Positions 1 to 64,000 of a stretch of 64,000 bases of DNA are shown here, one piece after another. Both the position numbers and the translations under genes were made by a program. Origin of the DNA: Escherichia coli (lineage in GTDB: Bacteria > Pseudomonadota > Gammaproteobacteria > Enterobacterales > Enterobacteriaceae). Within the stretch, counting starts at the first letter, position 1, and the number at the start of each line of letters is the position of its first letter. Under the pieces are notes generated by a model. That model was not told where the DNA came from and searched no databases. It worked only from the letters and a program-made list of their open reading frames with translations. Location of the stretch: assembly GCF_044324875.1 (NCBI RefSeq), contig NZ_CP172185.1; one strand, given 5' to 3'.

Positions 1-1
1 C

Positions 2-781
2 GACCGTTTGCTCACTATTATGCAGCGCCTGCGCGACCCGGAAAACGGCTGCCCGTGGGATAAAGAGCAGACATTTGCCACCATTGCGCCTTACACCCTT
101 GAAGAAACCTACGAAGTGCTGGACGCCATCGCCCGTGAAGATTTTGACGATCTTCGCGGTGAACTGGGCGATCTGCTATTCCAGGTGGTGTTTTACGCGC
201 AAATGGCTCAGGAAGAAGGGCGCTTTGACTTTAATGATATTTGCGCTGCTATTAGCGATAAATTAGAGCGTCGCCATCCGCATGTTTTTGCTGACAGTTC
301 TGCCGAAAACAGTAGTGAAGTGCTTACCCGTTGGGAGCAAATCAAAACCGAAGAGCGCGCGCAGAAAGCGCAGCATTCAGCGCTGGACGATATTCCTCGT
401 AGTTTACCGGCTTTAATGCGTGCGCAAAAAATCCAGAAACGTTGCGCCAACGTTGGTTTCGACTGGACGACGCTTGGTCCGGTAGTCGATAAAGTCTACG
501 AAGAGATCGACGAGGTGATGTACGAGGCGCGGCAGGCTGTTATCGACCAGGCTAAACTGGAGGAGGAAATGGGTGACCTGCTGTTTGCCACGGTCAACAT
601 GGCACGCCATTTAGGGACAAAAGCAGAGATTGCACTACAAAAAGCCAATGAAAAATTCGAGCGCCGTTTTCGCGAAGTGGAGCGTATTGTTGCCGCGCGT
701 GGACTGGAAATGACAGGTGTTGACCTCGAAACAATGGAAGAAGTCTGGCAACAGGTAAAACGGCAGGAAATTGATCTCTAA
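2..781 (+). CDS. mazG: Nucleoside triphosphate pyrophosphohydrolase MazG, 5'-truncated by window edge
   Basis: ORF track 8..781; same frame is open back to position 2; product matches the MazG N- and C-terminal EE..E..D halves (LEETYEVLDAIARED, EEIDEVMYEARQ). Confidence 0.9.
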   Translation, partial: DRLLTIMQRLRDPENGCPWDKEQTFATIAPYTLEETYEVLDAIAREDFDDLRGELGDLLFQVVFYAQMAQEEGRFDFNDICAAISDKLERRHPHVFADSSAENSSEVLTRWEQIKTEERAQKAQHSALDDIPRSLPALMRAQKIQKRCANVGFDWTTLGPVVDKVYEEIDEVMYEARQAVIDQAKLEEEMGDLLFATVNMARHLGTKAEIALQKANEKFERRFREVERIVAARGLEMTGVDLETMEEVWQQVKRQEIDL

Positions 782-993
782 GGGAATTACGTGGTCAAGC
801 GCGATTTGTGTCATTTTTTAAATGACAAGCGCTTGATTTGCGTCAAAAACATTTACCCCAAAGGGGCTATTTTCTCACTCCTGATTTCAATAGTGCGCTG
901 GCGAAGAGGAGGGATAATGAAAGTTTGTGGCACAGGTCATGTTCGGGTATACTGCTTTCCCGTCCTGGTTATTCCATCGTCTTTTCAACCTAA

Positions 994-2646
<1,653 letters not shown>

Positions 2647-2666
2647 GTAAAAAAGTTAGAACGGCA

Positions 2667-2694
2667 ACGCGTACCCTGGGTACGCGTTGTTTGT
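2667..2694 (+). terminator. Stem-loop in pyrG-eno spacer (10-bp inverted repeat AACGCGTACC / GGTACGCGTT followed by GTTTGTCTGG); partial terminator or processing site
   Basis: Perfect inverted repeat read directly; U-rich but interrupted tail. Confidence 0.4.
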
Positions 2695-2718
2695 CTGGAG
2701 TTTCAGTTTAACTAGTGA

Positions 2719-4032
<1,314 letters not shown>

Positions 4033-4056
4033 GTCTGACTTTATCTGATTAAAAAA

Positions 4057-4082
4057 TGCCAGCCTTCGGGCTGGCATTTTTT
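4057..4082. terminator. Bidirectional rho-independent terminator between convergent eno and TPM gene
   Basis: TGCCAGCC-TTCG-GGCTGGCA hairpin flanked by A6 upstream and T6 downstream. Confidence 0.75.
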
Positions 4083-4091
4083 ATGGTTGAG

Positions 4092-4985
4092 TTACCAGCG
4101 ACCGGACGCGCCGCCACCGCCAGAAGAACCGCCCCCGCCGCTAAATCCGCCGCCACTTGAGCCGCCACCGGAAGAGGATGAAGAAGAACCTTTTCTTGAA
4201 GCTCTTTCTTTACTGAGTTTTTTGTATTTGGCGCGTAGCTTTTTATTAACGATAAGCCAAAAAATAACCAGTGGTACGATAGCAAAAGGCGTGAGCATAC
4301 CGCAGGCAACGATTAAATTCGTCCATGGTCCTGGCTCGGCAACATAGAGGAATACCATCCCATAAATTCCGCCAGTCAGTGCTATCCAGGGTAAATTCGA
4401 CGGATCGGTAAAAACAATAAAATATGAAAGTACCGCCAGCAATATAATTACAGCAAGCGATAATGGAATAGGGGGATTGATACTGTAATAATCCCCCCTG
4501 TCTTCCGGTAATTCACCATTCAACAGAAGCGCTCCGATATTTTCGCTTGCCAGTGTTAACCCACCCATCAAGTCATCACTTTTGAAGGCTGGGATTAATA
4601 TATTACGGATAATCTTCGCTGCTTGCAGATCGGTAACCACCCCTTCCAGCCCGTAGCCCACTTCTATACGGACAGCATGATCTTCCCAGGCAACCAGCAG
4701 TAAAATACCATCGTTTCGCTGCTTATCTCCCAGTTTCCAGCTATCAAAAACGCGTGTTGCATATTGTTCAATGGTATCGTCTCCGGTGGATGGCACTATT
4801 AATACGGCGACCTGGGCCCGTGTTTTTTGTGTGATATCCTGCAGCTGTTGTGTCAGTGATTGTTGTTCAGACGTGCTTAACGTACCAGTAATATCGGTCA
4901 CCTGTTGGCGCAGCTCCGGCACAGCAATTTGCTGGGCAAGCCCAGGAAGGCACCATAAAGTAAGTAGAAAAAAGATTAAGCGCAT
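4092..4985 (-). CDS. TPM-domain membrane protein (YgcG-like), paralog A
   Basis: 297 aa; signal peptide, TPM-type domain (VAVLIVPSTGDDTIEQYATRVFDSWKLGDK, ILLLVAWEDH), TM helices, Gly/Ser-rich C-terminal tail ending GGGGASGRW. Confidence 0.85.
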   Translation of the reverse strand: MRLIFFLLTLWCLPGLAQQIAVPELRQQVTDITGTLSTSEQQSLTQQLQDITQKTRAQVAVLIVPSTGDDTIEQYATRVFDSWKLGDKQRNDGILLLVAWEDHAVRIEVGYGLEGVVTDLQAAKIIRNILIPAFKSDDLMGGLTLASENIGALLLNGELPEDRGDYYSINPPIPLSLAVIILLAVLSYFIVFTDPSNLPWIALTGGIYGMVFLYVAEPGPWTNLIVACGMLTPFAIVPLVIFWLIVNKKLRAKYKKLSKERASRKGSSSSSSGGGSSGGGFSGGGGSSGGGGASGRW

Positions 4986-4990
4986 AATGA

Positions 4991-6139
4991 TTACCAGCGT
5001 CCGGATGAACCGCCGCCTCCTGAAGAACCACCACCACCGCGGAAAGAATTTCTCGACGAAGAGCGAGAATGAGCATTACGATTCCCCGTTTTCCTGTTGC
5101 TTTTTTCTCCTGACCCCAGTTTAAGATTGCCAGTAAATTTGGCCACAATGATCAGCAGAACTATGCCAGCAATGGTTATTGGGCCGATAAAATGATCAAT
5201 TAGCCCAATAATTGTTGAGATGAATGCAATATCTTTATTACTGGCGAACACCAGGCACCATCCCACAATAATTATCAGCATCACGACAAACAATGAATTT
5301 CGTCCTGATTCACGAACCTGCGGAGTCTTCTTTTGTTTTTTCACTTTAGTGTTTTTATTTTTGGGGGCCAGCATCATAGGAAATGCGCGGCACATATTAA
5401 AAACTACCGCGAGACGCTGCCAGCAGGTTGTTGCTAACAATAAACTAAAACAAACGACCGATACCCGCCGAATGATGACATCGTCCTGAAAGGAGAAAAA
5501 CCAGACCATAGGGGTAATCATCGATATCATCCATATGCCACGCCCTGGGCGGCTGGCAAATCGCCAGAGGACAACGATGGCAACGATCATCAGCAGTGTC
5601 CAGGCAAGACAAGGCAGCGAACGTTGCGGATTAGCAAACAGATGATTGGCTAAAGCATCCAAAGGGCTAAGGTTCGCTTTGATATGGGTAAACTGTGCGA
5701 TGCTTTCAATTCCGCCCGTTAATCCAGCAAAGAGATTGTTTTTTTCGAATTCTGGCTGCATATGGTAACGAACAATTTGCGCAGCTTGTTCCGGCGGCAA
5801 CATCTGTTCCAGTCCATGTCCAATCTTCATTGACGCCAGCCCTTCCGGCCATACGACGAGAATTAAGATACCTTCGCCATATCGCTTCTCTCCAACGGGT
5901 TTCCAGTGATATACCCCGTATCTCTGCGAGGCTGCAAGTTTAATGTTTTTGCCCCCTGTGGTCGGCGTGACCAACACGGCCACCTGGAAGTGGTTTTGCT
6001 GCACGAGAGTCTGTAATTGTTGAGTTAAAGCAGTTTGTTCTTCTGTCGTTAATGTCCCGGTTAAGTCAGTTACTGAAGGCAATTGTTCAGCGAATACCTG
6101 AAAACCGCATAGCATCAGAAGTAAGAGAAAAATACGCAT
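4991..6139 (-). CDS. TPM-domain membrane protein, paralog B with extra internal hydrophobic insertion
   Basis: 382 aa; signal peptide, divergent TPM domain, additional TM segments, C-terminal tail ending GGGGSSGRW. Confidence 0.8.
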   Translation of the reverse strand: MRIFLLLLMLCGFQVFAEQLPSVTDLTGTLTTEEQTALTQQLQTLVQQNHFQVAVLVTPTTGGKNIKLAASQRYGVYHWKPVGEKRYGEGILILVVWPEGLASMKIGHGLEQMLPPEQAAQIVRYHMQPEFEKNNLFAGLTGGIESIAQFTHIKANLSPLDALANHLFANPQRSLPCLAWTLLMIVAIVVLWRFASRPGRGIWMISMITPMVWFFSFQDDVIIRRVSVVCFSLLLATTCWQRLAVVFNMCRAFPMMLAPKNKNTKVKKQKKTPQVRESGRNSLFVVMLIIIVGWCLVFASNKDIAFISTIIGLIDHFIGPITIAGIVLLIIVAKFTGNLKLGSGEKSNRKTGNRNAHSRSSSRNSFRGGGGSSGGGGSSGRW

Positions 6140-6153
6140 ATCAATTCCTTTTG

Positions 6154-7047
6154 TTACCAGCGCCCGGAAGCGCCACCGCCACCAGATGAACCGCCACCAC
6201 CGCTGAAATTGTCATTGTTGAATGAAGAGGATGACGATGATGAATAGTGGGAGGAAGAATTGCTTCTTGTATGGCGTGATGGCTGGTTGGCATCACGCAT
6301 CGAATCCCGAACCTTTTTGCCGAAGGGGGTAAAAGCGATGGCGACAGCCAGGAACGGTGTGGCGAAGCAGAGTAATGTTGCGAGTACTCCCCAGCTTCCG
6401 CTGAAGCCTGCTATAGGTAAAACAAAGGCCAGTACAATAGCTGCGAAGCAAATTACTCCCAGCGTTTTGATATATCCTCTGGCAGAAATAAACGTCAGTA
6501 CTATCGCCCAGACTAACAAAGCCCACCAACCGCTAAAAGGCAAAGGGTGATCGGTCGGTGTTATCGTTGCTAAATTATTCCCCGTCAGACGACTTTCAAT
6601 ATCGCTGATTCCCTTTTGCAAACCACCAGCCAGGTCCCCTTTTTTAAATGCCGGAATAATACTGTTGCGAATAATTTTCCCGGACTGTGCATCCGTAATA
6701 ATACCTTCCAGTCCGTAACCGATTTCAATACGCACGGTATGATCCTGCCAGGCGACTAACAGTAGAACGCCATCATCGTGGTCTTTATCACCCGGTTTCC
6801 AGCTATCGAATACCCGCGTTGCGTACTGCTCGATGGTTTCATCGCCTGTTGTTTCAACCACTAACACGACCAACTGTGCGTTGTTTTTTTGCGTCAGGGC
6901 TTTAATCTGGTTGGTCAGGGTGTTTACTTCACTGTTTGTCAATGTGCCGGTTAAGTCATTCACATACCTGGGTGATTCAGGTACTGGAATTTGTGTGGCA
7001 AACACAGATGAACAGAAGAAAGCCATAAGGAAGATAAAATTTCGCAT
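6154..7047 (-). CDS. TPM-domain membrane protein, paralog C
   Basis: ORF 6154..7077; start moved to internal ATG at 7047 (MRNFIFLMAFF signal peptide, GGGGAAG 4 nt upstream); tail ends GGGGASGRW. Confidence 0.8.
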   Translation of the reverse strand: MRNFIFLMAFFCSSVFATQIPVPESPRYVNDLTGTLTNSEVNTLTNQIKALTQKNNAQLVVLVVETTGDETIEQYATRVFDSWKPGDKDHDDGVLLLVAWQDHTVRIEIGYGLEGIITDAQSGKIIRNSIIPAFKKGDLAGGLQKGISDIESRLTGNNLATITPTDHPLPFSGWWALLVWAIVLTFISARGYIKTLGVICFAAIVLAFVLPIAGFSGSWGVLATLLCFATPFLAVAIAFTPFGKKVRDSMRDANQPSRHTRSNSSSHYSSSSSSSFNNDNFSGGGGSSGGGGASGRW

Positions 7048-7060
7048 ATAACTTCCCCGC

Positions 7061-7663
7061 TTAATGCGCATTAGCATTCTGGCTAAAATCTATTATTGGT
7101 GCTTTACTCACAGCTGCGACGTCATCCGGCAAATAATTTTTCTTCGGTGTGTAATCCATGACCTTTGCGGTTAATACAGCGGGGAATTTGCGGATAGTGA
7201 CATTATATTGTTCAATGGCTTTAATATATCTTCCTCGCGCAACGGCAATTCTATTTTCACTTCCTTCGAGCTGTACCATTAAATTTTGATAGAGTTCCTG
7301 AGCTTTTAAATCAGGGTAACGTTCACTAATTATCGTTAACTGACCGAGAGTGCGAGACACCTGCGCCTGGGCTTGTTGCCAGGCTTGTAATTTTTGCGCA
7401 TCTCCCGGAGCTTGCTGAAGATCGCTACTGGCGCGATTAGCCTGGCTACGTGCCAATGTTACGGCTTCCAGTACCTCTTGTTCATGGCTGGAATAACCTT
7501 TAATACTGGCGACAAGATTAGGAATAAGATCGGCGCGACGTTGATATTGATTCAATACCTCAGACCAGGAGGCGTTAACCTGCTCATCATAGGTTTGAAT
7601 ATCGTTATATCCACAGCCTGATAAATTGGCAATAAATATAATTACGATGAATATCCTGAGCAT
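7061..7663 (-). CDS. LemA-family lipoprotein
   Basis: 200 aa; lipobox LSGC near N-terminus; LemA-like coiled region; first gene of a co-directional lemA-TPM-TPM-TPM run. Confidence 0.8.
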   Translation of the reverse strand: MLRIFIVIIFIANLSGCGYNDIQTYDEQVNASWSEVLNQYQRRADLIPNLVASIKGYSSHEQEVLEAVTLARSQANRASSDLQQAPGDAQKLQAWQQAQAQVSRTLGQLTIISERYPDLKAQELYQNLMVQLEGSENRIAVARGRYIKAIEQYNVTIRKFPAVLTAKVMDYTPKKNYLPDDVAAVSKAPIIDFSQNANAH

Positions 7664-7835
7664 GTCTATGTCCCTTTTAATTAATTCCTTAAAACATAAT
7701 ACGCCGCTTCATTTTATTCTTTATGATCTCATCCACTTTTTGCCTTAAACCTGCCTGTAACAGAATGTTAATAAGACATGATTGTTGTGGCAGGATCTGC
7801 AATAATTAACAATTATCCACTTCACAGAGAATGCT

Positions 7836-8507
7836 ATGCAGTACCCGATTAACGAGATGTTCCAGACCCTGCAAGGTGAGGGTTACTTTACCGGCGTCCC
7901 CGCCATTTTTATTCGTTTACAGGGATGCCCGGTTGGCTGTGCCTGGTGCGACACCAAACACACCTGGGAAAAGCTTGAGGATCGGGAAGTCTCCCTTTTC
8001 AGCATTCTGGCGAAGACCAAAGAGAGTGATAAGTGGGGGGCGGCGAGCAGTGAAGACTTGCTGGCTGTCATTGGTCGCCAGGGATACACCGCGCGGCATG
8101 TGGTGATTACGGGTGGTGAGCCTTGCATTCATGATTTGCTGCCACTGACTGACCTGCTCGAAAAGAACGGTTTTAGCTGCCAGATCGAAACCAGTGGTAC
8201 TCATGAGGTACGCTGCACACCGAATACCTGGGTTACCGTATCGCCAAAGCTGAACATGCGCGGCGGCTATGAAGTGTTGTCACAGGCACTGGAGCGAGCC
8301 AACGAAATCAAGCATCCAGTGGGACGCGTACGTGATATTGAAGCACTGGATGAACTACTGGCAACACTGACCGATGATAAACCGCGAGTCATTGCACTGC
8401 AGCCGATTAGCCAAAAGGATGATGCTACTCGTTTATGTATCGATACGTGCATTGCGCGCAACTGGCGTTTGTCGATGCAAACGCATAAATATTTAAATAT
8501 TGCCTGA
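7836..8507 (+). CDS. queE: 7-carboxy-7-deazaguanine synthase (radical SAM)
   Basis: 223 aa; radical-SAM Cys motif CPVGCAWCDT; position next to CRISPR array as in E. coli ygcF. Confidence 0.92.
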   Translation: MQYPINEMFQTLQGEGYFTGVPAIFIRLQGCPVGCAWCDTKHTWEKLEDREVSLFSILAKTKESDKWGAASSEDLLAVIGRQGYTARHVVITGGEPCIHDLLPLTDLLEKNGFSCQIETSGTHEVRCTPNTWVTVSPKLNMRGGYEVLSQALERANEIKHPVGRVRDIEALDELLATLTDDKPRVIALQPISQKDDATRLCIDTCIARNWRLSMQTHKYLNIA

Positions 8508-8689
8508 TTAAACATTTATAAGCGTTATAAATGGGTGGAACCTGTAAAGACTTCTACTCATTTATATTCTTTGTCGCCTCTGAAAAACCTCCATTTTGCC
8601 CATCCTGAACTAATCATTATCATTCTCTACAAATTTTATGGCGTTAATTTTTCGTTGGAGTGAAAATTATTGCGGTGAAATTTGGTAGA

Positions 8690-8845
8690 TTTTAGTTTGA
8701 ATAGAGTTATTTCAAATATTTATCTTTTTAATCAATGGATTAAATGCTCTTTAACATAATGGATGTGTTGTTTGTGTGATACTGTAAAGTTGGTAGATTG
8801 TGACTGGCTTAAAAAATCATTAATTAATAATAGGTTATGTTTAGA
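8690..8845 (+). promoter_or_regulatory. CRISPR leader (AT-rich) for array at 8846
   Basis: AT-rich tract directly 5' of first repeat; contains motif AGTTGGTAGATTGT 44 bp upstream of repeat 1, also present at the same spacing in the second leader (37409..37422). Confidence 0.65.
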
Positions 8846-9118
8846 GAGTTCCCCGCGCCAGCGGGGATAAACCGCTTCATCTGTCGGGCTAACTGGACAA
8901 AGAAACGAGTTCCCCGCGCCAGCGGGGATAAACCGTCGGTTTGACATCAAAGAAGCCATCAATCAGGGAGTTCCCCGCGCCAGCGGGGATAAACCGGTCT
9001 GGCCATAGGAACAAAGAAATTTGTCTTTGAGTTCCCCACGTCAGCGGGGATAAACCGGACACAGAGCGCCGCTATAGCGCCTATGCCAAGAGTTCCCCGC
9101 GCCAGCGGGGATAAACCA
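8846..9118 (+). CRISPR. Type I-E CRISPR array, 5 repeats / 4 spacers (29-bp repeat GAGTTCCCCGCGCCAGCGGGGATAAACCG, 32-bp spacers)
   Basis: Repeats start at 8846, 8907, 8968, 9029, 9090 (61-bp period); repeat 4 has two substitutions, repeat 5 ends A instead of G. Confidence 0.97.
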
Positions 9119-9571
9119 CCATATAACCCGTTATCTCTTTCTCAAGTTTTTATATTAGCAGTACTTGTAATAAGCAACATATCCACGTAACACCTCATGT
9201 TCAAAATAGTTCTCCATGCCAGAGAAGTTCACAATTATCGATACAAAAAATTAAATTTAATCAAAGTGTTATTTGTATGATTCTTAAATCGTTAAGAAAT
9301 TTTAATATATTATTTTTTTAATATTAATTAATGCCTGTTAATTTTTTCTTTAGAATAACAGTGTATTTTTTAAGCTTATTATTCATTGATTAAGTAATAA
9401 ATCTGGAAATTTGTCTTTGTTTTGAGGCTAATGAGTGATTTTACATAATCGCCTCTATACGCTGTTGATGAATAGTTCTTATGAATAAAGATATCCAGTT
9501 CATACTTTAAGTGAAAATTGATAAAGTGCGATTCGTATTGTCTTTTATTCTAAAGACATCGAGTGTAGTTA

Positions 9572-9709
9572 ATATTCCTTGTAAAAACAGGGATAAACCG
9601 AACTAGTTAAAGTTTTTATTATGTTCCCTGCATCAGCGGGGATAAACCGGACTTGTTATCATTTTTTAAGTTGTCGAACTTATGTTCCCCGCGTCAGCGG
9701 GGATAACCA
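9572..9709 (+). CRISPR. Degenerate CRISPR remnant (2 recognisable repeats at 9621 and 9682 with one 32-bp spacer, plus a partial repeat ending 9600)
   Basis: ATGTTCCCTGCATCAGCGGGGATAAACCG and ATGTTCCCCGCGTCAGCGGGGATAACC read directly; no convincing leader. Confidence 0.65.
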
Positions 9710-9755
9710 TTCAGGTATGTTCAGGCCGGGCAGTTTCCCGCCCGGTCTTCCTCAC

Positions 9756-11234
9756 TTACGCATTCGACCAGCTCTGGATCGAATCTTCATTCCCCAGCTC
9801 ACCATGCATCACTTCATACGATTTTTTCAGGATCACATCAGTGTGTTTGGTTAGGTCTTTGAAAATGCCTTTATTCATCGCGTTGTAGCGTTTGGCGTTG
9901 CTCTCAACAGGCATAAAGATATCTTTCACGCGAACCATTTTGTCGACAGCCGTTGCGTAATCCGGGTATAGCCCCAGACCTACCGCCGTATTAATCGCTG
10001 CCCCCAGGCTTGCACAACCATTAATGGCGTTACGGCGTGCCGGAAGGTTGAACACGTCGGCAAAAATCTGCATAAACAGATCGCTGTTCGAACCGCCGCC
10101 AGTAATGATCACATGCTTTGCAAAGTGATTCATTTCATTACACATATTGTCGTAATTGTTCTTCAGCGTCAGCGCCACGCTTTCCAGTATCGAACGATAT
10201 ATCCATGCGTAATCCATGCTGGAATCAAAGCCAATCATAATCCCGCGTTTGTACGGTTCCCACGGATTGGTCAGCCAGTCCAGCACCGTCATCAGACCAT
10301 TACAGCCTGGCGGCACACAAGAAGCTTTTTTGTTGAGTAAATCTTCCGGTGAAAGATCCTGCGCCCTGGCATCCTGAATTAACGACTCGCCTAGCATGTC
10401 GCGCAGCCAGCTCACCGTCCACATGCCTTTGCGAATACCGTAACCTTCATACAGCAAGGTTTGCGGAATAGAAGACATAATCGGCCAGTACGCTACCGGA
10501 TCTTTCGGCAGTACTTTGCCGTTCATCATCAACGCGATGTAAGTGCCAAGAGAAATTACCGCAGTTTCATCATCCAGTAACCCGGCTCCCAGTGCTTCTA
10601 CCGGTTTATCACTGGTGGTACAAACAACCGGCAGCCCAGCCGGGAAATGTGTCGCCAGCGCGGCTTGAGGAGTGATATGCCCAAGAACAGTGCCCGGCAT
10701 TTGCACATCAAACAGCATATGACGGGGGATATTAAACTTCTCCATGACTGCGGCATCTTCACTCCATGCCCAGGTCTTATAATCCACCGGCCACTGACCA
10801 AAATAGTTGGCGATATTGTCTTTAAACTCGCCGGTTAAGCGATGCGTCAGATAACCCGAAAAAGAGGTGACATATGCCACGTCAGGATTCGTATGTTCGT
10901 AAGGGCGTGTAACGCGTGCATCCTGCCAGCTAATCAACGGCGCAGCTGGCGTGCCATCGGCTTTCAATAACGCACGGCAGCAACGGATGGATCCCAGACC
11001 AATACCGACAATATCTTCTTTATTTCCGGCAAACTGACTCATCAAATCGTGACCGGCAAAGCATAATGATGCCCATAAATCGTCGTCAGGATGTTCTGCG
11101 GTATCGGCATCTGGCGTGTGCATCGGCTGCAATAAGCCTTTGCCTTCGCAAACCACATTACCTTCCAGATCGTACATCACCACTTTTGTGCTCTGACTTC
11201 CACCATCAATCCCTATGATGTATTTTTTCGACAT
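9756..11234 (-). CDS. ygcE: FGGY-family carbohydrate kinase
   Basis: 492 aa; N-terminal IGIDGGSQSTK typical of FGGY kinases. Confidence 0.88.
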   Translation of the reverse strand: MSKKYIIGIDGGSQSTKVVMYDLEGNVVCEGKGLLQPMHTPDADTAEHPDDDLWASLCFAGHDLMSQFAGNKEDIVGIGLGSIRCCRALLKADGTPAAPLISWQDARVTRPYEHTNPDVAYVTSFSGYLTHRLTGEFKDNIANYFGQWPVDYKTWAWSEDAAVMEKFNIPRHMLFDVQMPGTVLGHITPQAALATHFPAGLPVVCTTSDKPVEALGAGLLDDETAVISLGTYIALMMNGKVLPKDPVAYWPIMSSIPQTLLYEGYGIRKGMWTVSWLRDMLGESLIQDARAQDLSPEDLLNKKASCVPPGCNGLMTVLDWLTNPWEPYKRGIMIGFDSSMDYAWIYRSILESVALTLKNNYDNMCNEMNHFAKHVIITGGGSNSDLFMQIFADVFNLPARRNAINGCASLGAAINTAVGLGLYPDYATAVDKMVRVKDIFMPVESNAKRYNAMNKGIFKDLTKHTDVILKKSYEVMHGELGNEDSIQSWSNA

Positions 11235-11260
11235 GATTTTTCTCCTGTAATTTTCTGGAC

Positions 11261-12538
11261 TTACTTGCTGCTAGCCATAGCAGGGGCGCTATCAGCAGTA
11301 CGAATTTTTTGGAACAGCAAAAAGGTAAAGACGATCACCATGGCAAGCGCCGCCATGCCCATCAGCCACATATTGCGGTAGGCTTCTGCAGCGGGCAGGG
11401 TGTCTTGCCAGTAGCCGATAATCGGGTAAACGAAGACATCCGGCAGGAATCCAATCACCGAACAAATACCTACCGTGGTGCCCATAATGTAAGACGGTGT
11501 TCTCGCTTCGCCAGGGCAGGCCCAGTACAGCCCGCGTGAGGCGTAACAGGTGAATCCCAGCAGTAAAATCAGGCCAATCCCCATCGCGACCGATTGCGGG
11601 TTAGAGTTCGTGACGAGCAGGGCAGTTAACGCCAGCAAGCCGAGTACGGAAAGGATTTGGATCACGCGGGTAGGGGATTTCACTTTGCTGTAGGTGGTGA
11701 TAATGCCACCAAGTGGGCCGCACAGTGCGCGGAAGATTTTGTTGATCACAATCCCCATGTAGCTCGCCGCCACCAGCGACATGCCGTACATTTCGGTCAG
11801 ATAGTTGGTGGAGTAACTCAGAATGGCGTAGATGGTGAAGACACCAAAAATCACCATGCTGCAATACCAGGTGGTGCTGATGCGCAAAACAGCCAGGATG
11901 TCGCTAAGCTGGAATGACTGTTTTTCTTCGTTATTGGTATTGCACAGGTTGTTGTTATCGCTAACAAAAAACCAACACAAAATGCCCAGCAGAATGTAAA
12001 CCACACTATAGATAATAATGACCGTTTTCAGGCTGGCGCTGTCATCCGGTGCAAAGCGAGAAAAGACCCACATGGTAAACACCGCCAGCGACATTACACC
12101 GACGCCGCGCAGCCCTTCCATCCAGCCCATAATTTTCCCTTGCTCGCTATGATCGCCCAGCAACGAGGCGGCTTTAATCGACACCGACCACAGCATTAAA
12201 ATAGTGGTTATCGCAAAGGCGACCTGAATACAGAGCATTACCCACAGCGGTGGATATGTTGCCATTAACAGACCCAGTAATCCGGTAATGATCATCGCGG
12301 AAGTAATCATTTTGCGGTGTGAAAATTTATCGGCAATAACGCCGCTGGGGGCATAAAGAATAATAGCCGCAATACCAAAGGTACTCATTATTAAACCTAT
12401 CTCGGTATTGCTGAATCCCATAAATTTCGCCATGGGAATTTGATAAATATAACGTAAATAAGCCAGGTCGAAACTAACGCCGCCGCTAAAACTAATTATC
12501 GCGAGGGTTATCCAACGGCGATATGAGTTGTGTTGCAT
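11261..12538 (-). CDS. yqcE: MFS transporter
   Basis: 425 aa, about 12 predicted TM helices. Confidence 0.85.
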   Translation of the reverse strand: MQHNSYRRWITLAIISFSGGVSFDLAYLRYIYQIPMAKFMGFSNTEIGLIMSTFGIAAIILYAPSGVIADKFSHRKMITSAMIITGLLGLLMATYPPLWVMLCIQVAFAITTILMLWSVSIKAASLLGDHSEQGKIMGWMEGLRGVGVMSLAVFTMWVFSRFAPDDSASLKTVIIIYSVVYILLGILCWFFVSDNNNLCNTNNEEKQSFQLSDILAVLRISTTWYCSMVIFGVFTIYAILSYSTNYLTEMYGMSLVAASYMGIVINKIFRALCGPLGGIITTYSKVKSPTRVIQILSVLGLLALTALLVTNSNPQSVAMGIGLILLLGFTCYASRGLYWACPGEARTPSYIMGTTVGICSVIGFLPDVFVYPIIGYWQDTLPAAEAYRNMWLMGMAALAMVIVFTFLLFQKIRTADSAPAMASSK

Positions 12539-12562
12539 ATCGTATTCCCATTTGTAATAGAC

Positions 12563-12610
12563 AAAAAAAAGAGAAAAGTAAGCCGCCCTTTCAGGTGGAT
12601 TACTTTTCTC
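12563..12610 (-). terminator. Leader hairpin + T8 on minus strand immediately upstream of yqcE start (candidate attenuator)
   Basis: Perfect 11-bp inverted repeat GAGAAAAGTAA / TTACTTTTCTC (12571..12581 and 12600..12610) with A8 at 12563..12570 on + strand, i.e. U8 after the hairpin in the minus-strand transcript; about 22 nt before the yqcE ATG. Confidence 0.55.
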
Positions 12611-12716
12611 AGGTCTCTAGTAATTGCAATAAGAAATAACATGGAAAGCAGTGGTGTTGTGTGAGAGTAATCACGCTTCTGCTTTTTAAAATTATTTGAC
12701 AATTCGAATATCACAC

Positions 12717-12732
12717 TGTGATTACGATCACA
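12717..12732. promoter_or_regulatory. Candidate CRP binding site, TGTGA-N6-TCACA perfect half-sites
   Basis: TGTGATTACGATCACA read directly in the divergent yqcE / ygcW intergenic region. Confidence 0.55.
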
Positions 12733-12788
12733 TTAGCGATTATGCCCTTATGATAAAAATTATCTCCAGTTACCAGAGATAATGAGAA

Positions 12789-12832
12789 AGGTAACTTCCC
12801 TCTCGCGGGGGAAGTTACCTTTCTTTTTTTTT
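12789..12832 (+). terminator. Leader hairpin + T-run on plus strand 25 nt upstream of ygcW start (candidate attenuator)
   Basis: Perfect 12-bp inverted repeat AGGTAACTTCCC / GGGAAGTTACCT with 8-nt loop, followed by TTCTTTTTTTTT. Confidence 0.6.
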
Positions 12833-12856
12833 GCCTTACGGAAATTGGAGCTAACT

Positions 12857-13642
12857 ATGTCAATCGAATCTCTCAATGCGTTCTCAATGGATTTTTTCTC
12901 CCTGAAAGGCAAAACCGCAATTGTTACCGGCGGGAATAGCGGTTTAGGCCAGGCATTTGCCATGGCGCTGGCCAAAGCAGGCGCAAATATCTTTATTCCA
13001 AGCTTCGTTAAAGATAACGGCGAAACAAAGGAAATGATTGAAAAACAGGGTGTTGAGGTGGACTTCATGCAGGTGGATATCACCGCAGAAGGCGCGCCGC
13101 AGAAGATAATCGCCGCCTGTTGCGAACGTTTCGGTACCGTCGATATTCTGATTAACAATGCCGGTATTTGTAAGCTGAATAAGGTGCTGGACTTCGGTCG
13201 TGCCGACTGGGACCCGATGATTGATGTGAACCTGACCGCCGCATTCGAGTTAAGCTATGAAGCTGCAAAAATTATGATCCCGCAGAAAAGCGGTAAAATC
13301 ATTAATATCTGTTCATTATTCTCTTACTTAGGTGGACAATGGTCACCTGCATATTCTGCCACTAAACATGCTCTTGCCGGATTCACCAAAGCTTATTGTG
13401 ATGAACTAGGTCAATATAATATTCAGGTAAATGGTATTGCCCCTGGCTATTATGCAACAGATATTACGCTGGCGACACGCAGTAATCCAGAAACTAATCA
13501 GCGCGTTCTTGATCATATTCCGGCAAACCGTTGGGGCGATACTCAGGATTTAATGGGCGCAGCCGTATTCCTCGCAAGTCCGGCTTCAAATTATGTTAAC
13601 GGGCATTTATTAGTGGTCGATGGCGGTTATTTAGTGCGCTAA
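12857..13642 (+). CDS. ygcW: Short-chain dehydrogenase/reductase
   Basis: ORF 12782..13642; start set at internal ATG 12857 preceded by GGAG; Rossmann TGGNSGLG, catalytic YSATK. Confidence 0.9.
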   Translation: MSIESLNAFSMDFFSLKGKTAIVTGGNSGLGQAFAMALAKAGANIFIPSFVKDNGETKEMIEKQGVEVDFMQVDITAEGAPQKIIAACCERFGTVDILINNAGICKLNKVLDFGRADWDPMIDVNLTAAFELSYEAAKIMIPQKSGKIINICSLFSYLGGQWSPAYSATKHALAGFTKAYCDELGQYNIQVNGIAPGYYATDITLATRSNPETNQRVLDHIPANRWGDTQDLMGAAVFLASPASNYVNGHLLVVDGGYLVR

Positions 13643-13711
13643 TCCATAACGGTGGTTTCTGTTTTCTCTTATTAATGATTATTCCATTTTTATTATCAGG
13701 AAGGAATTACT

Positions 13712-15166
13712 ATGTCTTTATCTCGCGCAGCGATTGTCGACCAGCTAAAGAAAATTGTTGGTGCAGATCGCGTAATTACCGATGAAACAGTATTAAAGAA
13801 GAACAGTATTGACCGTTTTCGCAAATTTCCGGATATTCATGGCATTTATACTTTGCCGATTCCGGCAGCGGTCGTAAAACTCGGTTCCACAGAACAAGTA
13901 TCCCGTGTGCTGAATTTTATGAATGCGCACAAAATTAACGGTGTGCCGCGTACCGGTGCTTCCGCTACCGAAGGTGGGCTGGAAACCGTTGTGGAAAACT
14001 CGGTGGTGCTCGACGGCTCTGCCATGAATCAAATCATTAATATTGATATTGAGAATATGCAGGCCACGGCGCAATGCGGAGTTCCGCTGGAAGTGCTGGA
14101 AAACGCGTTGCGTGAAAAAGGTTACACCACGGGGCATTCTCCGCAGTCAAAGCCGCTGGCGCAGATGGGCGGCCTGGTAGCAACCCGCAGTATCGGGCAG
14201 TTCTCCACACTCTACGGCGCAATCGAAGATATGGTCGTTGGTCTGGAAGCAGTATTGGCTGATGGCACCGTAACACGCATTAAAAACGTACCACGCCGCG
14301 CGGCAGGCCCGGACATTCGTCACATCATCATCGGCAACGAAGGTGCATTGTGCTATATCACTGAAGTAACAGTGAAAATCTTTAAGTTCACCCCGGAAAA
14401 CAACCTCTTCTACGGCTATATCCTGGAAGACATGAAAACCGGCTTCAACATCCTACGTGAAATCATGGTGGAAGGGTATCGTCCGTCGATCGCTCGTTTG
14501 TATGACGCTGAAGATGGCACCCAACACTTCACCCATTTTGCCGACGGAAAATGCGTGCTGATCTTTATGGCTGAAGGTAACCCTCGCATTGCGAAGGCGA
14601 CGGGCGAAGGGATTGCTGAAATCGTGGCACGTTACCCGCAATGCCAGCGAGTGGACAGCAAGCTGATCGAAACCTGGTTTAACAACCTGAACTGGGGACC
14701 GGATAAAGTAGCTGCCGAACGTGTGCAGATCCTCAAAACCGGCAACATGGGCTTTACCACCGAAGTGTCCGGCTGCTGGAGCTGCATTCACGAAATCTAC
14801 GAAAGCGTTATTAACCGTATTCGTACCGAGTTCCCGCACGCCGACGACATCACCATGCTGGGCGGTCACTCCTCTCATAGCTATCAGAACGGCACCAACA
14901 TGTACTTCGTCTACGACTACAACGTCGTTGACTGTAAGCCGGAAGAGGAAATCGACAAGTACCACAATCCGCTCAACAAAATCATCTGCGAAGAAACCAT
15001 TCGCCTCGGTGGTTCGATGGTGCACCACCACGGTATCGGTAAACATCGCGTTCACTGGAGCAAACTGGAACACGGCAGCGCGTGGGCGTTGCTGGAAGGG
15101 CTGAAAAAGCAGTTCGATCCTAACGGCATTATGAATACGGGTACTATCTATCCGATTGAAAAATAA
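13712..15166 (+). CDS. ygcU: FAD-linked oxidase (GlcD / alkyl-DHAP synthase-like)
   Basis: 484 aa; FAD-binding PCMH-type N-terminal domain. Confidence 0.88.
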   Translation: MSLSRAAIVDQLKKIVGADRVITDETVLKKNSIDRFRKFPDIHGIYTLPIPAAVVKLGSTEQVSRVLNFMNAHKINGVPRTGASATEGGLETVVENSVVLDGSAMNQIINIDIENMQATAQCGVPLEVLENALREKGYTTGHSPQSKPLAQMGGLVATRSIGQFSTLYGAIEDMVVGLEAVLADGTVTRIKNVPRRAAGPDIRHIIIGNEGALCYITEVTVKIFKFTPENNLFYGYILEDMKTGFNILREIMVEGYRPSIARLYDAEDGTQHFTHFADGKCVLIFMAEGNPRIAKATGEGIAEIVARYPQCQRVDSKLIETWFNNLNWGPDKVAAERVQILKTGNMGFTTEVSGCWSCIHEIYESVINRIRTEFPHADDITMLGGHSSHSYQNGTNMYFVYDYNVVDCKPEEEIDKYHNPLNKIICEETIRLGGSMVHHHGIGKHRVHWSKLEHGSAWALLEGLKKQFDPNGIMNTGTIYPIEK

Positions 15167-15207
15167 TGTGTCAGGCAGCGTTCCGCGATGACGGAGCGTT
15201 GCCTTTT

Positions 15208-15237
15208 CGGCTTCTCAGGCGAGAAGCCGTTCTTATT
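15208..15237 (+). terminator. GC-rich hairpin (CGGCTTCTC-AGGC-GAGAAGCCG) followed by TTCTTATT between ygcU and ygcS; weak terminator or attenuator
   Basis: 9-bp perfect stem read directly; U-tract interrupted. Confidence 0.35.
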
Positions 15238-15259
15238 ACCGGACAATGAAGGGGTAAAG

Positions 15260-16597
15260 ATGAACACTTCACCGGTGCGAATGGATGATTTACCGCTTAA
15301 CCGTTTTCACTGTCGAATTGCTGCGCTCACTTTCGGCGCACACCTGACCGACGGTTATGTTCTAGGCGTCATTGGTTACGCCATTATTCAGCTTACGCCC
15401 GCCATGCAACTGACGCCGTTTATGGCGGGTATGATCGGCGGCTCGGCGCTCCTTGGTTTGTTTCTTGGCAGCCTGGTTCTTGGGTGGATCTCCGACCATA
15501 TTGGTCGGCAAAAAATCTTCACCTTCAGCTTTTTGCTGATTACGCTCGCTTCGTTCTTGCAATTTTTTGCCACCACGCCAGAGCATCTTATTGGATTGCG
15601 CATTTTGATCGGCATTGGTCTGGGAGGCGATTACTCAGTCGGTCACACCTTGCTGGCTGAATTTTCCCCGCGCCGCCATCGCGGTATTTTGCTGGGCGCA
15701 TTCAGTGTGGTGTGGACCGTAGGCTATGTGCTGGCAAGTATTGCCGGACATCACTTTATTACCGAAAGCCCGGAGGCCTGGCGCTGGCTGCTGGCATCAG
15801 CGGCGTTACCAGCCTTGCTGATTACGCTGCTACGTTGGGGCACGCCGGAATCGCCACGCTGGCTACTGCGCCAGGGGCGTTTTGCTGAAGCTCACGCTAT
15901 CGTGCATCGCTACTTTGGTCCCCATGTTTTACTGGGCGATGAAGTGGCAACGGCGACCCATAAACACATCAAAACATTGTTCTCTTCGCGCTACTGGCGG
16001 CGCACAGCGTTTAACAGCGTCTTCTTTGTCTGCCTCGTAATCCCATGGTTTGTGATTTATACCTGGCTGCCAACTATCGCCCAAACTATTGGTCTGGAAG
16101 ATGCGCTGACAGCCAGCCTGATGCTTAATGCGTTGTTAATTGTGGGCGCGCTGCTGGGATTAGTTCTGACGCACCTGCTGGCACATCGCAAATTTTTGCT
16201 GGGAAGTTTTTTGCTGCTGGCGGCAACGCTGGTCGTGATGGCCTGTTTGCCTTCCGGCAGTTCATTAACGCTGCTGCTTTTTGTTCTCTTCAGCACCACC
16301 ATTTCGGCAGTCAGTAATCTGGTGGGCATTTTGCCTGCGGAAAGTTTTCCTACTGACATTCGCTCGCTGGGCGTCGGTTTTGCCACCGCCATGAGTCGGT
16401 TGGGCGCGGCAGTAAGTACGGGCCTGCTGCCGTGGGTGCTGGCGCAGTGGGGAATGCAAGTCACCTTATTGCTCCTGGCGGCAGTGTTGTTGGTTGGTTT
16501 TGTCGTGACCTGGCTATGGGCACCAGAAACCAAAGCACTCCCGCTGGTGGCGGCGGGAAATGTAGGAGGTGCGAATGAACATTCTGTTAGCGTTTAA
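15260..16597 (+). CDS. ygcS: MFS transporter
   Basis: ORF 15188..16597; start moved to ATG 15260 (MNTSPVRMDD) with GGGG SD-like upstream. Confidence 0.85.
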   Translation: MNTSPVRMDDLPLNRFHCRIAALTFGAHLTDGYVLGVIGYAIIQLTPAMQLTPFMAGMIGGSALLGLFLGSLVLGWISDHIGRQKIFTFSFLLITLASFLQFFATTPEHLIGLRILIGIGLGGDYSVGHTLLAEFSPRRHRGILLGAFSVVWTVGYVLASIAGHHFITESPEAWRWLLASAALPALLITLLRWGTPESPRWLLRQGRFAEAHAIVHRYFGPHVLLGDEVATATHKHIKTLFSSRYWRRTAFNSVFFVCLVIPWFVIYTWLPTIAQTIGLEDALTASLMLNALLIVGALLGLVLTHLLAHRKFLLGSFLLLAATLVVMACLPSGSSLTLLLFVLFSTTISAVSNLVGILPAESFPTDIRSLGVGFATAMSRLGAAVSTGLLPWVLAQWGMQVTLLLLAAVLLVGFVVTWLWAPETKALPLVAAGNVGGANEHSVSV

Positions 16598-17354
16598 AGC
16601 CGAACCGGATGTCGGAATGCTGGCGGAAAAAGAGTGGCAGGCGGCGGCTCAGGGTAATAGCGGACCGGATGTTTCGCTTCTGCGAAGTTTACTCGGTGCT
16701 GATGAACAGGCTGCCGCCGCGCTGCTGTTGGCGCAGAGAAAAAACGGTACGTCGATGTCTTTAACCGCGTTGAGCATGGGGGATGAACGGGCGTTGCACT
16801 GGCTGCGCTATCTCATGGCTCTTGGGTTTGAGGAAGCTGTATTGCTGGAGACGGTGGCAGATCTGCGCTTTGCGCCGGAATTTGTCGCTCGCCATATTGC
16901 CGAATGGCAGCGTCAGAATCCGCTGGATCTGATAATTACCGGCTGCCAAAGCAGCGAAGGGCAGAATGGGCAAACGCCATTTTTGCTGGCGGAAATGCTG
17001 GGCTGGCCCTGCTTCACCCAGGTGGAGCGTTTTACTCTCGACGCGCCGTTTATCACCCTTGAACAGCGTACTGAAAACGGGCTGCGCTGTTGCCGGGTTC
17101 GCTTGCCTGCGGTGATTGCCGTGCGTCAGTGCGGTGAAGTGGCCTTGCCAGTACCGGGAATGCGTCAGCGAATGGCGGCGGGGAAAGCAGCAATTATCCG
17201 TAAAACTGTTGCTGCCGAATTGCCAGCGATGCTGTGTCTGCAACTGGCAAGAGCAGAGCAACAACGCGGAGCGACGCTGATTGATGGGCAAACGGTAGCA
17301 GAAAAAGCGCAAAAGCTATGGCAGGACTATTTACGCCAAAGGATGCAGCCATGA
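16575..17354 (+). CDS. ygcR: Electron transfer flavoprotein beta-subunit-like protein
   Basis: ORF 16569..17354; EtfB/FixA-like; stop overlaps ygcQ start (ATGA). Confidence 0.82.
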   Translation: MNILLAFKAEPDVGMLAEKEWQAAAQGNSGPDVSLLRSLLGADEQAAAALLLAQRKNGTSMSLTALSMGDERALHWLRYLMALGFEEAVLLETVADLRFAPEFVARHIAEWQRQNPLDLIITGCQSSEGQNGQTPFLLAEMLGWPCFTQVERFTLDAPFITLEQRTENGLRCCRVRLPAVIAVRQCGEVALPVPGMRQRMAAGKAAIIRKTVAAELPAMLCLQLARAEQQRGATLIDGQTVAEKAQKLWQDYLRQRMQP

Positions 17355-18211
17355 ATATCGCAATTGTGACAATAAATCAGGAGAATGCCGCAATAGCGAG
17401 CTGGCAGGCGGCGCAGGATTTCAGCGGTTGTACCCTGGCGCACTGGAAGATTGAACCTCAGCCCGCTGTGGCGGAACAGGTGCTGGATGCGCTGGTGGAA
17501 CAGTGGCAGCGAACGCCTGCGGACGTTGTTCTCTTTCCGCCGGGAACGTTTGGCGATGAACTGTCGACCCGGCTGGCCTGGCGTTTACATGGTGCAAGCA
17601 TCTGCCAGGTGACTTCGTTAGATATTCCAACCGTAAGCGTGCGCAAATCCCACTGGGGAAATGCGCTAACGGCGACGCTGCAAACAGAAAAACGCCCGCT
17701 ATGCCTTTCCCTGGCGCGTCAGGCGGGAGCAGCGAAAAACGCCACGTTGCCCTCTGGTATGCAGCAACTGAACATTGTCCCAGGTGCGCTTCCCGACTGG
17801 CTGGTTAGCATAGAGAATCTGAAAAATGTTAGCCGCGACCCATTAGCTGAAGCCAGACGGGTGCTGGTGGTGGGGCAGGGCGGAGAGGCAGATAACCAGG
17901 AAATCGCTATGCTGGCAGAAAAGCTGGGAGCCGAAGTGGGCTACAGTCGGGCACGAGTGATGAACGGTGGCGTTGATGCCGAAAAAGTGATTGGTATTTC
18001 TGGACATCTGCTGGCACCTGAGGTGTGTATTGTTGTTGGCGCTTCCGGCGCAGCAGCGTTAATGGCGGGCGTACGCAATAGCAAGTTTGTGGTGGCGATT
18101 AATCATGACGCCAGCGCGGCGGTATTTTCACAGGCAGATGTTGGCGTGGTTGATGACTGGAAAGCGGTGCTGGAGGCTCTGGTGACAAACATTCACGCAG
18201 ATTGCCAATAA
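17351..18211 (+). CDS. ygcQ: Electron transfer flavoprotein alpha-subunit-like protein
   Basis: ORF 17318..18211; start set at ATG 17351 overlapping ygcR stop; EtfA/FixB-like C-terminal FAD domain. Confidence 0.82.
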   Translation: MNIAIVTINQENAAIASWQAAQDFSGCTLAHWKIEPQPAVAEQVLDALVEQWQRTPADVVLFPPGTFGDELSTRLAWRLHGASICQVTSLDIPTVSVRKSHWGNALTATLQTEKRPLCLSLARQAGAAKNATLPSGMQQLNIVPGALPDWLVSIENLKNVSRDPLAEARRVLVVGQGGEADNQEIAMLAEKLGAEVGYSRARVMNGGVDAEKVIGISGHLLAPEVCIVVGASGAAALMAGVRNSKFVVAINHDASAAVFSQADVGVVDDWKAVLEALVTNIHADCQ

Positions 18212-18217
18212 CGTGCT

Positions 18218-18322
18218 GCCGGATGATCCTGCCTACGGTTCTGGGCTGGGGACTTGTAAGCCTGATAAGACGCGTCAAGCGTCGTATCAGGCGCTGAATG
18301 TCGGATGTGGCGTGCAGCCTAC
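18218..18322. repeat. REP/BIME-type extragenic palindromic repeat cluster
   Basis: GCCTGATAAGACGCGTCAAGCGTCGTATCAGGC palindrome plus flanking GCCGGATG.. and ..GCAGCCTAC units between convergent ygcQ and ygcP. Confidence 0.6.
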
Positions 18323-18357
18323 AAATCACACAAATTCAACTCGTTACGAGTATCCCG

Positions 18358-18933
18358 TCAAAGCAATTTTTTCGCTAACGTCCAGACCCCGGTATTCGTG
18401 GTGGAAAGCGCCACAACACCCGCGTTAATCGCATTACGCGCATCTTCTTCATCGCACACCAGCCCGCCGGCAATCAGCGGTTGGCGGATTTTCTCCGTCA
18501 CCCAGCCTAGCACTTTAGGCATACAGCCTGGCAGGATCTCAATACAATCCGGATTCGATTGCGCAACTTGCTTATCAATGTTGTGAAACGAAATCGAATC
18601 AACAATAAACAGGCGATGAATACAGAAAAAACCTTCCGCTCTTGCCGCTTTTAGCATCGATGCTTTCGTGCTGATAATGCCGTCCGCCTCGGTCACCAGT
18701 TTCAGAAACTGAATCACCACTTCTTTGTTCGATGCGCCTTCCAGCAAATCAACATGAATAAAGGCATATTTTCCGGCGTTTTTAATCTTTTTAACGATAT
18801 TACTGATGGTGCAGATATTGCCGTACAACACGGAAATAAACTGGCATTCAGAGTCGATTGCCAGTTGCAGGCTGGCATTATCTTTAACGGCAGCAATCAC
18901 CGGATTCTGGCGGAGCAGGTGTAAGAGGGGCAT
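18358..18933 (-). CDS. ygcP: GlpP-family putative RNA-binding antiterminator
   Basis: 191 aa; matches glycerol-3-phosphate-responsive antiterminator family as I recognise it. Confidence 0.8.
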   Translation of the reverse strand: MPLLHLLRQNPVIAAVKDNASLQLAIDSECQFISVLYGNICTISNIVKKIKNAGKYAFIHVDLLEGASNKEVVIQFLKLVTEADGIISTKASMLKAARAEGFFCIHRLFIVDSISFHNIDKQVAQSNPDCIEILPGCMPKVLGWVTEKIRQPLIAGGLVCDEEDARNAINAGVVALSTTNTGVWTLAKKLL

Positions 18934-18949
18934 AAATTATCCTTATTAT

Positions 18950-19210
18950 TTATCCAAAGCGGTAGGTGATGCCGAATCCGGAAGGCGGATAGTGCCACTG
19001 TTGTAGCGTTTTTTCATCGCACAGCAAACGGCAGGTGCCGCACTCCAGACAATTACGATAATCAACGTGCAAATCACCCTCCGGTGTGAGCGAAAAAAGA
19101 CCAGCCGGACAAGCGTTAATCAACTGTTGTGCCGTCTGGCGCTCAACGGAGTCTGCCGGAACAATATGTGGCGCATCAGCAGCGCGCCAGAGATTACGGG
19201 CTACAGACAT
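18950..19210 (-). CDS. ygcO: Ferredoxin-like protein (FixX-like)
   Basis: ORF 18950..19246; start set at ATG 19210 overlapping the ygcN stop; 4-Cys motif CLECGTCRLLC. Confidence 0.8.
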   Translation of the reverse strand: MSVARNLWRAADAPHIVPADSVERQTAQQLINACPAGLFSLTPEGDLHVDYRNCLECGTCRLLCDEKTLQQWHYPPSGFGITYRFG

Positions 19211-20502
19211 CGAATACTCCTGACAACATCGCCCGCCAGATGCCACAGGCCATGACGACGTAAATGACGCCAGAATAACTGGCGCAGCGGTGGAACAGGT
19301 TTATCACCCTGATCCCATAAATCACGGGAAATATCCTGCATTAACGCAGGCCACGCCCGATACCAGCCAGGGCGTTGCAAAAGCGCCGGAACATGCTGAT
19401 AACGCTGTAAAACATCCCACAGCAGGCTGCGCTCTACGTTGTGATGATAAAGCGGAAACAGATTTTGCGGCTCGCGGTGCTGGCAGGCGCTTATTAGCGT
19501 TTGTGCCGCCGCCTGCGCGCCAGTTAGCGCCATATCCATGCCGCGCACGGAAATTCCGGTATTGACGCAACTGCGCAACGCATCGCCCACCAGCAGTCAG
19601 CCGTTACCGGCGTATTGCATCGGCATACTGTGTAAGCCACCTTCTGGCACCAGATGCGCACCATACTCCAGTGATTCCGTGTTTTTGATAAGCGGGCGCA
19701 CTGCCGGATGCGTTTTAAAGCGAGCCAGCAGCTCGCTTGCCGGAACACGACTTTGCGTAAGGGAAGAGAGCGGGCAAACAATCCCTAACGAGAGCGTTTG
19801 TTGATTAGTATAAAGAAATGCGCCGCCGGGTAAGTCATCACAGATCCCGCCGCTGAACAGCAACGCTGCGCCTTCGTTATTCTCCAGATGAAAACGTTCT
19901 TCAATAGCGGATGTTTCCAGCGACAGCACTTCTTTGATCCCCAACGCCATCGCTTCGCCAGCAGGACGAGTCACTAACCCGTGACGTTCAGCCAGGACGC
20001 TGTTGGCACCTTCTGCCAGCACCACATAACGGGCGCGGAGAATATCGTCACCACAAATGACACCACACACCCTGCCGTTTTCTTCATACAGCGCATCCAC
20101 CGTCGCACCGGGGATGCATTCGACACCTTCTTTTTCGGCTTCGGCAACCAGCCACGGATCGAACCGTGCACGTAATACACTCCAGGATTCACCGCCGGGC
20201 TGTAAGCTGGAAAACGTCGTTGCGCCATCCGGCGTTAGCAGAGAAAGGCTTTCGTGAGTGATGCGTCGTTCAAGAGGCGCGGTCAGATGAAATTGCGGGA
20301 GGAGTTCCGCGAGCGCATGGGTGTATAAACGCCCGCCGGAAAGATTTTTGCTGCCGGGGATTTCAGCGCGTTCCAGTAACAGAACGGACAAACCTGCCCG
20401 CGCGCAGCGTAAAGCACAAGCGGTACCTGCTATACCCGCACCAATAATAATAATGTCGCAGTTGTCTTCCATGTCATGCCCCAGATATCCAGAACACAAC
20501 AC
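19201..20502 (-). pseudogene. ygcN: FAD-dependent oxidoreductase (FixC / ETF-QO-like) interrupted by in-frame TGA
   Basis: Two track ORFs (19597..20502 and 19201..19590) are in the same frame, separated by TGA at 19597..19599 (..MQYAGNG * LLVGDALRS..); N-terminal FAD fold IIIIGAGIAGTACAL. Confidence 0.6.
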
Positions 20503-20549
20503 CCTAACATGGCGTTACTTAAGGGAAATTGACCGCCGACACACTCTTA

Positions 20550-20915
20550 TCATTCGCCGCGATAGATACAGCCTGCAGTACAGGTTTCTTTTACCATCAC
20601 CGCACTTAACAGCGGCACAACGGGTTTAACCTGATCCCAAATCCATTTTGCTAAAACTTCGCTGGTTGGGTTTTCCAGACCTGGAATATCATTGAGATAA
20701 TGGTGATCGAGGCGCTCATAAGTTGGCTTAAACGCCGCTTTCAGTTCAGCGAAATCGATAATCCAGCCCGTATGCGGATCGACCTCCCCGGTAATTTCCA
20801 GTCGCACCATAAAGGAATGCCCGTGCAGGCGACCACATTTATGCCCTTCCGGGACGTGTGGTAAGCGGTGAGCGGCTTCGAAGGTGAAATCTTTAAATAA
20901 CGTGGTGGACATCAT
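20550..20915 (-). CDS. queD: 6-carboxy-5,6,7,8-tetrahydropterin synthase
   Basis: ORF 20550..20999; start set at [10 protein letters not shown] giving 121 aa; zinc-binding His residues present. Confidence 0.9.
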
Positions 20916-21230
20916 AATTTCTCTACAGGACGATAAAACCGCCGTAGAGTACCGGAAAGGCTGTTTTTTCGCATTATCTAAAACGACTTTGTTGCGCAAA
21001 ATCGCTGATTTATCTTATTGATGGGCAATATTCATTTGTTTTTCATTGGGTTGGTTAATCTATTTTGTTGTTAAAGACTATTGCTAAAACAGGTTAGTCG
21101 ATTTGGTTATTAGTTATCGCTATCCCGTCTTTAATCCACACCGTTCACCCCGTTAACCTTACCTTCTCTTCTGTTTTATGGGCGCTGACAGGGCGCAGAA
21201 ACAGCTTTGCTTACTGGAACATAACGACGC

Positions 21231-23030
21231 ATGACGACACAGGTCCCACCTTCCGCGTTGCTTCCGTTGAACCCGGAGCAACTGGCACGCCTTCAGGCGG
21301 CCACGACCGATTTAACTCCCACCCAGCTTGCCTGGGTTTCTGGCTATTTCTGGGGCGTGCTCAACCAGCAGCCAGCTGCGCTTGCAGCGACGCCAGCGCC
21401 CGCCGCAGAAATGCCGGATATAACTATTATCTCCGCTTCGCAAACCGGCAATGCGCGCCGGGTTGCTGAAGCATTACGCGATGATTTATTGGCGGCAAAA
21501 CTGAACGTTAAGCTGGTGAACGCGGGCGACTATAAATTCAAACAAATCGCCAGCGAAAAACTGCTTATCGTGGTGACGTCAACGCAAGGGGAAGGGGAAC
21601 CGCCGGAAGAAGCCGTCGCGCTGCATAAGTTCCTGTTCTCCAAAAAAGCGCCAAAGCTGGAAAACACTGCATTTGCCGTGTTTAGCCTCGGCGATAGCTC
21701 TTATGAATTTTTCTGCCAGTCCGGGAAAGATTTTGACAGCAAGCTGGCGGAACTGGGCGGTGAACGCCTGCTCGACCGTGTCGATGCCGACGTTGAATAC
21801 CAGGCTGCTGCCATCGAGTGGCGCGCCCGCGTGGTTGATATTCTGAAGTCCCGTGCGCCTGTCGCGGCACCTTCGCAATCCGTCGCTACTGGCGCGGTAA
21901 ATGAAATCCACACCAGCCCGTACAGCAAAGACGCGCCGCTGGTGGCGAGCCTCTCTGTTAACCAGAAAATTACCGGGCGTAACTCTGAAAAAGACGTTCG
22001 CCATATCGAAATTGACTTAGGTGACTCGGGCCTGCGTTACCAGCCGGGTGACGCGCTGGGCGTCTGGTATCAGAACGATCCGGCACTGGTGAAAGAACTT
22101 GTCGAACTGCTGTGGCTGAAAGGCGATGAAACTGTCACCGTTGACGGCAAAACGCTGACCCTGAGCGAAGCGCTCCAGTGGCACTTTGAACTCACCGTCA
22201 ACACCGCGAATATTGTTGAGAACTACGCCACGCTTACCCGCAGCGAAACGCTGCTGCCGCTGGTGGGCGATAAAGCGAAGTTACAGCATTACGCCGCGAC
22301 CACGCCGATTGTTGACATGGTGCGTTTCTCTCCGGCGCAACTGGATGCCGAAGCGCTGATTAACCTGTTGCGCCCGCTGACCCCGCGCCTGTATTCCATC
22401 GCCTCCTCGCAGGCGGAAGTCGAGAACGAAGTGCACGTTACCGTTGGTGTGGTGCGTTACGACGTGGAAGGCCGCGCCCGTGCCGGTGGTGCCTCCAGCT
22501 TCCTCGCGGATCGTGTGGAAGAAGAGGGTGAAGTCCGCGTCTTTATCGAACATAACGACAACTTCCGCCTGCCCGCTAACCCGGAAACCCCGGTGATCAT
22601 GATTGGCCCTGGCACCGGCATCGCGCCGTTCCGTGCCTTTATGCAGCAGCGTGCTGCCGACGAAGCGCCGGGTAAAAACTGGCTATTCTTTGGCAACCCA
22701 CACTTTACGGAAGATTTCCTCTACCAGGTGGAGTGGCAGCGCTACGTGAAAGAAGGCGTATTGAGCCGCATCGATCTTGCCTGGTCGCGCGACCAAAAAG
22801 AAAAAGTTTATGTACAAGACAAACTGCGCGAACAGGGCGCGGAGCTGTGGCGCTGGATCAATGACGGTGCCCACATTTATGTCTGCGGCGACGCTAATCG
22901 CATGGCGAAAGACGTTGAGCAGGCACTTCTGGAAGTGATTGCCGAATTTGGTGGCATGGACACCGAAGCGGCGGATGAATTTTTAAGTGAGCTGCGCGTA
23001 GAGCGCCGTTATCAGCGAGATGTCTACTAA
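21231..23030 (+). CDS. cysJ: Sulfite reductase [NADPH] flavoprotein alpha subunit
   Basis: 599 aa; flavodoxin + FAD/NADPH reductase domains. Confidence 0.96.
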
Positions 23031-24742
23031 TGAGCGAAAAACATCCAGGGCCTTTAGTGGTCGAAGGAAAACTGACAGACGCCGAGCGCATGAAGCTTGA
23101 AAGCAACTACCTGCGCGGCACCATTGCGGAAGATTTAAACGACGGTCTGACCGGTGGTTTTAAGGGCGACAACTTCCTGCTGATCCGCTTCCACGGCATG
23201 TATCAGCAGGATGACCGCGACATCCGCGCTGAACGTGCTGAACAGAAGCTGGAGCCGCGTCATGCGATGCTGCTGCGCTGTCGTCTGCCGGGTGGGGTGA
23301 TTACCACCAAACAGTGGCAGGCGATCGATAAATTTGCCGGTGAAAACACCATTTATGGCAGCATTCGCCTGACCAACCGCCAGACGTTCCAGTTCCATGG
23401 CATTCTGAAAAAGAACGTCAAACCGGTGCACCAGATGCTGCACTCAGTCGGTCTTGATGCGCTGGCGACCGCCAACGACATGAACCGTAACGTACTCTGT
23501 ACCTCGAACCCTTACGAGTCGCAGCTGCACGCGGAATCCTATGAATGGGCGAAGAAAATATCTGAACATCTGCTGCCGCGTACCCGCGCGTATGCGGAGA
23601 TCTGGCTCGATCAGGAAAAAGTCGCCACCACCGATGAAGAACCGATCCTCGGTCAGACTTATTTGCCGCGTAAATTCAAAACCACGGTAGTGATCCCGCC
23701 GCAGAACGATATCGATCTGCACGCCAACGACATGAACTTCGTGGCGATCGCCGAAAACGGCAAGCTGGTGGGCTTTAACCTGCTGGTGGGCGGTGGGCTT
23801 TCCATCGAGCACGGCAACAAGAAAACCTACGCCCGCACGGCGAGTGAGTTTGGTTATCTGCCGCTGGAGCATACGCTGGCGGTGGCAGAAGCCGTCGTGA
23901 CGACTCAGCGCGACTGGGGTAACCGTACCGATCGTAAAAATGCCAAAACCAAATACACGCTGGAGCGCGTGGGGGTTGAGACGTTTAAAGCGGAAGTGGA
24001 GCGTCGCGCGGGGATCAAATTTGAACCGATCCGTCCGTATGAGTTTACCGGACGCGGCGATCGTATTGGTTGGGTTAAGGGCATTGATGATAACTGGCAC
24101 CTGACGCTGTTTATCGAAAATGGTCGCATCCTTGATTATCCGGGGCGTCCGCTGAAAACTGGCCTGCTGGAGATCGCGAAGATCCACAAAGGTGATTTCC
24201 GCATTACGGCGAACCAGAATCTGATCATCGCCGGTGTGCCGGAAAGCGAGAAAGCGAAGATCGAGAAGATCGCCAAAGAGAGCGGGTTAATGAATGCCGT
24301 CACGCCGCAGCGTGAAAACTCAATGGCCTGCGTGTCATTCCCGACTTGCCCGCTGGCGATGGCCGAAGCCGAGCGTTTCCTGCCGTCTTTTATCGACAAC
24401 ATCGATAATTTAATGGCGAAACATGGTGTCAGCGATGAGCATATCGTGATGCGTGTAACAGGCTGCCCGAACGGTTGTGGTCGCGCGATGCTGGCGGAAG
24501 TGGGCCTGGTGGGTAAAGCGCCGGGTCGCTACAACCTGCATCTTGGCGGCAACCGCATTGGGACACGTATCCCACGGATGTATAAAGAAAACATCACCGA
24601 GCCGGAAATCCTGGCGTCGCTTGATGAACTGATAGGGCGCTGGGCGAAAGAGCGCGAAGCGGGTGAAGGCTTCGGCGACTTTACGGTGCGTGCGGGCATC
24701 ATTCGCCCGGTGCTCGATCCGGCGCGCGATTTGTGGGATTAA
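23030..24742 (+). CDS. cysI: Sulfite reductase [NADPH] hemoprotein beta subunit
   Basis: 570 aa; siroheme/4Fe-4S Cys cluster ([20 protein letters not shown]); start overlaps cysJ stop. Confidence 0.96.
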
Positions 24743-24759
24743 CCATCAGCCCGGTCTTG

Positions 24760-24795
24760 TAGGCCTGATAAGACGCGTGAGCGTCGCATCAGGCA
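24760..24795. repeat. REP element (GCCTGATAAGACGCG..CGTCGCATCAGGC) between cysI and cysH
   Basis: Inverted repeat read directly. Confidence 0.6.
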
Positions 24796-24815
24796 AGGCA
24801 AACAGTGAGGAATCT

Positions 24816-25550
24816 ATGTCCAAACTCGATCTAAACGCCCTGAACGAACTGCCGAAGGTAGATCGCATTCTGGCGCTGGCAGAAACTAACGCCGAACTGG
24901 AAAAACTGGATGCTGAAGGCCGCGTTGCCTGGGCGCTGGATAATCTGCCCGGTGAATATGTACTTTCTTCCAGTTTCGGCATTCAGGCGGCGGTGAGCCT
25001 GCATCTGGTGAATCAGATTCACCCGGATATCCCGGTGATCCTGACCGATACGGGTTATCTGTTCCCGGAAACCTACCGCTTTATTGACGAGTTAACGGAC
25101 AAACTCAAGCTCAACCTGAAAGTGTACCGCGCTACCGAAAGCGCCGCCTGGCAGGAAGCGCGCTACGGCAAACTGTGGGAGCAGGGTGTTGAAGGCATTG
25201 AAAAGTACAATGACATCAACAAAGTCGAACCGATGAACCGGGCGCTGAAAGAACTGAATGCGCAAACGTGGTTTGCTGGCCTGCGCCGCGAACAATCCGG
25301 CAGTCGCGCCAATTTACCGGTGCTGGCAATTCAGCGTGGCGTATTTAAAGTGCTGCCGATTATCGACTGGGATAACCGAACGATATATCAGTATCTGCAA
25401 AAACATGGCCTGAAATATCATCCATTATGGGACGAAGGATATTTATCCGTCGGTGATACCCATACAACCCGTAAATGGGAACCCGGCATGGCGGAAGAAG
25501 AAACGCGTTTCTTTGGCTTAAAAAGGGAATGTGGGCTGCACGAAGGGTAA
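24816..25550 (+). CDS. cysH: Phosphoadenosine phosphosulfate (PAPS) reductase
   Basis: ORF 24663..25550; start set at ATG 24816 ([11 protein letters not shown]) after GAGG; 244 aa; C-terminal ECGLH motif. Confidence 0.95.
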
Positions 25551-25815
25551 AATATCGTACCGCTTAATAAACGTCTCTGTCTGAAAAGATGGGGGCGTTT
25601 TTATTTTGCGAGCAGCATTCCTGATTTTAAACGTGAACGCCGCTGGAAGAATTATCAAGTATAGAATGGCGTTGGGTGCTTGAGGCTGTCTGGCGTTAAG
25701 CATTCGCGAGGTTCCAGATGGACAAAAGCCCCAGGCGATATTTCTATCAACCTGAGGCCAGCGTTCGAACCTAAGCAATTCGAATGTTAGTCTCTTCTTT
25801 GCAGGGAGGCAAGAC

Positions 25816-25968
25816 ATGCTGACAAAATATGCCCTTGTGGCAATCATCGTACTGTGTTGTACAGTACTGGGATTCACGCTGATGGTAGGCGACTCGTTGT
25901 GTGAGTTGAGTATCAGAGAACGTGGTATGGAGTTTAAGGCAGTTCTCGCTTACGAATCGAAGAAGTAG
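25816..25968 (+). CDS. Hok/Gef-family type I toxin (50 aa)
   Basis: Not in ORF track (<60 aa). ATG 25816 preceded by GGGAGG; product [50 protein letters not shown] has the Hok architecture (single TM then DSLCEL..); followed by ACGCGGGG-loop-CCCCGCGT hairpin (25974..25995). Confidence 0.75.
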
Positions 25969-26319
25969 CCACCACGCGGGGGTAAAACCCCGCGTATTGA
26001 ATTGTGATGGTTTGGTCTCCTGCACCCTTTTTTAATTTATATTGTTTATGTGAATATTATGCCTATGTTTATTATTCATATATATTACGGATGAAAATTA
26101 TTTGATTATTCATAATGTGCAAAATGGCATCTGAATCGATCGCAGTTTGGCATTCGAATCGATCATGATTTGGCATCCATCTCCGATCACAGTTTGGCAT
26201 CACAATCGATCACGATTTGGCATGCTTCCGATCATTGATTGGCATCCTGCCAGTCACTCCGGGAATTAACTCTTTTCACCACAGTCTCCATTGCCGTGTT
26301 TAAACCAGTGGAGACGTCA

Positions 26320-27885
26320 ATGTCCAGAAAGAGAAAATCCAGGAGCACTATGGAAACCTGTTTTAAGATCCTTCAGCTCAAGTTCGACAAGAAGCTGACT
26401 AACCGTTGTATCGGACTGACGTTACACATCAGCGCCTCAACCGTTTTTGAGGTTCTTGCCCGCTTCAAAGCCTCTTCTCTGTCATGGCCATTACCTGCTG
26501 ATATATCCCATGACACGCTGGAGAAACTCATTTTTCCGCCCAAAGACACCTTTGCATCAGAGCTTGTAATGCCTGACATGTTGTACTTCGATACGGAAAT
26601 GAGAAAACCAGGTGTGACGCGGCAACTGTTGTGGATGGAATACAAGGCACAGGCGGGTAACAAAGCGATGGGATACTCGCACTTCTGCCGTTGCTACCGG
26701 GAGTGGAAAAAAACGCGACGTCTCTCCATGCGCCAGGAGCATCGTGCCGGCGAAAAGCTTTTTATCGACTTCTGTGGTCCTACGGTTCCTGTTATTAATC
26801 CGGACACCGGTGAGATACGCCGCGTGGCAATCTTCGTGGCCGTAATGGGGGCGTCCAACTATACCTACGTTGAAGCGTGCGAAGGTCAGGACATGATGTC
26901 ATGGTTAAATGCCCACAGCCGTTGCCTGACCTTCCTGGGCGGCGTACCGAAGCTGCTCATCCCCGATAACCTCAGAAGCGCAGTGAAAAAGGCCGATCGA
27001 TATGAGCCTGTCATCAACGACAGTTATCAGGCACTGGCTGAGCACTATGGCACGGTTATCATCCCGGCCCGACCACGCAAACCTAAAGATAAACCAAAAG
27101 CAGAAAACGGCGTCCTCATCGTTGAACGATGGCTTCTTGCCCGCATCCGTAATGAAACCTTCCACACGCTCAGGGCGCTGAATGCGCGCCTTAGGGAGTT
27201 ACTGACAGACATGAATAACCGGCCAATGAAGGGGTACGGCAATCAAACCCGTGCAGAACGCTTCCGCATACTGGATGCGCCAGCACTCTCTCCGCTGCCT
27301 CTGGCACCTTATGAATACACGGAATACAAAGCTGTGAAGGTTGGCCCTGACTACCACGTTGAATATGCCCGTCACTGGTACTCCGTTCCACACGAACTGG
27401 TCGGTCAGCGTCTGTCACTGAAGGCGGGGCAGTCGGTGGTACAGCTCTGGCACAAGGGGCAGTGTGTGGCGCAACATCCGCGCAGCACACATGAATATAA
27501 ACACACAACCAATCCGCTTCACATGCCAGAGCGCCACCGGCAGCACGGGACATGGACACCGGAACGCCTGATCGAGCAGGGAAAACGTACGGGCCCGTCC
27601 ACAGGCCGGGTGGTTGAATCCATGCTGAAGGCAAAACCCCATCCGGAACTGGCTTATCGTGCAGTTCTGGGGCTGCTGGCACTTCAGAAAAAATACGGCC
27701 CGGAACGGCTGGAAAAGGCCTGTTACGTTGCCCTGCACTATAACGCCCCTGACAGACGCTTTATCGACAATCTGCTGCGTCACCATCGGGAGAACCTGGA
27801 GCTTCCATTATCCCGCCAGGGCGAACAACATCCGGCATATGCTTCAGAGCATGAAAACCTGCGTGGTCCGGGCTACTACCACTGA
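26320..27885 (+). CDS. istA: IS21-family transposase IstA
   Basis: ORF 26239..27885; start set at ATG 26320 (MSRKRK..); N-terminal HTH region and DDE-type core. Confidence 0.85.
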   Translation: MSRKRKSRSTMETCFKILQLKFDKKLTNRCIGLTLHISASTVFEVLARFKASSLSWPLPADISHDTLEKLIFPPKDTFASELVMPDMLYFDTEMRKPGVTRQLLWMEYKAQAGNKAMGYSHFCRCYREWKKTRRLSMRQEHRAGEKLFIDFCGPTVPVINPDTGEIRRVAIFVAVMGASNYTYVEACEGQDMMSWLNAHSRCLTFLGGVPKLLIPDNLRSAVKKADRYEPVINDSYQALAEHYGTVIIPARPRKPKDKPKAENGVLIVERWLLARIRNETFHTLRALNARLRELLTDMNNRPMKGYGNQTRAERFRILDAPALSPLPLAPYEYTEYKAVKVGPDYHVEYARHWYSVPHELVGQRLSLKAGQSVVQLWHKGQCVAQHPRSTHEYKHTTNPLHMPERHRQHGTWTPERLIEQGKRTGPSTGRVVESMLKAKPHPELAYRAVLGLLALQKKYGPERLEKACYVALHYNAPDRRFIDNLLRHHRENLELPLSRQGEQHPAYASEHENLRGPGYYH

Positions 27886-27901
27886 CAGAAGGAACAACAG
27901 T

Positions 27902-28657
27902 ATGAGTGATAACCTGTTAAACAAACTGACCCAACTGAAACTCCCGGCGATGGCCGGGAGCCTGATACGGCAGCGGGAAACGCCTCAGACCTACGACGAA
28001 CTGTCGTTCGAGGAAAGGCTGACGCTGCTGGTTGATGACGAGCTTCTGAGCAGGGAAAACAGCCGTGTGGCACGGTTGAGAAAAAATGCCGGCCTGAAAT
28101 ACCAGGCAACACCGGAAGGGCTGCGCTATCCGGCCTCAAGAGGTCTGCGGGCTGAACAGATGAGAGAACTGCTGAACGGCCACTACATAACCCACAGGAA
28201 AAACCTGCTGATAACCGGTCCGACAGGATGTGGCAAGAGCTGGATAGCCAATGCGCTGGGCGAACAGGCATGTCGACAGAAACACAGCGTCCGGTACTGT
28301 AGAACCGGGCGATTACTGGAACAACTGGCTCAGGGACGTGTTGATGGCAGCTGGCTGAAATATCTGAAACAGTTGCAAAAAATACAGGTTCTAATCCTGG
28401 ACGATCTGGGGCTGGAACAGTTAAGTAACGCCCAGTGTAATGACCTTCTGGAGCTCATAGAGGATCGTTACGGACAAAGCAGCACGATAGTGGTAAGCCA
28501 GTTCCCGGTAGATAAATGGCATGGTCTGATGGAGAACCCAACAACAGCAGATGCCATCCTGGACAGACTGGTACATAACTCACACCGAGTGGTCCTTCAG
28601 GGAGAGTCACTGAGGAAAAATCCCCCGGTAGTGGAAAGCAGCGAAAAAACGCGTTAA
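27902..28657 (+). CDS. istB: IS21-family ATP-binding helper protein IstB
   Basis: ORF 27659..28657; start set at ATG 27902 (MSDNLLNKLTQL); Walker A GPTGCGKS, Walker B ILDDLG. Confidence 0.88.
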   Translation: MSDNLLNKLTQLKLPAMAGSLIRQRETPQTYDELSFEERLTLLVDDELLSRENSRVARLRKNAGLKYQATPEGLRYPASRGLRAEQMRELLNGHYITHRKNLLITGPTGCGKSWIANALGEQACRQKHSVRYCRTGRLLEQLAQGRVDGSWLKYLKQLQKIQVLILDDLGLEQLSNAQCNDLLELIEDRYGQSSTIVVSQFPVDKWHGLMENPTTADAILDRLVHNSHRVVLQGESLRKNPPVVESSEKTR

Positions 28658-28808
28658 AAAGCGGTAGAAAAAGTTAAGTTCCCGGTTGATCGAATGGATG
28701 CGAATCGCTGATCGGACTTCGATGCCAATCCGTGATCGAATAGAGCGGAATACGCACATAATGTAAATATTTTATTGAACGATATATATCACAGATAATT
28801 TTTAATAT

Positions 28809-31508
28809 ATGCGTAAATATCCTTTAAGTTTACTGAAGGATAAAAATATTGTGACTTTTTTTGATTTCTGGGGAAAAACCCGACGCGGCGAGAAAGACGG
28901 GGGCGACGACTATCACCTTCTTTGCTGGCATTCGCTGGATGTAGCCGCGATGGGCTATTTAATGGTTAAAAGCAATTGCTTCGGGCTGACTGACTATTTT
29001 CGTCAACTAGGTTTCGCTGATACGGAGCAGGCAGCACAATTTTTCGCCTGGCTATTGTGCTGGCACGATACTGGAAAATTTGCCCGCTCTTTTCAGCAAC
29101 TTTACCTGCACCCACAACTCAAGGTTCCGGAAGGCGCAAGAAAGAATTACGAAAAGATCTCTCATTCAACGCTGGGCTACTGGCTGTGGCATCATTATTT
29201 AAGTGAATACGAAGAATTGCTTCCTTCATCTTCACTCTCTCCGCGCAAACTTAAACGGGTGATGGAGATGTGGATGCCCATAACTACCGGGCATCATGGT
29301 CGCCCGCCTGACCGTATTGATGAACTGGATAATTTTCTGCCTGAAGACAAAGCTGCCGCGCGAGATTTTCTTCTTGAAATCAAACCACTGTTTCCGCTCA
29401 TAGAGATCCCCGCATTCTGGGATGATGATGAGGGCATTGAACTTATAAAACACCTTTCCTGGTATATCTCTGCAACCGTCGTGCTCGCAGACTGGACGGG
29501 TTCGTCAACGCGATTTTTTCCACGCGTCGCACACCCAATGGATATTAAAGGTTACTGGCAGAAAACTTTAGTTCAGGCTCAAAACGCCTTAACCGTCTTT
29601 CCTCTAAAAGCAAAAGTCGCGCCTTTCACCGGAATTAATACGCTGTTTCCTTTTATTGAGAATCCGACACCGTTACAGCAAAAGGTGCTGGATCTGGATA
29701 TCAGCCAGCCAGGGCCACAGTTATTTATTCTGGAAGATGTGACTGGCGCAGGTAAAACGGAAGCGGCGCTTATCCTGGCGCACAGGTTGATGGCTGCGGG
29801 TAAAGCGCAGGGTTTGTTTTTTGGCCTGCCAACAATGGCAACGGCCAATGCCATGTACGATCGACTGGTCAAAACCTGGCTTGCTTTCTATTCGCCAGAG
29901 TCCCGCCCCAGCCTGGTGCTGGCACACAGTGCCCGAACATTAATGGACCGCTTTAATGAATCACTCTGGTCCGGTGATTTAGTCGGGTCAGAAGAACCGG
30001 ATGAACAAACGTTCAGTCAGGGATGTGCGGCCTGGTTTGCCGACAGTAACAAGAAGGCGCTACTGGCTGAAATTGGCGTCGGCACGCTGGATCAGGCGAT
30101 GATGGCTGTGATGCCGTTCAAACATAATAATCTGCGGCTTCTGGGACTGAGTAACAAAATCCTGCTGGCTGATGAGATCCATGCCTGTGACGCTTACATG
30201 TCATGCATTCTTGAAGGGCTGATCGAGCGGCAGGCGCGTGGCGGAAACAGCGTCATTTTGCTTTCTGCCACGTTATCTCAACAGCAGTGCGACAAACTCG
30301 TTGCTGCCTTTGCGCGTGGTACAGAGGGCCAGCAAGAAGCTCCGTTCCTGGAAAAGGATGATTACCCCTGGCTGACGCACGTTACGAAATCCGATGTGCA
30401 TTCACACCGGGTAGCGACGCGCAAAGACGTTGAGCGTAGCGTGAGCGTGGGTTGGCTTCATAGCGAACAAGAATGTATTGCGCGTATCGAATCGGCAGTA
30501 AGTCAGGGGAAATGCATCGCCTGGATCCGGAATTCTGTCGATGACGCTATTAAGGTTTATCGTCAGTTGCTTGCCCGCGGCGTCATTCCTGCTTCCAGCC
30601 TTTCTCTGTTTCATAGCCGCTTTGCTTTTAGCGATCGCCAGCGAATTGAAACGGAAACGCTGGCACGCTTCGGTAAAGAAGATAGCTCACAGCGTGCCGG
30701 AAAAGTCCTCATTTGTACTCAGGTCTTAGAGTCGAGCGTTGATTGCGATATGGACGAAATGATTTCCGACCTGGCCCCTGTTGATTTGCTGATCCAGCGA
30801 GCGGGGCGATTACAGCGGCATATCCGCGATATTAATGGTCAGTTAAAGCGTGACGGAAAAGACGAGCGTTCCCCTCCTGAATTGCTGATTCTGGCCCCCG
30901 TCTGGGACGACGCTCCAGGTGACGAATGGTTCGGCAGTGCCATGCGTAACAGTGCATATGTCTATCCCGATCATGGACGAATCTGGCTGACGCAGCGTGT
31001 ACTGCGTGAGCAAGGCGCTATTCAAATGCCACACGCAGCCCGCCTTCTTATTGAATCAGTCTACGGTGAGGACGTGGTAATGCCGGAAGGATTTGCCCGC
31101 AGCGAGCAGGAGCAAGTGGGCAAATATTACTGCGATCGCGCAATGGCTAAAAAGTTTGTGCTGAACTTCAGGCCTGGCTATGCCGCCAATATCAACGATT
31201 ACCTTCCGGAAAAGCTGTCGACACGTCTGGCGGAGGAGTCTGTTTCCCTGTGGCTGGCTACCTGTATTGCCAGTGTGGTGAAGCCTTATGCCAACGGTGC
31301 TCACGCATGGGAAATGAGCGTTGTCAGAGTGCGTCGAAGCTGGTGGAAAAAACATCGGGATGAGTTTTCTTTACTGGAAGGGGAAGCGTTCAGGCAGTGG
31401 TGCATTGAACAGCGGAAAGATCCGGAGATGGCAAACGTGATTTTAGTTACCGATGACGAAAGTTGCGGGTATTCGGCTATGGAAGGATTGACTGGCAAGG
31501 TTGGTTGA
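28809..31508 (+). CDS. cas3: Cas3 nuclease/helicase (type I-E)
   Basis: 899 aa; HD nuclease motifs (LLCWHSLDVAA, WHDTGKF), DEAH-type helicase (GAGKTEAA, LADEIHA); immediately precedes cse1. Confidence 0.93.
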   Translation: MRKYPLSLLKDKNIVTFFDFWGKTRRGEKDGGDDYHLLCWHSLDVAAMGYLMVKSNCFGLTDYFRQLGFADTEQAAQFFAWLLCWHDTGKFARSFQQLYLHPQLKVPEGARKNYEKISHSTLGYWLWHHYLSEYEELLPSSSLSPRKLKRVMEMWMPITTGHHGRPPDRIDELDNFLPEDKAAARDFLLEIKPLFPLIEIPAFWDDDEGIELIKHLSWYISATVVLADWTGSSTRFFPRVAHPMDIKGYWQKTLVQAQNALTVFPLKAKVAPFTGINTLFPFIENPTPLQQKVLDLDISQPGPQLFILEDVTGAGKTEAALILAHRLMAAGKAQGLFFGLPTMATANAMYDRLVKTWLAFYSPESRPSLVLAHSARTLMDRFNESLWSGDLVGSEEPDEQTFSQGCAAWFADSNKKALLAEIGVGTLDQAMMAVMPFKHNNLRLLGLSNKILLADEIHACDAYMSCILEGLIERQARGGNSVILLSATLSQQQCDKLVAAFARGTEGQQEAPFLEKDDYPWLTHVTKSDVHSHRVATRKDVERSVSVGWLHSEQECIARIESAVSQGKCIAWIRNSVDDAIKVYRQLLARGVIPASSLSLFHSRFAFSDRQRIETETLARFGKEDSSQRAGKVLICTQVLESSVDCDMDEMISDLAPVDLLIQRAGRLQRHIRDINGQLKRDGKDERSPPELLILAPVWDDAPGDEWFGSAMRNSAYVYPDHGRIWLTQRVLREQGAIQMPHAARLLIESVYGEDVVMPEGFARSEQEQVGKYYCDRAMAKKFVLNFRPGYAANINDYLPEKLSTRLAEESVSLWLATCIASVVKPYANGAHAWEMSVVRVRRSWWKKHRDEFSLLEGEAFRQWCIEQRKDPEMANVILVTDDESCGYSAMEGLTGKVG

Positions 31509-31605
31509 GATGCCTGCGACAGGGCTCTCTGAATAGTTGATACACCGAAAAGGATGGAATGATGGACAACCGACCTGGGATGGTCTTTTTTACGAGAGGA
31601 TGCGT

Positions 31606-33168
31606 ATGAACTCGTTTTCACTTCTGACAACCCCGTGGTTGCCCGTTCGTTATAAAGACGGAACGACAGGCAAACTGGCGCCTGTCGATCTGGCGGATGA
31701 AAATGTTGTCGATATTGCTGCGCCACGGGCAGATCTCCAGGGAGCGGCATGGCAGTTTTTGCTGGGGCTACTACAAACCAGCTTTGCGCCAAAAGATCAT
31801 CGTCGTTGGGATGATATCTGGGAAGACGGACTGGAATCTGAAAAGCTACGGGAAGCATTGCTGTCCTTAGAACACGCTTTCCAGTTTGGGCCAGATTCCC
31901 CTTCATTTATGCAGGATTTCGAGGCGCTCACAGGAGATAAAGTTCAGGTCGCTTCGCTACTGCCTGAGATTCCCGGCGCTCAAACAACGAAGTTTAATAA
32001 AGACCACTTTATCAAGCGTGGTGTAACGGAATACCTGTGCCCACATTGTTCTGCGTTAGCTCTGTTCTCCCTACAGTTAAATGCGCCGTCAGGTGGTAAA
32101 GGCTACCGCACCGGTTTACGCGGCGGTGGGCCGATGACCACTCTGATTGAATTACAGGAATATCAGGGCAATCAACAAACGCCCTTGTGGCGCAAACTGT
32201 GGCTCAATGTGATGCCGCAGGACGAAGCCGACTTACCGCTACCCAAAAAATTTGACGATCTGGTTTTCCCCTGGCTTGGCCCGACGCGTACCAGCGAACT
32301 GGCCGGTGCGGTGGTAACCGATGATCAGGTTAATAAACTCCAGGCGTACTGGGGAATGCCGCGGCGTATTCGTATTGATTTTAATACCACGACAGTCGGC
32401 AACTGCGATATTTGCGGCGAGCAGAACGACGCGCTCCTGAGCCTGATGACGACCAAAAATTACGGCGCGAATTATGCCATGTGGCAGCATCCCTTAACGC
32501 CTTACCGTGTACCCCTTAAAGAGGGCGGCGAGTTTTACTCGGTCAAACCACAACCAGGCGGTTTAATCTGGCGCGACTGGTTAGGCCTTATCGAAACGGG
32601 TAAATCAGAAAACAATACGGAACTTCCCGCGCTGGTGGTGAAACTCTTTAATGCCAGCAGTCTCAAGCAGGCAAAAGTGGGCCTGTGGGGATTTGGTTAT
32701 GATTTTGACAACATGAAAGCGCGCTGTTGGTACGAACACCATTTTCCGCTGCTGCTCGATAAAAAAGAAGGCCAGATACCGAAGCTGCGGCTGGCTGCGC
32801 AAACGGCTTCACGGATTCTGAGTCTGTTACGGAGTGCATTGAAAGAAGCGTGGTTCTCCGATCCAAAAGGTGCACGGGGTGATTTCAGTTTTGTGGATAT
32901 CGACTTCTGGAACAAAACTCAGCATCGCTTCCTGAGGTTAGTGCGCCACATTGAAGAAGGTCAGGATGCGGATGAATTACTCAGCAAATGGCAAAAGGAA
33001 ATTTGGTTATTCGCGCGTCAGGATTTTGACGAGCGTGTCTTCACCAATCCATATGAGCCCGTTGATTTGAAACGCGTCATGACCGCGCGCAAGAAATATT
33101 TTACAACATCGGCGGAGAAGCAAAATGCTAAAGCCGCCAGGGAGAAAAAGCAGGAGGCTGCTGAATGA
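31606..33168 (+). CDS. casA: Cascade large subunit Cse1/CasA
   Basis: ORF 31537..33168; start set at ATG 31606 (MNSFSLLTTPWLPVR), 6 nt after GAGG; size and position fit Cse1. Confidence 0.85.
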   Translation: MNSFSLLTTPWLPVRYKDGTTGKLAPVDLADENVVDIAAPRADLQGAAWQFLLGLLQTSFAPKDHRRWDDIWEDGLESEKLREALLSLEHAFQFGPDSPSFMQDFEALTGDKVQVASLLPEIPGAQTTKFNKDHFIKRGVTEYLCPHCSALALFSLQLNAPSGGKGYRTGLRGGGPMTTLIELQEYQGNQQTPLWRKLWLNVMPQDEADLPLPKKFDDLVFPWLGPTRTSELAGAVVTDDQVNKLQAYWGMPRRIRIDFNTTTVGNCDICGEQNDALLSLMTTKNYGANYAMWQHPLTPYRVPLKEGGEFYSVKPQPGGLIWRDWLGLIETGKSENNTELPALVVKLFNASSLKQAKVGLWGFGYDFDNMKARCWYEHHFPLLLDKKEGQIPKLRLAAQTASRILSLLRSALKEAWFSDPKGARGDFSFVDIDFWNKTQHRFLRLVRHIEEGQDADELLSKWQKEIWLFARQDFDERVFTNPYEPVDLKRVMTARKKYFTTSAEKQNAKAAREKKQEAAE

Positions 33169-33701
33169 GTATTGTAAAAGAGGAGCACAAAGCCACGCTG
33201 CGTAAATGGCACGAAGAGTTGCAGGAAAAACGCGGCAATCGTGCCAGTCTGCGGCGTAGCACAACGGTTAATGATGTTTGTCTGTCAGAAGGGTTTCGTT
33301 CTCTGCTGATGCAGACCCACACTTTGTGGAAAATTGAAGCACAAGAGTGGCGTTTTACCGCACTGGCGCTGGTCGCCGCAGTTAGCGCCAATGTTAAAGC
33401 TATTGATGAACGGCAGCCTTTTGCCGCGCAGCTGGCGGCGGTAATGTCGGAGGGGCGTTTTACTCGCCTGTCGGCAGTAAAAACGCCTGATGATTTACTG
33501 CGTCAGTTACGTCGCGCGGTCAAATTATTAAATGGTTCCGTCAATCTTATCTCTTTGGCAGAAGATATTTTCCGCTGGTGCCAGGAGAGCGACGACCTGC
33601 TCAATCATCACCGCCGCCAGCAGCGGCCAACAGAATTTATCCGTATCCGCTGGGCGCTGGAATATTACCAGGCTGGCGACGCCGATAACGAACAAAATTA
33701 A
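33165..33701 (+). CDS. casB: Cascade small subunit Cse2/CasB
   Basis: 178 aa; start overlaps casA stop (ATGA). Confidence 0.85.
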   Translation: MSIVKEEHKATLRKWHEELQEKRGNRASLRRSTTVNDVCLSEGFRSLLMQTHTLWKIEAQEWRFTALALVAAVSANVKAIDERQPFAAQLAAVMSEGRFTRLSAVKTPDDLLRQLRRAVKLLNGSVNLISLAEDIFRWCQESDDLLNHHRRQQRPTEFIRIRWALEYYQAGDADNEQN

Positions 33702-33715
33702 TAAAGGACTATCTC

Positions 33716-34771
33716 ATGACGACATTTATTCAGCTTCATTTGTTAACCGCTTACCCTGCTGCCAACCTTAACCGTGATGACACCGGTGCGCCAAAAACTG
33801 TGGTACTGGGTGGAGCAACGCGTCTGCGCGTTTCCTCACAAAGTCTGAAACGTGCGTGGCGCACTTCTGCACTTTTTGAACAGGCACTGGCGGGCCATAT
33901 TGGTATTCGCAGTGGGCGTATTGCGCGTGAGGCGGCAACTATCCTGATTGAGAAAGGCATCGAAGAGAAAAAAGCCATCGAATGGGCGGCAAAAATTGCG
34001 GATTATCTTGGGAAAGCTAAAAACGACAAAAAACCAAAAGATCCGCTCACTAACGCCGAAACTGAACAGCTAGTCCATATCAGCCCGGCAGAATTTGACG
34101 CCGTAAAAGCGCTGGCCCATCAACTGGCCGAAGAAAAGCGCGCGCCAAAAGAGGAAGATCTCGCTTTGTTACGTAAAGATCGCATGGCGGTAGATATCGC
34201 TATGTTTGGTCGTATGCTGGCGAATAAACCCGAATTTAATGTTGAAGCCGCCTGCCAGGTCGCGCATGCATTTGGTGTCAGTGAAACGATTGTCGAAGAT
34301 GATTTTTTCACCGCCGTTGATGATTTGCGCCAGGCTTCTGAAGATGCCGGTGCCGGGCATCTTGGTGAAACCGGATTCGGTTCTGCGCTGTTCTACACCT
34401 ATATCTGCATCGATAAAGATCTGCTGGTCGAAAACCTCGGCGGTGACGAAGCGTTAGCTAATCAGACCTTGCGCGCCTTTACGGAAGCCGCACTTAAAGT
34501 CTCCCCAACCGGCAAACAGAACAGCTTTGCCAGCCGTGCCTACGCCTCCTGGGCGCTGGCAGAAAAAGGCACTGAACAACCACGCTCTCTGGCGGCGGCT
34601 TTCTATGAACCCATTAATGGCACCCGGCAGTTAGATGTGGCGGTGCAGCGTATTACAACGCTTCGCGAAAATATGAATACGGTCTATGAACAGAAGACCG
34701 AATGCGCAAGCTTTGACGTGATGAACAAACAGGGAAGCATGAAGGACGTGCTGGACTTTATCTGCGCGTAA
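33716..34771 (+). CDS. casC: Cascade backbone Cas7e/CasC
   Basis: 351 aa; position and size in the type I-E operon. Confidence 0.88.
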   Translation: MTTFIQLHLLTAYPAANLNRDDTGAPKTVVLGGATRLRVSSQSLKRAWRTSALFEQALAGHIGIRSGRIAREAATILIEKGIEEKKAIEWAAKIADYLGKAKNDKKPKDPLTNAETEQLVHISPAEFDAVKALAHQLAEEKRAPKEEDLALLRKDRMAVDIAMFGRMLANKPEFNVEAACQVAHAFGVSETIVEDDFFTAVDDLRQASEDAGAGHLGETGFGSALFYTYICIDKDLLVENLGGDEALANQTLRAFTEAALKVSPTGKQNSFASRAYASWALAEKGTEQPRSLAAAFYEPINGTRQLDVAVQRITTLRENMNTVYEQKTECASFDVMNKQGSMKDVLDFICA

Positions 34772-34781
34772 GGGGCGGCTA

Positions 34782-35528
34782 ATGAGCCAATATTTGATTT
34801 TTCAGCTTCATGGGCCAATGGCATCCTGGGGCGTCGATGCCCCCGGCGAAGTGCGTCATACCCATGAACTGCCTTCGCGCTCAGCATTGCTGGGGCTGCT
34901 GGCTGCCGGGGTAGGGATTCGGCGTGATGATACCGAACGATTAAACGCGTTTAACCGCCACTATTCACTGGTGGTTTGCGCCAGCCGTAACCCGCGCTGG
35001 GCACGGGATTATCACACGGTCCAGATGCCAAAAGAGGTGCGTAAAGCGCGTTATTTCAGCCGTCGCGAAGAGTTGAGCGCCCCTGATCTTCTGAGCGCGA
35101 TTATCTCCCGGCGCGACTACTACACCGATGCCTGGTGGATGGTGGCGGTGGCAACAACCCCCGATGCGCCTTACAGGCTTGAACAGTTGCAGGACGGTTT
35201 ACGTCATCCGGTTTTTCCGCTTTATCTGGGGCGAAAAAGTCATCCGCTGGCGTTACCACTTGCGCCGTTACTGCTCGAAGGCAACGCGTCTGATGTCTTA
35301 CGTAACGCATACCAACAGTATCAGGATAGTTTCCGCGAACTGAAAGTCTCACTCCCGAAACTTCAGGATGAATGCTGGTGGGAAGGGGAACACGACGGCC
35401 TGGTCGCGAGCAAAATATTACGTCGCCGGGATGTTCCTTTAAATCGTCAGCAGTGGCTGTTTGGGGAACGCACCATCAATCAGGGGCCGTGGCTCAGCAA
35501 GGAGGAACCATGTACCTCTCAAGAATAA
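34782..35528 (+). CDS. casD: Cascade Cas5e/CasD
   Basis: 248 aa; position and size in the type I-E operon. Confidence 0.85.
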   Translation: MSQYLIFQLHGPMASWGVDAPGEVRHTHELPSRSALLGLLAAGVGIRRDDTERLNAFNRHYSLVVCASRNPRWARDYHTVQMPKEVRKARYFSRREELSAPDLLSAIISRRDYYTDAWWMVAVATTPDAPYRLEQLQDGLRHPVFPLYLGRKSHPLALPLAPLLLEGNASDVLRNAYQQYQDSFRELKVSLPKLQDECWWEGEHDGLVASKILRRRDVPLNRQQWLFGERTINQGPWLSKEEPCTSQE

Positions 35529-36156
35529 CCTTACATACCGGCCAGCTTTTGCCTGCGCAGTTGCTGCATTTGGTGGATCGCGGTGAATATGTAATGCATC
35601 AGTGGCTGTGGGATCTTTTTCCTGGCGGCAAAGAAAGGCAATTTCTTTATCGTCGGGAAGAACTCCAGGGGGCGTTTCGCTTTTTTGTCCTGTCGCAGGA
35701 ACGCCCGGCGGAAAGTGATATTTTCACCATCGAATGCCGACCATTTGCGCCAGAGTTGCGTACCGGACAATCCCTTTGTTTCAACCTGCGGGCGAATCCA
35801 ACAATTTGTAAAGCGGGCAAACGCCACGACTTGCTGATGGAGGCGAAACGGCAGGTGAGGGGGCAGGTGGAAGGAAGTGATGTCTGGTTGCATCAACAAC
35901 AGGCGGCGCTGGACTGGCTGGCAGCGCAGGGGGAAAGAAGCGGTTTTACACTACTGGATACCTCGGTCGATGCCTACCGACAACAGCAACTGCGGCGGGA
36001 AAACTCCCGGCAACTGATCCAGTTCAGTAGCGTGGATTATACGGGGATGCTTACGGTCACCGATCCTGGGTTATTTCTGCAACGTCTCAGTCAGGGGTAT
36101 GGCAAAAGCCGGGCGTTCGGTTGTGGTCTGATGCTGATCAAACCCGGAGCAGAGGC

Positions 36157-36160
<4 letters not shown>
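35510..36160 (+). CDS. casE: Cas6e/CasE pre-crRNA endoribonuclease
   Basis: ORF 35372..36160; start set at ATG 35510 (MYLSRITL) after AGGAGG; overlaps casD end. Confidence 0.88.
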
Positions 36161-37370
<1,210 letters not shown>

Positions 37371-37466
37371 GTTAGACGTTCTTTAAAAATAAGGAAATGT
37401 TTGAATTTAGTTGGTAGATTGTTGATGTGGAATAAATTTGTTTAAAAACAGATATGTATGCTTAGT
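37371..37466 (+). promoter_or_regulatory. CRISPR leader for cas-adjacent array
   Basis: AT-rich 96 bp between cas2 stop and first repeat; contains AGTTGGTAGATTGT at 37409..37422. Confidence 0.75.
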
Positions 37467-37983
37467 GTGTTCCCCGCGCCAGCGGGGATAAACCGCTTTT
37501 GTTTCTGATTTCTACGCCTGTGGGTAAGTGTTCCCCGCGCCAGCGGGGATAAACCGGAGCAACTACTCGCAGCACAACAGGCAGGTAGGTGTTCCCCGCG
37601 CCAGCGGGGATAAACCGTTTTCTCTAATTACAGTGATTTTTCAAAATCCGTGTTCCCCGCGCCAGCGGGGATAAACCGCGATTCAAAAATAAAATGACGA
37701 CGGAGGAGGCGTGTTCCCCGCGCCAGCGGGGATAAACCGCCGTCGAAGTGACCATGCTCTTTCATTGTGATGTGTTCCCCGCGCCAGCGGGGATAAACCG
37801 AACACAGCGTAAAACCGTCGCAGCCATGCCGAGAGTTCCCCGCGCCAGTGGGGATAAACCGATTGGTCGGTTATGCATCCTGCTAACCAGATTGTGTTCC
37901 CCGCACCAGCGGGGATAAACCGTAATATTAGACTAATGTTTTTTTGTTGAGTTCGTGTTCCCCCGCCACTGCGGTAGAACTCC
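37467..37983 (+). CRISPR. Type I-E CRISPR array, 9 repeats / 8 spacers (repeat GTGTTCCCCGCGCCAGCGGGGATAAACCG; terminal repeat degenerate)
   Basis: Repeats start at 37467, 37528, 37589, 37650, 37711, 37772, 37833, 37894, 37955 (61-bp period); repeats 7 and 8 carry point changes; repeat 9 is GTGTTCCCCCGCCACTGCGGTAGAACTCC. Confidence 0.97.
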
Positions 37984-38004
37984 CAGCTCCCATTTTCATA
38001 CCCA

Positions 38005-39042
38005 TCAAGACGCCTTCGCCAGCTCCTTCACCAGCGGTAGCATTATCCGCATAACATCACGGCAGCGACGTTCTATTCTTCCTGGAAGTGCCTTATCAAT
38101 ATGTTGTTGATTATCCAGTCTTACGTCATGCCAGCTATTTCCCGCAGGGAATGCAGCTGTTTTTGCGCGTTGCTGATAACCATCCTTATTCCCAAGATTC
38201 CAATTTGTTGCTTCTACCGAAAGTACGGCAATACCGGCTTTGTCGAAAACTTCGGCGTCATTACAACAGCCAGTACCCTTCGGATAATTTTTATTCAAAC
38301 CCGGATTGGTCGTTGCGGCAATTCCATGACTACGCGCAATTGCCAGTGCCCTGTCGCGCGTTAATTTCCTTACTGCTTCAGGGGTTTTTACACCACTGTT
38401 GAAATACAATTTATCGCCAACAATTAAGTTATCGAGATTAATCACCAGCAGCGTATTTTTCTTTTCGGTGTCACTCATCCGCTTGAGTAAATTCTCAGCT
38501 CCTAATTTCCCTTCCTCTTCACCACTGGTCGCCACAAATCGAATACCATACTCGGTAGGCGTATTTTTCAGGCGTTCTGCCAGTTCCAGCATGACACCTA
38601 AACCTGCGGCGTTATCATCCATTCCTTGTAACGTCAGTCCGCCGAGATTGGCATCGGCGTCAGCATCGCTCAGCGGGGCGTAAGTATCCAGATGCGCCAT
38701 AATGATGATCTGCTGCGGCGCTTTGCCTTCATGAGCGGCAATCACCGTACTTCCCGTCACGTTATGCCAGCTCTTGCGATTATCGCGGGCGGTATAAATA
38801 TACCGACTATTAAATGTCCGAATATCACTGCGATAACCCATTTGCTGAAACTGTTGGCGAATATAATCGGCAGATAACATTTCTGCAGGAGTTCCGGTCA
38901 TGCGTCCCGGAAAGAAAGTAGCAATATGTCGTGCCTGGGTATTAGCAAAATCGCCAGGTTTAGGTGACGAGGCGTGTACGGGGAGAATAAAGCATACGCC
39001 GAGCGCCAGGGCAGCGGTACGGTGGCGCAATGCGGAAAACAT
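38005..39042 (-). CDS. iap: Alkaline phosphatase isozyme conversion aminopeptidase (M28 family)
   Basis: 345 aa with signal peptide; position flanking the CRISPR array. Confidence 0.92.
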   Translation of the reverse strand: MFSALRHRTAALALGVCFILPVHASSPKPGDFANTQARHIATFFPGRMTGTPAEMLSADYIRQQFQQMGYRSDIRTFNSRYIYTARDNRKSWHNVTGSTVIAAHEGKAPQQIIIMAHLDTYAPLSDADADANLGGLTLQGMDDNAAGLGVMLELAERLKNTPTEYGIRFVATSGEEEGKLGAENLLKRMSDTEKKNTLLVINLDNLIVGDKLYFNSGVKTPEAVRKLTRDRALAIARSHGIAATTNPGLNKNYPKGTGCCNDAEVFDKAGIAVLSVEATNWNLGNKDGYQQRAKTAAFPAGNSWHDVRLDNQQHIDKALPGRIERRCRDVMRIMLPLVKELAKAS

Positions 39043-39293
39043 AGTGAGTCCTTAAATACCATGCAAATTTTTTTACCGCCATAGTATGAAACTGCCGCTG
39101 CGCTAAAACAATTTCAAATCTTCCTAAACGCCCGAAATCCGGTGGCTTAAGCACTTTTTGATATTAGCTTTGCCAAATCGTTATTCCGTTAAGGAACTAC
39201 TCATTCTAATTGGTAATTTCATTCGTTCTCTTACGCTCCCTATAGTCGAAACATCTGATGGCAAGAAAATAGCGGTATTGCAAAGGAACGGTT

Positions 39294-40202
39294 ATGGATC
39301 AAAAACGACTTACTCACCTGCGGCAACTGGAGGCGGAAAGCATCCACATTATTCGCGAGGTGGCGGCAGAATTCTCAAATCCGGTGATGCTCTACTCTAT
39401 CGGTAAAGATTCCAGCGTCATGCTGCATCTGGCGCGCAAGGCGTTTTATCCAGGTACGCTGCCTTTCCCGTTGCTGCATGTCGATACCGGCTGGAAATTC
39501 CGCGAGATGTATGAGTTCCGCGATCGTACGGCGAAAGCCTACGGCTGCGAGCTGCTGGTGCATAAAAACCCGGAAGGCGTGGCGATGGGGATTAATCCAT
39601 TCGTGCACGGCAGCGCGAAACATACCGATATTATGAAAACTGAAGGCCTGAAACAGGCGCTGAACAAATACGGTTTTGATGCCGCCTTCGGTGGTGCGCG
39701 CCGTGACGAAGAGAAATCCCGCGCTAAAGAGCGAATCTACTCTTTCCGTGACCGCTTCCATCGCTGGGATCCGAAAAATCAGCGCCCGGAGCTGTGGCAC
39801 AACTACAACGGGCAAATTAACAAAGGCGAAAGCATCCGCGTCTTCCCGCTCTCTAACTGGACCGAGCAGGATATCTGGCAATACATCTGGCTGGAAAATA
39901 TTGACATTGTTCCACTGTATCTCGCTGCGGAACGACCGGTTCTGGAACGCGACGGTATGTTGATGATGATTGATGACAACCGTATCGACCTGCAACCGGG
40001 AGAAGTGATTAAAAAACGGATGGTGCGTTTCCGTACGCTGGGCTGCTGGCCGCTGACCGGTGCGGTGGAGTCAAATGCACAAACACTGCCGGAAATCATC
40101 GAAGAGATGCTGGTTTCCACCACCAGTGAACGCCAGGGTCGCGTGATTGACCGCGACCAGGCGGGGTCTATGGAGCTGAAAAAACGTCAGGGGTATTTTT
40201 AA
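39294..40202 (+). CDS. cysD: Sulfate adenylyltransferase subunit 2
   Basis: 302 aa; PAPS-reductase-like fold ([12 protein letters not shown]). Confidence 0.96.
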
Positions 40203-40203
40203 G

Positions 40204-41631
40204 ATGAACACCGCACTTGCACAACAAATCGCCAATGAAGGCGGCGTCGAAGCCTGGATGATTGCGCAACAACATAAAAGCCTGCTGCGTTTTCTGACCT
40301 GTGGTAGCGTCGATGACGGCAAAAGTACCCTGATTGGTCGCCTGCTGCACGATACCCGCCAAATCTACGAAGATCAGCTCTCATCGCTGCATAACGACAG
40401 TAAACGTCACGGCACCCAGGGCGAAAAACTGGATCTGGCACTGCTGGTGGACGGCCTGCAAGCTGAGCGCGAACAGGGCATCACCATTGACGTGGCTTAC
40501 CGTTATTTCTCTACCGAGAAGCGTAAATTTATTATCGCCGATACCCCAGGGCACGAGCAGTACACTCGCAATATGGCGACTGGCGCATCGACATGTGAAC
40601 TGGCGATCTTACTGATCGATGCCCGTAAAGGCGTGCTCGATCAAACCCGTCGTCACAGTTTTATCTCCACACTGTTGGGGATCAAACATCTGGTCGTGGC
40701 GATCAACAAAATGGATCTGGTGGGTTACAGTGAAGAGACGTTCACCCGTATTCGCGAAGATTATCTGACGTTTGCCGGGCAGCTGCCGGGTAATCTGGAT
40801 ATCCGCTTTGTGCCGCTCTCTGCACTGGAAGGCGACAACGTGGCTTCGCAAAGTGAAAGTATGCCGTGGTACAGCGGTCCGACACTGCTCGAAGTGCTGG
40901 AAACCGTGGAGATCCAGCGAGTGGTGGATGCCCAGCCAATGCGCTTCCCGGTGCAGTACGTTAATCGCCCGAATCTCGATTTTCGTGGCTACGCCGGAAC
41001 GCTTGCCTCCGGTCGCGTGGAAGTCGGGCAACGTGTCAAAGTGCTGCCCTCTGGTGTGGAATCAAACGTCGCGCGGATCGTGACTTTTGATGGCGATCGC
41101 GAAGAAGCCTTTGCCGGAGAAGCGATCACCCTGGTGCTGACGGATGAGATCGACATCAGCCGTGGCGATCTGCTGCTGGCGGCAGACGAAGCGTTACCGG
41201 CTGTGCAGAGCGCGTCGGTGGATGTGGTATGGATGGCGGAACAGCCGCTTTCCCCAGGCCAGAGTTACGACATCAAAATTGCCGGTAAGAAGACGCGTGC
41301 TCGTGTTGATGGCATTCGTTATCAGGTTGATATTAATAACCTTACCCAACGCGAAGTTGAAAACCTGCCGCTGAACGGCATCGGCCTGGTGGATCTCACT
41401 TTTGACGAGCCACTGGTGTTAGATCGTTATCAGCAAAACCCGGTTACCGGTGGGCTGATTTTTATCGATCGCCTGAGCAATGTGACCGTGGGTGCCGGTA
41501 TGGTGCACGAGCCAGTTAGCCAGGCAACTACTGCGCCATCTGAATTCAGTGCATTCGAACTGGAATTGAATGCCCTGGTTCGCCGCCACTTTCCACACTG
41601 GGGCGCGCGCGATTTGCTGGGGGATAAATAA
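40204..41631 (+). CDS. cysN: Sulfate adenylyltransferase subunit 1 (GTPase)
   Basis: 475 aa; GTP-binding motifs [18 protein letters not shown]. Confidence 0.96.
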
Positions 41632-42236
41632 TGGCGCTGCATGACGAAAACGTCGTCTGGCATAGCCATCCGGTCACTGTGCAACAACGCGAGCTACACC
41701 ACGGTCATCGTGGTGTAGTGCTGTGGTTTACCGGCCTCTCCGGGTCCGGTAAATCAACGGTCGCCGGGGCGCTGGAGGAGGCGTTACATAAACTCGGCGT
41801 CAGTACGTATCTGCTGGATGGCGACAATGTTCGCCATGGATTATGCAGCGATCTCGGTTTTAGCGATGCCGATCGTAAAGAGAATATCCGTCGCGTCGGT
41901 GAAGTGGCGAATTTGATGGTTGAAGCCGGACTGGTGGTGCTGACCGCATTCATCTCGCCACACCGCGCCGAACGCCAGATGGTTCGCGAACGCGTAGGAG
42001 AAGGGCGCTTTATCGAAGTGTTTGTCGATACACCGCTGGCGATTTGCGAAGCCCGCGATCCAAAAGGCTTATATAAGAAAGCGCGTGCCGGTGAACTGCG
42101 TAACTTTACGGGAATAGATTCCGTTTACGAAGCGCCTGAATCGGCAGAAATTCATCTCAATGGTGAACAATTAGTAACAAATTTGGTACAGCAATTATTA
42201 GATCTGTTGAGACAGAACGATATTATCAGATCCTGA
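41631..42236 (+). CDS. cysC: Adenylylsulfate (APS) kinase
   Basis: 201 aa; P-loop GLSGSGKST. Confidence 0.96.
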
Positions 42237-42285
42237 GACACCACCGGGTTTCCATGCCCGGTTCGTCAAAGTAACAGGATCAAAT

Positions 42286-42609
42286 ATGCGTAATAGCCAT
42301 AACATTACACTAACAAATAACGACAGCCTTACTGAGGATGAAGAAACCACATGGTCACTGCCTGGTGCCGTGGTCGGTTTTATCTCCTGGTTATTTGCGC
42401 TGGCGATGCCGATGTTGATTTATGGCTCTAACACGCTGTTCTTCTTTATCTACACCTGGCCTTTCTTTTTGGCACTGATGCCTGTCGCGGTAGTGGTGGG
42501 GATTGCGCTGCATTCATTGATGGACGGAAAGCTACGCTACAGTATTGTTTTCACCCTGATGACAGTAGGCATTATGTTTAGCGCACTGTTTATGTGGCTA
42601 CTGGGCTAA
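42286..42609 (+). CDS. ygbE: Small inner-membrane protein
   Basis: 107 aa, hydrophobic; position between cysC and ftsB. Confidence 0.75.
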   Translation: MRNSHNITLTNNDSLTEDEETTWSLPGAVVGFISWLFALAMPMLIYGSNTLFFFIYTWPFFLALMPVAVVVGIALHSLMDGKLRYSIVFTLMTVGIMFSALFMWLLG

Positions 42610-42802
42610 TTTGTACTTTCTTGTCTCCTCTGTTCATAATTCAAACCGTAACTAATAATGAGATTATGTTCTGCACGCCCTGGGTATACGTAACAATGGA
42701 CAAATGTGGTACATTTGCCCGCGTTGTCGCGGTATCCCCAACAGAGGATGTAGAGTCATCTTCGGATGCATGGGATGATGATGCCGTTTTTCAGGGGGCA
42801 GG

Positions 42803-43114
42803 ATGGGTAAACTAACGCTGCTGTTGCTGGCTATTCTGGTCTGGCTACAGTATTCGCTGTGGTTCGGTAAGAACGGTATACATGACTATACCCGCGTCAA
42901 TGATGATGTGGCGGCACAGCAAGCTACAAACGCGAAACTTAAAGCGCGAAACGATCAACTTTTTGCCGAAATTGACGATCTCAATGGCGGCCAGGAGGCG
43001 CTCGAAGAGCGTGCGCGTAATGAACTCAGCATGACCAGGCCGGGCGAAACTTTTTATCGTCTGGTGCCTGACGCGTCGAAGCGCGCACAGTCTGCGGGGC
43101 AAAACAATCGATAA
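42803..43114 (+). CDS. ftsB: Cell division protein FtsB
   Basis: 103 aa; N-terminal TM + coiled coil. Confidence 0.92.
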
Positions 43115-43132
43115 ATCAGCCCAGGAATTAAC

Positions 43133-43843
43133 ATGGCAACCACTCATTTGGATGTTTGCGCCGTGGTTCCGGCGGCCGGATTTGGCCGTCGAATGCAAAC
43201 GGAATGTCCTAAGCAATATCTCTCAATCGGTAATCAAACCATTCTTGAACACTCGGTGCATGCGCTGCTGGCGCATCCCCGGGTGACACGTGTCGTCATT
43301 GCCATAAGTCCTGGCGATAGCCGTTTTGCACAACTTCCTCTGGCGAATCATCCGCAAATCACCGTTGTAGATGGCGGTGATGAGCGTGCCGATTCCGTGC
43401 TGGCAGGTCTGAAAGCCGCTGGCGACGCGCAGTGGGTATTGGTGCATGACGCCGCTCGTCCTTGTCTGCATCAGGATGACCTCGCGCGATTGTTGGCGTT
43501 GAGCGAAACCAGCCGCACGGGGGGGATCCTCGCCGCACCAGTGCGCGATACGATGAAACGTGCCGAACCGGGCAAAAATGCCATTGCTCATACCGTTGAT
43601 CGCAACGGCTTATGGCACGCGCTGACGCCGCAATTTTTCCCTCGTGAGCTGTTACATGACTGCCTGACGCGCGCTCTAAATGAAGGCGCTACCATTACCG
43701 ACGAAGCCTCGGCGCTGGAATATTGCGGATTTCATCCGCAGTTGGTCGAAGGCCGCGCGGATAACATTAAAGTCACGCGCCCGGAAGATTTGGCACTGGC
43801 CGAGTTTTACCTCACCCGAACCATCCATCAGGAGAATACATAA
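43133..43843 (+). CDS. ispD: 2-C-methyl-D-erythritol 4-phosphate cytidylyltransferase
   Basis: 236 aa; [10 protein letters not shown] nucleotide-binding motif. Confidence 0.95.
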
Positions 43844-44322
43844 TGCGAATTGGACACGGTTTTGACGTACACGCCTTTGGCGGTGAAGGCCCAATTATCA
43901 TTGGTGGCGTACGCATTCCTTACGAAAAAGGATTGCTGGCGCATTCTGATGGCGACGTGGCGCTCCATGCGTTGACCGATGCATTGCTTGGCGCGGCGGC
44001 GCTGGGGGATATCGGCAAACTGTTCCCGGATACCGATCCGGCATTTAAAGGTGCCGACAGCCGCGAGCTGCTACGCGAAGCCTGGCGTCGTATTCAGGCG
44101 AAGGGTTATACCCTGGGCAACGTCGATGTCACTATCATCGCTCAGGCACCGAAGATGTTGCCGCACATTCCACAAATGCGCGTGTTTATTGCCGAAGATC
44201 TCGGCTGCCATATGGATGATGTTAACGTGAAAGCCACTACTACGGAAAAACTTGGATTTACCGGACGTGGGGAAGGGATTGCCTGTGAAGCGGTGGCGCT
44301 ACTCATTAAGGCAACAAAATGA
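43843..44322 (+). CDS. ispF: 2-C-methyl-D-erythritol 2,4-cyclodiphosphate synthase
   Basis: 159 aa; IGHGFDVH zinc-site motif. Confidence 0.95.
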
Positions 44323-45348
44323 TTGAGTTTGATAATCTCACTTACCTCCACGGTAAACCGCAAGGCACCGGGCTGCTGAAAGCCAATCCGGAAGACTTTG
44401 TGGTGGTGGAAGATTTGGGCTTTGAGCCTGATGGTGAAGGTGAGCATATTCTGGTTAGAATCCTCAAAAACGGCTGCAATACCCGTTTTGTGGCGGATGC
44501 ACTGGCGAAATTCCTGAAAATTCATGCCCGTGAAGTCAGCTTCGCTGGGCAAAAAGACAAACATGCTGTTACGGAACAGTGGTTATGCGCTCGCGTGCCG
44601 GGCAAGGAAATGCCCGATCTGAGCGCCTTTCAACTGGAAGGCTGCCAGGTGCTGGAGTATGCGCGGCACAAGCGCAAGCTGCGTTTAGGCGCGCTGAAAG
44701 GTAACGCCTTTACCCTGGTTCTGCGCGAAGTGAGCAATCGCGATGACGTTGAACAACGTCTGATCGATATTTGCGTAAAAGGCGTGCCTAACTATTTTGG
44801 TGCCCAACGTTTTGGGATTGGCGGTAGCAACTTGCAGGGCGCGCTGCGCTGGGCGCAAACCAATACTCCGGTGCGCGATCGCAATAAACGGAGTTTTTGG
44901 TTGTCGGCAGCCCGCAGTGCGTTGTTTAATCAGATTGTTGCTGAGCGCCTCAAAAAAGCAGACGTTAATCAAGTTGTTGACGGCGATGCGCTACAATTAG
45001 CCGGACGTGGTAGCTGGTTTGTCGCAACCACCGAAGAACTGGCGGAATTACAGCGTCGCGTCAACGATAAAGAGCTGATGATAACCGCCGCATTGCCGGG
45101 CAGTGGCGAATGGGGAACTCAGCGTGAAGCGTTGGCATTCGAACAAGCAGCTGTCGCCGCAGAAACTGAATTACAAGCCTTACTGGTGCGCGAAAAAGTT
45201 GAAGCCGCGCGCAGAGCGATGCTGCTGTATCCGCAACAATTAAGCTGGAACTGGTGGGATGACGTCACCGTAGAAATCCGTTTCTGGCTTCCGGCGGGTA
45301 GTTTTGCAACCAGCGTTGTCAGGGAACTTATCAACACAACAGGTGATT

Positions 45349-45368
<20 letters not shown>
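44319..45368 (+). CDS. truD: tRNA pseudouridine(13) synthase
   Basis: 349 aa; start overlaps ispF stop. Confidence 0.93.
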
Positions 45369-46730
<1,362 letters not shown>

Positions 46731-46869
46731 AACGTGAGGAAATACCTGGATTTTTCCTGGTTATTTTGCCGCAGGTCAGCGTATCGTGAACATCTTTTCC
46801 AGTGTTCAGTATGGTGCCTTGCACGGTAATTATGTCACTGGTTATTAACCAATTTTTCCTGGGGGATAA

Positions 46870-48009
46870 ATGAGCGCGGGAAGCCCAAAATTCACCGTTC
46901 GCCGCATTGCGGCTTTGTCACTGGTTTCGCTATGGCTGGCAGGCTGTTCTGACACTTCAAATCCACCGGCACCGGTCAGCTCCGTTAATGGCAATGCGCC
47001 TGCAAATACCAATTCTGGTATGTTGATTACGCCGCCGCCGAAAATGGGAACGACGTCTACAGCGCAGCAACCGCAAATTCAGCCGGTACAGCAGCCACAA
47101 ATTCAGGCTACTCAACAACCGCAAATCCAGCCAGTACAGCCAGTAGCTCAGCAGCCGGTACAGATGGAAAACGGACGCATCGTCTATAACCGTCAGTATG
47201 GGAACATTCCGAAAGGCAGTTATAGCGGCAGTACCTATACCGTGAAAAAAGGCGACACACTTTTCTATATCGCCTGGATTACTGGCAACGATTTCCGTGA
47301 CCTTGCTCAGCGCAACAATATTCAGGCACCATACGCGCTGAACGTCGGTCAGACCTTACAGGTGGGTAATGCTTCCGGTACGCCAATCACTGGCGGAAAT
47401 GCCATTACCCAGGCCGACGCAGCAGAGCAAGGAGTTGTGATCAAGCCTGCACAAAATTCCACCGTTGCTGTTGCGTCGCAACCGACAATTACGTATTCTG
47501 AGTCTTCGGGTGAACAGAGTGCTAACAAAATGTTGCCGAACAACAAGCCAACTGCGACCACGGTCACAGCGCCTGTAACGGTACCAACAGCAAGCACAAC
47601 CGAGCCGACTGTCAGCAGTACATCAACCAGTACGCCTATCTCCACCTGGCGCTGGCCGACTGAGGGCAAAGTGATCGAAACCTTTGGCGCTTCTGAGGGG
47701 GGCAACAAGGGGATTGATATCGCAGGCAGCAAAGGACAGGCAATTATCGCGACCGCAGATGGCCGCGTTGTTTATGCCGGTAACGCGCTGCGCGGCTACG
47801 GTAATCTGATTATCATCAAACATAATGATGATTACCTGAGTGCCTACGCCCATAACGACACAATGCTGGTCCGGGAACAACAAGAAGTGAAGGCGGGGCA
47901 AAAAATAGCAACCATGGGTAGCACCGGAACCAGTTCAACACGCTTGCATTTTGAAATTCGTTACAAGGGGAAATCCGTAAACCCGCTGCGTTATTTACCG
48001 CAGCGATAA
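46870..48009 (+). CDS. nlpD: Murein hydrolase activator lipoprotein NlpD (LysM + degenerate M23)
   Basis: 379 aa; lipobox LAGCS; Gln/Pro-rich repeats; C-terminal M23-like domain; the rpoS promoter is known to lie within this gene (established knowledge, not resolved here). Confidence 0.95.
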
Positions 48010-48071
48010 TTCGGCGGAACCAGGCTTTTGCTTGCTAGTTCCGTCAAGGGATCACGGGTAGGAGCCACCTT

Positions 48072-49064
48072 ATGAGTCAGAATACGCTGAAAGTTCATGA
48101 TTTAAATGAAGACGCGGAATTTGATGAGAACGGAGTTGAGGTTTTTGACGAGAAAGCCTTAGTTGAAGAGGAACCCAGTGATAACGATTTGGCTGAAGAG
48201 GAGCTGTTATCGCAAGGGGCCACACAGCGTGTGTTGGACGCGACTCAGCTTTACCTTGGTGAGATTGGTTATTCGCCACTGTTAACGGCCGAAGAAGAAG
48301 TTTATTTCGCGCGTCGCGCACTGCGTGGAGATGTCGCTTCACGTCGCCGGATGATTGAAAGTAACCTGCGTCTGGTCGTGAAGATTGCCCGCCGTTATGG
48401 CAATCGTGGTCTGGCGCTGTTGGACCTGATCGAAGAGGGCAACCTGGGGCTGATCCGCGCGGTAGAGAAGTTTGACCCGGAACGTGGTTTCCGCTTCTCA
48501 ACATACGCAACCTGGTGGATCCGCCAGACGATCGAACGGGCGATTATGAACCAAACCCGTACTATTCGTTTGCCGATTCACATCGTAAAGGAGCTGAACG
48601 TTTACCTGCGAACCGCACGCGAGTTGTCCCATAAACTGGACCACGAACCAAGTGCGGAAGAGATCGCAGAGCAACTGGATAAGCCAGTTGATGACGTCAG
48701 CCGTATGCTTCGTCTTAACGAGCGCATTACCTCGGTAGACACCCCGCTGGGTGGTGATTCCGAAAAAGCGTTGCTGGACATCCTGGCCGATGAAAAAGAG
48801 AACGGTCCGGAAGATACCACGCAAGATGACGATATGAAGCAGAGCATCGTCAAATGGCTGTTCGAGCTGAACGCCAAACAGCGTGAAGTGCTGGCACGTC
48901 GATTCGGTTTGCTGGGGTACGAAGCGGCAACACTGGAAGATGTAGGTCGTGAAATTGGCCTCACCCGTGAACGTGTTCGCCAGATTCAGGTTGAAGGCCT
49001 GCGCCGTTTGCGCGAAATCCTGCAAACGCAGGGGCTGAATATCGAAGCGCTGTTCCGCGAGTAA
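48072..49064 (+). CDS. rpoS: RNA polymerase sigma factor RpoS
   Basis: 330 aa; sigma-70 family regions 2-4. Confidence 0.97.
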
Positions 49065-49080
49065 GTAAGCATCTGTCAGA

Positions 49081-49116
49081 AAGGCCAGTCTCAAGCGAGG
49101 CTGGCCTTTTTCTTTT
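49081..49116. terminator. Rho-independent terminator after rpoS (AAGGCCAG..CTGGCCTT hairpin + TTTTTCTTTT)
   Basis: Inverted repeat and T-run read directly; lies between convergent rpoS and the MarR-like gene. Confidence 0.75.
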
Positions 49117-49184
49117 GTTTGGGAAGTCGGTGTGTTTTGTCGCCTGGATAAGACTCGTCAGCGTCCTACCCGGCAATCAGCATC

Positions 49185-49592
49185 CTATTTGCTCATCATC
49201 TTGCGCACCAGCTGCATAAACAGCTCCTGCTCTTCTCCACTCAAACGCCCCAAAAATTCCGCATCCACACTGTCACCAATCGGTATCGCCGCAGCAAGTA
49301 CCTTTTCTCCTTCGGCAGTCAGCCAGACAAAGCGTCGCCGCTTGTCAGCGGCGTCATGTTCACGTCTGACTAAGCCACGATTTTCCATTCTTGCCAACAT
49401 TTCTGCCAGCGTTGCTTTGGTGCTGACTGCTGCTTCTATCAGTGCCGCCTGTTCGATACTAGGCTTATCAGCAATGGCGCGCATCACCGCGTACTGTGGT
49501 TTGGTGAGGTCAGGTAACTCGTGCTGCCAGCGAGCCGTGTGCTGCTGAAAAAGCTGTCGTAACTGATGGAACGCTTTATTTCGTAACGCCAT
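49185..49592 (-). CDS. MarR/SlyA-family transcriptional regulator
   Basis: ORF 49185..49625; probable start ATG 49592 (MALRNKAFHQL, GGAG 8 nt upstream), alternative 49625; winged-HTH core. Confidence 0.8.
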   Translation of the reverse strand: MALRNKAFHQLRQLFQQHTARWQHELPDLTKPQYAVMRAIADKPSIEQAALIEAAVSTKATLAEMLARMENRGLVRREHDAADKRRRFVWLTAEGEKVLAAAIPIGDSVDAEFLGRLSGEEQELFMQLVRKMMSK

Positions 49593-49707
49593 GTAAACTC
49601 CGGGCAAACTATCTGCCGCTATCATAGCGGTTTTTCAGTGACGAAGAAGATGTTGTTACTTTTCAGTGCTTGCCGCGATGAAAACAGAGGCGTATTTTAA
49701 TAATAAC

Positions 49708-49721
49708 GTTCGTATACGAAC
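49708..49721. promoter_or_regulatory. Perfect 14-bp palindrome GTTCGTATACGAAC, candidate operator of the MarR-like regulator
   Basis: Read directly 18 bp upstream of the UbiX-like gene start, in the divergent intergenic region. Confidence 0.45.
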
Positions 49722-49738
49722 AATTAAGAGAATAAACA

Positions 49739-50332
49739 ATGAGACTGATCGTCGGGATGACAGGGGCTACCGGTGCGCCTCTTGGGGTGGCATTACTGCA
49801 AGCGCTGCGGGAGATGCCGAATGTCGAGACTCATCTGGTGATGTCGAAGTGGGCGAAAACCACCATTGAACTGGAAACGCCTTACAGCGCTCGCGATGTT
49901 GCTGCCCTCGCAGACTTCAGTCATAACCCGGCGGATCAGGCGGCGACCATCTCCTCAGGTTCCTTTCGTACCGACGGCATGATCGTTATTCCGTGCAGTA
50001 TGAAAACGCTCGCCGGTATCCGTGCCGGTTACGCCGATGGCCTGGTAGGGCGCGCGGCGGACGTCGTGCTCAAAGAAGGCCGCAAACTAGTGCTGGTGCC
50101 GCGTGAAATGCCGCTTAGCACCATCCATCTCGAAAATATGCTCGCACTTTCACGCATGGGCGTGGCGATGGTGCCGCCGATGCCTGCCTTTTATAACCAT
50201 CCCGAAACGGTAGATGACATTGTCCACCACGTGGTAGCCCGCGTGCTGGATCAATTTGGCCTCGAACATCCTCACGCCAGGCGCTGGCAAGGATTGCCGC
50301 AGGCCCGGAATTTTTCTCAGGAGAATGAATAA
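49739..50332 (+). CDS. UbiX/Pad1-family flavin prenyltransferase (decarboxylase B subunit)
   Basis: 197 aa; MRLIVGMTGATGAP flavoprotein N-terminus. Confidence 0.88.
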   Translation: MRLIVGMTGATGAPLGVALLQALREMPNVETHLVMSKWAKTTIELETPYSARDVAALADFSHNPADQAATISSGSFRTDGMIVIPCSMKTLAGIRAGYADGLVGRAADVVLKEGRKLVLVPREMPLSTIHLENMLALSRMGVAMVPPMPAFYNHPETVDDIVHHVVARVLDQFGLEHPHARRWQGLPQARNFSQENE

Positions 50333-51759
50333 TGGCATTTGATGATTTACGCAGCTTTTTACAGGCGCTTGATGACCACGGCCAGTTACTGAAAATCAGC
50401 GAAGAGGTGAACGCGGAACCGGATCTGGCAGCCGCTGCCAACGCCACCGGACGTATCGGCGATGGTGCACCGGCGCTGTGGTTTGACAATATTCGCGGCT
50501 TTATCGATGCCCGCGTTGCAATGAACACCATCGGTTCCTGGCAGAACCACGCGATTTCCCTCGGCCTGCCGCCAAACACCCCGGTTAAAAAACAGATTGA
50601 TGAGTTTATCCGCCGCTGGGATAACTTCCCCATTGCCCCGGAGCGCCGCGCCAATCCAGCCTGGGCGCAGAACACCGTCGATGGCGACGAGATCAATTTG
50701 TTCGATATCCTGCCACTGTTTCGTTTAAACGACGGTGATGGCGGTTTCTATCTCGACAAAGCCTGCGTAGTTTCCCGCGATCCGCTCGACCCGGATAACT
50801 TCGGCAAGCAGAACGTCGGCATCTACCGCATGGAAGTGAAGGGCAAGCGTAAGCTCGGCCTGCAACCGGTGCCGATGCACGATATCGCTCTGCATCTGCA
50901 TAAAGCGGAAGAACGCGGTGAAGATCTGCCGATTGCGATCACACTCGGTAACGATCCGATCATCACCCTGATGGGGGCCACGCCGCTGAAATACGATCAG
51001 TCTGAGTACGAAATGGCGGGCGCGCTGCGCGAAAGCCCGTACCCGATCGCCACCGCCCCGCTGACCGGTTTTGATGTGCCGTGGGGTTCAGAAGTGATCC
51101 TCGAAGGGGTCATCGAAAGCCGTAAACGCGAAATCGAAGGGCCGTTCGGTGAGTTTACCGGCCACTACTCCGGCGGGCGTAACATGACCGTGGTGCGTAT
51201 CGATAAAGTCTCTTACCGTACCAAACCGATTTTCGAATCGCTCTATCTTGGTATGCCGTGGACCGAAATCGACTACCTGATGGGGCCTGCCACCTGCGTG
51301 CCGCTGTATCAGCAACTGAAAGCCGAGTTCCCGGAAGTGCAGGCGGTAAACGCCATGTACACCCACGGCCTGTTGGCGATTATCTCCACCAAAAAACGCT
51401 ACGGTGGCTTTGCCCGCGCGGTGGGCCTGCGTGCGATGACCACGCCGCACGGTCTGGGCTACGTGAAGATGGTGATTATGGTCGATGAAGACGTTGATCC
51501 GTTCAACCTGCCGCAGGTGATGTGGGCGCTCTCTTCGAAAGTGAACCCGGCAGGGGATTTGGTGCAGTTGCCGAATATGTCCGTGCTGGAACTCGACCCC
51601 GGCTCAAGCCCGGCCGGTATCACCGACAAGCTGATTATCGACGCTACCACGCCTGTCGCCCCGGACAACCGTGGTCACTACAGCCAGCCGGTGGTGGATT
51701 TACCGGAAACCAAAGCCTGGGCTGAAAAACTGACCGCTATGCTGGCCGCACGTCAATAA
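50332..51759 (+). CDS. UbiD-family (de)carboxylase (C subunit)
   Basis: 475 aa; start overlaps upstream stop (TAATG). Confidence 0.88.
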   Translation: MAFDDLRSFLQALDDHGQLLKISEEVNAEPDLAAAANATGRIGDGAPALWFDNIRGFIDARVAMNTIGSWQNHAISLGLPPNTPVKKQIDEFIRRWDNFPIAPERRANPAWAQNTVDGDEINLFDILPLFRLNDGDGGFYLDKACVVSRDPLDPDNFGKQNVGIYRMEVKGKRKLGLQPVPMHDIALHLHKAEERGEDLPIAITLGNDPIITLMGATPLKYDQSEYEMAGALRESPYPIATAPLTGFDVPWGSEVILEGVIESRKREIEGPFGEFTGHYSGGRNMTVVRIDKVSYRTKPIFESLYLGMPWTEIDYLMGPATCVPLYQQLKAEFPEVQAVNAMYTHGLLAIISTKKRYGGFARAVGLRAMTTPHGLGYVKMVIMVDEDVDPFNLPQVMWALSSKVNPAGDLVQLPNMSVLELDPGSSPAGITDKLIIDATTPVAPDNRGHYSQPVVDLPETKAWAEKLTAMLAARQ

Positions 51760-51769
51760 GGAGAACAAG

Positions 51770-52006
51770 ATGATTTGTCCACGTTGTGCTGATGAACAGA
51801 TTGAAGTGATGGCGAAATCGCCGGTAAAAGATGTCTGGACGGTCTACCAGTGCCAGCATTGCCTCTATACCTAGCGCGATACCGAACCGCTACGTCGCAC
51901 CAGCCGCGAACATTATCCCGAAGCGTTCCGCATGACGCAGAAAGATATTGATGACGCGCCGATGGTGCCGAGCATCCCGCCGCTGCTGGCGGCAGATAAG
52001 CGTTAA
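51770..52006 (+). pseudogene. Decarboxylase small (D) subunit-like ORF interrupted by in-frame amber codon
   Basis: ATG 51770 (SD GGAGAA upstream) opens a 78-codon frame MICPRCADEQ..CLYT * RDTEPLRRTSREHYPEAF..LLAADKR with TAG at 51872..51874; Cys-x2-Cys..Cys-x2-Cys zinc-ribbon pattern. Confidence 0.55.
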
Positions 52007-52015
52007 ATAAAAAAT

Positions 52016-52043
52016 GCCGGGTAGAGGCTTTGCTTTACCCGGC
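52016..52043. terminator. Bidirectional terminator hairpin (GCCGGGTA..TACCCGGC) between decarboxylase module and pphB
   Basis: Inverted repeat with A6 upstream (U-run for the minus-strand transcript) and T-rich downstream. Confidence 0.6.
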
Positions 52044-52047
52044 CTCA

Positions 52048-52704
52048 TTACTTTATTTTATAAAATGACAGCCGCCCGCTTTTCGGCGATCCGGTATCAA
52101 TATAAACCTGATTGGCAAATGTCTGGATATTTGTAAACATCATATGCCCGAAGATAAAACAGTCGGCACCGTTTATTTCTTTTAACTCGCCTTTGAGTGA
52201 TTTCTGCACGCGATCAACAGGCCAGAGTACCTCTCTTTCCGCTACTTCCTTGCCAAACTGATATTCATCACCCGGATAATCTGCATGTGCGATAACATAT
52301 TTTATAATATCGTTGGTGATTTCTATAATATGCGGAAGATGATGAAAGCGAAGCAACAGGTCTATTGCTTCTTTTTGTTCTGAATCATTTAACTCAAAGA
52401 ACCAGTCACCGCCACTGGCAAGCCACATATTGCCATCGCCAGTCGCGAAGGCATCAAGCGCCATTGCCTCGTGGTTGCCTTTAACCGATGTAAACCAGGG
52501 CTGGTTTAACAGGCGTAGCACGTTAAGACTATCCGGCCCACGATCAATATTATCGCCTACGGAAATAAGTAAGTCAGTTTCGGGGCAAAAAGAGAGTTGG
52601 TGTAAGCGGGATTGTAATAATTGATAATCGCCATGAATATCACCAACGGCCCATATATGGCGATAATTAAATGATTCTATTTTGTGATAGCGAATAGATG
52701 GCAT
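52048..52704 (-). CDS. pphB: Serine/threonine protein phosphatase 2
   Basis: ORF 52048..52716; start set at MPSIRYHK; metallophosphatase motifs GDIHG, GDNIDRG, GNHE. Confidence 0.88.
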   Translation of the reverse strand: MPSIRYHKIESFNYRHIWAVGDIHGDYQLLQSRLHQLSFCPETDLLISVGDNIDRGPDSLNVLRLLNQPWFTSVKGNHEAMALDAFATGDGNMWLASGGDWFFELNDSEQKEAIDLLLRFHHLPHIIEITNDIIKYVIAHADYPGDEYQFGKEVAEREVLWPVDRVQKSLKGELKEINGADCFIFGHMMFTNIQTFANQVYIDTGSPKSGRLSFYKIK

Positions 52705-52728
52705 TAATTTGAGCATTTTGGTTTGGAG

Positions 52729-53592
52729 TTAGTCTATTTTTTTTGAAATAATGGCGTTGATCTGTTTATCAGTAAATTGACCTTGGGCTTTGGCTTTATT
52801 TAACCAGAGCAACGCTTCTTCTTTATTTATGCCATTTCCATCAAGCCCCCAGGCATAAATTTGTCCTAAAGTAATTTGTGCAATAGGTAAGTTTTGAGTA
52901 GCAGCTTTCTCAAACCAGTATTTAGCCTGTCGTATATCTTTGGGAACGCCCTGACCATTAAAAAAAAGTGTCCCATAATTATATTGGCCGAGTCGCTGAC
53001 CCTTTTCTGCCGCTATTTTTAAGTGAGGGATAGCTTCAGCATACTTATTCTCTTGAATTCCGATAATCCCTAAGTTTGCATGTGCAATAGGATTGTCCTT
53101 CTGTACTGCTTTCTGAAGCCAATACTTGGCTTTGTTAATGTTTTGGAATTCCTGTGGGCCAAATTGATAAATATTCGCACAGTTTATTTGAGCTTGTTCA
53201 TTCCCTTTTTCTGCCGCTTTCTCATACCAGTATATCGCAATACGATAGTTAGGCCCCGTATTATCATATCCGTAATGATAAATCTGTCCTAAGTAAAATT
53301 CAGCTTCATCATAATTTTGCTTTGCTGCAAGGTTGAGCCAATAAAATGCTTTGTTTATATCCTTCACTGAAGGACTTTCAGATAGACCATTCAGGTATAT
53401 GAGTCCCATCACCGTTTGTGAGGCTTTATCGCCATGTTGAGCCTTGGCAATGATATCCTGCAGTTTATTTCGTGATTCCTTCGTAATATTATTTAATACT
53501 TGCTCGGGAATATCAAAATGTGAAGGGGTATCTTCGGCGCCTATTGCAGTGGCGCTAATTATTAAAATTATTGATGCAATCGTTATTCTCAT
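52729..53592 (-). CDS. Sel1-repeat (TPR-like) secreted protein
   Basis: 287 aa; signal peptide; repeated Sel1-like units (LGxxYxxG..A..WYxKAA); gene is visibly AT-rich. Confidence 0.75.
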   Translation of the reverse strand: MRITIASIILIISATAIGAEDTPSHFDIPEQVLNNITKESRNKLQDIIAKAQHGDKASQTVMGLIYLNGLSESPSVKDINKAFYWLNLAAKQNYDEAEFYLGQIYHYGYDNTGPNYRIAIYWYEKAAEKGNEQAQINCANIYQFGPQEFQNINKAKYWLQKAVQKDNPIAHANLGIIGIQENKYAEAIPHLKIAAEKGQRLGQYNYGTLFFNGQGVPKDIRQAKYWFEKAATQNLPIAQITLGQIYAWGLDGNGINKEEALLWLNKAKAQGQFTDKQINAIISKKID

Positions 53593-53696
53593 TTTTTTCT
53601 TGAATGTTTTGTTCTTAATAGTGTTTATTTTACTCCTTTTTTATCTATCGGATAAGAGATATATGAGCCCCGAAGTTTAATCGGGGCTCATTAATA

Positions 53697-56258
53697 TTAT
53701 ACCAGACTCTTCAACCGATAAATCCACTCCAGCGCCTGGCGCGGAGTGAGTGAATCCGGGTCGAGATTTTCCAGCGCTTCCACCGCGGGCGAGGTTTCTT
53801 CCGGCACTGAAAGCAGCGACATCTGCGTGCCATCGACCTGTGTCGCGGCGGCATTCGGCGAAATGCTCTCCAGCTCGCGCAGTTTTTGCCGCGCACGCTT
53901 GATCACCTCTTTCGGCACACCTGCCAGTGCAGCAACCGCCAGGCCGTAGCTTTTGCTCGCCGCGCCATCCTGCACGCTGTGCATAAAGGCAATGGTGTCG
54001 CCGTGCTCCAGTGCATCGAGATGCACGTTGGCGACGCCTTCCATTTTCTCCGGTAACTGGGTCAGCTCGAAATAGTGGGTAGCAAACAACGTCAACGCTT
54101 TAATCTTATTCGCCAGATTTTCCGCGCACGCCCACGCCAGCGACAGACCATCGTAAGTGGACGTCCCGCGCCCAATCTCATCCATCAGCACCAGACTGTA
54201 CTCGGTGGCGTTATGCAGAATATTGGCGGTTTCGGTCATCTCCACCATAAAGGTTGAACGCCCGGATGCCAGATCATCCGCTGCTCCTACGCGCGTGAAG
54301 ATACGGTCGATCGGCCCAATCTCGACTTTTTGCGCCGGTACGTAGCTGCCGATATACGCCATCAGCGCAATCAACGCGGTCTGGCGCATATAGGTACTTT
54401 TACCGCCCATATTCGGACCGGTAATGATCAACATGCGACGCTGCGGCGACAGGTTCAGCGGGTTGGCGATAAATGGCTCGTTCAGTACCTGTTCAACCAC
54501 CGGATGGCGGCCTTCGGTGATGCGAATACCCGGTTTATCAATGAAGGTCGGGCAGGTGTAGTTCAGGGTATAGGCCCGTTCCGCCAGGTTCACCAGCACG
54601 TCGAGTTCCGCTAGCGCGCTCGCGCTCTGTTGCAACGCTTCCAGATGCGGCAACAGCAGGTCGAACAACTCTTCATAAAGCTGTTTTTCCAGTGCCAGTG
54701 CTTTGCCTTTTGAAGTGAGAACTTTGTCTTCGTACTCTTTTAGCTCTGGAATAATGTAGCGCTCGGCGTTTTTCAGCGTCTGGCGACGCATGTAATTGAT
54801 GGGTGCCAGATGGCTTTGTCCACGGCTGATCTGAATGTAATAACCATGAACCGCGTTAAAGCCGACTTTCAGCGTGTCCAGGCCAGTACGTTCACGCTCG
54901 CGGACTTCCAGACGCTCCAGATAATCGGTCGCGCCGTCAGCCAGCGCGCGCCACTCATCCAGCTCTTCGTTATAGCCCGATGCGATAACACCACCGTCGC
55001 GTACCAGCACTGGCGGTGTTTCGATGATTGCCCGCTCCAGCAGATCGCGCAGCTCGGCAAACTCGCCCATTTTTTCACGCAGCGCCTGTACCGGAGCGCT
55101 ATCGACATTTTCTAATTGCGCACGCAGCTCCGGCAATTGCTGGAAAGCGTGACGCATACGGGCCAGATCGCGCGGGCGAGCAGTTCGTAAAGCCAGACGC
55201 GCCAGAATACGTTCCAGGTCTCCGACCTGACGCAGCACCGGCTGTAGCCCGGCGGTGAAATCCTGCAATGCGCCAATAGTTTGCTGGCGCTCAAGTAACA
55301 CGCGGGTATCGCGCACTGGCATATGCAGCCAGCGTTTCAGCATACGACTACCCATCGGCGTTACAGTGCAGTCGAGCACTGAAGCCAGCGTATTTTCCGC
55401 ACCGCCCGCCAGGTTCTGGGTAATTTCCAGGTTACGACGCGTCGCGGAATCCATAATGATGCTGTCCTGCTCACGTTCCATAGTGATAGAACGAATATGC
55501 GGCAGAGTCGTACGTTGGGTATCTTTCGCATACTGCAACAGACAACCGGCAGCACAAAGTCCGCGCGGCGCGTTCTCGACGCCAAAACCGACCAGATCGC
55601 GGGTGCCAAATTGCAGATTCAACTGCTGGCGCGCGGTGTCGATTTCAAACTCCCACAGCGGACGACGGCGCAGACCGCGACGACCTTCAATCAGCGACAT
55701 CTCAGCAAAATCTTCTGCATATAGCAGTTCCGCCGGATTAGTGCGTTGCAGTTCTGCCGCCATCGTTTCCCGGTCAGCCGGTTCGCTCAGGCGAAAACGA
55801 CCGGAACTGATATCCAGCGTCGCGTAGCCGAAACCTTTACTGTCCTGCCAGATAGCCGCCAGCAGATTGTCCTGGCGCTCTTGTAACAGGGCTTCATCGC
55901 TGATGGTGCCTGGCGTAACGATACGCACAACTTTGCGCTCAACTGGACCTTTGCTGGTCGCCGGATCGCCAATTTGTTCGCAGATGGCAACGGACTCGCC
56001 CTGATTCACCAGTTTGGCGAGGTAGTTTTCCACCGCATGGTAGGGGATCCCCGCCATCGGGATCGGCTCTCCCGCCGAAGCACCGCGTTTGGTCAGTGAA
56101 ATATCCAGCAGTTGCGACGCGCGTTTTGCGTCGTCATAAAACAGTTCATAAAAATCACCCATCCGGTAAAACAGCAGGATCTCGGGATGCTGGGCTTTCA
56201 GCTTGAGATATTGCTGCATCATGGGCGTATGGGCATCGAAATTTTCTATTGCACTCAT
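53697..56258 (-). CDS. mutS: DNA mismatch repair protein MutS
   Basis: 853 aa; Walker [10 protein letters not shown]. Confidence 0.97.
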
Positions 56259-56504
56259 GGGGTTATGTCCGGTTCCCTGATATTAAATGGGGTGTGATGG
56301 TTTTTATTTTCGTTGTAATCACATAAGGCGCACATGATACCGGAGTTAATCATTTCAGGGGAAGAAGCGAACGGCGAGTTCTTGATGGTGATTCCGGGAA
56401 AGATGCTGTTTTGCAGCTTTTGCGTGATGCTTATGAAGCAAGTACGCAAAATTGTATCGGTTGGCTAACCCTTCTTCTTTAGAGTCATAGTGCCCTTTAA
56501 GATT

Positions 56505-56527
56505 AAGTTGTAATATAAATGCATCTT
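56505..56527. promoter_or_regulatory. Candidate NsrR operator (AAGTTGTAATA-T-AAATGCATCTT) upstream of ygbA
   Basis: Right half matches the NsrR half-site AAATGCATCTT exactly, left half 8/11; 18 bp upstream of the ygbA ATG. Confidence 0.5.
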
Positions 56528-56544
56528 AATGAGATGGAGGCAGC

Positions 56545-56889
56545 ATGTCCGGCAAGCGTATCTCTCGTGAAAAACTGACGATTAAAAAAATGATCGATCT
56601 TTATCAAGCGAAATGCCCGCAGGCGTCAGCGGAGCCGGAGCATTATGAGGCGTTGTTTACTTACGCGCAAAAGCGGCTGGATAAATGTGTGTTCGGCGAA
56701 GAGAAACCAGCCTGTAAGCAGTGTCCGGTGCACTGTTACCAGCCTGCAAAGCGTGAAGAGATGAAACAGATTATGCGTTGGGCTGGGCCGCGAATGCTGT
56801 GGCGTCATCCGATCTTAACCGTGCGTCATCTCATCGATGACAAGCGTCCGGTGCCGGAGTTGCCAGAAAAATATCGTCCAAAGAAATAA
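56545..56889 (+). CDS. ygbA: Nitrosative-stress-induced protein YgbA
   Basis: 114 aa, Cys-rich; RBS GGAGG; position next to mutS. Confidence 0.85.
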   Translation: MSGKRISREKLTIKKMIDLYQAKCPQASAEPEHYEALFTYAQKRLDKCVFGEEKPACKQCPVHCYQPAKREEMKQIMRWAGPRMLWRHPILTVRHLIDDKRPVPELPEKYRPKK

Positions 56890-56927
56890 ATCTGCCGGAG
56901 AGCCATACTCTCCGGCAAATAAGGCGC

Positions 56928-57356
56928 TTACGCTTTGGTGGCAATCAGGATGGCTGATGCTTTGATCAATGCAATAACGCGCGAGCCAGTGGTGAGTTTC
57001 ATTTCATCCTGACTTTCATTTGTTACCACTGCCACAATTTCAAAACCCGCATCCGTTTTGATATGGACAGTGGCGTTCACTGCTCCTTCGGTGATTGTCG
57101 ACACGCTGCCAGCAAACTGGTTGCGAGCAGAGAATTTCAGTCCACAGTCTTCCGTTGCCAGCGTTACCCACGGGGCTTTAATCAGGGCAATCGCTTCTTT
57201 CCCTTTCGCCAGACCCAGCGCTTGCTGGCTGCTGTGAGTCACAATTGCCACCAGCTTTGCACCACCTGCCAGCGTCAGTTCTACTTCATCATTCACAGCG
57301 CCCATTGCTACTGCGCTAACTGTTCCGGTTAATTGATTTCTTGCTGAAACTGCCAT
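56928..57356 (-). CDS. Molybdate-binding Mop protein (tandem TOBE domains)
   Basis: ORF 56928..57395; start set at ATG 57356 (MAVSARNQLTGTVS) after AAGGAGG; two repeated TOBE units (ARNQL/F.G.V..I..GAVN..V). Confidence 0.8.
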   Translation of the reverse strand: MAVSARNQLTGTVSAVAMGAVNDEVELTLAGGAKLVAIVTHSSQQALGLAKGKEAIALIKAPWVTLATEDCGLKFSARNQFAGSVSTITEGAVNATVHIKTDAGFEIVAVVTNESQDEMKLTTGSRVIALIKASAILIATKA

Positions 57357-57400
57357 ACTGCCTCCTTTCATTGAATGTTGATCGAGTATAACCACATCTG

Positions 57401-59479
57401 TTAAATCAATGCCGATTTATCAATTCCCAGTCGCTTCATCCGTGACAGCAGAGTCGTGCGTTTCAGCCCCAGACGTTGCGCAGCGCCTTTAGGCCCGGCA
57501 ACCACGCCGTTGGTTTCTTTCAGCACGCGAACAATCAACTGATATTCATCTTCGCCCTCCTGGGCGACAACCGTTGCGGCAGGCGGCGTTTCAGGCTCCG
57601 GTAAAGCAATATCAGGCAATGACAGCTGCAGCACGTTGCCGCGTGTTAGCAATACCGCGCGCTCAATGACGTTTTCCAGTTCGCGTACGTTACCCGGCCA
57701 CTCCATGTTGCTCAAGGTGCGCAGCGTCTCGGCAGGAATGCTGTCGATATTGCGCCCCAGACGACGGGCAATTTTGAAGGTAAAGGCTTTCGCCAGCAGC
57801 GGAATATCTTCCGGACGCTCGCGTAGTGGCGGCAGGTGAATCGGGAATACGTTCAGGCGGTAATAGAGATCGCTACGGAACTCACGGTCGGCGACCATTT
57901 TTTTCAGATCGCGGTTAGTTGCGGCGATTAGACGCACGTCCGTCTGAATGATTTTGTTGCTGCCGAGACGTTCAAACTCCTGTTCCTGTAATACACGCAG
58001 CAACTTCGGCTGTAACTCCAGTGGCATATCGCCCACTTCGTCGAGGAACAGGGAGCTTTTATCCGCCAGTTCAAAACGACCGATACGCTGGGCGCTGGCA
58101 CCGGTAAAAGCCCCACGCTCATGACCAAACAGATCGCTCTCCAGCAATCCGGCAGGCATCGCCGCGCAGTTCATTTTGACCATGCGGCGATTATTACGCC
58201 CACTGAGATTATGGATAGCACGGGCAATCAGCTCTTTACCCGTGCCAGTTTCACCGAGGATCAGCACGGTACTGTCACTTTGCGCCACCATTTCAACTTG
58301 TTTAAGCACGCTGTACATGGCTTCGCTGCGGCCAATAATCTCGCCAAATTCACTATCAACATTGTTGAGCTGCTCGGTCAGGGCGAGGTTTTCATCAACC
58401 AGCCGTTCTTTCAGACGATGGATTTCCTGATAGGCGAGGGCGTTATCGACAGCGATTGCCACACGTTCGGCAATCTGGCGCAGTAAATTCAGATTGGTAG
58501 TGGTAAACACTTTCTCTTCGCATTGCGCCAGTTTCAGCACGCCCAGCATGGTGTCGCCAGACATCAGCGGTAACAGGCACAAGGTTTGAATCTGGTTGCC
58601 CCAGGTGTCGAACAACATGCGTTCATAGGGGGCTAAATCGTCCCGCTCGTGGAGATTAATCAGCAGCATCTCTTTGCTTTTGAACACGCGTTCGGTGAGG
58701 GTTCCGGCTTCATCGACTTCGCTCTGTTCGTGGGCGGGATGCTGTTTATCAAGATAGTGAGTGGAGTAGATGTTGAGTTTGTTTTTACGGTGGCTGCGTA
58801 AGACGATGCTGATATCGTCAATGTCGAAGTAGTAATGGATTTCTTTGGCGACTTCGCTGACCAGTTCGTCCATATCCAGGCGGGAAAGCACCGCGTTGGT
58901 AATGGCAACCAGGATGCGGAAGTTATCGCGCTCCCGGCATAACAACTCATAGTCGACATTATTGACGACGCGGCTCTGGATTTGTTCGGTGACGACAGAA
59001 ACGATCTGCGTAAATGTTTGCAGACGATTGAACTCTTTTTCGCTCCAGGGGCGATCGTCATAACGAATAAATTCACAGCCACCAAAAATATGCCCTTCCG
59101 CCGCCAGTGGCATCAGGCAATAGTGACCAAATTTGGGGTATAGCCCACCTGCGGCCAGCTGCGGCCAGGTTTCACAAAATTCTTCGTAACTGCAATGCAG
59201 CGTATCAGGGCGCGACAAAATGCTGCGTACCGGACCGTGTGCCAGAACAGTTTCGTCTTCATATTTAATGGGGGTGTCTTTTTCACGCGATGCGTAATAA
59301 GACGCACGTTGAGTCTGCGCTTGCCACAACACAATAGCCGCGTTGTCGGCGAGCGCAGAACGCTTTACCAGTTGCGAAAGAGCCTCACACAGCGAGGCCA
59401 GATCGGGCTGCTGCAATAGTGTCCGAGTGATGTCGAACAACCCTTGTTGTCCGAGATCACTCATCGGTGTATATGACAT
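57401..59479 (-). CDS. fhlA: Formate hydrogenlyase transcriptional activator FhlA (sigma54-dependent)
   Basis: ORF 57401..59515; start set at MSYTPMSDL (692 aa); GAF domains, AAA+ sigma54-interaction domain (GETGTGKE, GAFTGA), C-terminal HTH. Confidence 0.95.
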   Translation of the reverse strand: MSYTPMSDLGQQGLFDITRTLLQQPDLASLCEALSQLVKRSALADNAAIVLWQAQTQRASYYASREKDTPIKYEDETVLAHGPVRSILSRPDTLHCSYEEFCETWPQLAAGGLYPKFGHYCLMPLAAEGHIFGGCEFIRYDDRPWSEKEFNRLQTFTQIVSVVTEQIQSRVVNNVDYELLCRERDNFRILVAITNAVLSRLDMDELVSEVAKEIHYYFDIDDISIVLRSHRKNKLNIYSTHYLDKQHPAHEQSEVDEAGTLTERVFKSKEMLLINLHERDDLAPYERMLFDTWGNQIQTLCLLPLMSGDTMLGVLKLAQCEEKVFTTTNLNLLRQIAERVAIAVDNALAYQEIHRLKERLVDENLALTEQLNNVDSEFGEIIGRSEAMYSVLKQVEMVAQSDSTVLILGETGTGKELIARAIHNLSGRNNRRMVKMNCAAMPAGLLESDLFGHERGAFTGASAQRIGRFELADKSSLFLDEVGDMPLELQPKLLRVLQEQEFERLGSNKIIQTDVRLIAATNRDLKKMVADREFRSDLYYRLNVFPIHLPPLRERPEDIPLLAKAFTFKIARRLGRNIDSIPAETLRTLSNMEWPGNVRELENVIERAVLLTRGNVLQLSLPDIALPEPETPPAATVVAQEGEDEYQLIVRVLKETNGVVAGPKGAAQRLGLKRTTLLSRMKRLGIDKSALI

Positions 59480-59552
59480 TTTGTTCTTCCAGGAAAGCAC
59501 CGCAAAGCGGTGCAAAAGGTCATTGACTAACTATAGGAGATTTAGAATTTTA

Positions 59553-60563
59553 TTAGCATATACGCGGAAGCGGTTCGGCGTGCGGTAGATCGAGGGTTCG
59601 TTTCACGCCATACAGACCGGCAAGACGAACACCTTTACGTTCCACCACTTCACCAATCAGCGCCGCGTCTTTTCCCAGTGGATGGGAATGTAACGCTGCC
59701 AGCACTTGCTCTGCCGCGTTGCGTTCAACGGCGATCACCAGTTTGCCTTCGTTGGCAAAGTTAAGGGCGTCCAGTCCCAGCAGTTCGCAAACGCCGCGCA
59801 CAGCAGGTTTAACCGGCAGTGCCGCTTCTGAAATTTCAATACCGCAACCGCAGGCTGCCGCGAACTCATGAACTACCGCGTTCACACCACCACGGGTGGC
59901 ATCACGCAGCGCTTTCACGCCGGGAATGTCACGCAGCGTCTGAATAAGCGGCGTTAGTACCGCACAGTCGCTGACCAGTTCGCCATCCAGCCCCAGCTGC
60001 TCACGCAGGTTAAGGATAGTCGCCCCGTGGTCGCCGAGTGTACCGCTAACCAGCAATACATCGCCTGCGGTTAGCGTCTGTGCGCCCCAGTGAATATTCG
60101 CCGGAATTGCGCCCATGCCAGCGGTGTTGATAAACAGTTTATCTGCCGCGCCGCGCTGCACCACTTTAGTATCGCCAGTGACGATGGCAATGCCTGCCGC
60201 GCGCGCGGTTTCTGCCATGCTGGTCACTACGGCTTTCAGTGTCTCCATCGGCAATCCTTCTTCGAGGATAAAGCCACAGGAGAGATAGCGCGGAATAGCG
60301 CCACTGACCGCAACGTCATTCGCGGTGCCGCAAATCGCCAGCTTGCCGATATTACCGCCAGGAAAGAACAGCGGGTCAATGACGTAACTGTCGGTGGAGA
60401 ACGCCAGACGGTCGCCTTCCGCTACCAGCTGCGCCAGATCAAGACGGGCCTGATCTTCCTGCTCTGCCAGCCACGGGTTGGCAAAGGCTTCCATAAACAG
60501 GCTGTTGATTAATTGCTGCATCGCCTGGCCGCCGCTGCCGTGGGCGAGTTGGATATTATTCAC
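59553..60563 (-). CDS. hypE: Hydrogenase maturation protein HypE
   Basis: 336 aa; C-terminal PRIC. Confidence 0.95.
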   Translation of the reverse strand: MNNIQLAHGSGGQAMQQLINSLFMEAFANPWLAEQEDQARLDLAQLVAEGDRLAFSTDSYVIDPLFFPGGNIGKLAICGTANDVAVSGAIPRYLSCGFILEEGLPMETLKAVVTSMAETARAAGIAIVTGDTKVVQRGAADKLFINTAGMGAIPANIHWGAQTLTAGDVLLVSGTLGDHGATILNLREQLGLDGELVSDCAVLTPLIQTLRDIPGVKALRDATRGGVNAVVHEFAAACGCGIEISEAALPVKPAVRGVCELLGLDALNFANEGKLVIAVERNAAEQVLAALHSHPLGKDAALIGEVVERKGVRLAGLYGVKRTLDLPHAEPLPRIC

Positions 60564-61681
60564 GCTTCACTCTCCTGCTGACGATACTGATACCACGCGG
60601 CGCACGCTCCTTCGGAGGAGACCATCAGTGCACCAAACGCGGTTTGAGGATTACAGGTGTTACCAAACAGCGGGCATTGATGCGGCTTACATTTGCCCGT
60701 TAATACTTCGCCACAACGCGCACGCGGGTCATCGCAGACCTGCTGCGGTGCCGGGCGGAAATGCGCTTCGGCATCGAATCGTTGATAATCCGGCGTCAGG
60801 TGTACACCAGAAGATTCAATCACGCCTAAGCCGCGCCATTCGCTGTCGCCGTTGACACAGAACACATCGGCAATCGCCTGTTGCGCCAGCAGGTTACCGG
60901 CATCCGGCACCACCCGACGATACTGATTCTCCACCTTGCTGTGGGCCGCTATTTTCTGCTCCACCAGCATGACCACGCCTTGCAGTAGATCAAGCGGTTC
61001 GAAACCAGCCACCACCAGCGGACGATGAAAATCGCTGGCGATAAAATTATAGGCATCAGTGCCGATCACCATACTGACGTGGCCGGGCGCGAGGAACGCG
61101 TCGATACCGTTATCCGGCTGTTCCAGCAAACTGCGCAGTGTTGGGATGAGCGTAATATGCTGGCAGAAGAAGTAAAAATTCTGCACATCGCGGGCTTTTG
61201 CCTGTTGCAGCGTGATGGCGGTGGTCGGCATGGTGGTTTCAAACCCTAAGCCGAAGAACACCACTTTGCGGGTTGGATTCTCCTGAGCCAGTTTTAACGC
61301 ATCCATTGGCGAGTAAACGATGCGCACATCGGCACCGCGTGCCTTTGCCTGTAACAGCGAACCCTGTTTCCCTGGTACGCGCATGGCGTCGCCAAAGGTA
61401 CAGAAGATGACTTCCGGATGGCTGGCAATCTCCACGCAGGTGTCGATTCTACCCATCGGCAGTACACACACCGGGCAACCGGGACCGTGGATAAACTCAA
61501 CGTTTTCCGGTAGCAACTGGTCGAGGCCGAATTTAAAAATGGCGTGGGTATGACCGCCACACACTTCCATAATCCGCAGAGGGCGTTCGGCGGTGTAAGA
61601 GAGATGTGAAGCACGTTCGCGCAGATGCTCAATTAACTGCATCACCTGTTCCAGCGCGCGATATTCATCAACAAAACGCAT
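60560..61681 (-). CDS. hypD: Hydrogenase maturation protein HypD
   Basis: 373 aa; CGGHTHA and CPVCV motifs. Confidence 0.95.
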   Translation of the reverse strand: MRFVDEYRALEQVMQLIEHLRERASHLSYTAERPLRIMEVCGGHTHAIFKFGLDQLLPENVEFIHGPGCPVCVLPMGRIDTCVEIASHPEVIFCTFGDAMRVPGKQGSLLQAKARGADVRIVYSPMDALKLAQENPTRKVVFFGLGFETTMPTTAITLQQAKARDVQNFYFFCQHITLIPTLRSLLEQPDNGIDAFLAPGHVSMVIGTDAYNFIASDFHRPLVVAGFEPLDLLQGVVMLVEQKIAAHSKVENQYRRVVPDAGNLLAQQAIADVFCVNGDSEWRGLGVIESSGVHLTPDYQRFDAEAHFRPAPQQVCDDPRARCGEVLTGKCKPHQCPLFGNTCNPQTAFGALMVSSEGACAAWYQYRQQESEA

Positions 61682-61953
61682 TATTTTTCCTCGCCATACA
61701 ACAGCGCACCGACATCCGGCTCAACGTCAAACATATTTTGTAAGGCGTCGAGAGTGTCGCGCGCTTCGGCTTCATTAATTACGCTCATGGCAAAGCCAAC
61801 GTGAACCAGTACCCACTGGCCTACGCGTGGCTGACCGTTTTCATCGCAGCTGCCGACTAACGTTAAATCGACATCGCGCTGAATGCCGCAGACGTCGACT
61901 TTCGCCTGGTTGCCGTCAATGGTGCGGATTTGGCCGGGAACGCCTATGCACAT
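61681..61953 (-). CDS. hypC: Hydrogenase maturation chaperone HypC
   Basis: ORF 61681..61980; start set at MCIGVPGQI (90 aa). Confidence 0.92.
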
Positions 61954-62816
61954 CGCTGTGTCTCCAGCCAGTTCAGCCACTGGTCCATCCCTTCGCCGCT
62001 GGTGGCGGAAATAAGGATGATTTCAATTTCTGGATTGACTTCGCGGGCGCAGGCGATGCACTTCTCAACGTCAAAGTTGAGATACGGCAGCAGGTCAACT
62101 TTGTTGAGCAGCATCAGCGAGGCGGCGGCAAACATATGGGGATATTTCAGCGGTTTGTCTTCACCTTCGGTAACGGAAAGCACCGCCACTTTGTGTTTTT
62201 CACCGAGATCGAAGCTCGCCGGGCAAACGAGATTGCCGACGTTTTCGATAAACAAAATACCGTTATCGTCCAGTGGCAGGCGCGGTGCGGCGTCGGCAAT
62301 CATCTGTGCGTCAAGATGGCAGCCTTTACCGGTGTTCACCTGAATCGCTGGTGTGCCGGTAGCGCGAATGCGTGCGGCATCGTTCACGGTTTGCTGGTCG
62401 CCTTCAATAACTGCGCACGGAACGCTGTCTTTCAGGCGCATTAAAGTTTCCGTCAGCAGGGTGGTTTTACCGGAACCAGGGCTGGAAACCAGGTTGAGCA
62501 CCAGTTGCTTGCGGGCAGCAAAGCGCGCGCGGTTGCGTTCAGCCAGACGGTTATTTTTGTCCAGCACGTCAATTTCGACTTCCAGCATCCGACGCTGGCT
62601 CATGCCCGGCGAGTGAGTGCCCGCTTCGCCATGACCGTAATGCAGGTCGCCTTCTTCAGTCTGGCTGGGGGTAAATTCAGGCGCTTTAATGCCGGTGATT
62701 TTCATCTTCGGGCGTGCCGCCGGGGCAAATGGCGCGCTACGAAACGCGGAATGAGGGTTATGTTCATCACCCTCGATATACAGGTTGCCTTCACCGCAAC
62801 CGCATGTTGTACACAT
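61944..62816 (-). CDS. hypB: Hydrogenase nickel-incorporation GTPase HypB
   Basis: 290 aa; N-terminal Cys/His metal site, G-domain GSGKTT. Confidence 0.95.
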
Positions 62817-62819
62817 CGC

Positions 62820-63170
62820 TCACTCCTGGTCTATTTCTATCCGCCGAATCTGTAAACCGTCGTCTGCCACAATCTGTAGCATGTCACCATGACACTGTGG
62901 ACAGCGGCGGACGCGTTGGGTCAGTAGCGTCACATACTGTTGGCATGTTTCACACCAGCATTCGGCCTCTTGTTCTTCGAGGTGCAGTTTACAACCTTCC
63001 GCCACGCTGCCGCGGCAAACCAGATCAAAACAAAAGGCAAGAGAGCTGGTTTCGACACAAGAAAATGCGCCAATTTTGAGCCAGACCCCAGTTACGCGTT
63101 TTGCGCCGTGTTTTGCGGCCTGCTGTTCGATCAATTCCAGTGCCCGTTGGCAGAGGGTTATTTCGTGCAT
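62820..63170 (-). CDS. hypA: Hydrogenase nickel-incorporation protein HypA
   Basis: ORF 62820..63182; start set at MHEITLCQ (116 aa); CxxC..CxxC zinc site. Confidence 0.92.
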   Translation of the reverse strand: MHEITLCQRALELIEQQAAKHGAKRVTGVWLKIGAFSCVETSSLAFCFDLVCRGSVAEGCKLHLEEQEAECWCETCQQYVTLLTQRVRRCPQCHGDMLQIVADDGLQIRRIEIDQE

Positions 63171-63200
63171 ATCGCCTCCCATTAACTATTGCCAGCTACA

Positions 63201-63216
63201 AGCAATAATTGTGCCA
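63201..63216 (-). promoter_or_regulatory. sigma54 promoter (TGGCAC-N5-TTGCT on minus strand) upstream of hypA
   Basis: Reverse complement of AGCAATAATTGTGCCA reads TGGCACAATTATTGCT, a perfect -24/-12 consensus. Confidence 0.65.
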
Positions 63217-63329
63217 GTGTTGATTATCCCTGCGGTGAATAATGTCGATGATGTCGAAATGACACGTCGACACGGCGACGAAATTCATCTTTAGCTTAAA
63301 AATCGCTTTAATAACAACAAATTAAAAGT

Positions 63330-63345
63330 TGGCACAGAAAATGCT
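63330..63345 (+). promoter_or_regulatory. sigma54-type promoter (TGGCAC-N5-ATGCT) upstream of hycA
   Basis: TGGCACAGAAAATGCT read directly about 37 bp upstream of the hycA ATG. Confidence 0.55.
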
Positions 63346-63381
63346 TAAAGCTGGCATCTCTGTTAAACGGGTAACCTGACA

Positions 63382-63843
63382 ATGACTATTTGGGAAATAA
63401 GCGAGAAAGCCGATTACATCGCACAGCGGCATCGTCGCCTACAGGACCAGTGGCACATCTACTGCAATTCGCTGGTTCAGGGGATCACGTTATCGAAAGC
63501 GCGCCTGCATCACGCCATGAGCTGCGCGCCGGACAAAGAACTCTGTTTCGTCCTTTTTGAACATTTTCGTATTTACGTCACCCTGGCGGATGGCTTTAAC
63601 AGCCACACCATCGAGTATTACGTCGAAACAAAAGATGGTGAAGACAAACAGCGGATTGCGCAGGCGCAACTGAGCATTGACGGCATGATTGATGGCAAGG
63701 TCAACATCCGCGATCGCGAACAGGTTCTGGAACACTATCTCGAAAAAATCGCTGGCGTTTACGACAGCTTATACACCGCCATTGAAAACAATGTGCCGGT
63801 GAATTTAAGCCAACTGGTAAAGGGACAAAGCCCGGCAGCATGA
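63382..63843 (+). CDS. hycA: Formate hydrogenlyase regulatory protein HycA
   Basis: 153 aa; divergent from hypA. Confidence 0.93.
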   Translation: MTIWEISEKADYIAQRHRRLQDQWHIYCNSLVQGITLSKARLHHAMSCAPDKELCFVLFEHFRIYVTLADGFNSHTIEYYVETKDGEDKQRIAQAQLSIDGMIDGKVNIRDREQVLEHYLEKIAGVYDSLYTAIENNVPVNLSQLVKGQSPAA

Positions 63844-63967
63844 GCTGAGGCTTTGCCCGTTTTGCAGGCGTTACGCCTGTTTGGGGATGGGCGTGTCGAT
63901 GAGTGTCGAAAATGACATTTCATCGGCATGTTTTCGTCAAAAATGACAATCACCTGAGGAATGCCTG

Positions 63968-64000
63968 GTGAATCGTTTTGTAATTGCTGACTCCACGCTC
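63968..64000 (+). CDS. hycB: Formate hydrogenlyase subunit HycB, 3'-truncated by window edge (GTG start)
   Basis: GTG 63968 seven nt after AGGA; translation VNRFVIADSTL.. matches the HycB N-terminus as I recall it. Confidence 0.55.
   Translation, partial: MNRFVIADSTL

Follow-up and report, generated by a model that had tools for sequence, protein, structure and literature searches.

A bulged palindrome between mazG and pyrG of Escherichia coli as probable upstream control DNA for pyrG

The spacer between mazG and pyrG of Escherichia coli contains a bulged palindrome that is best read as ordinary promoter-region DNA. Our preferred model, to which we assign a probability of roughly 0.6, is that the palindrome is upstream control DNA for pyrG rather than a self-contained RNA element, and that it belongs to an FNR/IHF module with a class II distal promoter. 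According to this model the 3′ half of the palindrome would be the upstream edge of a nearly invariant module, in which an IHF core (826-838, minus strand) overlaps an FNR box (833-846), and the 5′ half would be a less conserved partial complement whose symmetry is lineage-specific.

All positions refer to the 64 kb stretch of E. coli DNA that was analysed (the window). A query of 401 bases over the site matched 5425 of 5426 complete E. coli genomes, with an identity of at least 99% in 5417. The palindrome region is single-copy per genome and carries no annotated feature; a repeated or mobile element was ruled out by the presence of the region once in every genome. The first base of the palindrome is 14 nt past the mazG stop codon, and the pyrG ATG at 1009 is 173 nt beyond position 835. 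The mazG stop codon and the parts of the palindrome, the latter as identified by repeat search and folding, are the following.

779-781, plus strand: stop codon TAA of mazG (ORF 8-781, annotated as mazG in E. coli genomes)
795-802: left outer arm, TCAAGCGC; 16 variants in 46 orthologous spacers, with TCAAGCGC itself in 24 of the 46
803-808: 6-nt bulge, GATTTG (CATTTG in K-12), variable among genera
809-827: inner palindrome, TGTCATTT-TTT-AAATGACA, with an A/T-rich centre
829-836: right outer arm, GCGCTTGA, nearly invariant

The first-pass annotation had given the sequence of 796-835 exactly as we found it, together with the 8-bp inner arm and the 6-nt bulge, but its 7-bp outer arm was one pair short: repeat search gave outer arms of 8 bp (TCAAGCGC/GCGCTTGA, 795-802 and 829-836). 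The inner arms at 809-816 and 820-827 (TGTCATTT/AAATGACA) are 100% complementary around a 3-nt loop. GATTTG (803-808) in the 5′ half and A828 in the 3′ half do not pair. It was also correctly noted that no clean T-run follows, as the sequence 3′ of the palindrome is ATTTGCGTCAAAAAC.

To examine conservation, 80 loci were fetched via MazG, with one genome per species, and their spacers were extracted; the resulting alignment consisted of 46 distinct Enterobacteriaceae versions. The mean column entropies in these 46 spacers were as follows.

Flank after the stop codon: 1.11 bits
Left outer arm: 0.57 bits
Bulge: 0.93 bits
Left inner arm: 0.75 bits
Right inner arm: 0.28 bits
Right outer arm: 0.16 bits
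Ten bases after the right outer arm (rest of the FNR box): 0.12 bits
AAACATTT: 0.02 bits
12-nt variable block: 0.83 bits
−10 block CTATTTTCT: 0.08 bits

Conservation among enterobacterial spacers had been named in the first-pass annotation as a check, and conservation was indeed found across the 46 spacers. It is strongly asymmetric: the right half of the palindrome and the DNA downstream are almost invariant, whereas the left half is not. Pairing alone would not constrain one arm so much more than the other. A828, which is unpaired, is invariant in the alignment. The left outer arm varies less than the flanks (0.57 versus 1.11 bits), and the outer helix survives despite a diverged interior in Mangrovibacter, Cedecea and one Buttiauxella. 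Both of these features are unaccounted for by the interpretation of the palindrome as upstream control DNA.

The constrained half of the palindrome runs into a series of protein-binding and promoter-like motifs, which are listed here from 5′ to 3′.

826-838, minus strand: IHF core AATCAAGCGCTTG, an exact match to the consensus WATCAANNNNTTR, with its specified positions invariant in 46 spacers
833-846: FNR box TTGATTTGCGTCAA, matching TTGAT-N4-ATCAA at 9 of 10 positions and the lone TTGATNNNNRTCAA match in 64 kb
847-854: block AAACATTT, identical in 45 of 46 spacers
855-866: variable spacer with a 4-bp CCCC/GGGG mini-hairpin; 27 variants in 46 spacers, with pairing kept in 66% of cells
868-873, plus strand: −10-like TATTTT, assigned to a putative FNR-type distal promoter of pyrG with a predicted start near 880, within a block (GCTATTTTC) that is invariant in 46 spacers

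Judged by these motif matches, the IHF core and an FNR half-site overlap in the right arm of the palindrome. The right outer arm shares TTGA with the FNR box, and its variation (GCGA, GCTC, GCGG or GCGT) lies entirely within GCGC, which occupies the NNNN of the IHF core. Variation of the FNR box across genera is confined to its N4 (TTGC, TTAC or TTGA). The WATCAANNNNTTR pattern has 7 matches in the window, with 2.5 expected, and a T5 run is located 6 nt 5′ of the IHF core on the same strand.

Published ChIP data show that FNR occupies the box at 833-846 in vivo under anaerobic conditions. Table S6 of Myers 2013 (PMC3688515) places TTGACGCAAATCAA, as a predicted FNR site, at 2907851 ('pyrG') under an FNR ChIP-seq peak, with a PatSer score of 14.73 (ln p −13.29), and the FNR box upstream of pyrG is in this sense already known from a genome-scale table. 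TTGACGCAAATCAA is the reverse complement of 833-846 and occurs once in the spacer, and 2907851 corresponds to window position 846. The peak summit at 2907811, called by three peak callers and ChIP-chip (Table S5; Myers 2013, PMC3688515), corresponds to approximately 880-886. The pyrG peak has a PatSer value, while removed peaks, including those also present in the Δfnr control, carry N/A (Myers 2013, PMC3688515). Table S5 of the same study gives a weak motif within the peak (PatSer −5.52), unlike the −13.29 of Table S6. Our own literature search on a mazG terminator, pyrG promoter names and FNR regulation of pyrG found nothing past the tables of Myers 2013.

The FNR site also overlaps IHF ChIP-chip enrichment (Table S6; Myers 2013, PMC3688515), at a resolution insufficient to assign the bound motif. 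Like known IHF sites, which combine a WATCAANNNNTTR core with a flanking A/T tract, the pyrG site has an exact core, invariant specified positions, the T5 run and overlapping enrichment; unlike them, it is a site at which ChIP-chip does not pin binding to this particular motif. The suggestion in the first-pass annotation that the palindrome could be a protein binding site thus held up, in that the right outer arm overlaps an FNR box with published in vivo occupancy as well as the IHF core motif.

Several other binding sites were considered and rejected. A second, upstream FNR site ending in (A/G)TCAA at 794-798 reaches 8/10 in a few Enterobacter-type spacers and about 4/10 in E. coli. The right half of a CRP site at TGTGA-N6 would read AAATG. 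A RutR half-site, TGGTCAA at 792-798, is a half-site alone and is E. coli-specific. In addition, we observed a direct repeat (GATTTGTGTCA and GATTTGCGTCA, at 803-813 and 835-845, separated by 32 nt) that together with the preceding CAAGCGC makes up a pair of similar units. One of these, 826-845, is the FNR/IHF module, and the other, 796-813, may be a degenerate duplicate.

Class II FNR-activated promoters of E. coli carry TTGAT-N4-ATCAA centred near −41.5, with yfiD at −40.5. The arrangement upstream of pyrG is similar: TATTTT lies 21 nt 3′ of the FNR box, close to the TAnnnT about 22 nt after the box that class II spacing calls for, and from this layout we propose a distal pyrG promoter of the class II FNR type, with a putative start near 880. 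All Enterobacteriaceae spacers, 9 of 11 Erwiniaceae and five Serratia, Rahnella or Ewingella loci had an FNR-like box with TAnnnT 21-22 nt past it. Among the Erwiniaceae, TAnnnT was at +22 in 8 of 11 and TATTTT was at +21 in one more. In Erwinia and Pantoea the box (for example, GTGACGTGCATCAA) and the pyrG ATG are 165-175 nt apart, with TAATCT, TACTCT, TAACAT, TAGTCT, TACGCT or TAAGGT 22 nt past the box, and Serratia, Rahnella and Ewingella have TTGATCGGnnAYAA, then 22 nt, then TAAGCT. In the latter three genera the box is 15-46 nt past the mazG stop codon and 331-333 nt before the pyrG ATG, so that the leader would be much longer than that of E. coli. The sequence between box and −10 is unrelated among the Enterobacteriaceae, Erwiniaceae and Serratia-like groups, and Pectobacterium and Yersinia were found to be without the box-to-−10 layout. 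Retention of this spacing in three families argues that the 'silent' FNR peak may mark a real promoter. The IHF core and the hairpin are restricted to the Enterobacteriaceae.

A consensus promoter scan of 600-1200 found no promoter; the scan needs both hexamers and is therefore blind to an activator-dependent promoter with a poor −35. The invariant block at 847-854 could border the IHF site, serve as the poor −35 of the putative distal promoter, or do both. We also tried a σ32 reading of this region (CTTGATT...CCCCAAAG) and rejected it, as its spacer is 17 nt and its CCCC falls within the variable block. The spacer of the σ32 consensus is 13-15 nt.

The pyrG site is thus like class II FNR promoters in having a box with in vivo occupancy and a 9-of-10 match to the consensus, a poor −35 with a −10-like hexamer 21-22 nt past the box, and a spacing conserved in three Enterobacterales families. 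It is unlike them in that its distal start is a predicted one, in that pyrG has a strong constitutive proximal promoter 80 nt downstream and in that an IHF core overlaps the box. A further difference concerns expression. Table S9 of Myers 2013 (PMC3688515), which also gives three known pyrG start sites, reports an FNR peak at pyrG and no change in its expression in the Δfnr strain in glucose minimal medium. An FNR-dependent change of the adjacent operon was thus not seen in that one condition. Activation of pyrG by FNR is unproven because pyrG expression was unchanged in Δfnr in this medium.

Our preferred model can be stated in terms of these elements. The centre of the FNR box would be at approximately −40.5/−41.5 relative to the predicted start near 880, which is the geometry of a class II activator. 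Under anaerobic conditions FNR bound to the box would contact RNA polymerase and fire the distal pyrG promoter, while IHF on the core that overlaps the box would compete with FNR or introduce a bend in the DNA. The inner palindrome (809-827) may act as UP-like or bendable DNA 5′ of the FNR box. The leader of the distal transcript would include a conserved upstream ORF whose stop codon overlaps the start codon of pyrG.

Two further features downstream are relevant to this last point.

925-959, plus strand: proximal pyrG promoter as read from the sequence, with TTGTGG (925-930), a 17-nt spacer, TATACT (948-953) and a start at about 959; conserved
917-1012, plus strand: conserved 31-codon upstream ORF with the SD sequence AGGAGG at 907-912; its stop codon TGA (1010-1012) overlaps the pyrG ATG (ATGA)

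A strong σ70 ChIP-seq peak at 2907750 (approximately window position 947) is on the proximal promoter, indicating that any distal promoter is minor under the conditions studied. The AGGAGG sequence is 4 bases 5′ of the upstream ORF start codon (917). The reading frame is maintained in more than 30 distinct Enterobacteriaceae spacers, even through a 3-nt indel, and is shifted in Buttiauxella and Cedecea. The ORF is unannotated in the RefSeq K-12 record, and the pyrG row of supplementary file 3 of Adams 2021 (PMC7815308) is marked 'uORF'. The primer used in that study to clone the pyrG 5′ UTR begins at CCCGTC (Adams 2021, PMC7815308). Since the upstream ORF begins 42 nt 5′ of the proximal start (about 959), an upstream transcript is needed for its expression, and its position and conservation hint at transcription from further upstream. 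An abundant Rho-associated 3′ end (Rho score about 2.6) maps approximately 36 nt inside the pyrG ORF (window position about 1044), and expression of a pyrG fusion increased more than 2-fold in a rho mutant (Adams 2021, PMC7815308). These results point to control of pyrG by premature termination, independent of the palindrome.

As RNA, the 796-835 segment had an MFE of −14.3 kcal/mol, with z-scores of −3.6 on the plus strand and −5.05 on the minus strand, and the longer segment 790-850 folded at −20 kcal/mol (z −3.4); none of 200 shuffles matched the native fold. RNA folding had been proposed as a check in the first-pass annotation, and the structure is beyond chance, with z of about −3.4 to −5. 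The palindrome at 795-836 folded at −16.2 kcal/mol with a GCGC base, and it therefore has the stable G+C-rich stem-loop of an intrinsic terminator. It was among the top 2.5% when compared with every 42-nt window of the 64 kb, and among the top 0.5% when the comparison was limited to GC-matched windows; however, 136 other places on the plus strand fold equally well or better. We conclude that the palindrome is real and non-random to a moderate degree. Among the most stable hairpins in the window were the repeated GTTCCCCGCGCCAGCGGGGATAAACCG units at about 8848-9700, which look like an E. coli-type CRISPR array.

As an RNA, the palindrome might be a hairpin in mazG mRNA, either a weak non-canonical terminator or a 3′ stem-loop that halts exonucleolytic trimming after Rho-dependent termination, and it would then set the 3′ end of relA-mazEFG and insulate pyrG. 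We consider this explanation unlikely. It agrees with the start of the hairpin 14 nt past the mazG stop codon and with its stability (−16 to −20 kcal/mol, z −3.4 to −4.3), and with the potential to form it in 29 of 46 orthologous spacers, in which z was below −2 when each was folded separately; the outer helix even reaches 10 bp in Klebsiella and Enterobacter. The common polymorphisms seen in E. coli, at 792 and 803, both fall on positions that are unpaired in the palindrome. Nevertheless, several Citrobacter, Kluyvera, Siccibacter and Buttiauxella no longer have the hairpin, and most Erwiniaceae are without an equivalent 5′ of the FNR-like box.

Apart from the stem-loop, the properties expected of a terminator were lacking. 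A U-rich tract directly 3′ of the stem is absent (the tail is TTTGCGTCAAAAACA), and a simple consensus terminator scan of 600-1200 did not report the palindrome. We also computed a d'Aubenton-Carafa-type discriminant, d, with modern energies. The value for the palindrome, −32.7, was the best of the entire spacer, compared with +43 for the eno terminator, +20.5 for the site at 25572-25597 and +5.3 for the pyrG-eno hairpin, which served as hairpin-plus-T-run controls from the same window. The statement in the first-pass annotation that this is not a textbook terminator was therefore borne out by both the scan and the discriminant. Like intrinsic terminators, the palindrome is a stem-loop with a G+C-rich base shortly past a stop codon; unlike them, it has an asymmetric internal loop, an A/U-rich upper stem, no U-tract, a discriminant far below those of three controls in the window and no mapped 3′ end.

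The last of these points comes from published Term-seq data. The 3′ ends reported are internal to pyrG (2909630 or 2909628), the next being internal to mazF (2910995) or in rlmD (2913710) (Adams 2021, PMC7815308). In two sample lists from the supplement of that study no 3′ end was present in the mazG-pyrG spacer, that is, between 2909630 and 2910995, and the mazF-internal end was detected in one of the two lists (Adams 2021, PMC7815308).

Two other terminator-like elements in the spacer were examined and rejected. The simple scan called GCCCCTTTGGGGT followed by AAATGTTTTT terminator-like on the minus strand (867-855), in the CCCC/GGGG mini-hairpin at 855-866, whose bases on the plus strand make up the variable spacer of the putative distal promoter. 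This mini-hairpin was terminator-like on the minus strand only, its discriminant was poor on both strands (−50.8 for the minus-strand candidate), and no minus-strand gene ends there. In Enterobacter cloacae (2282-2297, approximately window 789-804), the left arm can alternatively form a TTGCG-ATCAAG-CGCAA hairpin followed by a T-rich run, which the scan flagged as terminator-like. The corresponding small hairpin at 790-803 with the U-rich 804-819 was discarded as the true mazG terminator, as it has only 3-4 bp in E. coli (d = −59) and is not maintained in Salmonella, Kluyvera and Mangrovibacter.

Comparison of the 46 spacers gave no sign of a conserved RNA structure. Paired cells amounted to 79.5%, versus 78.2% in shuffled alignments, and two-sided changes occurred in 5 pairs, versus 4.6 expected. 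The central inner pair was unpaired in 40 of 46 spacers. RNAalifold on these spacers did not predict the palindrome and returned only the 5-bp dyad TTGAT....GTCAA of the FNR box, with a covariation of 0. An Rfam scan at a permissive E-value gave a single match, RF01080, at chance level (15.7 bits against a gathering score of 39, E = 7.1). Where the right outer arm varied (12 spacers), the pair was lost in 10 and kept via G-U in 2, and none showed compensation on both sides. A hairpin under selection in mazG mRNA could still account for conservation of the left arm without covariation, because selection for pairing opposite a right arm frozen by protein sites would leave none; the 12 spacers in which the right arm did vary argue against it. 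Thus, the processing or attenuation structure that the first-pass annotation had envisaged in a mazG-pyrG read-through transcript found no support, in view of a lack of covariation, no RNAalifold consensus, a central pair broken in 40 of 46 spacers and no 3′ end in the two Term-seq lists. That annotation had weighed its proposal against two outcomes, absence of conservation and absence of mapped transcript ends. No transcript end was found, whereas the sequence proved to be conserved, chiefly in its right half and not for pairing. From these data we conclude that neither a terminator nor a conserved RNA structure is a supported reading of the palindrome.

The symmetry itself varies with lineage. 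The left inner arm is TGTGATTT in 27 of 46 spacers, and most genera have TGTGATTT opposite AAAT(G/A)ACA. Escherichia alone has the C needed for a complete inner stem opposite AAATGACA (a G-to-C change converting TGTGATTT to TGTCATTT). In E. coli strain 8479 (NZ_CP074994.1), the one inspected of six genomes in the 80-90% identity band, the 6-nt bulge is replaced by a single T to give a perfect 16-bp palindrome, CAAGCGCTTGTCATTT-TTT-AAATGACAAGCGCTTG. Perfect symmetry is Escherichia-specific and may have arisen by quasi-palindrome mutation. Template switching at quasi-palindromes in E. coli is reportedly described by the Ripley model and by work from the Lovett laboratory. The pyrG spacer resembles E. 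coli quasi-palindromes in being an imperfect inverted repeat for which a natural allele perfects the symmetry through a single complex event that turns 6 nt into 1 nt. It differs in being a natural polymorphism rather than a reporter assay, so that the mechanism is deduced from the outcome alone. The E. coli symmetry probably reflects TCAA/TTGA half-site motifs, the self-complementary GCGC and such 'perfecting' mutations.

These observations allow for an explanation in which the left half of the palindrome is functionless and its symmetry is a neutral by-product of template-switch mutation beside a constrained operator. The restriction of the stem-perfecting G-to-C change to Escherichia, the conversion of the bulge to one T in a single event in strain 8479, which is the signature of template-switch mutations, and the lack of covariation all fit such an origin. 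We nonetheless regard it as quite unlikely, because across genera the left outer arm varies less than the flanks and the outer helix is retained where the interior has diverged; moreover, the strain 8479 case comes from one of six genomes of 80-90% identity.

It is highly improbable that a dimeric regulator uses the inner palindrome, TGTCA-N9-TGACA, as a symmetric operator. E. coli does have a perfect dyad 5′ of the promoter region, but the symmetry is absent in most genera, which have TGTGA opposite TGACA or TAACA, and the left half-site is less conserved. The spacing also does not match that of CRP, FNR or LexA sites, judging by a comparison of the consensus sequences with the sequence as read.

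In our preferred interpretation of the palindrome as control DNA upstream of pyrG, what is added to the published FNR site is the conserved box-to-−10 spacing across three families and a putative source of transcript for the conserved upstream ORF. A broader evolutionary picture is possible, and we hold it tentatively, at less than even odds. An ancient class II promoter just after mazG would have been kept in the Enterobacteriaceae, Erwiniaceae and Serratia-like genera and would produce an anaerobic long pyrG leader with a translationally coupled upstream ORF, with the palindrome and IHF site adding a layer in the Enterobacteriaceae that gates mazG read-through or FNR access. If it is real, the distal FNR promoter would couple the synthesis of CTP to oxygen status. 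CTP is used directly by the anaerobic ribonucleotide reductase NrdDG, which FNR activates, and this would make such a link physiologically sensible. To our knowledge the regulation of pyrG in E. coli is poorly defined, and work on the putative distal promoter could help fill this gap.

Follow-up and report, generated by a model that had tools for sequence, protein, structure and literature searches.

The interval between eno and queE in Escherichia coli raises two questions: whether the genes found there in the stretch studied here (the window, 64,000 nucleotides of contig NZ_CP172185.1) are a recent elaboration of the single ygcG known from K-12, and what is achieved by the Gly/Ser-rich ending, terminating in SGRW, that three of the encoded proteins share. 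Both go back to an initial annotation, which described a LemA lipoprotein and three TPM-domain proteins of 297, 382 and 297 residues, took them for a strain-specific expansion, and proposed that their common C-terminus is a docking or processing signal. Our own reading of the open reading frames agrees with that gene content and those lengths.

The LemA-TPM gene block between eno and queE

The interval is occupied on the minus strand by four closely spaced genes, lemA and three TPM genes (Table 1), which are separated by 13, 14 and 5 nt; an alternative upstream ATG in TPM-A would give a product of 307 aa and an overlap with lemA. RefSeq annotates the block as one "LemA family" and three "TPM domain/YgcG family" proteins, and when the 64-kb window was searched with our own TPM and LemA HMMs the matches were these four ORFs only. 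The lemA-tpmA-tpmB-tpmC operon stops at the eno terminator, a bidirectional hairpin that the consensus scan did not list, though it is plain in the sequence. The GC content of the block (42-50%) is lower than that of its flanks, and no tandem DNA repeats were found in 4000-12000. CRISPR arrays lie near the block.

Table 1. Features of the eno-queE interval in window coordinates
Feature	Position	Strand	Description
Divergent lemA/queE control region	7664-7835	-	84% identical to the K-12 yqcG/queE region
lemA	7061-7663	-	200 aa; ORF reading; RefSeq WP_000944219.1, 100% DNA identity, "LemA family protein"
TPM-A	6154-7047	-	297 aa from the RefSeq start; RefSeq "TPM domain-containing protein"
TPM-A, codons of 17-residue terminal motif	6157-6207	-	
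TPM-B	4991-6139	-	382 aa; Pfam PF04536, hydropathy
TPM-B, codons of 17-residue terminal motif	4994-5044	-	
TPM-C	4092-4985	-	297 aa; allele type C1; ORF, AlphaFold2 model, Foldseek
TPM-C, codons of 17-residue terminal motif	4095-4145	-	~93% DNA identity with the K-12 ygcG 3' end
Bidirectional hairpin terminator, common to eno and TPM-C	4051-4082	.	A6-TGCCAGCC-TTCG-GGCTGGCA-T6; read from the sequence

The first gene product matches PDB entry 2ETD ("lemA protein") with an E value of 6.9e-33 over residues 22-177 and is 34-68% identical to PF04011-labelled LemA genes of other loci, and by sequence it belongs to the LemA family (Pfam PF04011). Its N-terminus, MLRIFIVIIFIANLSGCG, reads as a signal peptide with the lipobox LSG/C and Gly at +2. 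The L-S-G-C lipobox confirms the earlier designation of LemA as a lipoprotein, which probably faces the periplasm and has this N-terminal lipoprotein signal as its membrane anchor. LemA shares the four-helix-bundle family with MamQ and the LemA of 2ETD, from which it differs in being anchored by a lipid-modified Cys rather than by a transmembrane helix; identity with MamQ itself (NCBIfam NF040966) was rejected at 93.8 bits against an equivalog cut-off of 250.

TPM-A is predicted to consist of a signal peptide, a periplasmic TPM domain, three hydrophobic helices, a basic juxtamembrane segment, a Ser-rich linker and the C-terminal FSGGGGSSGGGGASGRW. TPM-B follows the same plan with a larger membrane block (~5 helices and a Lys-rich loop) and ends in FRGGGGSSGGGGSSGRW; relative to TPM-A and TPM-C it carries ~85 additional hydrophobic/basic residues, in keeping with the insertion already described for this paralogue. 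The relatives of its membrane block are all at least 66% identical, and the named ones are from E. coli; a homologue search with the insertion gave Escherichia-like fragments only, and its assignment to Pfam DUF4271 was not significant (E 0.012). The three Escherichia paralogues differ chiefly in their membrane blocks. The TPM domain is recognized in TPM-B by Pfam (PF04536, E 7.1e-20) and in TPM-A and TPM-C by our own HMM (about 1e-82), while TPM-C also matches PDB entries 7TBR (E 5.6e-22) and 5ANP (E 4.4e-20), and its AlphaFold2 model superimposes on BA41 (5ANP) with a TM-score of 0.91 and an rmsd of 1.7 Å in Foldseek, so that profile and α/β fold both place these proteins in the TPM domain family (Pfam PF04536). 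With a signal peptide, TPM domain, hydrophobic block and Gly-rich GGGG[AS]SGxW end, they are long TPM proteins of the BA41/YgcG type.

Each TPM protein is probably Sec-exported via its signal peptide, which would make the TPM domains periplasmic, and its anchor in the inner membrane is likely an odd number of helices (three for TPM-A and TPM-C, about five for TPM-B); the AlphaFold2 model of TPM-C has three helices. Across 77 homologues the net charge averages -1.1 on the N-terminal side of the membrane block and +2.05 behind it, and the latter segment carries +7 in TPM-C and +4 in TPM-A. Because of this charge bias and the three predicted helices, the disordered Ser/Gly linker and the invariant tail would be expected to face the cytoplasm. 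The literature is divided on the biochemical activity of the TPM domain, for which weak phosphatase or ATPase activity and metal binding have been discussed, and we found no published experiment on these genes.

Distribution of the block and the K-12 state

Of 5426 complete E. coli genomes, 1102 carry the four-gene block, O157:H7 and CFT073 among them, and in E. albertii lemA and three TPM genes likewise lie between queE and eno. Among the same 5426 genomes lemA occurs in 1454 and the yqcG type in 3200; the C1 body of TPM-C was found in 782 genomes. The initial annotation had named common carriage by other E. coli genomes beforehand as the observation that speaks against a strain-specific expansion, and common carriage is what we observed. 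Among the haplotypes of the eno-queE interval this block is an old and common one. At least four of them have persisted for long, their TPM genes are mosaic, and TPM-A is often pseudogenised; these haplotypes and pseudogenes make E. coli a natural knock-out series for the LemA-TPM module.

K-12, as expected, has a single ygcG, of 290 aa, here together with a 46-aa yqcG. Locus, control region, protein plan and 17-residue tail are all shared between K-12 and the window, but K-12 has one TPM gene and no LemA, and its yqcG, 46 codons long, runs through what used to be the leader and signal-peptide codons of lemA. K-12 and the window align at 83% identity along a 213-nt stretch that enters lemA by 33 nt. 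Codons 12-31 of yqcG traverse what was once the lemA signal peptide, with Phe in place of the lipobox Cys. Since yqcG keeps the lemA 5' end, the K-12 state appears to be the derived one, and K-12 yqcG and ygcG together look like a reduced or decayed remnant of the four-gene block, which would turn the apparent expansion into a loss in K-12 and explain YqcG, for which RefSeq has the name "cell envelope stress response protein", as a small protein left over from the leader and signal peptide of lemA. The relic is confined to the 5' part, since the 3' half of yqcG aligns to lemA with a best local score of 10 against a shuffle mean of 8.7; a 'DAAV' match of yqcG to the LemA C-terminus was dismissed as chance. 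K-12 YgcG (b2778) shares 93-97% identity over residues 71-160 with the third gene of CFT073 and A13, and over residues 71-265 it is an allele of the third TPM gene in four-gene clusters of CFT073 and A13 type. A simple A/C recombinant was rejected as the origin of ygcG, its first 70 residues being 39-49% identical to any paralogue.

YqcG as a lemA leader relic ties the four-gene operon to a promoter region responsive to envelope stress, PhoP and sigma-S. In K-12 the yqcG/queE interval is bound by PhoP-P (PMC4974570), and sigma-S RNA polymerase has been mapped to it (PMC4447067); the lemA/queE control region of the window contains a PhoP-box-like direct repeat, TGTTACAGGCAGGTTTA, at 7746-7762. 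By extrapolation from the K-12 remnant, the lemA operon may be subject to the same envelope-stress, PhoP and sigma-S regulation. A sigma-70 consensus scan gave fewer promoter-like sites than shuffled sequences.

Had ygcG expanded recently in this strain or lineage, or had a mobile or defence island inserted beside it, the lower GC content of the block, the polymorphism of the locus in E. coli and the nearby CRISPR arrays would fit. Against this, E. albertii and 20% of E. coli genomes have the block at this very site, and mobility genes are absent. This distribution and the lemA remnant within K-12 yqcG contradict a recent expansion, and we give an expansion or island almost no credence. When the four proteins were searched with PADLOC, the one match was weak (PDC-M18B, E 0.0069, no stretch passing alone), and a defence island was rejected.

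The module in other bacteria and its known relatives

The lemA-tpmA-tpmB-tpmC block is the Escherichia version of a widespread LemA-TPM gene module, written as one operon. A LemA gene adjoins a tailed TPM gene in 5/5 diverse loci, and among 60 LemA loci followed by 2 kb or more of downstream sequence, 50 have a tailed membrane TPM directly after LemA and 41 a short TPM in addition. In this canonical lemA/long TPM/short TPM module of Proteobacteria the short TPM is cytoplasmic and ends in NELPDxPVxL (a hydrophobic segment is absent in 34/34 short TPM proteins), and more than one tailed TPM was seen in none of the 60 loci. The Escherichia cluster resembles it in that lemA adjoins a tailed TPM gene, across the 13-nt gap to TPM-A, and departs from it in having three tailed TPM proteins, a lipoprotein LemA and no downstream soluble short TPM (~165 aa, NELPDxPVxL end); no further TPM match was found in the 64-kb window. 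Three tailed TPM proteins and a lipoprotein LemA without a short TPM are also found in GCA_000302695.1, at a different locus. The four genes are already catalogued family members that are common in E. coli; the finding is real and largely ordinary, and its meaning for the window itself is small.

Of characterized proteins, TPM-C is alike in sequence and fold to BA41, a long TPM of Bizionia argentinensis for which ATPase/ADPase activity has been reported, and matches the short TPM BA42 (4OA3/2MPB) of the same organism more weakly, as it does the short TPM class. A long tailed TPM, a short TPM and LemA occur side by side in one Bacteroidota locus. The BA41 and BA42 structures comprise TPM domains only, and of the two kinds of protein Escherichia has just the long one, in three copies. 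With Psb32 and TLP18.3, the photosystem II assembly/repair factors, the Escherichia proteins share an extracytoplasmic TPM fold and a C-terminal helix anchor. Psb32 lacks the glycine-rich extension borne by its bacterial homologues (bioRxiv 10.1101/2025.05.08.652833); this extension is present here, and with scores of 35 and 33.6 bits, below the cut-off of 160, identity with Psb32 (NCBIfam NF047379) was rejected. Finally, in contrast to YdjH of B. subtilis (pspA-ydjGHI operon), the eno-queE block has no PspA, band-7 or zinc-ribbon partner, and LemA is not a component of the B. subtilis system.

The C-terminal tail and its possible role

The C-termini of TPM-A, TPM-B and TPM-C (NFSGGGGSSGGGGASGRW, SFRGGGGSSGGGGSSGRW and GFSGGGGSSGGGGASGRW) follow the pattern GGGGSSGGGG[A/S]SGRW, and TPM-C has the same final FSGGGGSSGGGGASGRW as TPM-A. 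The terminal GRW to which attention had first been drawn is indeed shared by the three paralogues, but their identity spans ~17 residues, and the conserved unit is a motif of 17-18 residues in which the R varies (S 74, R 61, G 24 and D 17 in 191 sequences). In fact 188 of 191 W-ending homologues have G-Φ-x-GGGG-x-[F/S]-GGGG-[A/S]-S-G-x-W at the C-terminus, which bears out the view of this end as a conserved functional signal; W is the final residue in all 191 sequences analysed, just 4 sequences continuing for 1-4 residues beyond it. The motif is conserved position by position across phyla, including Leptospira, Elusimicrobia and Bacteroidota, and the K-12 YgcG tail is identical to the 17-residue tail of the window. 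The Gly/Ser ending is a family hallmark of BA41/YgcG-type long TPM proteins and ranks among the more strongly conserved unexplained peptide motifs of bacterial membrane proteins. The tail codons of TPM-A and TPM-C differ at 9/51 nt, all synonymous, so these tails are not recent copies of each other. The residues at tail positions -11 and -2 often agree, with an MI of 0.39 where shuffles reach at most 0.31; shared ancestry is a possible cause. A PDB sequence search with the tail retrieved artificial GS linkers only, and the tail is in no PDB entry.

In the AlphaFold2 model of full-length TPM-C, residues 291-297 have a pLDDT of ~95 and are preceded by a linker below 50. That the last six residues are drawn as a strand at about this confidence lends some support to the docking signal of the initial annotation, and suggests that the tail may be a short docking peptide that contributes a β-strand to a partner. 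This model has a single confident β-sheet, in the periplasmic TPM domain of the same protein, and under the predicted topology the tail could not reach it. In the canonical module of lemA, long TPM and short TPM, a reachable partner would be the cytoplasmic short TPM, and a strand forms again, at E204-209, in a model of the tail fused to the neighbouring short TPM, which was built from 25 paired sequences without a negative control and is of lower confidence (pLDDT of the last seven residues ~78, estimated from block means). Because the Escherichia cluster has no short TPM, its tails would need a different partner; they would bind another cytoplasmic protein or one another, joining the three paralogues. 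As tails are also kept in other loci that lack a short TPM (L009, L011, L013), the short TPM is not a universal tail partner. The specific proposal that the tail is a cytoplasmic β-strand docking peptide that links LemA/TPM in the periplasm with a TPM-fold partner in the cytoplasm, this partner being replaced in Escherichia by three tailed paralogues with diverged membrane blocks, is one that we put forward tentatively and consider rather doubtful; if true, it would describe a widespread, so far undescribed trans-membrane tether in a long TPM family of about 22,000 cluster representatives. It gives the tail motif a concrete, testable docking-strand hypothesis.

Several other roles for the tail have to be weighed against docking in the cytoplasm. 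The tail might instead be periplasmic and dock in cis on its own TPM domain, as a lid or autoinhibitory strand. AlphaFold2 apparently draws it so, with residues 291-297 at high confidence and the TPM domain as the only high-confidence β-sheet, and the few charges that flank the membrane block in many homologues make for weak topology signals; but AlphaFold2 ignores the membrane, the exported domain is followed by three helices and a basic segment (net +7 and +4, family mean +2.05), and in the fusion model the tail appears to dock on a different, cytoplasmic TPM as well. We judge docking in cis improbable, and we are equally sceptical of a degradation or processing signal that sets TPM turnover, whether an FtsH/ClpXP degron or, if the tail is periplasmic, a site for a tail-specific protease. 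An aromatic residue standing free at the C-terminus behind a disordered linker is what one typically sees in C-terminal recognition signals, with which the invariably final W and the rarity of extensions beyond it agree, whereas 17 conserved residues with two GGGG blocks exceed the needs of known C-degrons, AlphaFold2 predicts an ordered strand, and the sampled neighbourhoods have no conserved protease gene. Linkers are commonly Gly/Ser tracts, and the stretch ahead of the motif differs in length already within E. coli, the O157 C allele having an additional GGGSGGG, as might be expected of a low-complexity spacer without specific function, kept alike by gene conversion or compositional drift. 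Such a spacer is contradicted by the synonymous differences between paralogue tails (9-12/51 nt differ, with 0-2 amino-acid changes) and by the position-specific motif across phyla, and is highly unlikely.

At present we lean slightly towards a joint explanation, in which a LemA-TPM operon on an old haplotype encodes proteins with a cytoplasmic docking tail and an accessory role at membrane complexes. Other TPM proteins and LemA-like four-helix bundles offer an analogy by which the LemA/TPM complex would most likely serve inner-membrane complexes as an accessory or quality-control factor; a role in envelope stress is another candidate. Its expression would come from the promoter that it shares with yqcG, responsive to envelope stress, PhoP and sigma-S. 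Accessory-subunit analogues are Psb32 on photosystem II and the TPM-like subunits of the mycobacterial CIII2CIV2 supercomplex; Foldseek matches of the TPM-C model include 8hcr_J and 8ovc_a/V.

The four-gene block and its distribution

The block between eno and queE is an annotated, common haplotype of a known, functionally uncharacterised gene module. The initial annotation had described it as four minus-strand ORFs encoding a LemA lipoprotein and three TPM proteins of the listed lengths, with SGRW ends and an insertion in the second, and our ORF calls, profile and structure matches bear this out throughout. Intergenic spacings are 13, 14 and 5 nt, LemA carries a lipoprotein signal at its N-terminus (...ANLSG/CGYND) and matches the solved LemA protein 2ETD (E 6.9e-33), and the three TPM paralogues (TPM-A, TPM-B and TPM-C) match Pfam PF04536 and the solved TPM domains 7TBR, BA41/5ANP and PG0361. 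All three end in [F]-[S/R]-GGGG-SS-GGGG-[A/S]-SGRW, and the membrane block of TPM-B is longer than, and unlike, those of the other two. RefSeq already names the products "LemA family protein" and, three times, "TPM domain-containing / YgcG family protein".

Features of the eno-queE interval (window positions unless a locus is named)
Feature	Position	Strand	Remark
eno	2734-4032	+	flank of block
A6-hairpin-T6 terminator	4051-4082		single, common to eno and block
TPM-C	4092-4985	-	ORF, 297 aa
TPM-B	4991-6139	-	ORF, 382 aa
TPM-A	6154-7047	-	ORF, 297 aa
lemA	7061-7663	-	ORF, 200 aa
yqcG/lemA relic	7603-7835; K-12-type locus (L003) 3944-4227		alignment
PhoP-box-like direct repeat TGTTACAGGCAGGTTTA	7746-7762	-	divergent lemA/queE control region
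queE	7836-8507	+	other flank of block

The block had been taken for an expansion peculiar to this strain, but among 5426 complete E. coli genomes 1102 carry the whole interval at a coverage of at least 80%, O157:H7 and CFT073 among them. TPM-B likewise occurs in 1102 genomes, lemA in 1454 and yqcG-type sequence in 3200. The window, Ecol_316 and A13 have an intact TPM-A. In O157:H7 strain 2149 its annotated CDS is shortened to 675 nt (L092 2653-3327), and in CFT073 (L093 4190-4861), E22 (L094 4184-4855) and ES6 (L002 4235-4906) it is an annotated pseudogene lacking its C-terminus; ES6 retains lemA and the partial A only. We found that the third TPM gene shares its first ~70 residues among all four-gene strains, behind which stand two unrelated bodies, C1 (window, O157) and C2 (CFT073, A13, E22), and from this comparison (window 4092-4985 with L093 1921-2793, A13 locus L095 360-1232 and L003 3058-3930) the gene is mosaic within the species. 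The C1-type body was counted in 782 of the 5426 genomes and is matched at 100% in strain 042.

Several local features were also seen. GC content is 42-50% across the block (window 4000-7750), lower than in pyrG and most of eno (51-54%); in E22 an IS4 element lies between the third TPM gene and eno. Type I-E CRISPR repeats (GTTCCCCGCGCCAGCGGGGATAAACC) occur as five copies directly downstream of queE (8848-9117), two degenerate copies ahead of ygcE (9623-9709) and eight copies at 37.5 kb (37469-37921).

Ancestry of the block and the K-12 locus

Our comparisons argue that the four-gene state is older than the K-12 state and represents the ancestral haplotype. The queE-eno interval of E. albertii holds lemA and three TPM genes, whose TPM domains share 74-93% identity with their respective counterparts in A, B and C. 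Alignment of the K-12-type locus with the window gives 83% identity along a 213-nt stretch that starts at queE, crosses the intergenic region and ends 33 nt inside lemA. In K-12, yqcG starts at an upstream ATG that in the window runs into a stop codon, and its frame continues across what were once the ribosome-binding site and signal peptide of lemA (IIFIFSVLVFNDNE vs IIFIANLSGCGYND), with the lipobox Cys replaced by Phe; a search of its remaining 3' half for similarity to lemA detected none. The 46-codon yqcG is built on what remains of three parts of lemA: its leader, its ribosome-binding site and the codons of its signal peptide. K-12 ygcG in turn has a C2 body behind different N-terminal residues: identity to C2 alleles is 93-97% for YgcG residues 71-160 and 84-92% for residues 161-265, and the first 70 match every paralogue poorly, so that the lone ygcG of K-12 is a mosaic gene left over from a cluster of several. 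The identity of the genes and this evolutionary history are the well-supported parts of our reading. In the E. albertii type strain we also observe that the TPM-B-equivalent ORF (L012 3844-4980) ends ...GGGGASGR, without the final W, and touches the start of the next ORF at 4980.

The C-terminal tail and its possible partner

An exhaustive profile-free search with TPM-C returned 22,398 cluster representatives at E ≤ 1e-3, and we examined tails in the best 150 of these together with the TPM genes beside LemA in 80 genomes. Of 191 W-ending sequences, 188 fit G-[F/W/Y/S]-[S/G/R]-GGGG-x-[F/S]-GGGG-[A/S]-S-G-x-W(COOH), with Gly in 175-191 at each of the eight core positions and Ser at -4 in 188; Trp at -1 is in all 191, the set having been chosen as W-ending. 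Within the terminal GRW noted initially, the Arg, at position -2, is unconstrained in the family: S stands there in 74 sequences, R in 61, G in 24 and D in 17. K-12 YgcG shares all 17 residues, and ahead of the motif both the length and the composition of the sequence change even among E. coli alleles; judged by these alignments, the tail belongs to the family at large and is not specific to this strain. Moreover, the A and C tails of the window differ at 9 of 51 nucleotides with no amino-acid change, so that selection acts on the peptide itself and not on the DNA. One published paper notes that a low-complexity stretch follows the TPM domain; our literature search found no study on the function of the tail, and a PDB search no entry containing it. 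The motif can also be seen as two GGGG-x-Φ units whose x positions (-11 and -2) tend to match (D/D, R/R, S/S), with a mutual information of 0.39, where shuffles reach at most 0.31, in 183 non-identical long TPM tails, for which shared ancestry may account.

Across the family the hydrophobic block averages 79 residues, with net charges of -1.1 in the 20 residues before it and +2.05 in the 20 after (+7 in C, +4 in A). The positive-inside rule, taken with the Sec signal at the N-terminus, predicts a periplasmic TPM domain and a cytoplasmic tail. An AlphaFold2 model of TPM-C with 77 homologues shows a TPM domain (pLDDT 96-98) that superposes on BA41 with a TM-score of 0.91, three helices (175-193, 198-215, 220-246), a disordered linker (253-279, pLDDT <50) and a β-strand at 291-296 (pLDDT about 95), which in the model probably pairs with the protein's own domain. 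Considering the predicted topology, such pairing could not occur in vivo; what the tail can reach in a canonical module is the TPM fold of the short cytoplasmic protein. In a second model each short TPM was joined to the C-terminal 45 residues of the long TPM next to it, with 25 paired sequences, a shallow alignment and no negative control, and a terminal strand (E204-209) was once more formed by the tail; the last seven residues had a pLDDT of about 78, estimated from block means, and the preceding linker <50. AlphaFold2 may add a strand of this kind to any sheet whose edge is open, and we take these models as weak evidence in support of a docking peptide that would act by β-strand addition. 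That the tail serves as a trans-membrane docking tether seems to us rather unlikely.

The module in other bacteria and its proposed role

A LemA gene adjoins all five diverse tailed TPM representatives that we looked up. With a LemA alignment as query and each species represented by a single genome, our scan gave 80 loci, of which 60 had at least 2 kb downstream and were analysed: a tailed TPM directly follows lemA in 50, two tailed TPM genes at one locus were seen in none, and in 41 the third gene encodes a ~165-aa TPM with a conserved NELPDxPVxL end (no hydrophobic segment in 34/34). The usual module is thus lemA, a long membrane TPM and a short cytoplasmic TPM. Escherichia departs from this with a LemA that is a lipoprotein, with long TPM proteins numbering three, and with the short TPM absent; our TPM search of the 64-kb window found no short one. 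Similar to E. coli, GCA_000302695.1 has lemA with three tailed TPM genes (L005 4310-8118), at an unrelated locus adjoining pmbA, yjgA and cybC. Its paralogues are 82-84% identical among themselves in their TPM domains and 22-34% in their membrane blocks (39-60% and 21-29% in E. coli), so that paralogues diverge mainly in the membrane part; these values indicate either an independent triplication or gene conversion confined to the 5' halves. Relatives of the TPM-B membrane block were sought and none found outside Escherichia. LemA C-termini (window 7061-7120; other LemA loci L013-L091) share the motif [A/P]-P-x-[V/I]-[D/N]-F before a variable Pro/Ala/Gln-rich end, and this motif might be a second docking peptide, a candidate ligand of the periplasmic TPM domain.

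Our literature search found no experimental work on the four genes. TPM proteins elsewhere sit outside the cytoplasm as accessory or assembly subunits of complexes in the membrane; examples are Psb32 on photosystem II (bioRxiv 10.1101/2025.05.08.652833) and, in the mycobacterial CIII2CIV2 supercomplex, the TPM-like subunits that Foldseek retrieved (8hcr_J, 8ovc_a/V). A chaperone-like role has been proposed for TPM proteins in a PSP survey, and LemA-like bundles are discussed in the literature as membrane-associated scaffolds or remodelling elements. We hypothesize that LemA and the TPM proteins would form an accessory complex of the inner membrane and periplasm, which would be induced by stress and whose cytoplasmic tails would dock a partner. 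The control region of the block is the same as that of K-12 yqcG, which RefSeq names "cell envelope stress response protein". In K-12, PhoP-P binds the yqcG control interval in EMSA (PMC4974570), and sigma-S RNA polymerase binds the yqcG control region (PMC4447067). The PhoP-box-like repeat is unchanged in the K-12-type sequence and has 2 of its 17 positions altered in E. albertii, and its pattern occurs twice in the 64-kb window against 0.16 expected.

Follow-up and report, generated by a model that had tools for sequence, protein, structure and literature searches.

The lemA-TPM cluster beside eno in Escherichia coli contains three TPM genes that end in similar G-rich DNA. The first-pass annotation saw in these ends direct repeats able to delete or shuffle the paralogs, which raises the question of whether the DNA or the encoded peptide accounts for the similarity, and whether the repeats do recombine. 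We examined these questions in the window, the whole 64,000-nucleotide stretch analysed here, and in a sample of 5,426 complete E. coli genomes.

The lemA-TPM cluster

The gene order of the cluster is lemA-TPM3-TPM2-TPM1, with lemA first and the TPM genes convergent to eno. The features of the locus are as follows.

4050-4083, no strand, perfect inverted repeat (15-nt arms, 4-nt loop) with A and T runs on its flanks, in the gap separating convergent eno and TPM1
4087-4347, plus strand, antisense open reading frame of 86 aa with a TTG start, Pro-rich, wholly within TPM1, mirroring Gly/Ser codons
4092-4985, minus strand, TPM1, 297 aa, with a signal peptide, TPM domain (residues 29-152), and Gly-rich tail
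4092-4145, minus strand, TPM1 tail module, the last 17 codons plus stop, encoding FSGGGGSSGGGGASGRW and the stop
4991-6139, minus strand, TPM2, 382 aa, the paralog lost in natural tail-to-tail deletions
4991-5044, minus strand, TPM2 tail module, encoding FRGGGGSSGGGGSSGRW and the stop
6154-7047, minus strand, TPM3, 297 aa from MRNFIF, or 307 aa from an upstream ATG at 7077
6154-6207, minus strand, TPM3 tail module, encoding FSGGGGSSGGGGASGRW and the stop, the same as TPM1
7061-7663, minus strand, lemA, 200 aa with an LSGC lipobox; PF04011

A Pfam search placed TPM1, TPM2, and TPM3 in the TPM domain family (TPM_phosphatase, PF04536) with E values of 7e-39, 5e-20, and 8e-41 and scores of 133, 72, and 140 bits against a gathering cutoff of 22.1. 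LemA likewise matched its family, PF04011, at 164 bits (cutoff 26.2). A sequence search gave the PDB relatives 7tbr, 5anp, and 2kw7. An NCBIfam search returned no specific family for them, and they are not Psb32 equivalogs, as NF047379 scored 33.6 and 35.1 bits against a cutoff of 160 and TPM2 had no match. The proteins belong to the YgcG-type subgroup, with a signal peptide and, after C-terminal membrane segments, the ending GGGGxxGGGG[AS]SGxW (Ala in the GGGGxxGGGGASGxW form of known YgcG/TPM proteins); close homologs are named ‘YgcG family protein’ in the source records. The K-12 gene ygcG is the allelic counterpart of TPM1, which is present here as a ‘W-type’ allele occupying the ygcG position. 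Unlike the known YgcG/TPM case, three tandem paralogs rather than one lie behind lemA. Their mutual identity is only 34-43%, and they are ancient paralogs.

TPM1 has approximately three hydrophobic segments followed by a basic stretch and the Gly-rich tail, and 7-9 Lys or Arg residues precede each tail after the last hydrophobic segment. Because the last transmembrane segment and the basic stretch precede it, the tail peptide is probably cytoplasmic. The inverted repeat at 4050-4083 is probably a bidirectional terminator, as predicted from its sequence, and a consensus terminator scan did not flag it. The antisense open reading frame, already described as spurious in the first-pass annotation, gave no match in a Pfam search and is probably not a gene. 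Several strains have an intact TPM3 that is annotated as a pseudogene.

Peptide constraint and DNA identity of the tails

Self-comparison of positions 4000-7100 recovered the TPM 3′ ends as the longest direct-repeat family, each copy 55 nt long (4091-4145, 4990-5044, and 6153-6207), spaced 899 and 1163 nt apart and 76-84% identical to the reference copy. This is in keeping with the earlier placement of the modules at the ends of the three genes as direct repeats 1-2 kb apart (measured 0.9-1.2 kb); the quoted string TTACCAGCG(A/T/C)CCGGA does occur in the tails, and translation agrees with the GGGG..SGRW peptide proposed. The description ‘near-identical’ was too strong, since the last 54 nt are 78, 81, and 83% identical in the three pairings and exact in-register runs in the window reach just 9, 9, and 10 nt at most. 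In TPM1 the shared Gly/Ser-rich block extends beyond the tail module to ~4175.

The tail peptide of the three proteins, F(S/R)GGGGSSGGGG(A/S)SGRW, is identical or differs at two residues, and ten or eleven of its 17 codons are GGN. It corresponds to a family consensus among YgcG/TPM-domain membrane proteins, [FYW]-S-G-G-G-G-x-[SF]-G-G-G-G-[AS]-S-G-x-W-COOH. The C-terminal motif was present in 126 of 142 diverse representatives (clusters at ≤50% identity), a frequency biased upwards by the ranking of the 150-representative set on whole-protein scores that include the tail, and in ~100 of 120 close homologs. The Gly residues at -12, -8, and -6 were invariant (130/130 sequences). A Gly-rich C-terminal extension of YgcG-type TPM proteins has been noted previously (10.1101/2025.05.08.652833), and the literature on LemA with the TPM domain and on ygcG and yqcG in E. 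coli yielded no functional information about the tail.

At the DNA level, the differences between tails are synonymous except at two codons, and where two tails share an amino acid, the codon matches in only 5/14, 7/16, and 7/14 cases in the pairwise comparisons (36-50%). The tail modules code for a C-terminal peptide that is strongly conserved, and their similarity is mostly a by-product of purifying selection, because the shared peptide and local codon usage alone predict 71-72% ± 5% identity in a back-translation simulation. The observed 78-83% is far above random DNA but only modestly over this protein-only expectation, by 1.3-2.3 standard deviations. Identity of at least 83% had a probability of ~0.014-0.025 in the simulation, and a 16-nt run shared by TPM2 and TPM3 in most strains had a probability of ~0.01. 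A degree of additional homogenisation, or ancestry that is not yet saturated, therefore adds to the identity.

Deletions, alleles, and copy number across strains

We searched the 5,426 genomes with the predicted TPM2-tail/TPM3-tail recombinant as the query. Ten carry a precise 1,163-bp deletion of TPM2 in which the junction is exactly as predicted and the length equals the spacing of the TPM2 and TPM3 repeats, bearing out the proposal that the tails can recombine to delete a paralog. The crossovers fall inside an 11-16-nt exact match common to the two tails.

5025-5040, no strand, crossover core, TPM2 copy, GAACCACCACCACCGC in the window and GAACCGCCACCACCGC in O157:H7 and most strains
6188-6203, no strand, crossover core, TPM3 copy, GAACCGCCACCACCGC, 1,163 nt from the TPM2 copy

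The two cores match exactly over 16 nt in O157:H7 and most strains; in the window a single base (A at 5030, G at 6193) shortens the run to 10 nt. Compared with the intact O157 strain 611, O157 FORC_044 lacks 1,163 bp with the switch inside the 16-nt core GAACCGCCACCACCGC and shows zero mismatches across ~2.5 kb of each flank. Set against EC42405, its nearest intact relative (98.9%), strain 2017-02-2CC has the junction at the same position, within the 11-nt core GAACCGCCGCC. As the background of 2017-02-2CC is ~5% divergent from O157, its deletion is an independent event; the remaining nine genomes, all O157 and deposited separately under different strain names, share one identical junction at 100%. 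The ten genomes represent two independent events, and with 10 of ~1,110 carriers affected, deletion is rare. Both deletions keep the register and the reading frame, and a hybrid tail remains. In the O157:H7 lineage, which accounts for one of the two events, TPM3 already has a premature stop, and the deletions may persist because selection is relaxed and not because recombination is frequent.

Other tail-to-tail products were absent from the 5,426 genomes. The predicted TPM1/TPM2 recombinant gave no match, nor did the TPM3-tail/TPM2-body junction of a reciprocal duplication, so that reciprocal unequal crossing-over left no trace in this sample. The TPM1/TPM3 recombinant gave 337 apparent matches, all of which proved to be a form of the locus (form B) in which 427 nt of unrelated DNA, containing a 120-aa hypothetical gene, lies between the eno terminator and the stop codon of a TPM3-like gene, so none of them is a direct recombinant.

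The strain survey suggested in the first-pass annotation revealed large copy-number variation, in which 72% of E. coli genomes have one TPM gene, 20% have three, and 6% carry a third form. The eno-queE interval contains K-12 ygcG with yqcG, lemA with three TPM genes, or the single TPM3-like gene of form B, in which the left edge of the variable region is the inverted repeat at 4050-4083. Tail recombination explains the rare loss of TPM2 but did not produce the large copy-number differences; the junctions of the K-12 one-gene form and of form B lie elsewhere. The K-12 form was rejected as a tail-to-tail deletion because the right junction falls at codon ~22 of lemA, which is now yqcG, and the body of its ygcG belongs to a different allele. 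The odd variants 14EC033, ECO2947, EcPF5, and CRE287 were all IS-mediated.

TPM1 itself occurs as two very divergent alleles, the window (W) type and the K-12 ygcG (K) type. Between the window and the K-type strain PCP07014, 8 of 776 positions differ from eno to 4175, beyond which the sequences are unalignable; the W/K allele boundary sits at the inner edge of the TPM1 tail. The limits of the K-type segment coincide with the two most conserved stretches of the gene, the tail and, in LF82-type chimeras, the IEQYATRVFD motif. This resembles mosaic alleles formed by recombination at conserved patches, but on the small scale of one gene. On an even shorter scale, a sub-lineage of 17 genomes has a TPM2 tail with three clustered synonymous changes towards the TPM1 sequence, which create a 23-nt exact run between the TPM1 and TPM2 tails, as in EC42405. 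This pattern probably reflects a micro gene conversion with the TPM1 tail as donor and the TPM2 tail as recipient. A 16-nt run in common with the TPM1 tail made the tail of JS01 (form B) a candidate for a further hybrid, but the final four codons of JS01 differ and the case was too weak. Both the allele mosaics and the probable conversion fit the suggestion that the repeats could shuffle paralogs.

Mechanism and competing explanations

RecA-dependent homologous recombination needs ~25 bp of uninterrupted identity, whereas spontaneous deletions in bacteria typically form independently of RecA, between endpoints that share 6-15 bp of homology (PMC3386194, PMC2621351). The tails fall short of the former length, with exact runs of 9-10 nt in the window, 16 nt in O157, and 23 nt in EC42405. 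Classical homologous recombination, the route originally proposed, is likely not the process acting between them, because the longest run in the window is well below ~25 bp; judged from the junction sequences, the events look microhomology-mediated. The TPM2 deletions are like the RecA-independent short-repeat deletions of enterobacteria (lacI, Salmonella; PMC3386194), with the breakpoint in a short perfect repeat, one copy retained, and the deleted length equal to the spacing. Unlike those cases, the repeats are not chance matches but are kept by selection on a protein motif, so that an identical in-frame deletion has arisen more than once, leaving a hybrid gene that looks functional. RecA independence is most likely here as well.

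Collectively, we consider it highly probable that the tails are conserved-peptide coding sequence whose short repeats incidentally recombine. Purifying selection on the GGN-rich peptide maintains ~80% DNA identity over ~55 nt with synonymous positions largely randomised. The exact runs that arise, the short ones of the window, the 16-nt TPM2/TPM3 run of most strains, and the longer TPM1/TPM2 run of one sub-lineage, occasionally mediate deletion, most likely by template switching or by recombination at short homologies, in either case independent of RecA. This patch is also a crossover point when diverged W-type and K-type TPM1 alleles recombine, and it appears to permit very short conversion tracts.

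Alternatively, concerted evolution could keep the three tails alike through recurrent gene conversion, independent of protein constraint. The excess identity, the 16-nt TPM2/TPM3 run, and the 17 genomes with a TPM1-like change in TPM2 are consistent with this. However, 50-64% of same-amino-acid codons differ, and when tails were compared across strains they clustered by position, as orthologs, and not by genome, with the 17-genome TPM2 variant as the exception; paralogs within a genome were not closer than orthologs. The TPM1 tail is nearly invariant across strains, and the TPM2 and TPM3 tails retain their own diagnostic codons, which makes concerted evolution unlikely. A DNA- or RNA-level element, such as a site used by a dedicated recombination enzyme, a G-rich structure in the mRNA, or part of a terminator, with the peptide secondary, would explain the identical positions at gene ends, the G-rich coding strand, and the recombination block bounded by 4092-4175. 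Variation, however, falls mostly at third codon positions with the reading frame always kept, it is the protein motif that is conserved in very diverse bacteria, G runs are mostly just 2 long, and the cluster has no recombinase gene. Chi was also rejected as a driver, as none is present in the tails and the only nearby site (6623-6630) is inside TPM3. We regard such an element as very improbable.

It is scarcely credible that the TPM2 deletions are assembly or annotation artefacts and that the tails never recombine. Short G+C-rich repeats can mislead assemblers, but the junction is shared by nine separate O157 depositions, the flanks are perfectly collinear, the second junction lies in an unrelated background, and genomes with TPM3 at ≥90% identity exceed those with TPM2 by about the deletion count (1,112 vs 1,104). 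A bolder proposal is that the tail block is a portable ‘joint’ for swapping or dropping TPM bodies, the periplasmic domain with its membrane segments, such that the C-terminal motif is always restored and the lemA-TPM cluster is a cassette system under diversifying or relaxing selection. The tail-bounded W/K alleles, the recurrent in-frame loss of TPM2, and the tail-to-tail conversion tract would all fit, and the K-12 stress-induced small protein YqcG would then be a lemA relic of the same decay process. We consider this proposal doubtful.

Incidental recombination between the tails of conserved coding sequence is a real but ordinary effect and no new kind of system. It provides a natural example of a conserved low-complexity protein motif creating short DNA repeats between old paralogs, repeats that set the sites of deletion and allele exchange and account for some of the structural variation among E. 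coli strains in the eno-queE interval. The recurrent TPM2/TPM3 junction could serve as an O157:H7 lineage marker.

Three TPM genes and their C-terminal tails

The TPM paralogs and lemA occupy the interval between eno and queE:

2734-4032, plus strand, eno, in mazG-pyrG-eno surroundings
4092-4985, minus strand, TPM1, Pfam PF04536 match
4991-6139, minus strand, TPM2, Pfam PF04536 match
6154-7047, minus strand, TPM3, Pfam PF04536 match
7061-7663, minus strand, lemA, Pfam LemA PF04011 match
7836-8507, queE, the next gene past lemA

All three TPM ORFs scored far over the Pfam threshold for PF04536 and none qualified as a Psb32 equivalog; TPM1-TPM3 are ordinary YgcG/TPM family members adjoining a LemA family gene. 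Judged by their sequences the paralogs are old as proteins, with 43% identity between TPM1 and TPM3 and 34-35% between TPM2 and either of the others. Given the lipobox-like LSGC after its hydrophobic N-terminus (residues 13-16, window 7616-7627), LemA may be a lipoprotein instead of a membrane-spanning protein.

A repeat search of 4000-7100 returned the TPM tails as the longest direct-repeat family (55 nt; 4091-4145, 4990-5044 and 6153-6207, spaced by 899 and 1163 nt), with 76-84% identity to the reference copy. This self-comparison recovered the three 3' modules of the first-pass annotation, which are real and correctly placed; its description of them as near-identical was too strong, as the last 54 nt are pairwise 78, 81 and 83% identical and exact matches in register extend over at most 9, 9 and 10 nt. 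The same codon is used for the same amino acid at only 5/14, 7/16 and 7/14 positions, and beyond the tails the paralogs have no common exact word longer than 12-13 nt. The encoded peptide is FSGGGGSSGGGGASGRW in TPM1 and TPM3 and FRGGGGSSGGGGSSGRW in TPM2. Random back-translation of the 17-residue peptide with the codon usage of neighbouring genes gave sequences 71-72% ± 5% identical, with longest runs averaging 8-9 nt, so most of the DNA similarity follows from the peptide alone. Since the observed identities lie 1.3-2.3 sd over this protein-only expectation, a small extra share from common ancestry or occasional conversion is likely.

The peptide was examined in 142 representatives of ≤50%-identity clusters retrieved with TPM3. 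A C-terminal Trp is present in 130 of them and a Gly-rich end in 126, the latter an upper estimate because the representatives were ranked by a score that included the tail. Positions -12, -8 and -6 are always Gly and -13 and -7 almost always, and the consensus is [FYW]SGGGGx[SF]GGGG[AS]SGxW. The tail peptide is a hallmark of the YgcG/TPM family. In each paralog the last hydrophobic segment is followed by a stretch with 7-9 Lys/Arg and then by the tail, an order that by the positive-inside rule would place the tail in the cytoplasm. Literature searches on the tail and the LemA/TPM cluster gave nothing functional.

Forms of the eno-queE interval

Copy-number variation of the TPM genes, for which the first-pass annotation had proposed a strain survey, is present as three main eno-queE forms in 5,426 complete E. 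coli genomes. The K-12 form, ygcG plus yqcG, accounts for 3,929; its ygcG is an allele at the TPM1 position that is only 45% identical as protein. The form with lemA and three TPM genes is found in about 1,104-1,114 genomes, with the window's TPM1 allele (W-type) in 782 and an LF82-type chimera in about 332, W-type over the first ~80 codons and K-12 ygcG-type after (L006, LF82, 693-1565, compared with window 4092-4985 and L001, K-12, 693-1565). In the 338 genomes with form B, the interval holds lemA, a single TPM3-like gene (79.5% identical) and a hypothetical gene of 120 aa. Most E. coli live with a single TPM gene.

None of these major forms qualifies as a simple tail-to-tail product. For the K-12 form the right junction falls within lemA; alignment pairs the lemA 5' end with the DNA preceding yqcG and with the first ~22 yqcG codons. 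In form B the eno terminator and the TPM3-like stop codon are separated by 427 nt of unrelated sequence.

YqcG of K-12, a 46-aa 'cell envelope stress response protein' (L001 1579-1719), was compared with window 7631-7704 and 7061-7150. Its C-terminal NEYKITDAAVN is similar to LemA KNYLPDDVAAVS, and its stop codon lies 14 nt from the next gene start, exactly as the lemA stop does from TPM3. By sequence yqcG looks like an internally deleted lemA, the 3' part being weak at the DNA level. The 120-aa form B protein (WP_000034929.1; L002, JS01, 660-1086; L010 3528-3890) is hydrophobic with its own hairpin, stands where TPM1 and TPM2 would, and has no family in Pfam or NCBIfam.

Recurrent deletion of TPM2

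The four junctions expected from tail-to-tail exchange were built as queries against the 5,426 genomes. The TPM1/TPM2 junction and the reciprocal TPM3/TPM2 junction (duplication) were found in 0 genomes, and the TPM1/TPM3 query matched only form B, carrying its insert. The TPM2/TPM3 junction was present in 10 genomes, each as one uninterrupted match. The proposal that the tails are recombination substrates is therefore borne out for TPM2/TPM3 deletion and not for TPM1/TPM2, direct TPM1/TPM3 or reciprocal exchange.

O157(:H7) strains account for nine of the ten and share one identical junction (FORC_044, 8368, AR-0428, 111, 112, 2009C-3554, 380-94, RV06 and NCCP 15739). FORC_044 differs from intact O157:H7 strain 611 by a loss of exactly 1,163 bp, with 0 mismatches over about 2.5 kb on each side, and switches from the TPM2 to the TPM3 tail inside a 16-nt run, GAACCGCCACCACCGC, common to both tails in the O157 lineage. 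The tenth, 2017-02-2CC, differs from O157 by about 5% in its background. Compared with EC42405, the intact genome closest to it (98.9% identity), it is 1,163 bp shorter, and the switch falls at the same place, within GAACCGCCGCC. We infer the core length of this junction, because EC42405 is the closest intact relative and not the actual parent. The deletions are two independent events, both in frame, with the final 11 TPM2 codons left at the end of TPM3. At ≥90% identity TPM3 is carried by 1,112 genomes vs 1,104 for TPM2, an excess consistent with these deletions. In the window the crossover core is only 10 nt, cut short by one synonymous difference (5030 A vs 6193 G).

The RecA requirement is quoted as ~25 bp of identity, and spontaneous deletions in Salmonella, with endpoint homologies mostly of 6-15 bp, are considered RecA-independent (PMC3386194, PMC2621351). 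As the identity available between tails, 9-23 nt, is below ~25 bp, we infer that short-homology template switching or annealing would most likely have produced the TPM2 deletions, over classical homologous recombination. The lack of the reciprocal duplication fits intramolecular or replicative deletion; alternatively, it could reflect instability of duplications. Relaxed selection, more than a high rate, may account for the persistence of the deletions: TPM3 of O157:H7 is already stopped and most E. coli have one TPM gene. The premature stop at codon 225 (ATLLCF to AT*LCF; L012, strain 611, 3605-4498; L011 2622-3515) ends this TPM3 ahead of the last membrane segment and tail, in intact and TPM2-deleted strains alike.

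Allele boundaries and other features of the locus

Further signs mark the tail as a recombination patch. Strains PCP07014 and VTB96929v, with the K-12 ygcG-type allele (K-type), match the window through eno, its terminator and then 84 nt into the gene from its 3' side (8 mismatches/776 nt up to 4175) and are unalignable beyond; K-12 itself is similar, decaying slightly earlier. The K-type segment of LF82-type chimeras has its opposite end at the IEQYATRVFD motif, which along with the tail is the best-conserved patch. In 17 genomes, EC42405 among them, three clustered synonymous changes in the TPM2 tail give a 23-nt exact match to the same genome's TPM1 tail; the simplest reading of these sequences would be a very short conversion tract. 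Deletions at short direct repeats are of a known kind, and so are mosaics of alleles that meet in conserved patches; the tails behave like the former and bound a mosaic here, so the DNA phenomenon is not a new sort of process. Three points are particular to this locus: selection on a protein motif maintains the repeats, the same in-frame deletion arose twice, and the allele mosaic is bounded by the tail.

The window TPM1 body (4180-4985) is 100% identical to strain Ecol_316 and ~94% to most other carriers, with just 32 genomes at ≥99%; the window strain therefore has a minority allele. Tail length varies by in-frame slippage. A 12-nt in-frame insertion adds SGGG to the KK05-19 TPM1 tail (L007 around 745-760), and the Ser run ahead of the TPM3 tail ranges from 7 to 11 or more residues (L002, L013, L014).

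The tails contain no Chi site and the lemA-TPM cluster no recombinase gene. One Chi octamer lies inside TPM3 (6623-6630, minus strand), and the window has 18 vs 1.9 expected from shuffles; Chi over-representation is usual in E. coli. The antisense ORF at 4087-4347, called spurious from the outset, is a Pro-rich mirror of Gly/Ser codons with no family match. The rest of the rare structural variants are IS-mediated. Insertion sequences accumulate at the locus (L009 433-1761, L008 4343-5040 and L010 4559-5772): several strains have IS4 between TPM1 and the eno terminator, in 14EC033 an IS1-associated deletion has taken TPM3 together with most of lemA and the 5' part of TPM2, and ECO2947 has IS3 within its TPM3-like gene. 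In several strains (L006 2956-3627; L007 2989-3660; L009 4156-4827; L013 2880-3551) RefSeq labels TPM3 a pseudogene 'missing C-terminus'; its reading frame stays open through the Gly-rich tail, and the label is probably an artefact of alignment to a truncated reference protein.

Follow-up and report, generated by a model that had tools for sequence, protein, structure and literature searches.

A leader block shared by two distant type I-E CRISPR arrays of Escherichia coli very probably corresponds to the published Cas1-Cas2 docking site

Described type I-E leaders and the layout of the locus

The leader requirements of type I-E spacer acquisition have been mapped in E. coli K-12, whose leader was mutated in 12-bp and then in 4-bp blocks (Yoganand 2016, PMC5224486). 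Altering positions -46 to -57 (CBS2), or -50 to -53 alone, abolishes acquisition in vivo; the same changes abolish the IHF + Cas1-2 supershift and integration in vitro, and leave IHF binding and bending intact (PMC5224486). Positions -50 to -53 were named the integrase anchoring site (IAS), which is conserved together with the IHF site in I-E leaders (PMC5224486). According to reviews, IHF sits at -9 to -35 and bends the leader sharply, so that upstream DNA at -50 to -55 contacts Cas1-Cas2 at the leader-repeat junction (PMC10011333, PMC5815122); an upstream recognition motif is attributed to Wright 2017, as cited in these two reviews.

For arrays and loci we follow the nomenclature of Diez-Villasenor and Almendros (CRISPR2.1, CRISPR2.2 and CRISPR2.3; CRISPR-I and CRISPR-II; PMC3903273). 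Systems of the E1/L1 type are recognised by the cysH-iap site, by a leader linked to the cas variant (the L1 type being tied to cas-E1), by hok/sok, which is absent in E2 strains, and by GTG repeats (PMC3903273). The two forms of the first repeat triplet, GAG and GTG, are the published CRISPR-T/CRISPR-A polymorphism (PMC3737337).

The 64-kb stretch of DNA analysed here (the window) is a segment of an E. coli chromosome with a type I-E system, comprising two arrays and a cas operon:

7836..8507, + strand: queE (ygcF), left flank of the CRISPR-II locus; open reading frame, annotated queE in the identical region of O17_K12a and others
8508..8845, + strand: leader of CRISPR2.3 (leader 2.3); homology to cas2-side leaders demonstrable over 8729-8845
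8846..9118, + strand: CRISPR2.3 array (array A, CRISPR-II); 5 GAG-type (CRISPR-T) repeats, 4 spacers
about 9591..9707, + strand: CRISPR2.2 remnant, made up of degenerate repeats with no leader and located 0.5 kb downstream of CRISPR2.3; identical in K-12 and named in PMC3903273
28809..31508, + strand: cas3, intact, 899 aa; NCBIfam TIGR01587 and TIGR01596 above cut-off, K-12-type equivalog NF007248 below cut-off
31537..36160, + strand: Cascade genes overall; NCBIfam equivalogs all above cut-off, as for each of the five genes that follow
31537 to 33168, + strand: cse1/casA
33165-33701, + strand: cse2/casB
33716-34771, + strand: cas7/casC
34782-35528, + strand: cas5/casD
about 35510-36160, + strand: cas6e/casE
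36157..37080, + strand: cas1e; TIGR03638 with 380.8 bits, 85% identical to K-12 Cas1 without gaps
37077..37370, + strand: cas2e, 97 aa; TIGR01873
37371..37466, + strand: leader of CRISPR2.1 (L1 / leader-A type), consisting of the 96 nt that separate the cas2 stop codon from repeat 1
37467..37983, + strand: CRISPR2.1 array (array B, CRISPR-I); 8 repeats and a degenerate terminal repeat, 8 spacers (B1-B8)
38005..39042, - strand: iap, right flank of the CRISPR-I locus; open reading frame, annotated iap in homologous loci

Flanked by queE (ygcF), on the side of its leader 2.3, and by ygcE, and followed after 0.5 kb by the leaderless 2.2 remnant, array A belongs in these respects to CRISPR-II. Several complete E. 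coli genomes, among them ECA64, CB6837 and O17_K12a, match the surrounding region (8400-9800) at 100% identity and have it annotated as queE, CRISPR and ygcE. Array B occupies the CRISPR-I location, with cysH, sok and iap flanking the locus, and many E. coli have a cas3-to-iap region about 98% (97.8%) identical to positions 28757-38100. The CRISPR2.2 remnant, a third, leaderless mini-array at about 9591-9707, had been missed in the first-pass annotation.

In both arrays, 29-nt palindromic type-2 repeats of the sequence G(A/T)GTTCCCCGCGCCAGCGGGGATAAACCG alternate with 32-nt spacers at a period of 61 bp throughout. Array A has its repeats at 8846, 8907, 8968, 9029 and 9090 with four spacers between them; array B, with eight spacers, runs through eight repeats at 37467-37922 to a degenerate terminal repeat at 37955-37983. 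The extents first assigned to the arrays (8846-9118 and 37467-37983) and their common + strand orientation were confirmed, as was the difference in repeat triplets, which are GAG in all five repeats of array A and GTG in array B with repeat 7 (GAG) as the sole exception. Each array would propagate the repeat variant that adjoins its leader, GAG at queE and GTG at cas2. In K-12 the assignment is reversed (GAG at CRISPR2.1, GTG at CRISPR2.3), and the repeat variant is therefore not tied to the locus.

With CRISPR-II of K-12 and BL21, array A has in common the flanking genes, the 14-mer at 44 nt discussed below, a terminal repeat ending in ...AAACCA and the CRISPR2.2 remnant 0.5 kb downstream. 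The K-12 CRISPR2.3 leader is identical to the array A leader from -60 to -1, and a single substitution, at -64, was found in the 81 nt compared. In contrast to K-12, where CRISPR-II carries GTG repeats, the repeats here are GAG (CRISPR-T), and the spacer set differs as well (four here, the two newest from P1).

The cas operon encodes the type I-E gene set in order (cas3, cse1, cse2, cas7, cas5, cas6e, cas1e, cas2e; 28809-37370), and all eight genes are intact, each scoring above its curated NCBIfam I-E cut-off. The K-12-specific models for Cas3 and CasA (NF007248, NF007247) score far under their cut-offs. Sok was detected at 25674-25831 (RF01794) as the sole match of an Rfam scan that returned no CRISPR repeat family at the gathering threshold. 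Because hok/sok is present, the repeats are of the GTG form, the leader is unlike K-12 leader 2.1 and the K-12-specific models stay below cut-off, we assign the cas genes to the majority E1 (cas-EO, O157:H7-like) variant and not to the E2 variant of K-12. The system thereby resembles E. coli CRISPR-I with cas-E1/cas-EO and L1, as described for O157:H7 and most E. coli (PMC3903273, PMC3737337), in its iap-cysH site, hok/sok, GTG (CRISPR-A) repeats, ATG PAMs and cas genes, which are about 98% identical to those of many E. coli. It differs by its own spacer set, of which only B4 and B8 are common to others, and by an IS21-family insertion. This element (26119-28756) lies between hok/sok and cas3, 52 bp upstream of the latter, and may affect present-day interference and priming.

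A 14-nt block at a fixed distance from repeat 1

The two leaders had been reported in the first-pass annotation to carry the same 14-mer at matching spacing. The motif is indeed present in both, and AGTTGGTAGATTGT has just these two exact copies in 64 kb; the queE-side copy starts one base lower than originally given (8788-8801 instead of 8789-8802), and the spacing, which had been put at 44-45 nt, is exactly 44 nt to repeat 1 in either case. In leader coordinates, both copies span -58 to -45:

8788..8801, + strand: conserved 14-mer of the CRISPR2.3 leader; GTAG at 8793-8796 (-53 to -50)
37409..37422, + strand: conserved 14-mer of the CRISPR2.1 leader; GTAG at 37414-37417

When up to 2 mismatches were allowed, the window contained three matches against an expectation of 0.23. 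In K-12, the CRISPR2.3 leader has the identical 14-mer at 44 nt and the CRISPR2.1 leader has GGTTGGTGGGTTGT, likewise at 44 nt. A degenerate partial copy of the motif (ATTTGGTAGATTTT), which had gone unnoticed before, lies at 8680-8693.

The same geometry recurs beyond E. coli. We scanned one genome per species for 100,044 species with the pattern TTGGTRGRTTG, followed after a gap of 32-62 nt by the repeat core. This returned 14 species of at least six genera (matches came from Escherichia, Citrobacter, Salmonella, Klebsiella, Pseudocitrobacter, Phytobacter and MAGs), 12 of them spaced as in E. coli, one a base shorter (-1) and one a base longer (+1). Among the distinct proximal segments of these motif-carrying enterobacterial leaders, 12/14 are exactly 44 nt long; identity between pairs of segments averages 58%, or 54% with the junction left out, where composition would predict 32%, part of this conservation being inheritance, as the leaders were picked for having the motif and are related by descent. 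The motif itself is invariant in the 14 species apart from the R positions permitted by the search pattern. Across 15 leaders, column information is highest within the motif, over the TTTAG junction and in the positions A(-35), A(-32), A(-31), T(-26) and T(-25). A length that is kept while the sequence drifts is what a bending constraint predicts, because the fold is geometric, and the 44 nt preserved across genera at about 58% identity lend small quantitative support to the published bending model.

An alignment of the two leaders had been named as a check on the observation, which a lack of significant similarity outside the 14-mer was to refute. Similarity does extend past the 14-mer; it is weak in pairwise comparison and becomes clearer by profile. 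Ungapped, the 44-nt proximal segments are identical at 21/44 positions, a value reached by 194 of 10,000 shuffles, and pairwise local alignment of the leaders is marginal (z 2.2-2.5). We then built an nhmmer profile from nine cas2-adjacent loci using upstream DNA only, with the motif and everything downstream of it removed. In a 199-kb search this profile matches 8729-8771, directly upstream of the queE-side motif (E = 5.7e-4), and also the corresponding position in K-12, E. albertii, Escherichia sp. ESNIH1 and Klebsiella grimontii. A whole-leader profile matches positions 302-419 of the 420-nt segment upstream of array A. The homology between the two leaders covers about 117 nt. For E. albertii and ESNIH1, the leader alignments extend further upstream than about -117.

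On the cas2 side, the 96-nt gap between cas2 and repeat 1 recurs at the cas2-adjacent loci of the species examined, and Cas2 is 83.5-97.9% identical to the Cas2 proteins of cas2-adjacent loci in other species with a full-length match. The idea that the queE-side leader retains a fossil of the cas2 3' end was essentially dropped, the homology being mainly of intergenic leader from about -117. Neither tblastn with Cas2 (no match in any CRISPR-II-type leader at E up to 10) nor an nhmmer profile made from the final 150 nt of the cas2 coding sequence (no match to the E. coli CRISPR-II leader; best E = 0.13, in Escherichia sp. ESNIH1) picked up such a remnant, and significant leader homology is therefore essentially intergenic. 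A literature search likewise gave no relevant description of a cas2 remnant in a CRISPR-II leader.

Spacer record of the two arrays

Whether an array takes up spacers can be read in part from the spacers themselves, which for array A are:

8875-8906, + strand: spacer A1
8936-8967, + strand: spacer A2
8997-9028, + strand: spacer A3
9058-9089, + strand: spacer A4

For A1 and A2, phage P1 gene 22 (tail sheath) gives 100% matches, as do hundreds of P1-like plasmids. The two protospacers share a strand, are separated by 458 bp and both follow an ATG; such a pairing on one strand and within 458 bp of a 95-kb genome is what primed adaptation would produce. Related strains share the trailer end of array A and differ at its leader end. 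Strain C4 has the trailer spacers A3 and A4 in common and carries three different leader-end spacers, and KK19-02 carries A1, A2 and A4. This polarised pattern is the one expected from natural acquisition at the queE-side leader.

In array B, the newest spacer, B1, has its match (32/32, with an ATG PAM) in two STEC chromosomes, within the integrase gene of the Rac-like prophage that each carries at ttcA; in IMG/VR no exact match to B1 was found. B7 matches SSU5-like phage-plasmids at 31/32 positions, preceded by ATG, while B4 and B8 also occur in arrays of other E. coli. The array B spacer set as a whole is absent from all 5,426 complete E. coli genomes, and searching the spacers against the window itself gave no match at up to 9 mismatches. 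O17_K12a has an identical array A and a wholly different array B, a contrast that fits the description of CRISPR-II as clonal and of the cas-leader-CRISPR-I module as exchanged (PMC3903273).

All four traceable protospacers (A1, A2, B1, B7) have an ATG PAM. Leader-A arrays have CAT (= ATG) as their most frequent PAM, and O157-type Cas1-2 samples it, which K-12 Cas1-2 never does (PMC3737337); the acquisitions of both arrays are therefore tied to an E1-type integrase like the one encoded here. Since leader-end spacers of both arrays match mobile elements with an ATG PAM, and C4 and KK19-02 show turnover at the leader end, both arrays have been used in nature, with recent acquisitions next to their leaders.

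The source of A3 was sought among phages and plasmids (E up to 1-5), by exact matching in IMG/VR and with a codon-degenerate pattern for its reading frame, in each case with no match. A3 is similar to A1 at 17/23 positions, and by hand count it is identical at 20/32 to the overlapping P1 site, which suggests, without proving it, that it derives from a diverged homologue of the sheath gene.

Probable integrase docking and alternative readings of the block

Based on our data, we are confident that the shared 14-mer is the published Cas1-Cas2 docking block of the standard E. coli I-E arrays CRISPR2.3 and CRISPR2.1, here together with the E1 cas variant. In both leaders, the 14-mer (-58 to -45) encloses CBS2 (-46 to -57) and the IAS (-50 to -53). 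The position of the IAS and its fixed distance from the junction are those of the published I-E leaders, and an A/T-rich putative IHF region accompanies it; the sequence at -53 to -50 differs, being GTGG in the tested K-12 leader 2.1 and GTAG in both leaders here. Putative IHF sites were located by consensus scan:

8810..8822 (-36 to -24), + strand: IHF-like site TAAAAAATCATTA, putative, 2 mismatches to WATCAANNNNTTR
37431..37443 (-36 to -24), + strand: IHF-like site AATAAATTTGTTT, inferred, 2 mismatches to WATCAANNNNTTR

These are the best IHF matches in either leader, and matches with 2 mismatches are frequent in A/T-rich DNA. The conserved A(-35), A(-32), A(-31), T(-26) and T(-25) would fit an IHF core at -36 to -24, which is suggestive only. 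The CRISPR2.3 leader also offers an alternative IHF-like register, AATCATTAATTAA at -31 to -19.

In the mechanism that we propose for this locus, IHF would bind the A/T-rich stretch at about -35 to -9 and bend the DNA sharply, whereupon the block in the -50s would fold onto Cas1-Cas2 at the leader-repeat junction and spacer integration would be restricted to repeat 1. Because such a fold is geometric, the distance from block to junction would be fixed at 44 nt and the intervening sequence would be free to drift. As Cas1-Cas2 acts in trans, the one cas1-cas2 pair (36157-37370) could load both arrays, including the one 28 kb away; an extra array placed 1.8 Mb from the native one has been found to share acquisitions with it (PMC11788318). 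The earlier statement that a single cas1-cas2 pair serves both arrays holds within the 64-kb window. Published mutational and structural work deals with K-12 (E2) Cas1-Cas2 on K-12 leader 2.1 or the BL21 leader, and by analogy we infer that the E1 integrase of this strain docks by the same mechanism on its two leaders. A plasmid reporter with only 43 bp of the A-type leader 2.1, which excludes the 14-mer, still gained insertions (Diez-Villasenor, PMC3737337), so that on a multicopy plasmid under strong selection the block is not an absolute requirement.

The shared motif is thus a real and non-random observation that belongs to established E. coli CRISPR biology: the two-array I-E layout, the relatedness of the leaders, the docking block in the -50s with its IHF-dependent geometry and the A/T repeat variants have all been published. 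Its value lies in annotation, namely of a complete E1-type system in which both arrays have in recent times acquired spacers naturally, directed at P1-like phage-plasmids and at a Rac-like prophage, and the window offers a tidy natural example of how one integrase could feed two distant arrays.

Motif and spacing could also be a mere relic of common descent, for example of an old duplication of the cas2-leader-array junction, which would make the queE-side array an inert orphan. The homology of the leaders over about 117 nt and the conservation of leader 2.3 even in strains without cas genes (PMC3903273) would agree with this, but we give it hardly any credence. Against it stand a block that is invariant next to flanking leader of about 50% identity and a 44-nt length kept across genera. 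Besides, an inert array is at odds with perfect P1 matches with a proper PAM at the queE-side leader end, precisely where related strains differ. Acquisition experiments in BL21-AI use exactly the queE-side leader (PMC5224486, PMC3737337, PMC11788318), and expansion of the queE-side array with the same leader has been published for K-12 and BL21.

A further alternative is that the 14-mer is mainly a promoter, with TTGGTAGATT acting as an extended -10 element (TGnTAnAnT) that drives pre-crRNA in both leaders, so that conservation would stem from transcription. TG-G-TAGATT does fit the extended -10 pattern, and the K-12 CRISPR-1 start, about 50 nt upstream of repeat 1, falls inside or next to the block (PMC10011333). 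We nevertheless consider this reading decidedly unlikely. The K-12 leader 2.1 version, TGGTGGGTT, is without the essential A at position 2 of the -10 hexamer, and the starts given for CRISPR-1 (about -50) and CRISPR-2 (about -95) do not fall 7 nt downstream of the hexamer (PMC10011333). The block is needed by purified IHF and Cas1-2 in transcription-free integration (PMC5224486), and the leader segment sufficient for acquisition is stated to exclude the promoter (PMC3737337). A consensus sigma-70 scan was negative for the proximal portion of each leader, including the motif. We regard the 14-mer as an integration element and not as a recognised promoter element.

This bears on the initial proposal that both arrays are competent for transcription and acquisition. 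The acquisition part is well supported by the docking motif, the intact cas genes and the spacer record, whereas transcription does not follow from the motif. Knowledge of the transcription of both arrays comes from published work on K-12, where weak, H-NS-repressed promoters are reported to initiate about 50 nt (CRISPR-1) or about 95 nt (CRISPR-2) ahead of repeat 1 (PMC10011333). A dual function of the docking block, in which RNA polymerase and the IHF/Cas1-Cas2 complex would compete for the same DNA, seems unlikely to us; it would couple array transcription and spacer integration or make them mutually exclusive. What speaks for it is positional overlap, with the CRISPR-1 start reported for K-12, about 50 nt upstream of repeat 1, lying inside the -58 to -45 block and with the TGgTAGATT reading of the motif.

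Spacer origins in the two arrays

Four spacers are considered here:
8875-8906 and 8936-8967, spacers A1 and A2, the two newest of the queE-side array (CRISPR2.3)
8997-9028, spacer A3 of the queE-side array
37496-37527, spacer B1, the newest of the cas2-side array (CRISPR2.1)

Both A1 and A2 show perfect identity to gene 22 of phage P1, which encodes the tail sheath, and their protospacers, separated by 458 bp, share one strand and are each accompanied by an ATG PAM. Primed adaptation against P1-like phage-plasmids typically leaves such a pattern. The neighbouring A3 is identical to A1 at 17 of 23 positions when shifted by 8 nt and to the overlapping P1 site at 20 of 32, and some of its differences are synonymous if read in the gene-22 frame (GTC/GTT, CGA/AGA). 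Judged from these sequence comparisons, A3 may derive from a diverged sheath-gene homologue; its source was not found in phages, plasmids or IMG/VR. As a side observation, the 14-mer GAAATTTGTCTTTG, formed by the end of A3 and the first repeat base (9015-9029), occurs again at 9406-9420 in the CRISPR2.3-2.2 intergenic region, 0.4 kb downstream of A3. This recurrence may be due to chance, with about 0.01 expected per spacer.

B1 has a 32/32 match in two E. coli genomes, STEC384 and STEC379, where it falls in the integrase gene of a Rac-like prophage located at ttcA; this protospacer also has an ATG PAM. If the strain carries that prophage, B1 would be self-targeting.

The distal CRISPR-II leader and the cas2 end

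In its distal part (8646-8771), the CRISPR-II leader aligns to the final cas2 codons and the distal cas2-side leader, with AATCAATGG at 8730-8738 set against AATCAATAA of cas2, an observation that covers this stretch and three further loci (L004, L006 and L017). It reaches 55-75 nt into the cas2 coding columns in two cases, E. albertii and Escherichia sp. ESNIH1. Furthermore, the pairwise leader alignment places a degenerate, partial copy of the leader 14-mer (8680-8693) opposite the cas2 codons CCGGTGGATTTGG. Such an arrangement would fit an origin of CRISPR-II by duplication of the cas2 junction, which is only a weak possibility, because searches for a cas2 remnant in this leader using a CDS-only profile and tblastn were both non-significant.

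The region upstream of cas3

Two elements lie between cysH and cas3:
25674-25969, hok/sok-type toxin-antitoxin module, between cysH and the IS21 element
25817-25969, small Hok/Gef ORF within this module
26119-28756, IS21-family element, between hok/sok and cas3
26239-27885, istA of this element
about 27903-28657, istB of this element

Rfam matched sok at 111.7 bits, and hok/sok has been described in the same setting in cas-E1 strains (PMC3903273). The IS21-family element is flanked by an 8-bp target duplication (CATAATGT), and the cas3 start codon follows 52 bp downstream of the insertion, which has probably cut off the native promoter from the gene. Among the complete E. coli genomes in the collection, none aligned across the IS21-cas3 junction.

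Exchange of the CRISPR-I module

Strain O17_K12a has a queE-side array identical to that of the window, whereas its cas2-side array (window 37467-37983) is entirely different and its cas3, intact in the window, is frameshifted. The pair is an example of CRISPR-I module exchange beside a clonal CRISPR-II.

A 4.5-kb contig of the MAG "Bacillota bacterium" OH_SDB_141 encodes a Cas2 protein with 97% identity to that of the window; across the 81 nt compared, its leader shows 100% identity to the window's cas2-side leader, and some 29 repeats of the E. coli type come after it. This contig is almost certainly enterobacterial and mis-binned into a Bacillota MAG.

What the first reader, a model, noticed from the sequence alone, without database searches (positions are those of the whole stretch)
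9119..9709. AT-rich tract with degenerate repeats downstream of the first array: remnant array
After the last repeat of the queE-side array there is about 450 bp of very AT-rich sequence, then a partial repeat (..CAGGGATAAACCG, ending 9600), a 20-bp gap, and two further recognisable repeats (9621, 9682) separated by a proper 32-bp spacer. This looks like a decayed array whose leader has been lost or replaced.
Basis: seen in the sequence. Interest (0 to 1): 0.3.

Follow-up and report, generated by a model that had tools for sequence, protein, structure and literature searches.

The report
Known E. coli CRISPR2.2 remnant array
This is the already described "CRISPR2.2" mini-array of Escherichia coli: the old tail end of the queE-side CRISPR array, cut off from its leader by about 450 bp of AT-rich DNA and never extended since, although it is more conserved than a decaying relic should be.

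Summary
After the fifth repeat of the queE-side array (8846-9118) come 453 AT-rich bases (9119-9571). Then follow a degenerate but full-length repeat (9572-9600), a 20-nt spacer, a repeat (9621-9649), a 32-nt spacer and a truncated terminal repeat (9682-9709).

[quoted passage not shown] It occurs in about 4,100 of 5,426 complete E. coli genomes. Its 32-nt spacer is identical in 4,048 of 4,062 of them.

The upstream tract has no homology to either functional leader, and the mini-array has not visibly gained a spacer in any genome examined.

E. albertii, E. whittamii and B2 strains such as UTI89 lack the tract. In them leader 2.3 feeds one continuous array that ends in the same terminal repeat. 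CRISPR2.2 is therefore the trailer end of that array, not a separate array that lost its own leader.

One point is unexplained. The block 9450-9709 is far less variable than both flanks and than the ygcE coding sequence, so "frozen" describes it better than "decayed". Interest is low.

The parts
7836..8507 (+). queE (ygcF), the left flanking gene of the CRISPR-II locus
   Evidence: ORF read. The orthologous loci are annotated queE in RefSeq. The protein is 85-100% identical to 80 Enterobacteriaceae QueE loci.
8508..8845 (+). Leader 2.3, the AT-rich leader of the queE-side array. Its proximal part carries AGTTGGTAGATTGT (8788-8801), which is shared with leader 2.1.
   Evidence: It is 93% identical in E. 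albertii. The literature says leaders adjoin CRISPR2.1 and CRISPR2.3 only (PMC3903273, PMC3737337).
8846..9118 (+). CRISPR2.3: five repeats (8846, 8907, 8968, 9029, 9090) and four 32-nt spacers. The last repeat ends in A instead of G.
   Evidence: Spacers 1 and 2 match phage P1 gene 22 at 100%. Array length varies from 1 to 21 repeat cores among strains.
9119..9153 (+). Start of the AT-rich tract. 9122-9153 looks like a true old spacer ('X-prime').
   Evidence: It matches 23/32 positions, ungapped and in spacer register, with the trailer-most spacer of the continuous array of E. coli SC418 (L012 1243-1274). This is the single outlier among 1,416 spacer comparisons (mean 8.0, sd 2.6; next best 18). 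Only 1 variable site falls in 9118-9165 among 9 genomes.
9154..9571 (.). AT-rich non-array DNA that separates CRISPR2.3 from CRISPR2.2. It has a hypervariable core (9166-9449) and a conserved 3' part (9450-9571). It holds no ORF longer than 35 aa.
   Evidence: Composition. ORFs. No homology to the leaders. No phage or plasmid match. Absent from 80 other queE loci, including E. albertii and E. whittamii. Present at >=80% coverage in 4,128 of 5,426 E. coli genomes. Variable-site densities.
9207..9235 (+). Candidate relic of a further repeat inside the tract (TAGTTCTCCATGCCAGAG...). It matches 13/18 of the 5' part of the repeat, including the GCCA loop.
   Evidence: By local block shuffles, P is about 0.001 for the 18-mer and about 0.016 for the 29-mer. 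It starts 365 nt (6 x 61 - 1) before 9572. This is tentative, because 16/29 matches are common elsewhere in the window.
9572..9600 (+). First CRISPR2.2 repeat. It is degenerate: 11 changes, all within the first 18 nt, while the last 11 nt GGGATAAACCG are perfect. The hairpin is kept through two C-G to U-A changes and one C-G to U-G change.
   Evidence: Invariant in 9 genomes.
9601..9620 (+). 20-nt 'spacer', 12 nt shorter than normal. Invariant between strains.
   Evidence: It has weak similarity to 9125-9153 (P about 0.014) and to the 32-nt spacer (P about 0.06).
9621..9649 (+). Second CRISPR2.2 repeat (ATGTTCCCTGCATCAGCGGGGATAAACCG). The hairpin is intact apart from one G-U pair.
   Evidence: One polymorphic site (9629) in 9 genomes.
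9650..9681 (+). 32-nt invariant spacer GACTTGTTATCATTTTTTAAGTTGTCGAACTT
   Evidence: 100% identical in 4,048 of the 4,062 genomes that carry it. There is no second copy in E. coli genomes, no phage or plasmid match, and the only IMG/VR exact hit is the same chromosomal locus.
9682..9709 (+). Terminal repeat, truncated and divergent after GATAAC (ATGTTCCCCGCGTCAGCGGGGATAACCA). It is the ancestral end of the whole queE-ygcE array.
   Evidence: The same terminal repeat and downstream junction occur in UTI89, SC418, GF3-3 and EC-1639, E. albertii and E. whittamii.
9723..9748 (.). G+C-rich hairpin just downstream of the ygcE stop codon. It is the probable ygcE terminator and the right boundary of the locus.
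   Evidence: Predicted in both strand folds. It was not flagged by the terminator scan because it lacks a T run.
9756..11234 (-). ygcE (FGGY-family carbohydrate kinase), the right flanking gene, convergent with queE
   Evidence: ORF. RefSeq annotation of the orthologous loci.
28809..37370 (+). Complete type I-E cas operon (cas3, cse1, cse2, cas7, cas5, cas6e, cas1, cas2). It would supply Cas6e and Cascade if the mini-array is transcribed.
   Evidence: Pfam matches for all eight products.
37371..37983 (+). Leader 2.1 (37371-37466) and CRISPR2.1 (eight repeats 37467-37922, plus a degenerate terminal repeat 37955-37983). Used here as the comparison leader and array.

Best explanation
The feature is the published CRISPR2.2 array of the E. 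coli CRISPR-II (queE/ygcF-ygcE) locus. It is the leader-distal, oldest end of the type I-E array whose leader lies next to queE.

About 420-450 bp of AT-rich DNA sits in the position of a spacer, between the last CRISPR2.3 repeat and the first CRISPR2.2 repeat, and divides the array in two.

From established I-E biology, Cas1-Cas2 with IHF inserts new spacers only at the repeat that abuts a proper leader. By inference, the part beyond the tract can therefore no longer grow, so it keeps the same three repeats and two spacers in every strain.

It is lost only by recombination between repeats. That recombination fuses the two parts again ('CRISPR2.2-3') or collapses them.

I judge it more likely (about 0.6) that the tract was gained in an E. 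coli lineage than that it was ancestral and lost several times.

Whether the mini-array is transcribed, by read-through from the leader 2.3 promoter or from the AT-rich tract, and processed by Cas6e into a crRNA was not tested. Its three repeat hairpins and 5'-handle sequences would allow it.

Shown here, distribution and invariance:
- The 591-nt tract is present at >=80% coverage in 4,126 of 5,426 complete genomes.
- The 138-nt block is >=99% identical in 3,925 of 4,156 genomes.
- The 32-nt spacer is identical in 4,048 of 4,062 genomes.
- Meanwhile CRISPR2.3 ranges from 1 to 21 repeat cores with different spacers.

Shown here, no leader:
- No homology of the tract to leader 2.3 or 2.1, and no leader-proximal motif.
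- Promoter-like sites are not above shuffle expectation.

Shown here, trailer-end status:
- UTI89, E. albertii, E. whittamii and SC418 have leader 2.3, then a continuous array, then the identical terminal repeat ...GCGTCAGCGGGGATAACCATTCAGG, then the ygcE hairpin, with no tract.

Shown here, recombinational loss:
- EC-1639, a close relative (99.4% in the flanks, shares window spacer 2), joins a CRISPR2.3 repeat directly to the 32-nt CRISPR2.2 spacer.
- GF3-3 has one hybrid repeat.
- 2015C-3121 has collapsed CRISPR2.2 to one repeat.

Shown here, the tract:
- It begins with a real spacer (23/32 match to the last spacer of SC418).
- It is absent from 80 other Enterobacteriaceae queE loci.
- It has no phage or plasmid match.

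All three repeats keep the canonical hairpin.
Against: - Polarity is not proven. Deletion by repeat-repeat recombination is demonstrably easy, so the tract-free state of B2 strains, E. albertii and E. whittamii could be secondary. E. fergusonii, E. marmotae, E. ruysiae and phylogroups D, F and G were not examined.
- No source, mobility signature or mechanism for the tract was found. There are no terminal inverted repeats, and the 10-nt direct repeat GGGATAAACC is explained by the CRISPR repeats themselves.
- A purely inert relic should drift, yet 9450-9709 has about 2-3 variable sites per 100 nt. This compares with about 17 in the tract core, 17 in the terminator spacer and 20 at ygcE third codon positions.
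- Absence of acquisition is inferred from population invariance, not from an experiment.
Confidence: 0.8

Rival explanations
1. One reading: CRISPR2.2 was an independent array with its own leader. The 450-bp AT-rich tract is that leader, now decayed or replaced, and the array is eroding.
For: The tract is AT-rich, lies directly 5' of the repeats in the correct orientation, and is leader-sized. The first repeat is degenerate and the first spacer is short. The ygcE/ygcF intergenic region was reported as an RNA-polymerase-binding 'promoter island' in K-12 (PMC2731890), though I could not check its coordinates.
Against: - There is no similarity to leader 2.3 or 2.1 beyond chance: 19-21/60 against 35/60 between the two leaders, and z about 2 or less. 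The shared leader motif is missing.
- In a live array the leader-proximal repeat is the newest and best preserved. Here it is the most degenerate.
- Tract-free relatives and outgroups end their leader-2.3 array in the same terminal repeat.
- The tract itself starts with a spacer homologous to a trailer spacer of a continuous array.
- The block is not eroding.
Confidence: 0.07
2. CRISPR2.2 together with about 120 nt upstream (9450-9709) is a functional element kept by purifying selection. Candidates are an orphan pre-crRNA giving one or two fixed crRNAs, or a Cas-independent small RNA or protein-binding site. On this reading it is not merely an inert leftover.
For: - The block has 6-7 variable sites in 260 nt among 8-9 genomes representing at least 5 haplotypes. 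It is the lowest of all 260-nt windows in a 1.9-kb alignment, where ygcE coding windows hold 12-32.
- The density of 2-3 per 100 nt equals that of ygcE first and second codon positions. Third positions show about 20, the tract core 17.3 and the terminator spacer 17.4. Fisher p = 0.0014 against the coding sequence.
- It is less variable than the integration-critical 60 nt of leader 2.3, which shows 6.7 per 100 nt.
- No variable site falls in the two spacers or the degenerate repeat.
- The degenerate repeat keeps the hairpin through double changes and keeps a perfect GGGATAAACCG, which is the 3' strand of the stem plus the 8-nt crRNA 5' handle.
- Both strands of 9450-9755 fold with z about -5, though most of that comes from the repeat hairpins and the terminator.
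Against: - No transcript, promoter or target is known. There is no promoter-like site inside the block. The nearest one (9422-9449) has CATAAT only in this strain and CATAAC in K-12-like strains.
- The 32-nt spacer has no match in phages, plasmids, IMG/VR or elsewhere in E. coli genomes.
- The element is dispensable. About 23% of genomes lack it and sporadic deletions occur.
- Keeping the hairpin after five transitions has a chance probability of about 0.16 by my own count.
- Diversity in this region is patchy because of recombination, as shown by the run of third-position changes at 8426-8462 in queE.
- Flanking genes can import alleles from tract-free lineages while tract-specific DNA cannot. 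That would lower its diversity without selection. The sample is 9 genomes plus coarse identity bands.
Confidence: 0.25
3. The tract is a decayed transposable element (IS or MITE) that inserted into one repeat with a 10-bp target duplication, GGGATAAACC at 9108-9117 and 9590-9599. On this reading 9572-9589 would be element DNA, not repeat.
For: The sequence reads exactly as one repeat interrupted after ...GGGGATAAACC and resumed at GGGATAAACCG. All 11 differences of the 'degenerate repeat' lie upstream of that point. By my count, the chance of that happening by position alone is about 1e-3.
Against: - There are no terminal inverted repeats, no transposase or other ORF, and no second copy in any E. 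coli genome (median 1 place per genome). There is no match in the plasmid or phage collections.
- 9572-9589 forms the canonical hairpin in register (P about 0.007) and matches the neighbouring repeat at 11/18, which no control reaches.
- The first 32 nt after the left 'junction' are a spacer homologue, not element DNA.
Confidence: 0.05

Closest known systems
E. coli CRISPR2.2 array of the CRISPR-II locus (Diez-Villasenor et al. 2010, Microbiology 156:1351; summarised in PMC4489801, PMC3903273, PMC3737337, PMC10910852). I recall it also being called CRISPR2b or K-12 'CRISPR III', but I did not verify those names here.
   Same: - Same place: between queE/ygcF and ygcE, on the ygcE side.
- Same type-2 (I-E) repeats.
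- Three repeats with two invariable spacers.
- About 0.5 kb of AT-rich DNA separates it from CRISPR2.3.
- No associated leader.
- Fused 'CRISPR2.2-3' variants occur in other strains.

The K-12 sequence is 100% identical over 9572-9709.
   Different: Nothing of substance. This strain differs from K-12 at 9 positions of the tract. One of them, T at 9449, creates a better -10-like hexamer.
Trailer-end (leader-distal) repeats and spacers of CRISPR arrays in general
   Same: These are the oldest units, shared between strains by descent. The terminal repeat is degenerate at its 3' end, as in CRISPR2.1 of this window (37955-37983). No new spacers are added there.
   Different: Here the trailer is physically separated from the rest of the array by about 420-450 bp of non-repeat DNA. 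One trailer repeat is degenerate in its 5' two thirds rather than at its 3' end. One spacer is only 20 nt.
CRISPR leader (E. coli leader 2.1 and leader 2.3)
   Same: The tract is AT-rich, non-coding, a few hundred bp long, and immediately 5' of repeats in the right orientation.
   Different: It has no sequence homology, lacks the conserved proximal motif, shows no evidence of directing acquisition, and abuts the most degenerate repeat rather than the best preserved one.
'Promoter islands' of E. coli K-12 (Shavkunov et al. 2009, PMC2731890)
   Same: That paper lists a promoter-rich cluster between the convergent genes ygcE and ygcF that binds RNA polymerase with little productive transcription. 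It also mentions a predicted sRNA (HB_171) there. The extreme AT content of 9166-9449 fits that class.
   Different: I could not obtain the island's coordinates because no supplement is held. It could be leader 2.3, the tract, or both. My simple sigma-70 scan found no excess of promoter-like sites.

Membership tests
E. coli CRISPR2.2 (CRISPR-II locus) | Lies between queE (ygcF) and ygcE, adjacent to the 3' end of ygcE | tested here: met
   queE is at 7836-8507 and ygcE at 9756-11234 on the minus strand. The array at 9572-9709 lies 46 nt from the ygcE stop codon.
E. coli CRISPR2.2 (CRISPR-II locus) | Three type-2 repeats and two spacers that do not vary between strains | tested here: met
   Repeats start at 9572, 9621 and 9682. 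The block is >=99% identical in 3,925 of 4,156 genomes. The 32-nt spacer is identical in 4,048 of 4,062 genomes. No variable site falls in either spacer in 9 genomes.
E. coli CRISPR2.2 (CRISPR-II locus) | Separated from CRISPR2.3 by about 0.5 kb, with no leader of its own | tested here: met
   453 nt lie between 9118 and 9572. There is no leader homology.
Type I-E CRISPR array (generic) | Direct repeats of the family consensus with the conserved stem-loop | tested here: met
   24/29, 23/28 and 18/29 identity to the consensus. All three fold into the 7-bp stem and 4-nt loop in register.
Type I-E CRISPR array (generic) | Regular 61-nt period (29-nt repeat plus 32-nt spacer) | tested here: inconclusive
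   The distance is 61 nt between 9621 and 9682 but 49 nt between 9572 and 9621, because of the 20-nt spacer.
Type I-E CRISPR array (generic) | Leader with integration signals directly upstream of the first repeat | tested here: not met
   Its functional leader, if any, is leader 2.3, 726 nt upstream of 9572.
Type I-E CRISPR array (generic) | Strain-to-strain spacer polymorphism as a trace of acquisition | tested here: not met
   By contrast, CRISPR2.3 has 1-21 repeat cores.
Type I-E CRISPR array (generic) | Transcription and Cas6e processing into crRNA | not testable with these tools
   Only the prerequisites were checked: hairpins, the AUAAACCG handle and cas6e are all present.
Type I-E CRISPR array (generic) | Cognate cas genes in the genome | tested here: met
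   cas3 through cas2 lie at 28809-37370.
Insertion sequence / MITE | Terminal inverted repeats, target-site duplication, multiple copies or a transposase | tested here: not met
   There are no terminal inverted repeats. The 10-nt direct repeat is accounted for by the CRISPR repeats. No ORF exceeds 35 aa. There is a single copy per genome and no plasmid or phage homologue.

The most novel reading that the evidence does not exclude
CRISPR2.2 plus the roughly 120 nt before it (9450-9709) is not junk. It would be a selectively maintained element, for example a fixed orphan pre-crRNA. Its 32-nt guide, and perhaps its 20-nt guide (12 nt shorter than normal), would serve a conserved non-immune or anti-element role. 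Alternatively it could be a Cas-independent RNA or DNA site. This would explain why the block is more conserved across E. coli than the neighbouring genes while the array next door turns over completely.
Probability: 0.2. Interest if true: 0.55.

Novelty: already known. Interest (0 to 1): 0.15.

Why it matters
As it stands the finding matters little. It re-identifies a feature of the E. coli CRISPR-II locus that has been catalogued since 2010, and PGAP left it unannotated in most of the E. coli records listed here.

The useful outputs are:
- A cleaner anatomy: a full-length degenerate repeat, and a tract that begins with a true spacer.
- Evidence that the mini-array is the trailer of the queE-side array, not a second array.
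- Natural examples of how repeat-repeat recombination removes the tract.

The one point that could matter is the conservation contrast. If the block 9450-9709 is truly under purifying selection, E. coli would carry a fixed, species-wide CRISPR-derived element with a function outside adaptive immunity. That can be tested directly by RNA-seq and deletion.

Tried and rejected
1. The tract as a diverged copy of leader 2.3 or 2.1. Local alignments are no better than shuffles and the -60..-1 identity is 19-21/60. Rejected.
2. The tract core as an inverted partial copy of leader 2.3, prompted by collinear 10-12-nt matches. Equal numbers of matches occur in both orientations and P is about 0.05 against shuffles. 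Rejected as AT-rich word sharing.
3. IS or MITE insertion. No terminal inverted repeats, ORF or extra copies were found. Rejected.
4. Phage or plasmid origin of the tract, or a protospacer for the invariant spacers. Only CRISPR repeats in misfiled chromosomes and chance hits were found. The single IMG/VR exact hit is the E. coli locus itself.
5. Rfam. Only sub-threshold 'Chlorobi-1' hits on CRISPR2.3 repeats, which I read as chance.
6. Small proteins. The only ORFs in the conserved block are 9511-9606 on the plus strand (31 aa, GTG start) and 9441-9503 on the minus strand (20 aa). I saw no Shine-Dalgarno-like sequence, and the polymorphisms at 9524 and 9529 fall on codon positions 2 and 1. Not pursued.
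7. The whole tract as a decayed stretch of array. Only one candidate relic (9207-9235) was found. In-phase positions 9267 to 9511 show nothing. Left as tentative.
8. The three 'spacers' (9122-9153, 9601-9620, 9650-9681) as paralogues from unit duplication. P ranges from 0.014 to 0.12. Suggestive only.
9. Strain HH45 (L002) looked like a very different locus, but its sequence degrades into low-complexity G/A runs. I judged it an assembly artefact.
10. Diez-Villasenor 2010 and Pougach 2010 could not be read because they are not held. What I say about the first comes from papers that cite it.
Full report
**Setting**

The window is Escherichia coli chromosome. queE (ygcF) lies at 7836-8507 and ygcE at 9756-11234 on the opposite strand. 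Orthologous RefSeq loci carry those names. A complete type I-E cas operon (cas3 to cas2, 28809-37370) is followed by a second leader and array at 37371-37983. The finding sits in the intergenic region known in the literature as the CRISPR-II locus.

**The observation**

- The queE-side array has five 29-nt repeats with a 61-nt period, starting at 8846, 8907, 8968, 9029 and 9090. It is preceded by a 338-nt AT-rich leader.
- After the last repeat, which ends ...AAACCA rather than ...AAACCG, come 453 nt of AT-rich DNA with G+C as low as 0.14.
- Then comes CAGGGATAAACCG ending at 9600, followed by 20 nt.
- Next are a repeat at 9621-9649, a 32-nt spacer, and a terminal repeat at 9682-9709 that diverges after GATAAC.
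- The repeat core occurs 14 times in the window against none in shuffles.

One correction is needed. The 'partial repeat' is a whole repeat (9572-9600) whose first 18 nt have diverged.
- It still folds into the same 7-bp stem and 4-nt loop, in the same register, as the canonical repeat.
- Only 6 of 872 18-mers from the tract would give that result.
- It matches the neighbouring repeat at 11/18 in the diverged part. No control 18-mer reaches that.

**What it is**

This is the published CRISPR2.2 array.
- PMC3903273 states that CRISPR-II holds either two arrays "separated by 0.5 kb" or one fused array, and that leaders adjoin only CRISPR2.1 and CRISPR2.3.
- K-12, E. coli B and O157:H7 carry it.
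- PGAP leaves it unannotated in most of the records listed.

**Population picture**

- The 591-nt interval is found at >=80% coverage in 4,126 of 5,426 complete E. coli genomes, always on the chromosome, with a median of one copy per genome.
- The 138-nt mini-array is >=99% identical to the window in 3,925 of 4,156 genomes.
- Its 32-nt spacer is identical in 4,048 of 4,062 genomes.
- In nine genomes whose CRISPR2.3 arrays have between 1 and 21 repeat cores and different spacers, CRISPR2.2 differs at three positions only, all inside repeats.
- I saw no genome with an additional spacer there.

**No leader**

- The tract shows no alignment to leader 2.3 or 2.1 beyond chance.
- The 60 nt before 9572 or 9621 match the two leaders at 19-21 positions, whereas the leaders match each other at 35.
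- The motif AGTTGGTAGATTGT shared by both leaders is absent.
- Promoter-like hexamer pairs are no more frequent than in shuffles.

**It is the tail of the queE-side array, not a second array**

- In UTI89 (phylogroup B2), leader 2.3 is followed by one repeat, one spacer and then GAGTTCCCCGCGTCAGCGGGGATAACCATTCAGG. That is the same terminal repeat and ygcE-side junction as 9682 onward in the window.
- The type strain of E. albertii has leader 2.3 (93% identical), three repeats and the same terminal repeat.
- E. whittamii has the leader and only that terminal repeat.
- E. coli SC418 and UK_Dog_Liverpool have continuous multi-spacer arrays ending the same way.
- None of these has the AT-rich tract. 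It is also absent from all 80 Enterobacteriaceae queE loci retrieved and from the phage and plasmid collections.
- The first 32 nt of the tract proper (9122-9153) match the last spacer of the SC418 array at 23/32, ungapped and in spacer register. This is the lone outlier among 1,416 comparisons. The tract therefore begins with a genuine old spacer, and the non-array DNA is about 9154-9571.

**How it changes**

Recombination between repeats removes the tract.
- EC-1639 is 99.4% identical in the flanks and shares the window's second spacer. It joins a CRISPR2.3 repeat directly to the 32-nt CRISPR2.2 spacer.
- GF3-3 retains a single hybrid repeat.
- 2015C-3121 keeps the tract but has collapsed CRISPR2.2 to one repeat.
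- In other strains the scr sucrose operon occupies the site next to ygcE, as reported in PMC11251922.

Because such deletions are easy, the absence of the tract from outgroups does not prove that it was gained. I put a single gain within E. coli at about 0.6.

**Mechanism**

It is established for type I-E systems that Cas1-Cas2 with IHF integrates spacers at the leader-abutting repeat. By inference, units beyond 450 bp of unrelated DNA are out of reach and stay fixed. That the units have stayed fixed is shown by the population data.

Expression was not testable here. All three repeats keep the Cas6e-type hairpin. The two upstream ones keep AUAAACCG, the crRNA 5' handle. cas6e and the Cascade genes are present. 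A transcript crossing the region could therefore yield a normal crRNA with the 32-nt spacer and a short one with the 20-nt spacer.

**Origin of the tract**

This remains unknown.
- The tract has no ORF above 35 aa and no terminal inverted repeats.
- Its 10-nt flanking direct repeat GGGATAAACC is simply part of the CRISPR repeat.
- An apparent inverted copy of leader 2.3 in the core did not survive a shuffle test.
- One candidate relic of another repeat lies at 9207-9235. It matches 13/18 of the 5' part including the GCCA loop, with P about 0.001-0.016, and sits 6 x 61 - 1 nt before 9572. This hints that some of the tract may be array-derived, but no other in-phase relic exists.
- Shavkunov et al. 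list the ygcE/ygcF intergenic region among K-12 'promoter islands' that bind RNA polymerase unproductively (PMC2731890). I could not confirm the coordinates.

**An unexplained point**

Variation is very uneven across the interval. The table gives variable sites per 100 nt among eight to nine genomes representing at least five haplotypes.

| Segment | Variable sites per 100 nt |
|---|---|
| 9166-9449 (tract core) | 17.3 |
| 9450-9571 (tract 3' part) | 3.3 |
| 9572-9709 (CRISPR2.2) | 2.2 |
| 9710-9755 (terminator spacer) | 17.4 |
| ygcE third codon positions | about 20 |
| ygcE first and second codon positions | 2-3 |

- The block 9450-9709 is the least variable 260-nt window in a 1.9-kb alignment, with 6-7 sites against 12-32 in coding windows. 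Fisher p = 0.0014 against the coding sequence.
- It is less variable than the integration-critical 60 nt of leader 2.3, which shows 6.7.
- Genome-wide, only 37 of 4,164 genomes are >=99% identical to the window over the tract, against 3,925 of 4,156 over CRISPR2.2.

Purifying selection on an unknown function is one reading. The alternatives are patchy recombination, the fact that tract-specific DNA cannot receive alleles from tract-free lineages, and a hypermutable AT-rich core. I cannot separate these readings with nine genomes and identity bands.

**Verdict**

However, it is the split-off tail of the neighbouring array rather than a separate array, and it is frozen rather than decaying. The feature is already known, so interest is low. 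The conservation contrast is the only lead worth following.

Noticed in passing
window 8875-8906 and 8936-8967: Spacers 1 and 2 of the queE-side array match the tail-sheath gene 22 of phage P1 and P1-like phage-plasmids (P7, RCS47, SJ46) at 100%. The two protospacers lie about 490 bp apart on the same strand. Several hundred plasmid records also match this four-spacer query (733 records in all). The listed ~96-183 kb records match spacers 1 and 2 at 100%.
   Followed up: partly
window 8883-8905 vs 8997-9019; 9016-9029 vs 9406-9419: Spacers 1 and 3 of CRISPR2.3 are 74% alike over 23 nt with an 8-nt offset, as if taken from the same site of two related elements. The end of spacer 3 plus the first base of the next repeat (GAAATTTGTCTTTG) recurs exactly inside the AT-rich tract, preceded in both places by TCTGG. 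Spacers 3 and 4 have no phage or plasmid match.
   Followed up: no
window 9450-9709 (also 9118-9165): These segments are much less variable between E. coli genomes than the tract core, the ygcE terminator spacer and ygcE third codon positions. The block is the least variable 260-nt window in the 1.9-kb region aligned.
   Followed up: partly
window 9207-9235: Possible relic of another CRISPR repeat inside the AT-rich tract (TAGTTCTCCATGCCAGAG, 13/18 to the repeat's 5' part, GCCA loop intact). It is almost in phase (365 nt) with the first CRISPR2.2 repeat. This stretch is polymorphic between strains.
   Followed up: partly
window 9422-9449: A promoter-like pair TTGAGG-16-CATAAT lies just upstream of the conserved block. 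The final T (9449) is present in this strain and one other of the ten aligned (L095). The K-12-like strains and the rest read CATAAC.
   Followed up: no
window 37923-37983: The cas-adjacent array has, after its eighth repeat and a 32-nt AT-rich spacer, a ninth strongly degenerate terminal repeat (GTGTTCCCCCGCCACTGCGGTAGAACTCC). The mismatch search did not list it.
   Followed up: no
L005, L006, L007 (1-2841): In some E. coli strains a sucrose (scr) gene cluster (fructokinase, porin, PTS IIBC) lies directly beside ygcE in place of the CRISPR-II arrays. This has already been reported (PMC11251922).
   Followed up: partly
L015 4672-4790: The GTDB representative labelled E. coli SCPM-O-B-8794 has no CRISPR-II at all. 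About 110 nt of unrelated sequence join queE to the ygcE hairpin, as in several Citrobacter and other Enterobacteriaceae loci where ygcE follows queE directly.
   Followed up: no
L002 2320-2990: The CRISPR-II region of strain HH45 degrades progressively into G/A-rich low-complexity sequence. The neighbouring genes are marked as frameshifted or as carrying an internal stop. This is most likely an assembly or consensus artefact.
   Followed up: no
L100 11650-11960; plasmid records NZ_OL790696.1, NZ_CP134663.1, NZ_CP141089.1: An IMG/VR 'viral' contig contains the E. coli chromosomal CRISPR-II/ygcE region. Three 4.8-4.9-Mb E. coli chromosomes are filed as plasmids in PLSDB. Both can produce false 'protospacer' or 'plasmid' hits.
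   Followed up: yes
window 8426-8462: Among six strains, nearly every third base of this stretch of queE varies (11 sites in 37 nt). This looks like a short recombinant patch from a divergent lineage and is a reminder that diversity here is mosaic.
   Followed up: no
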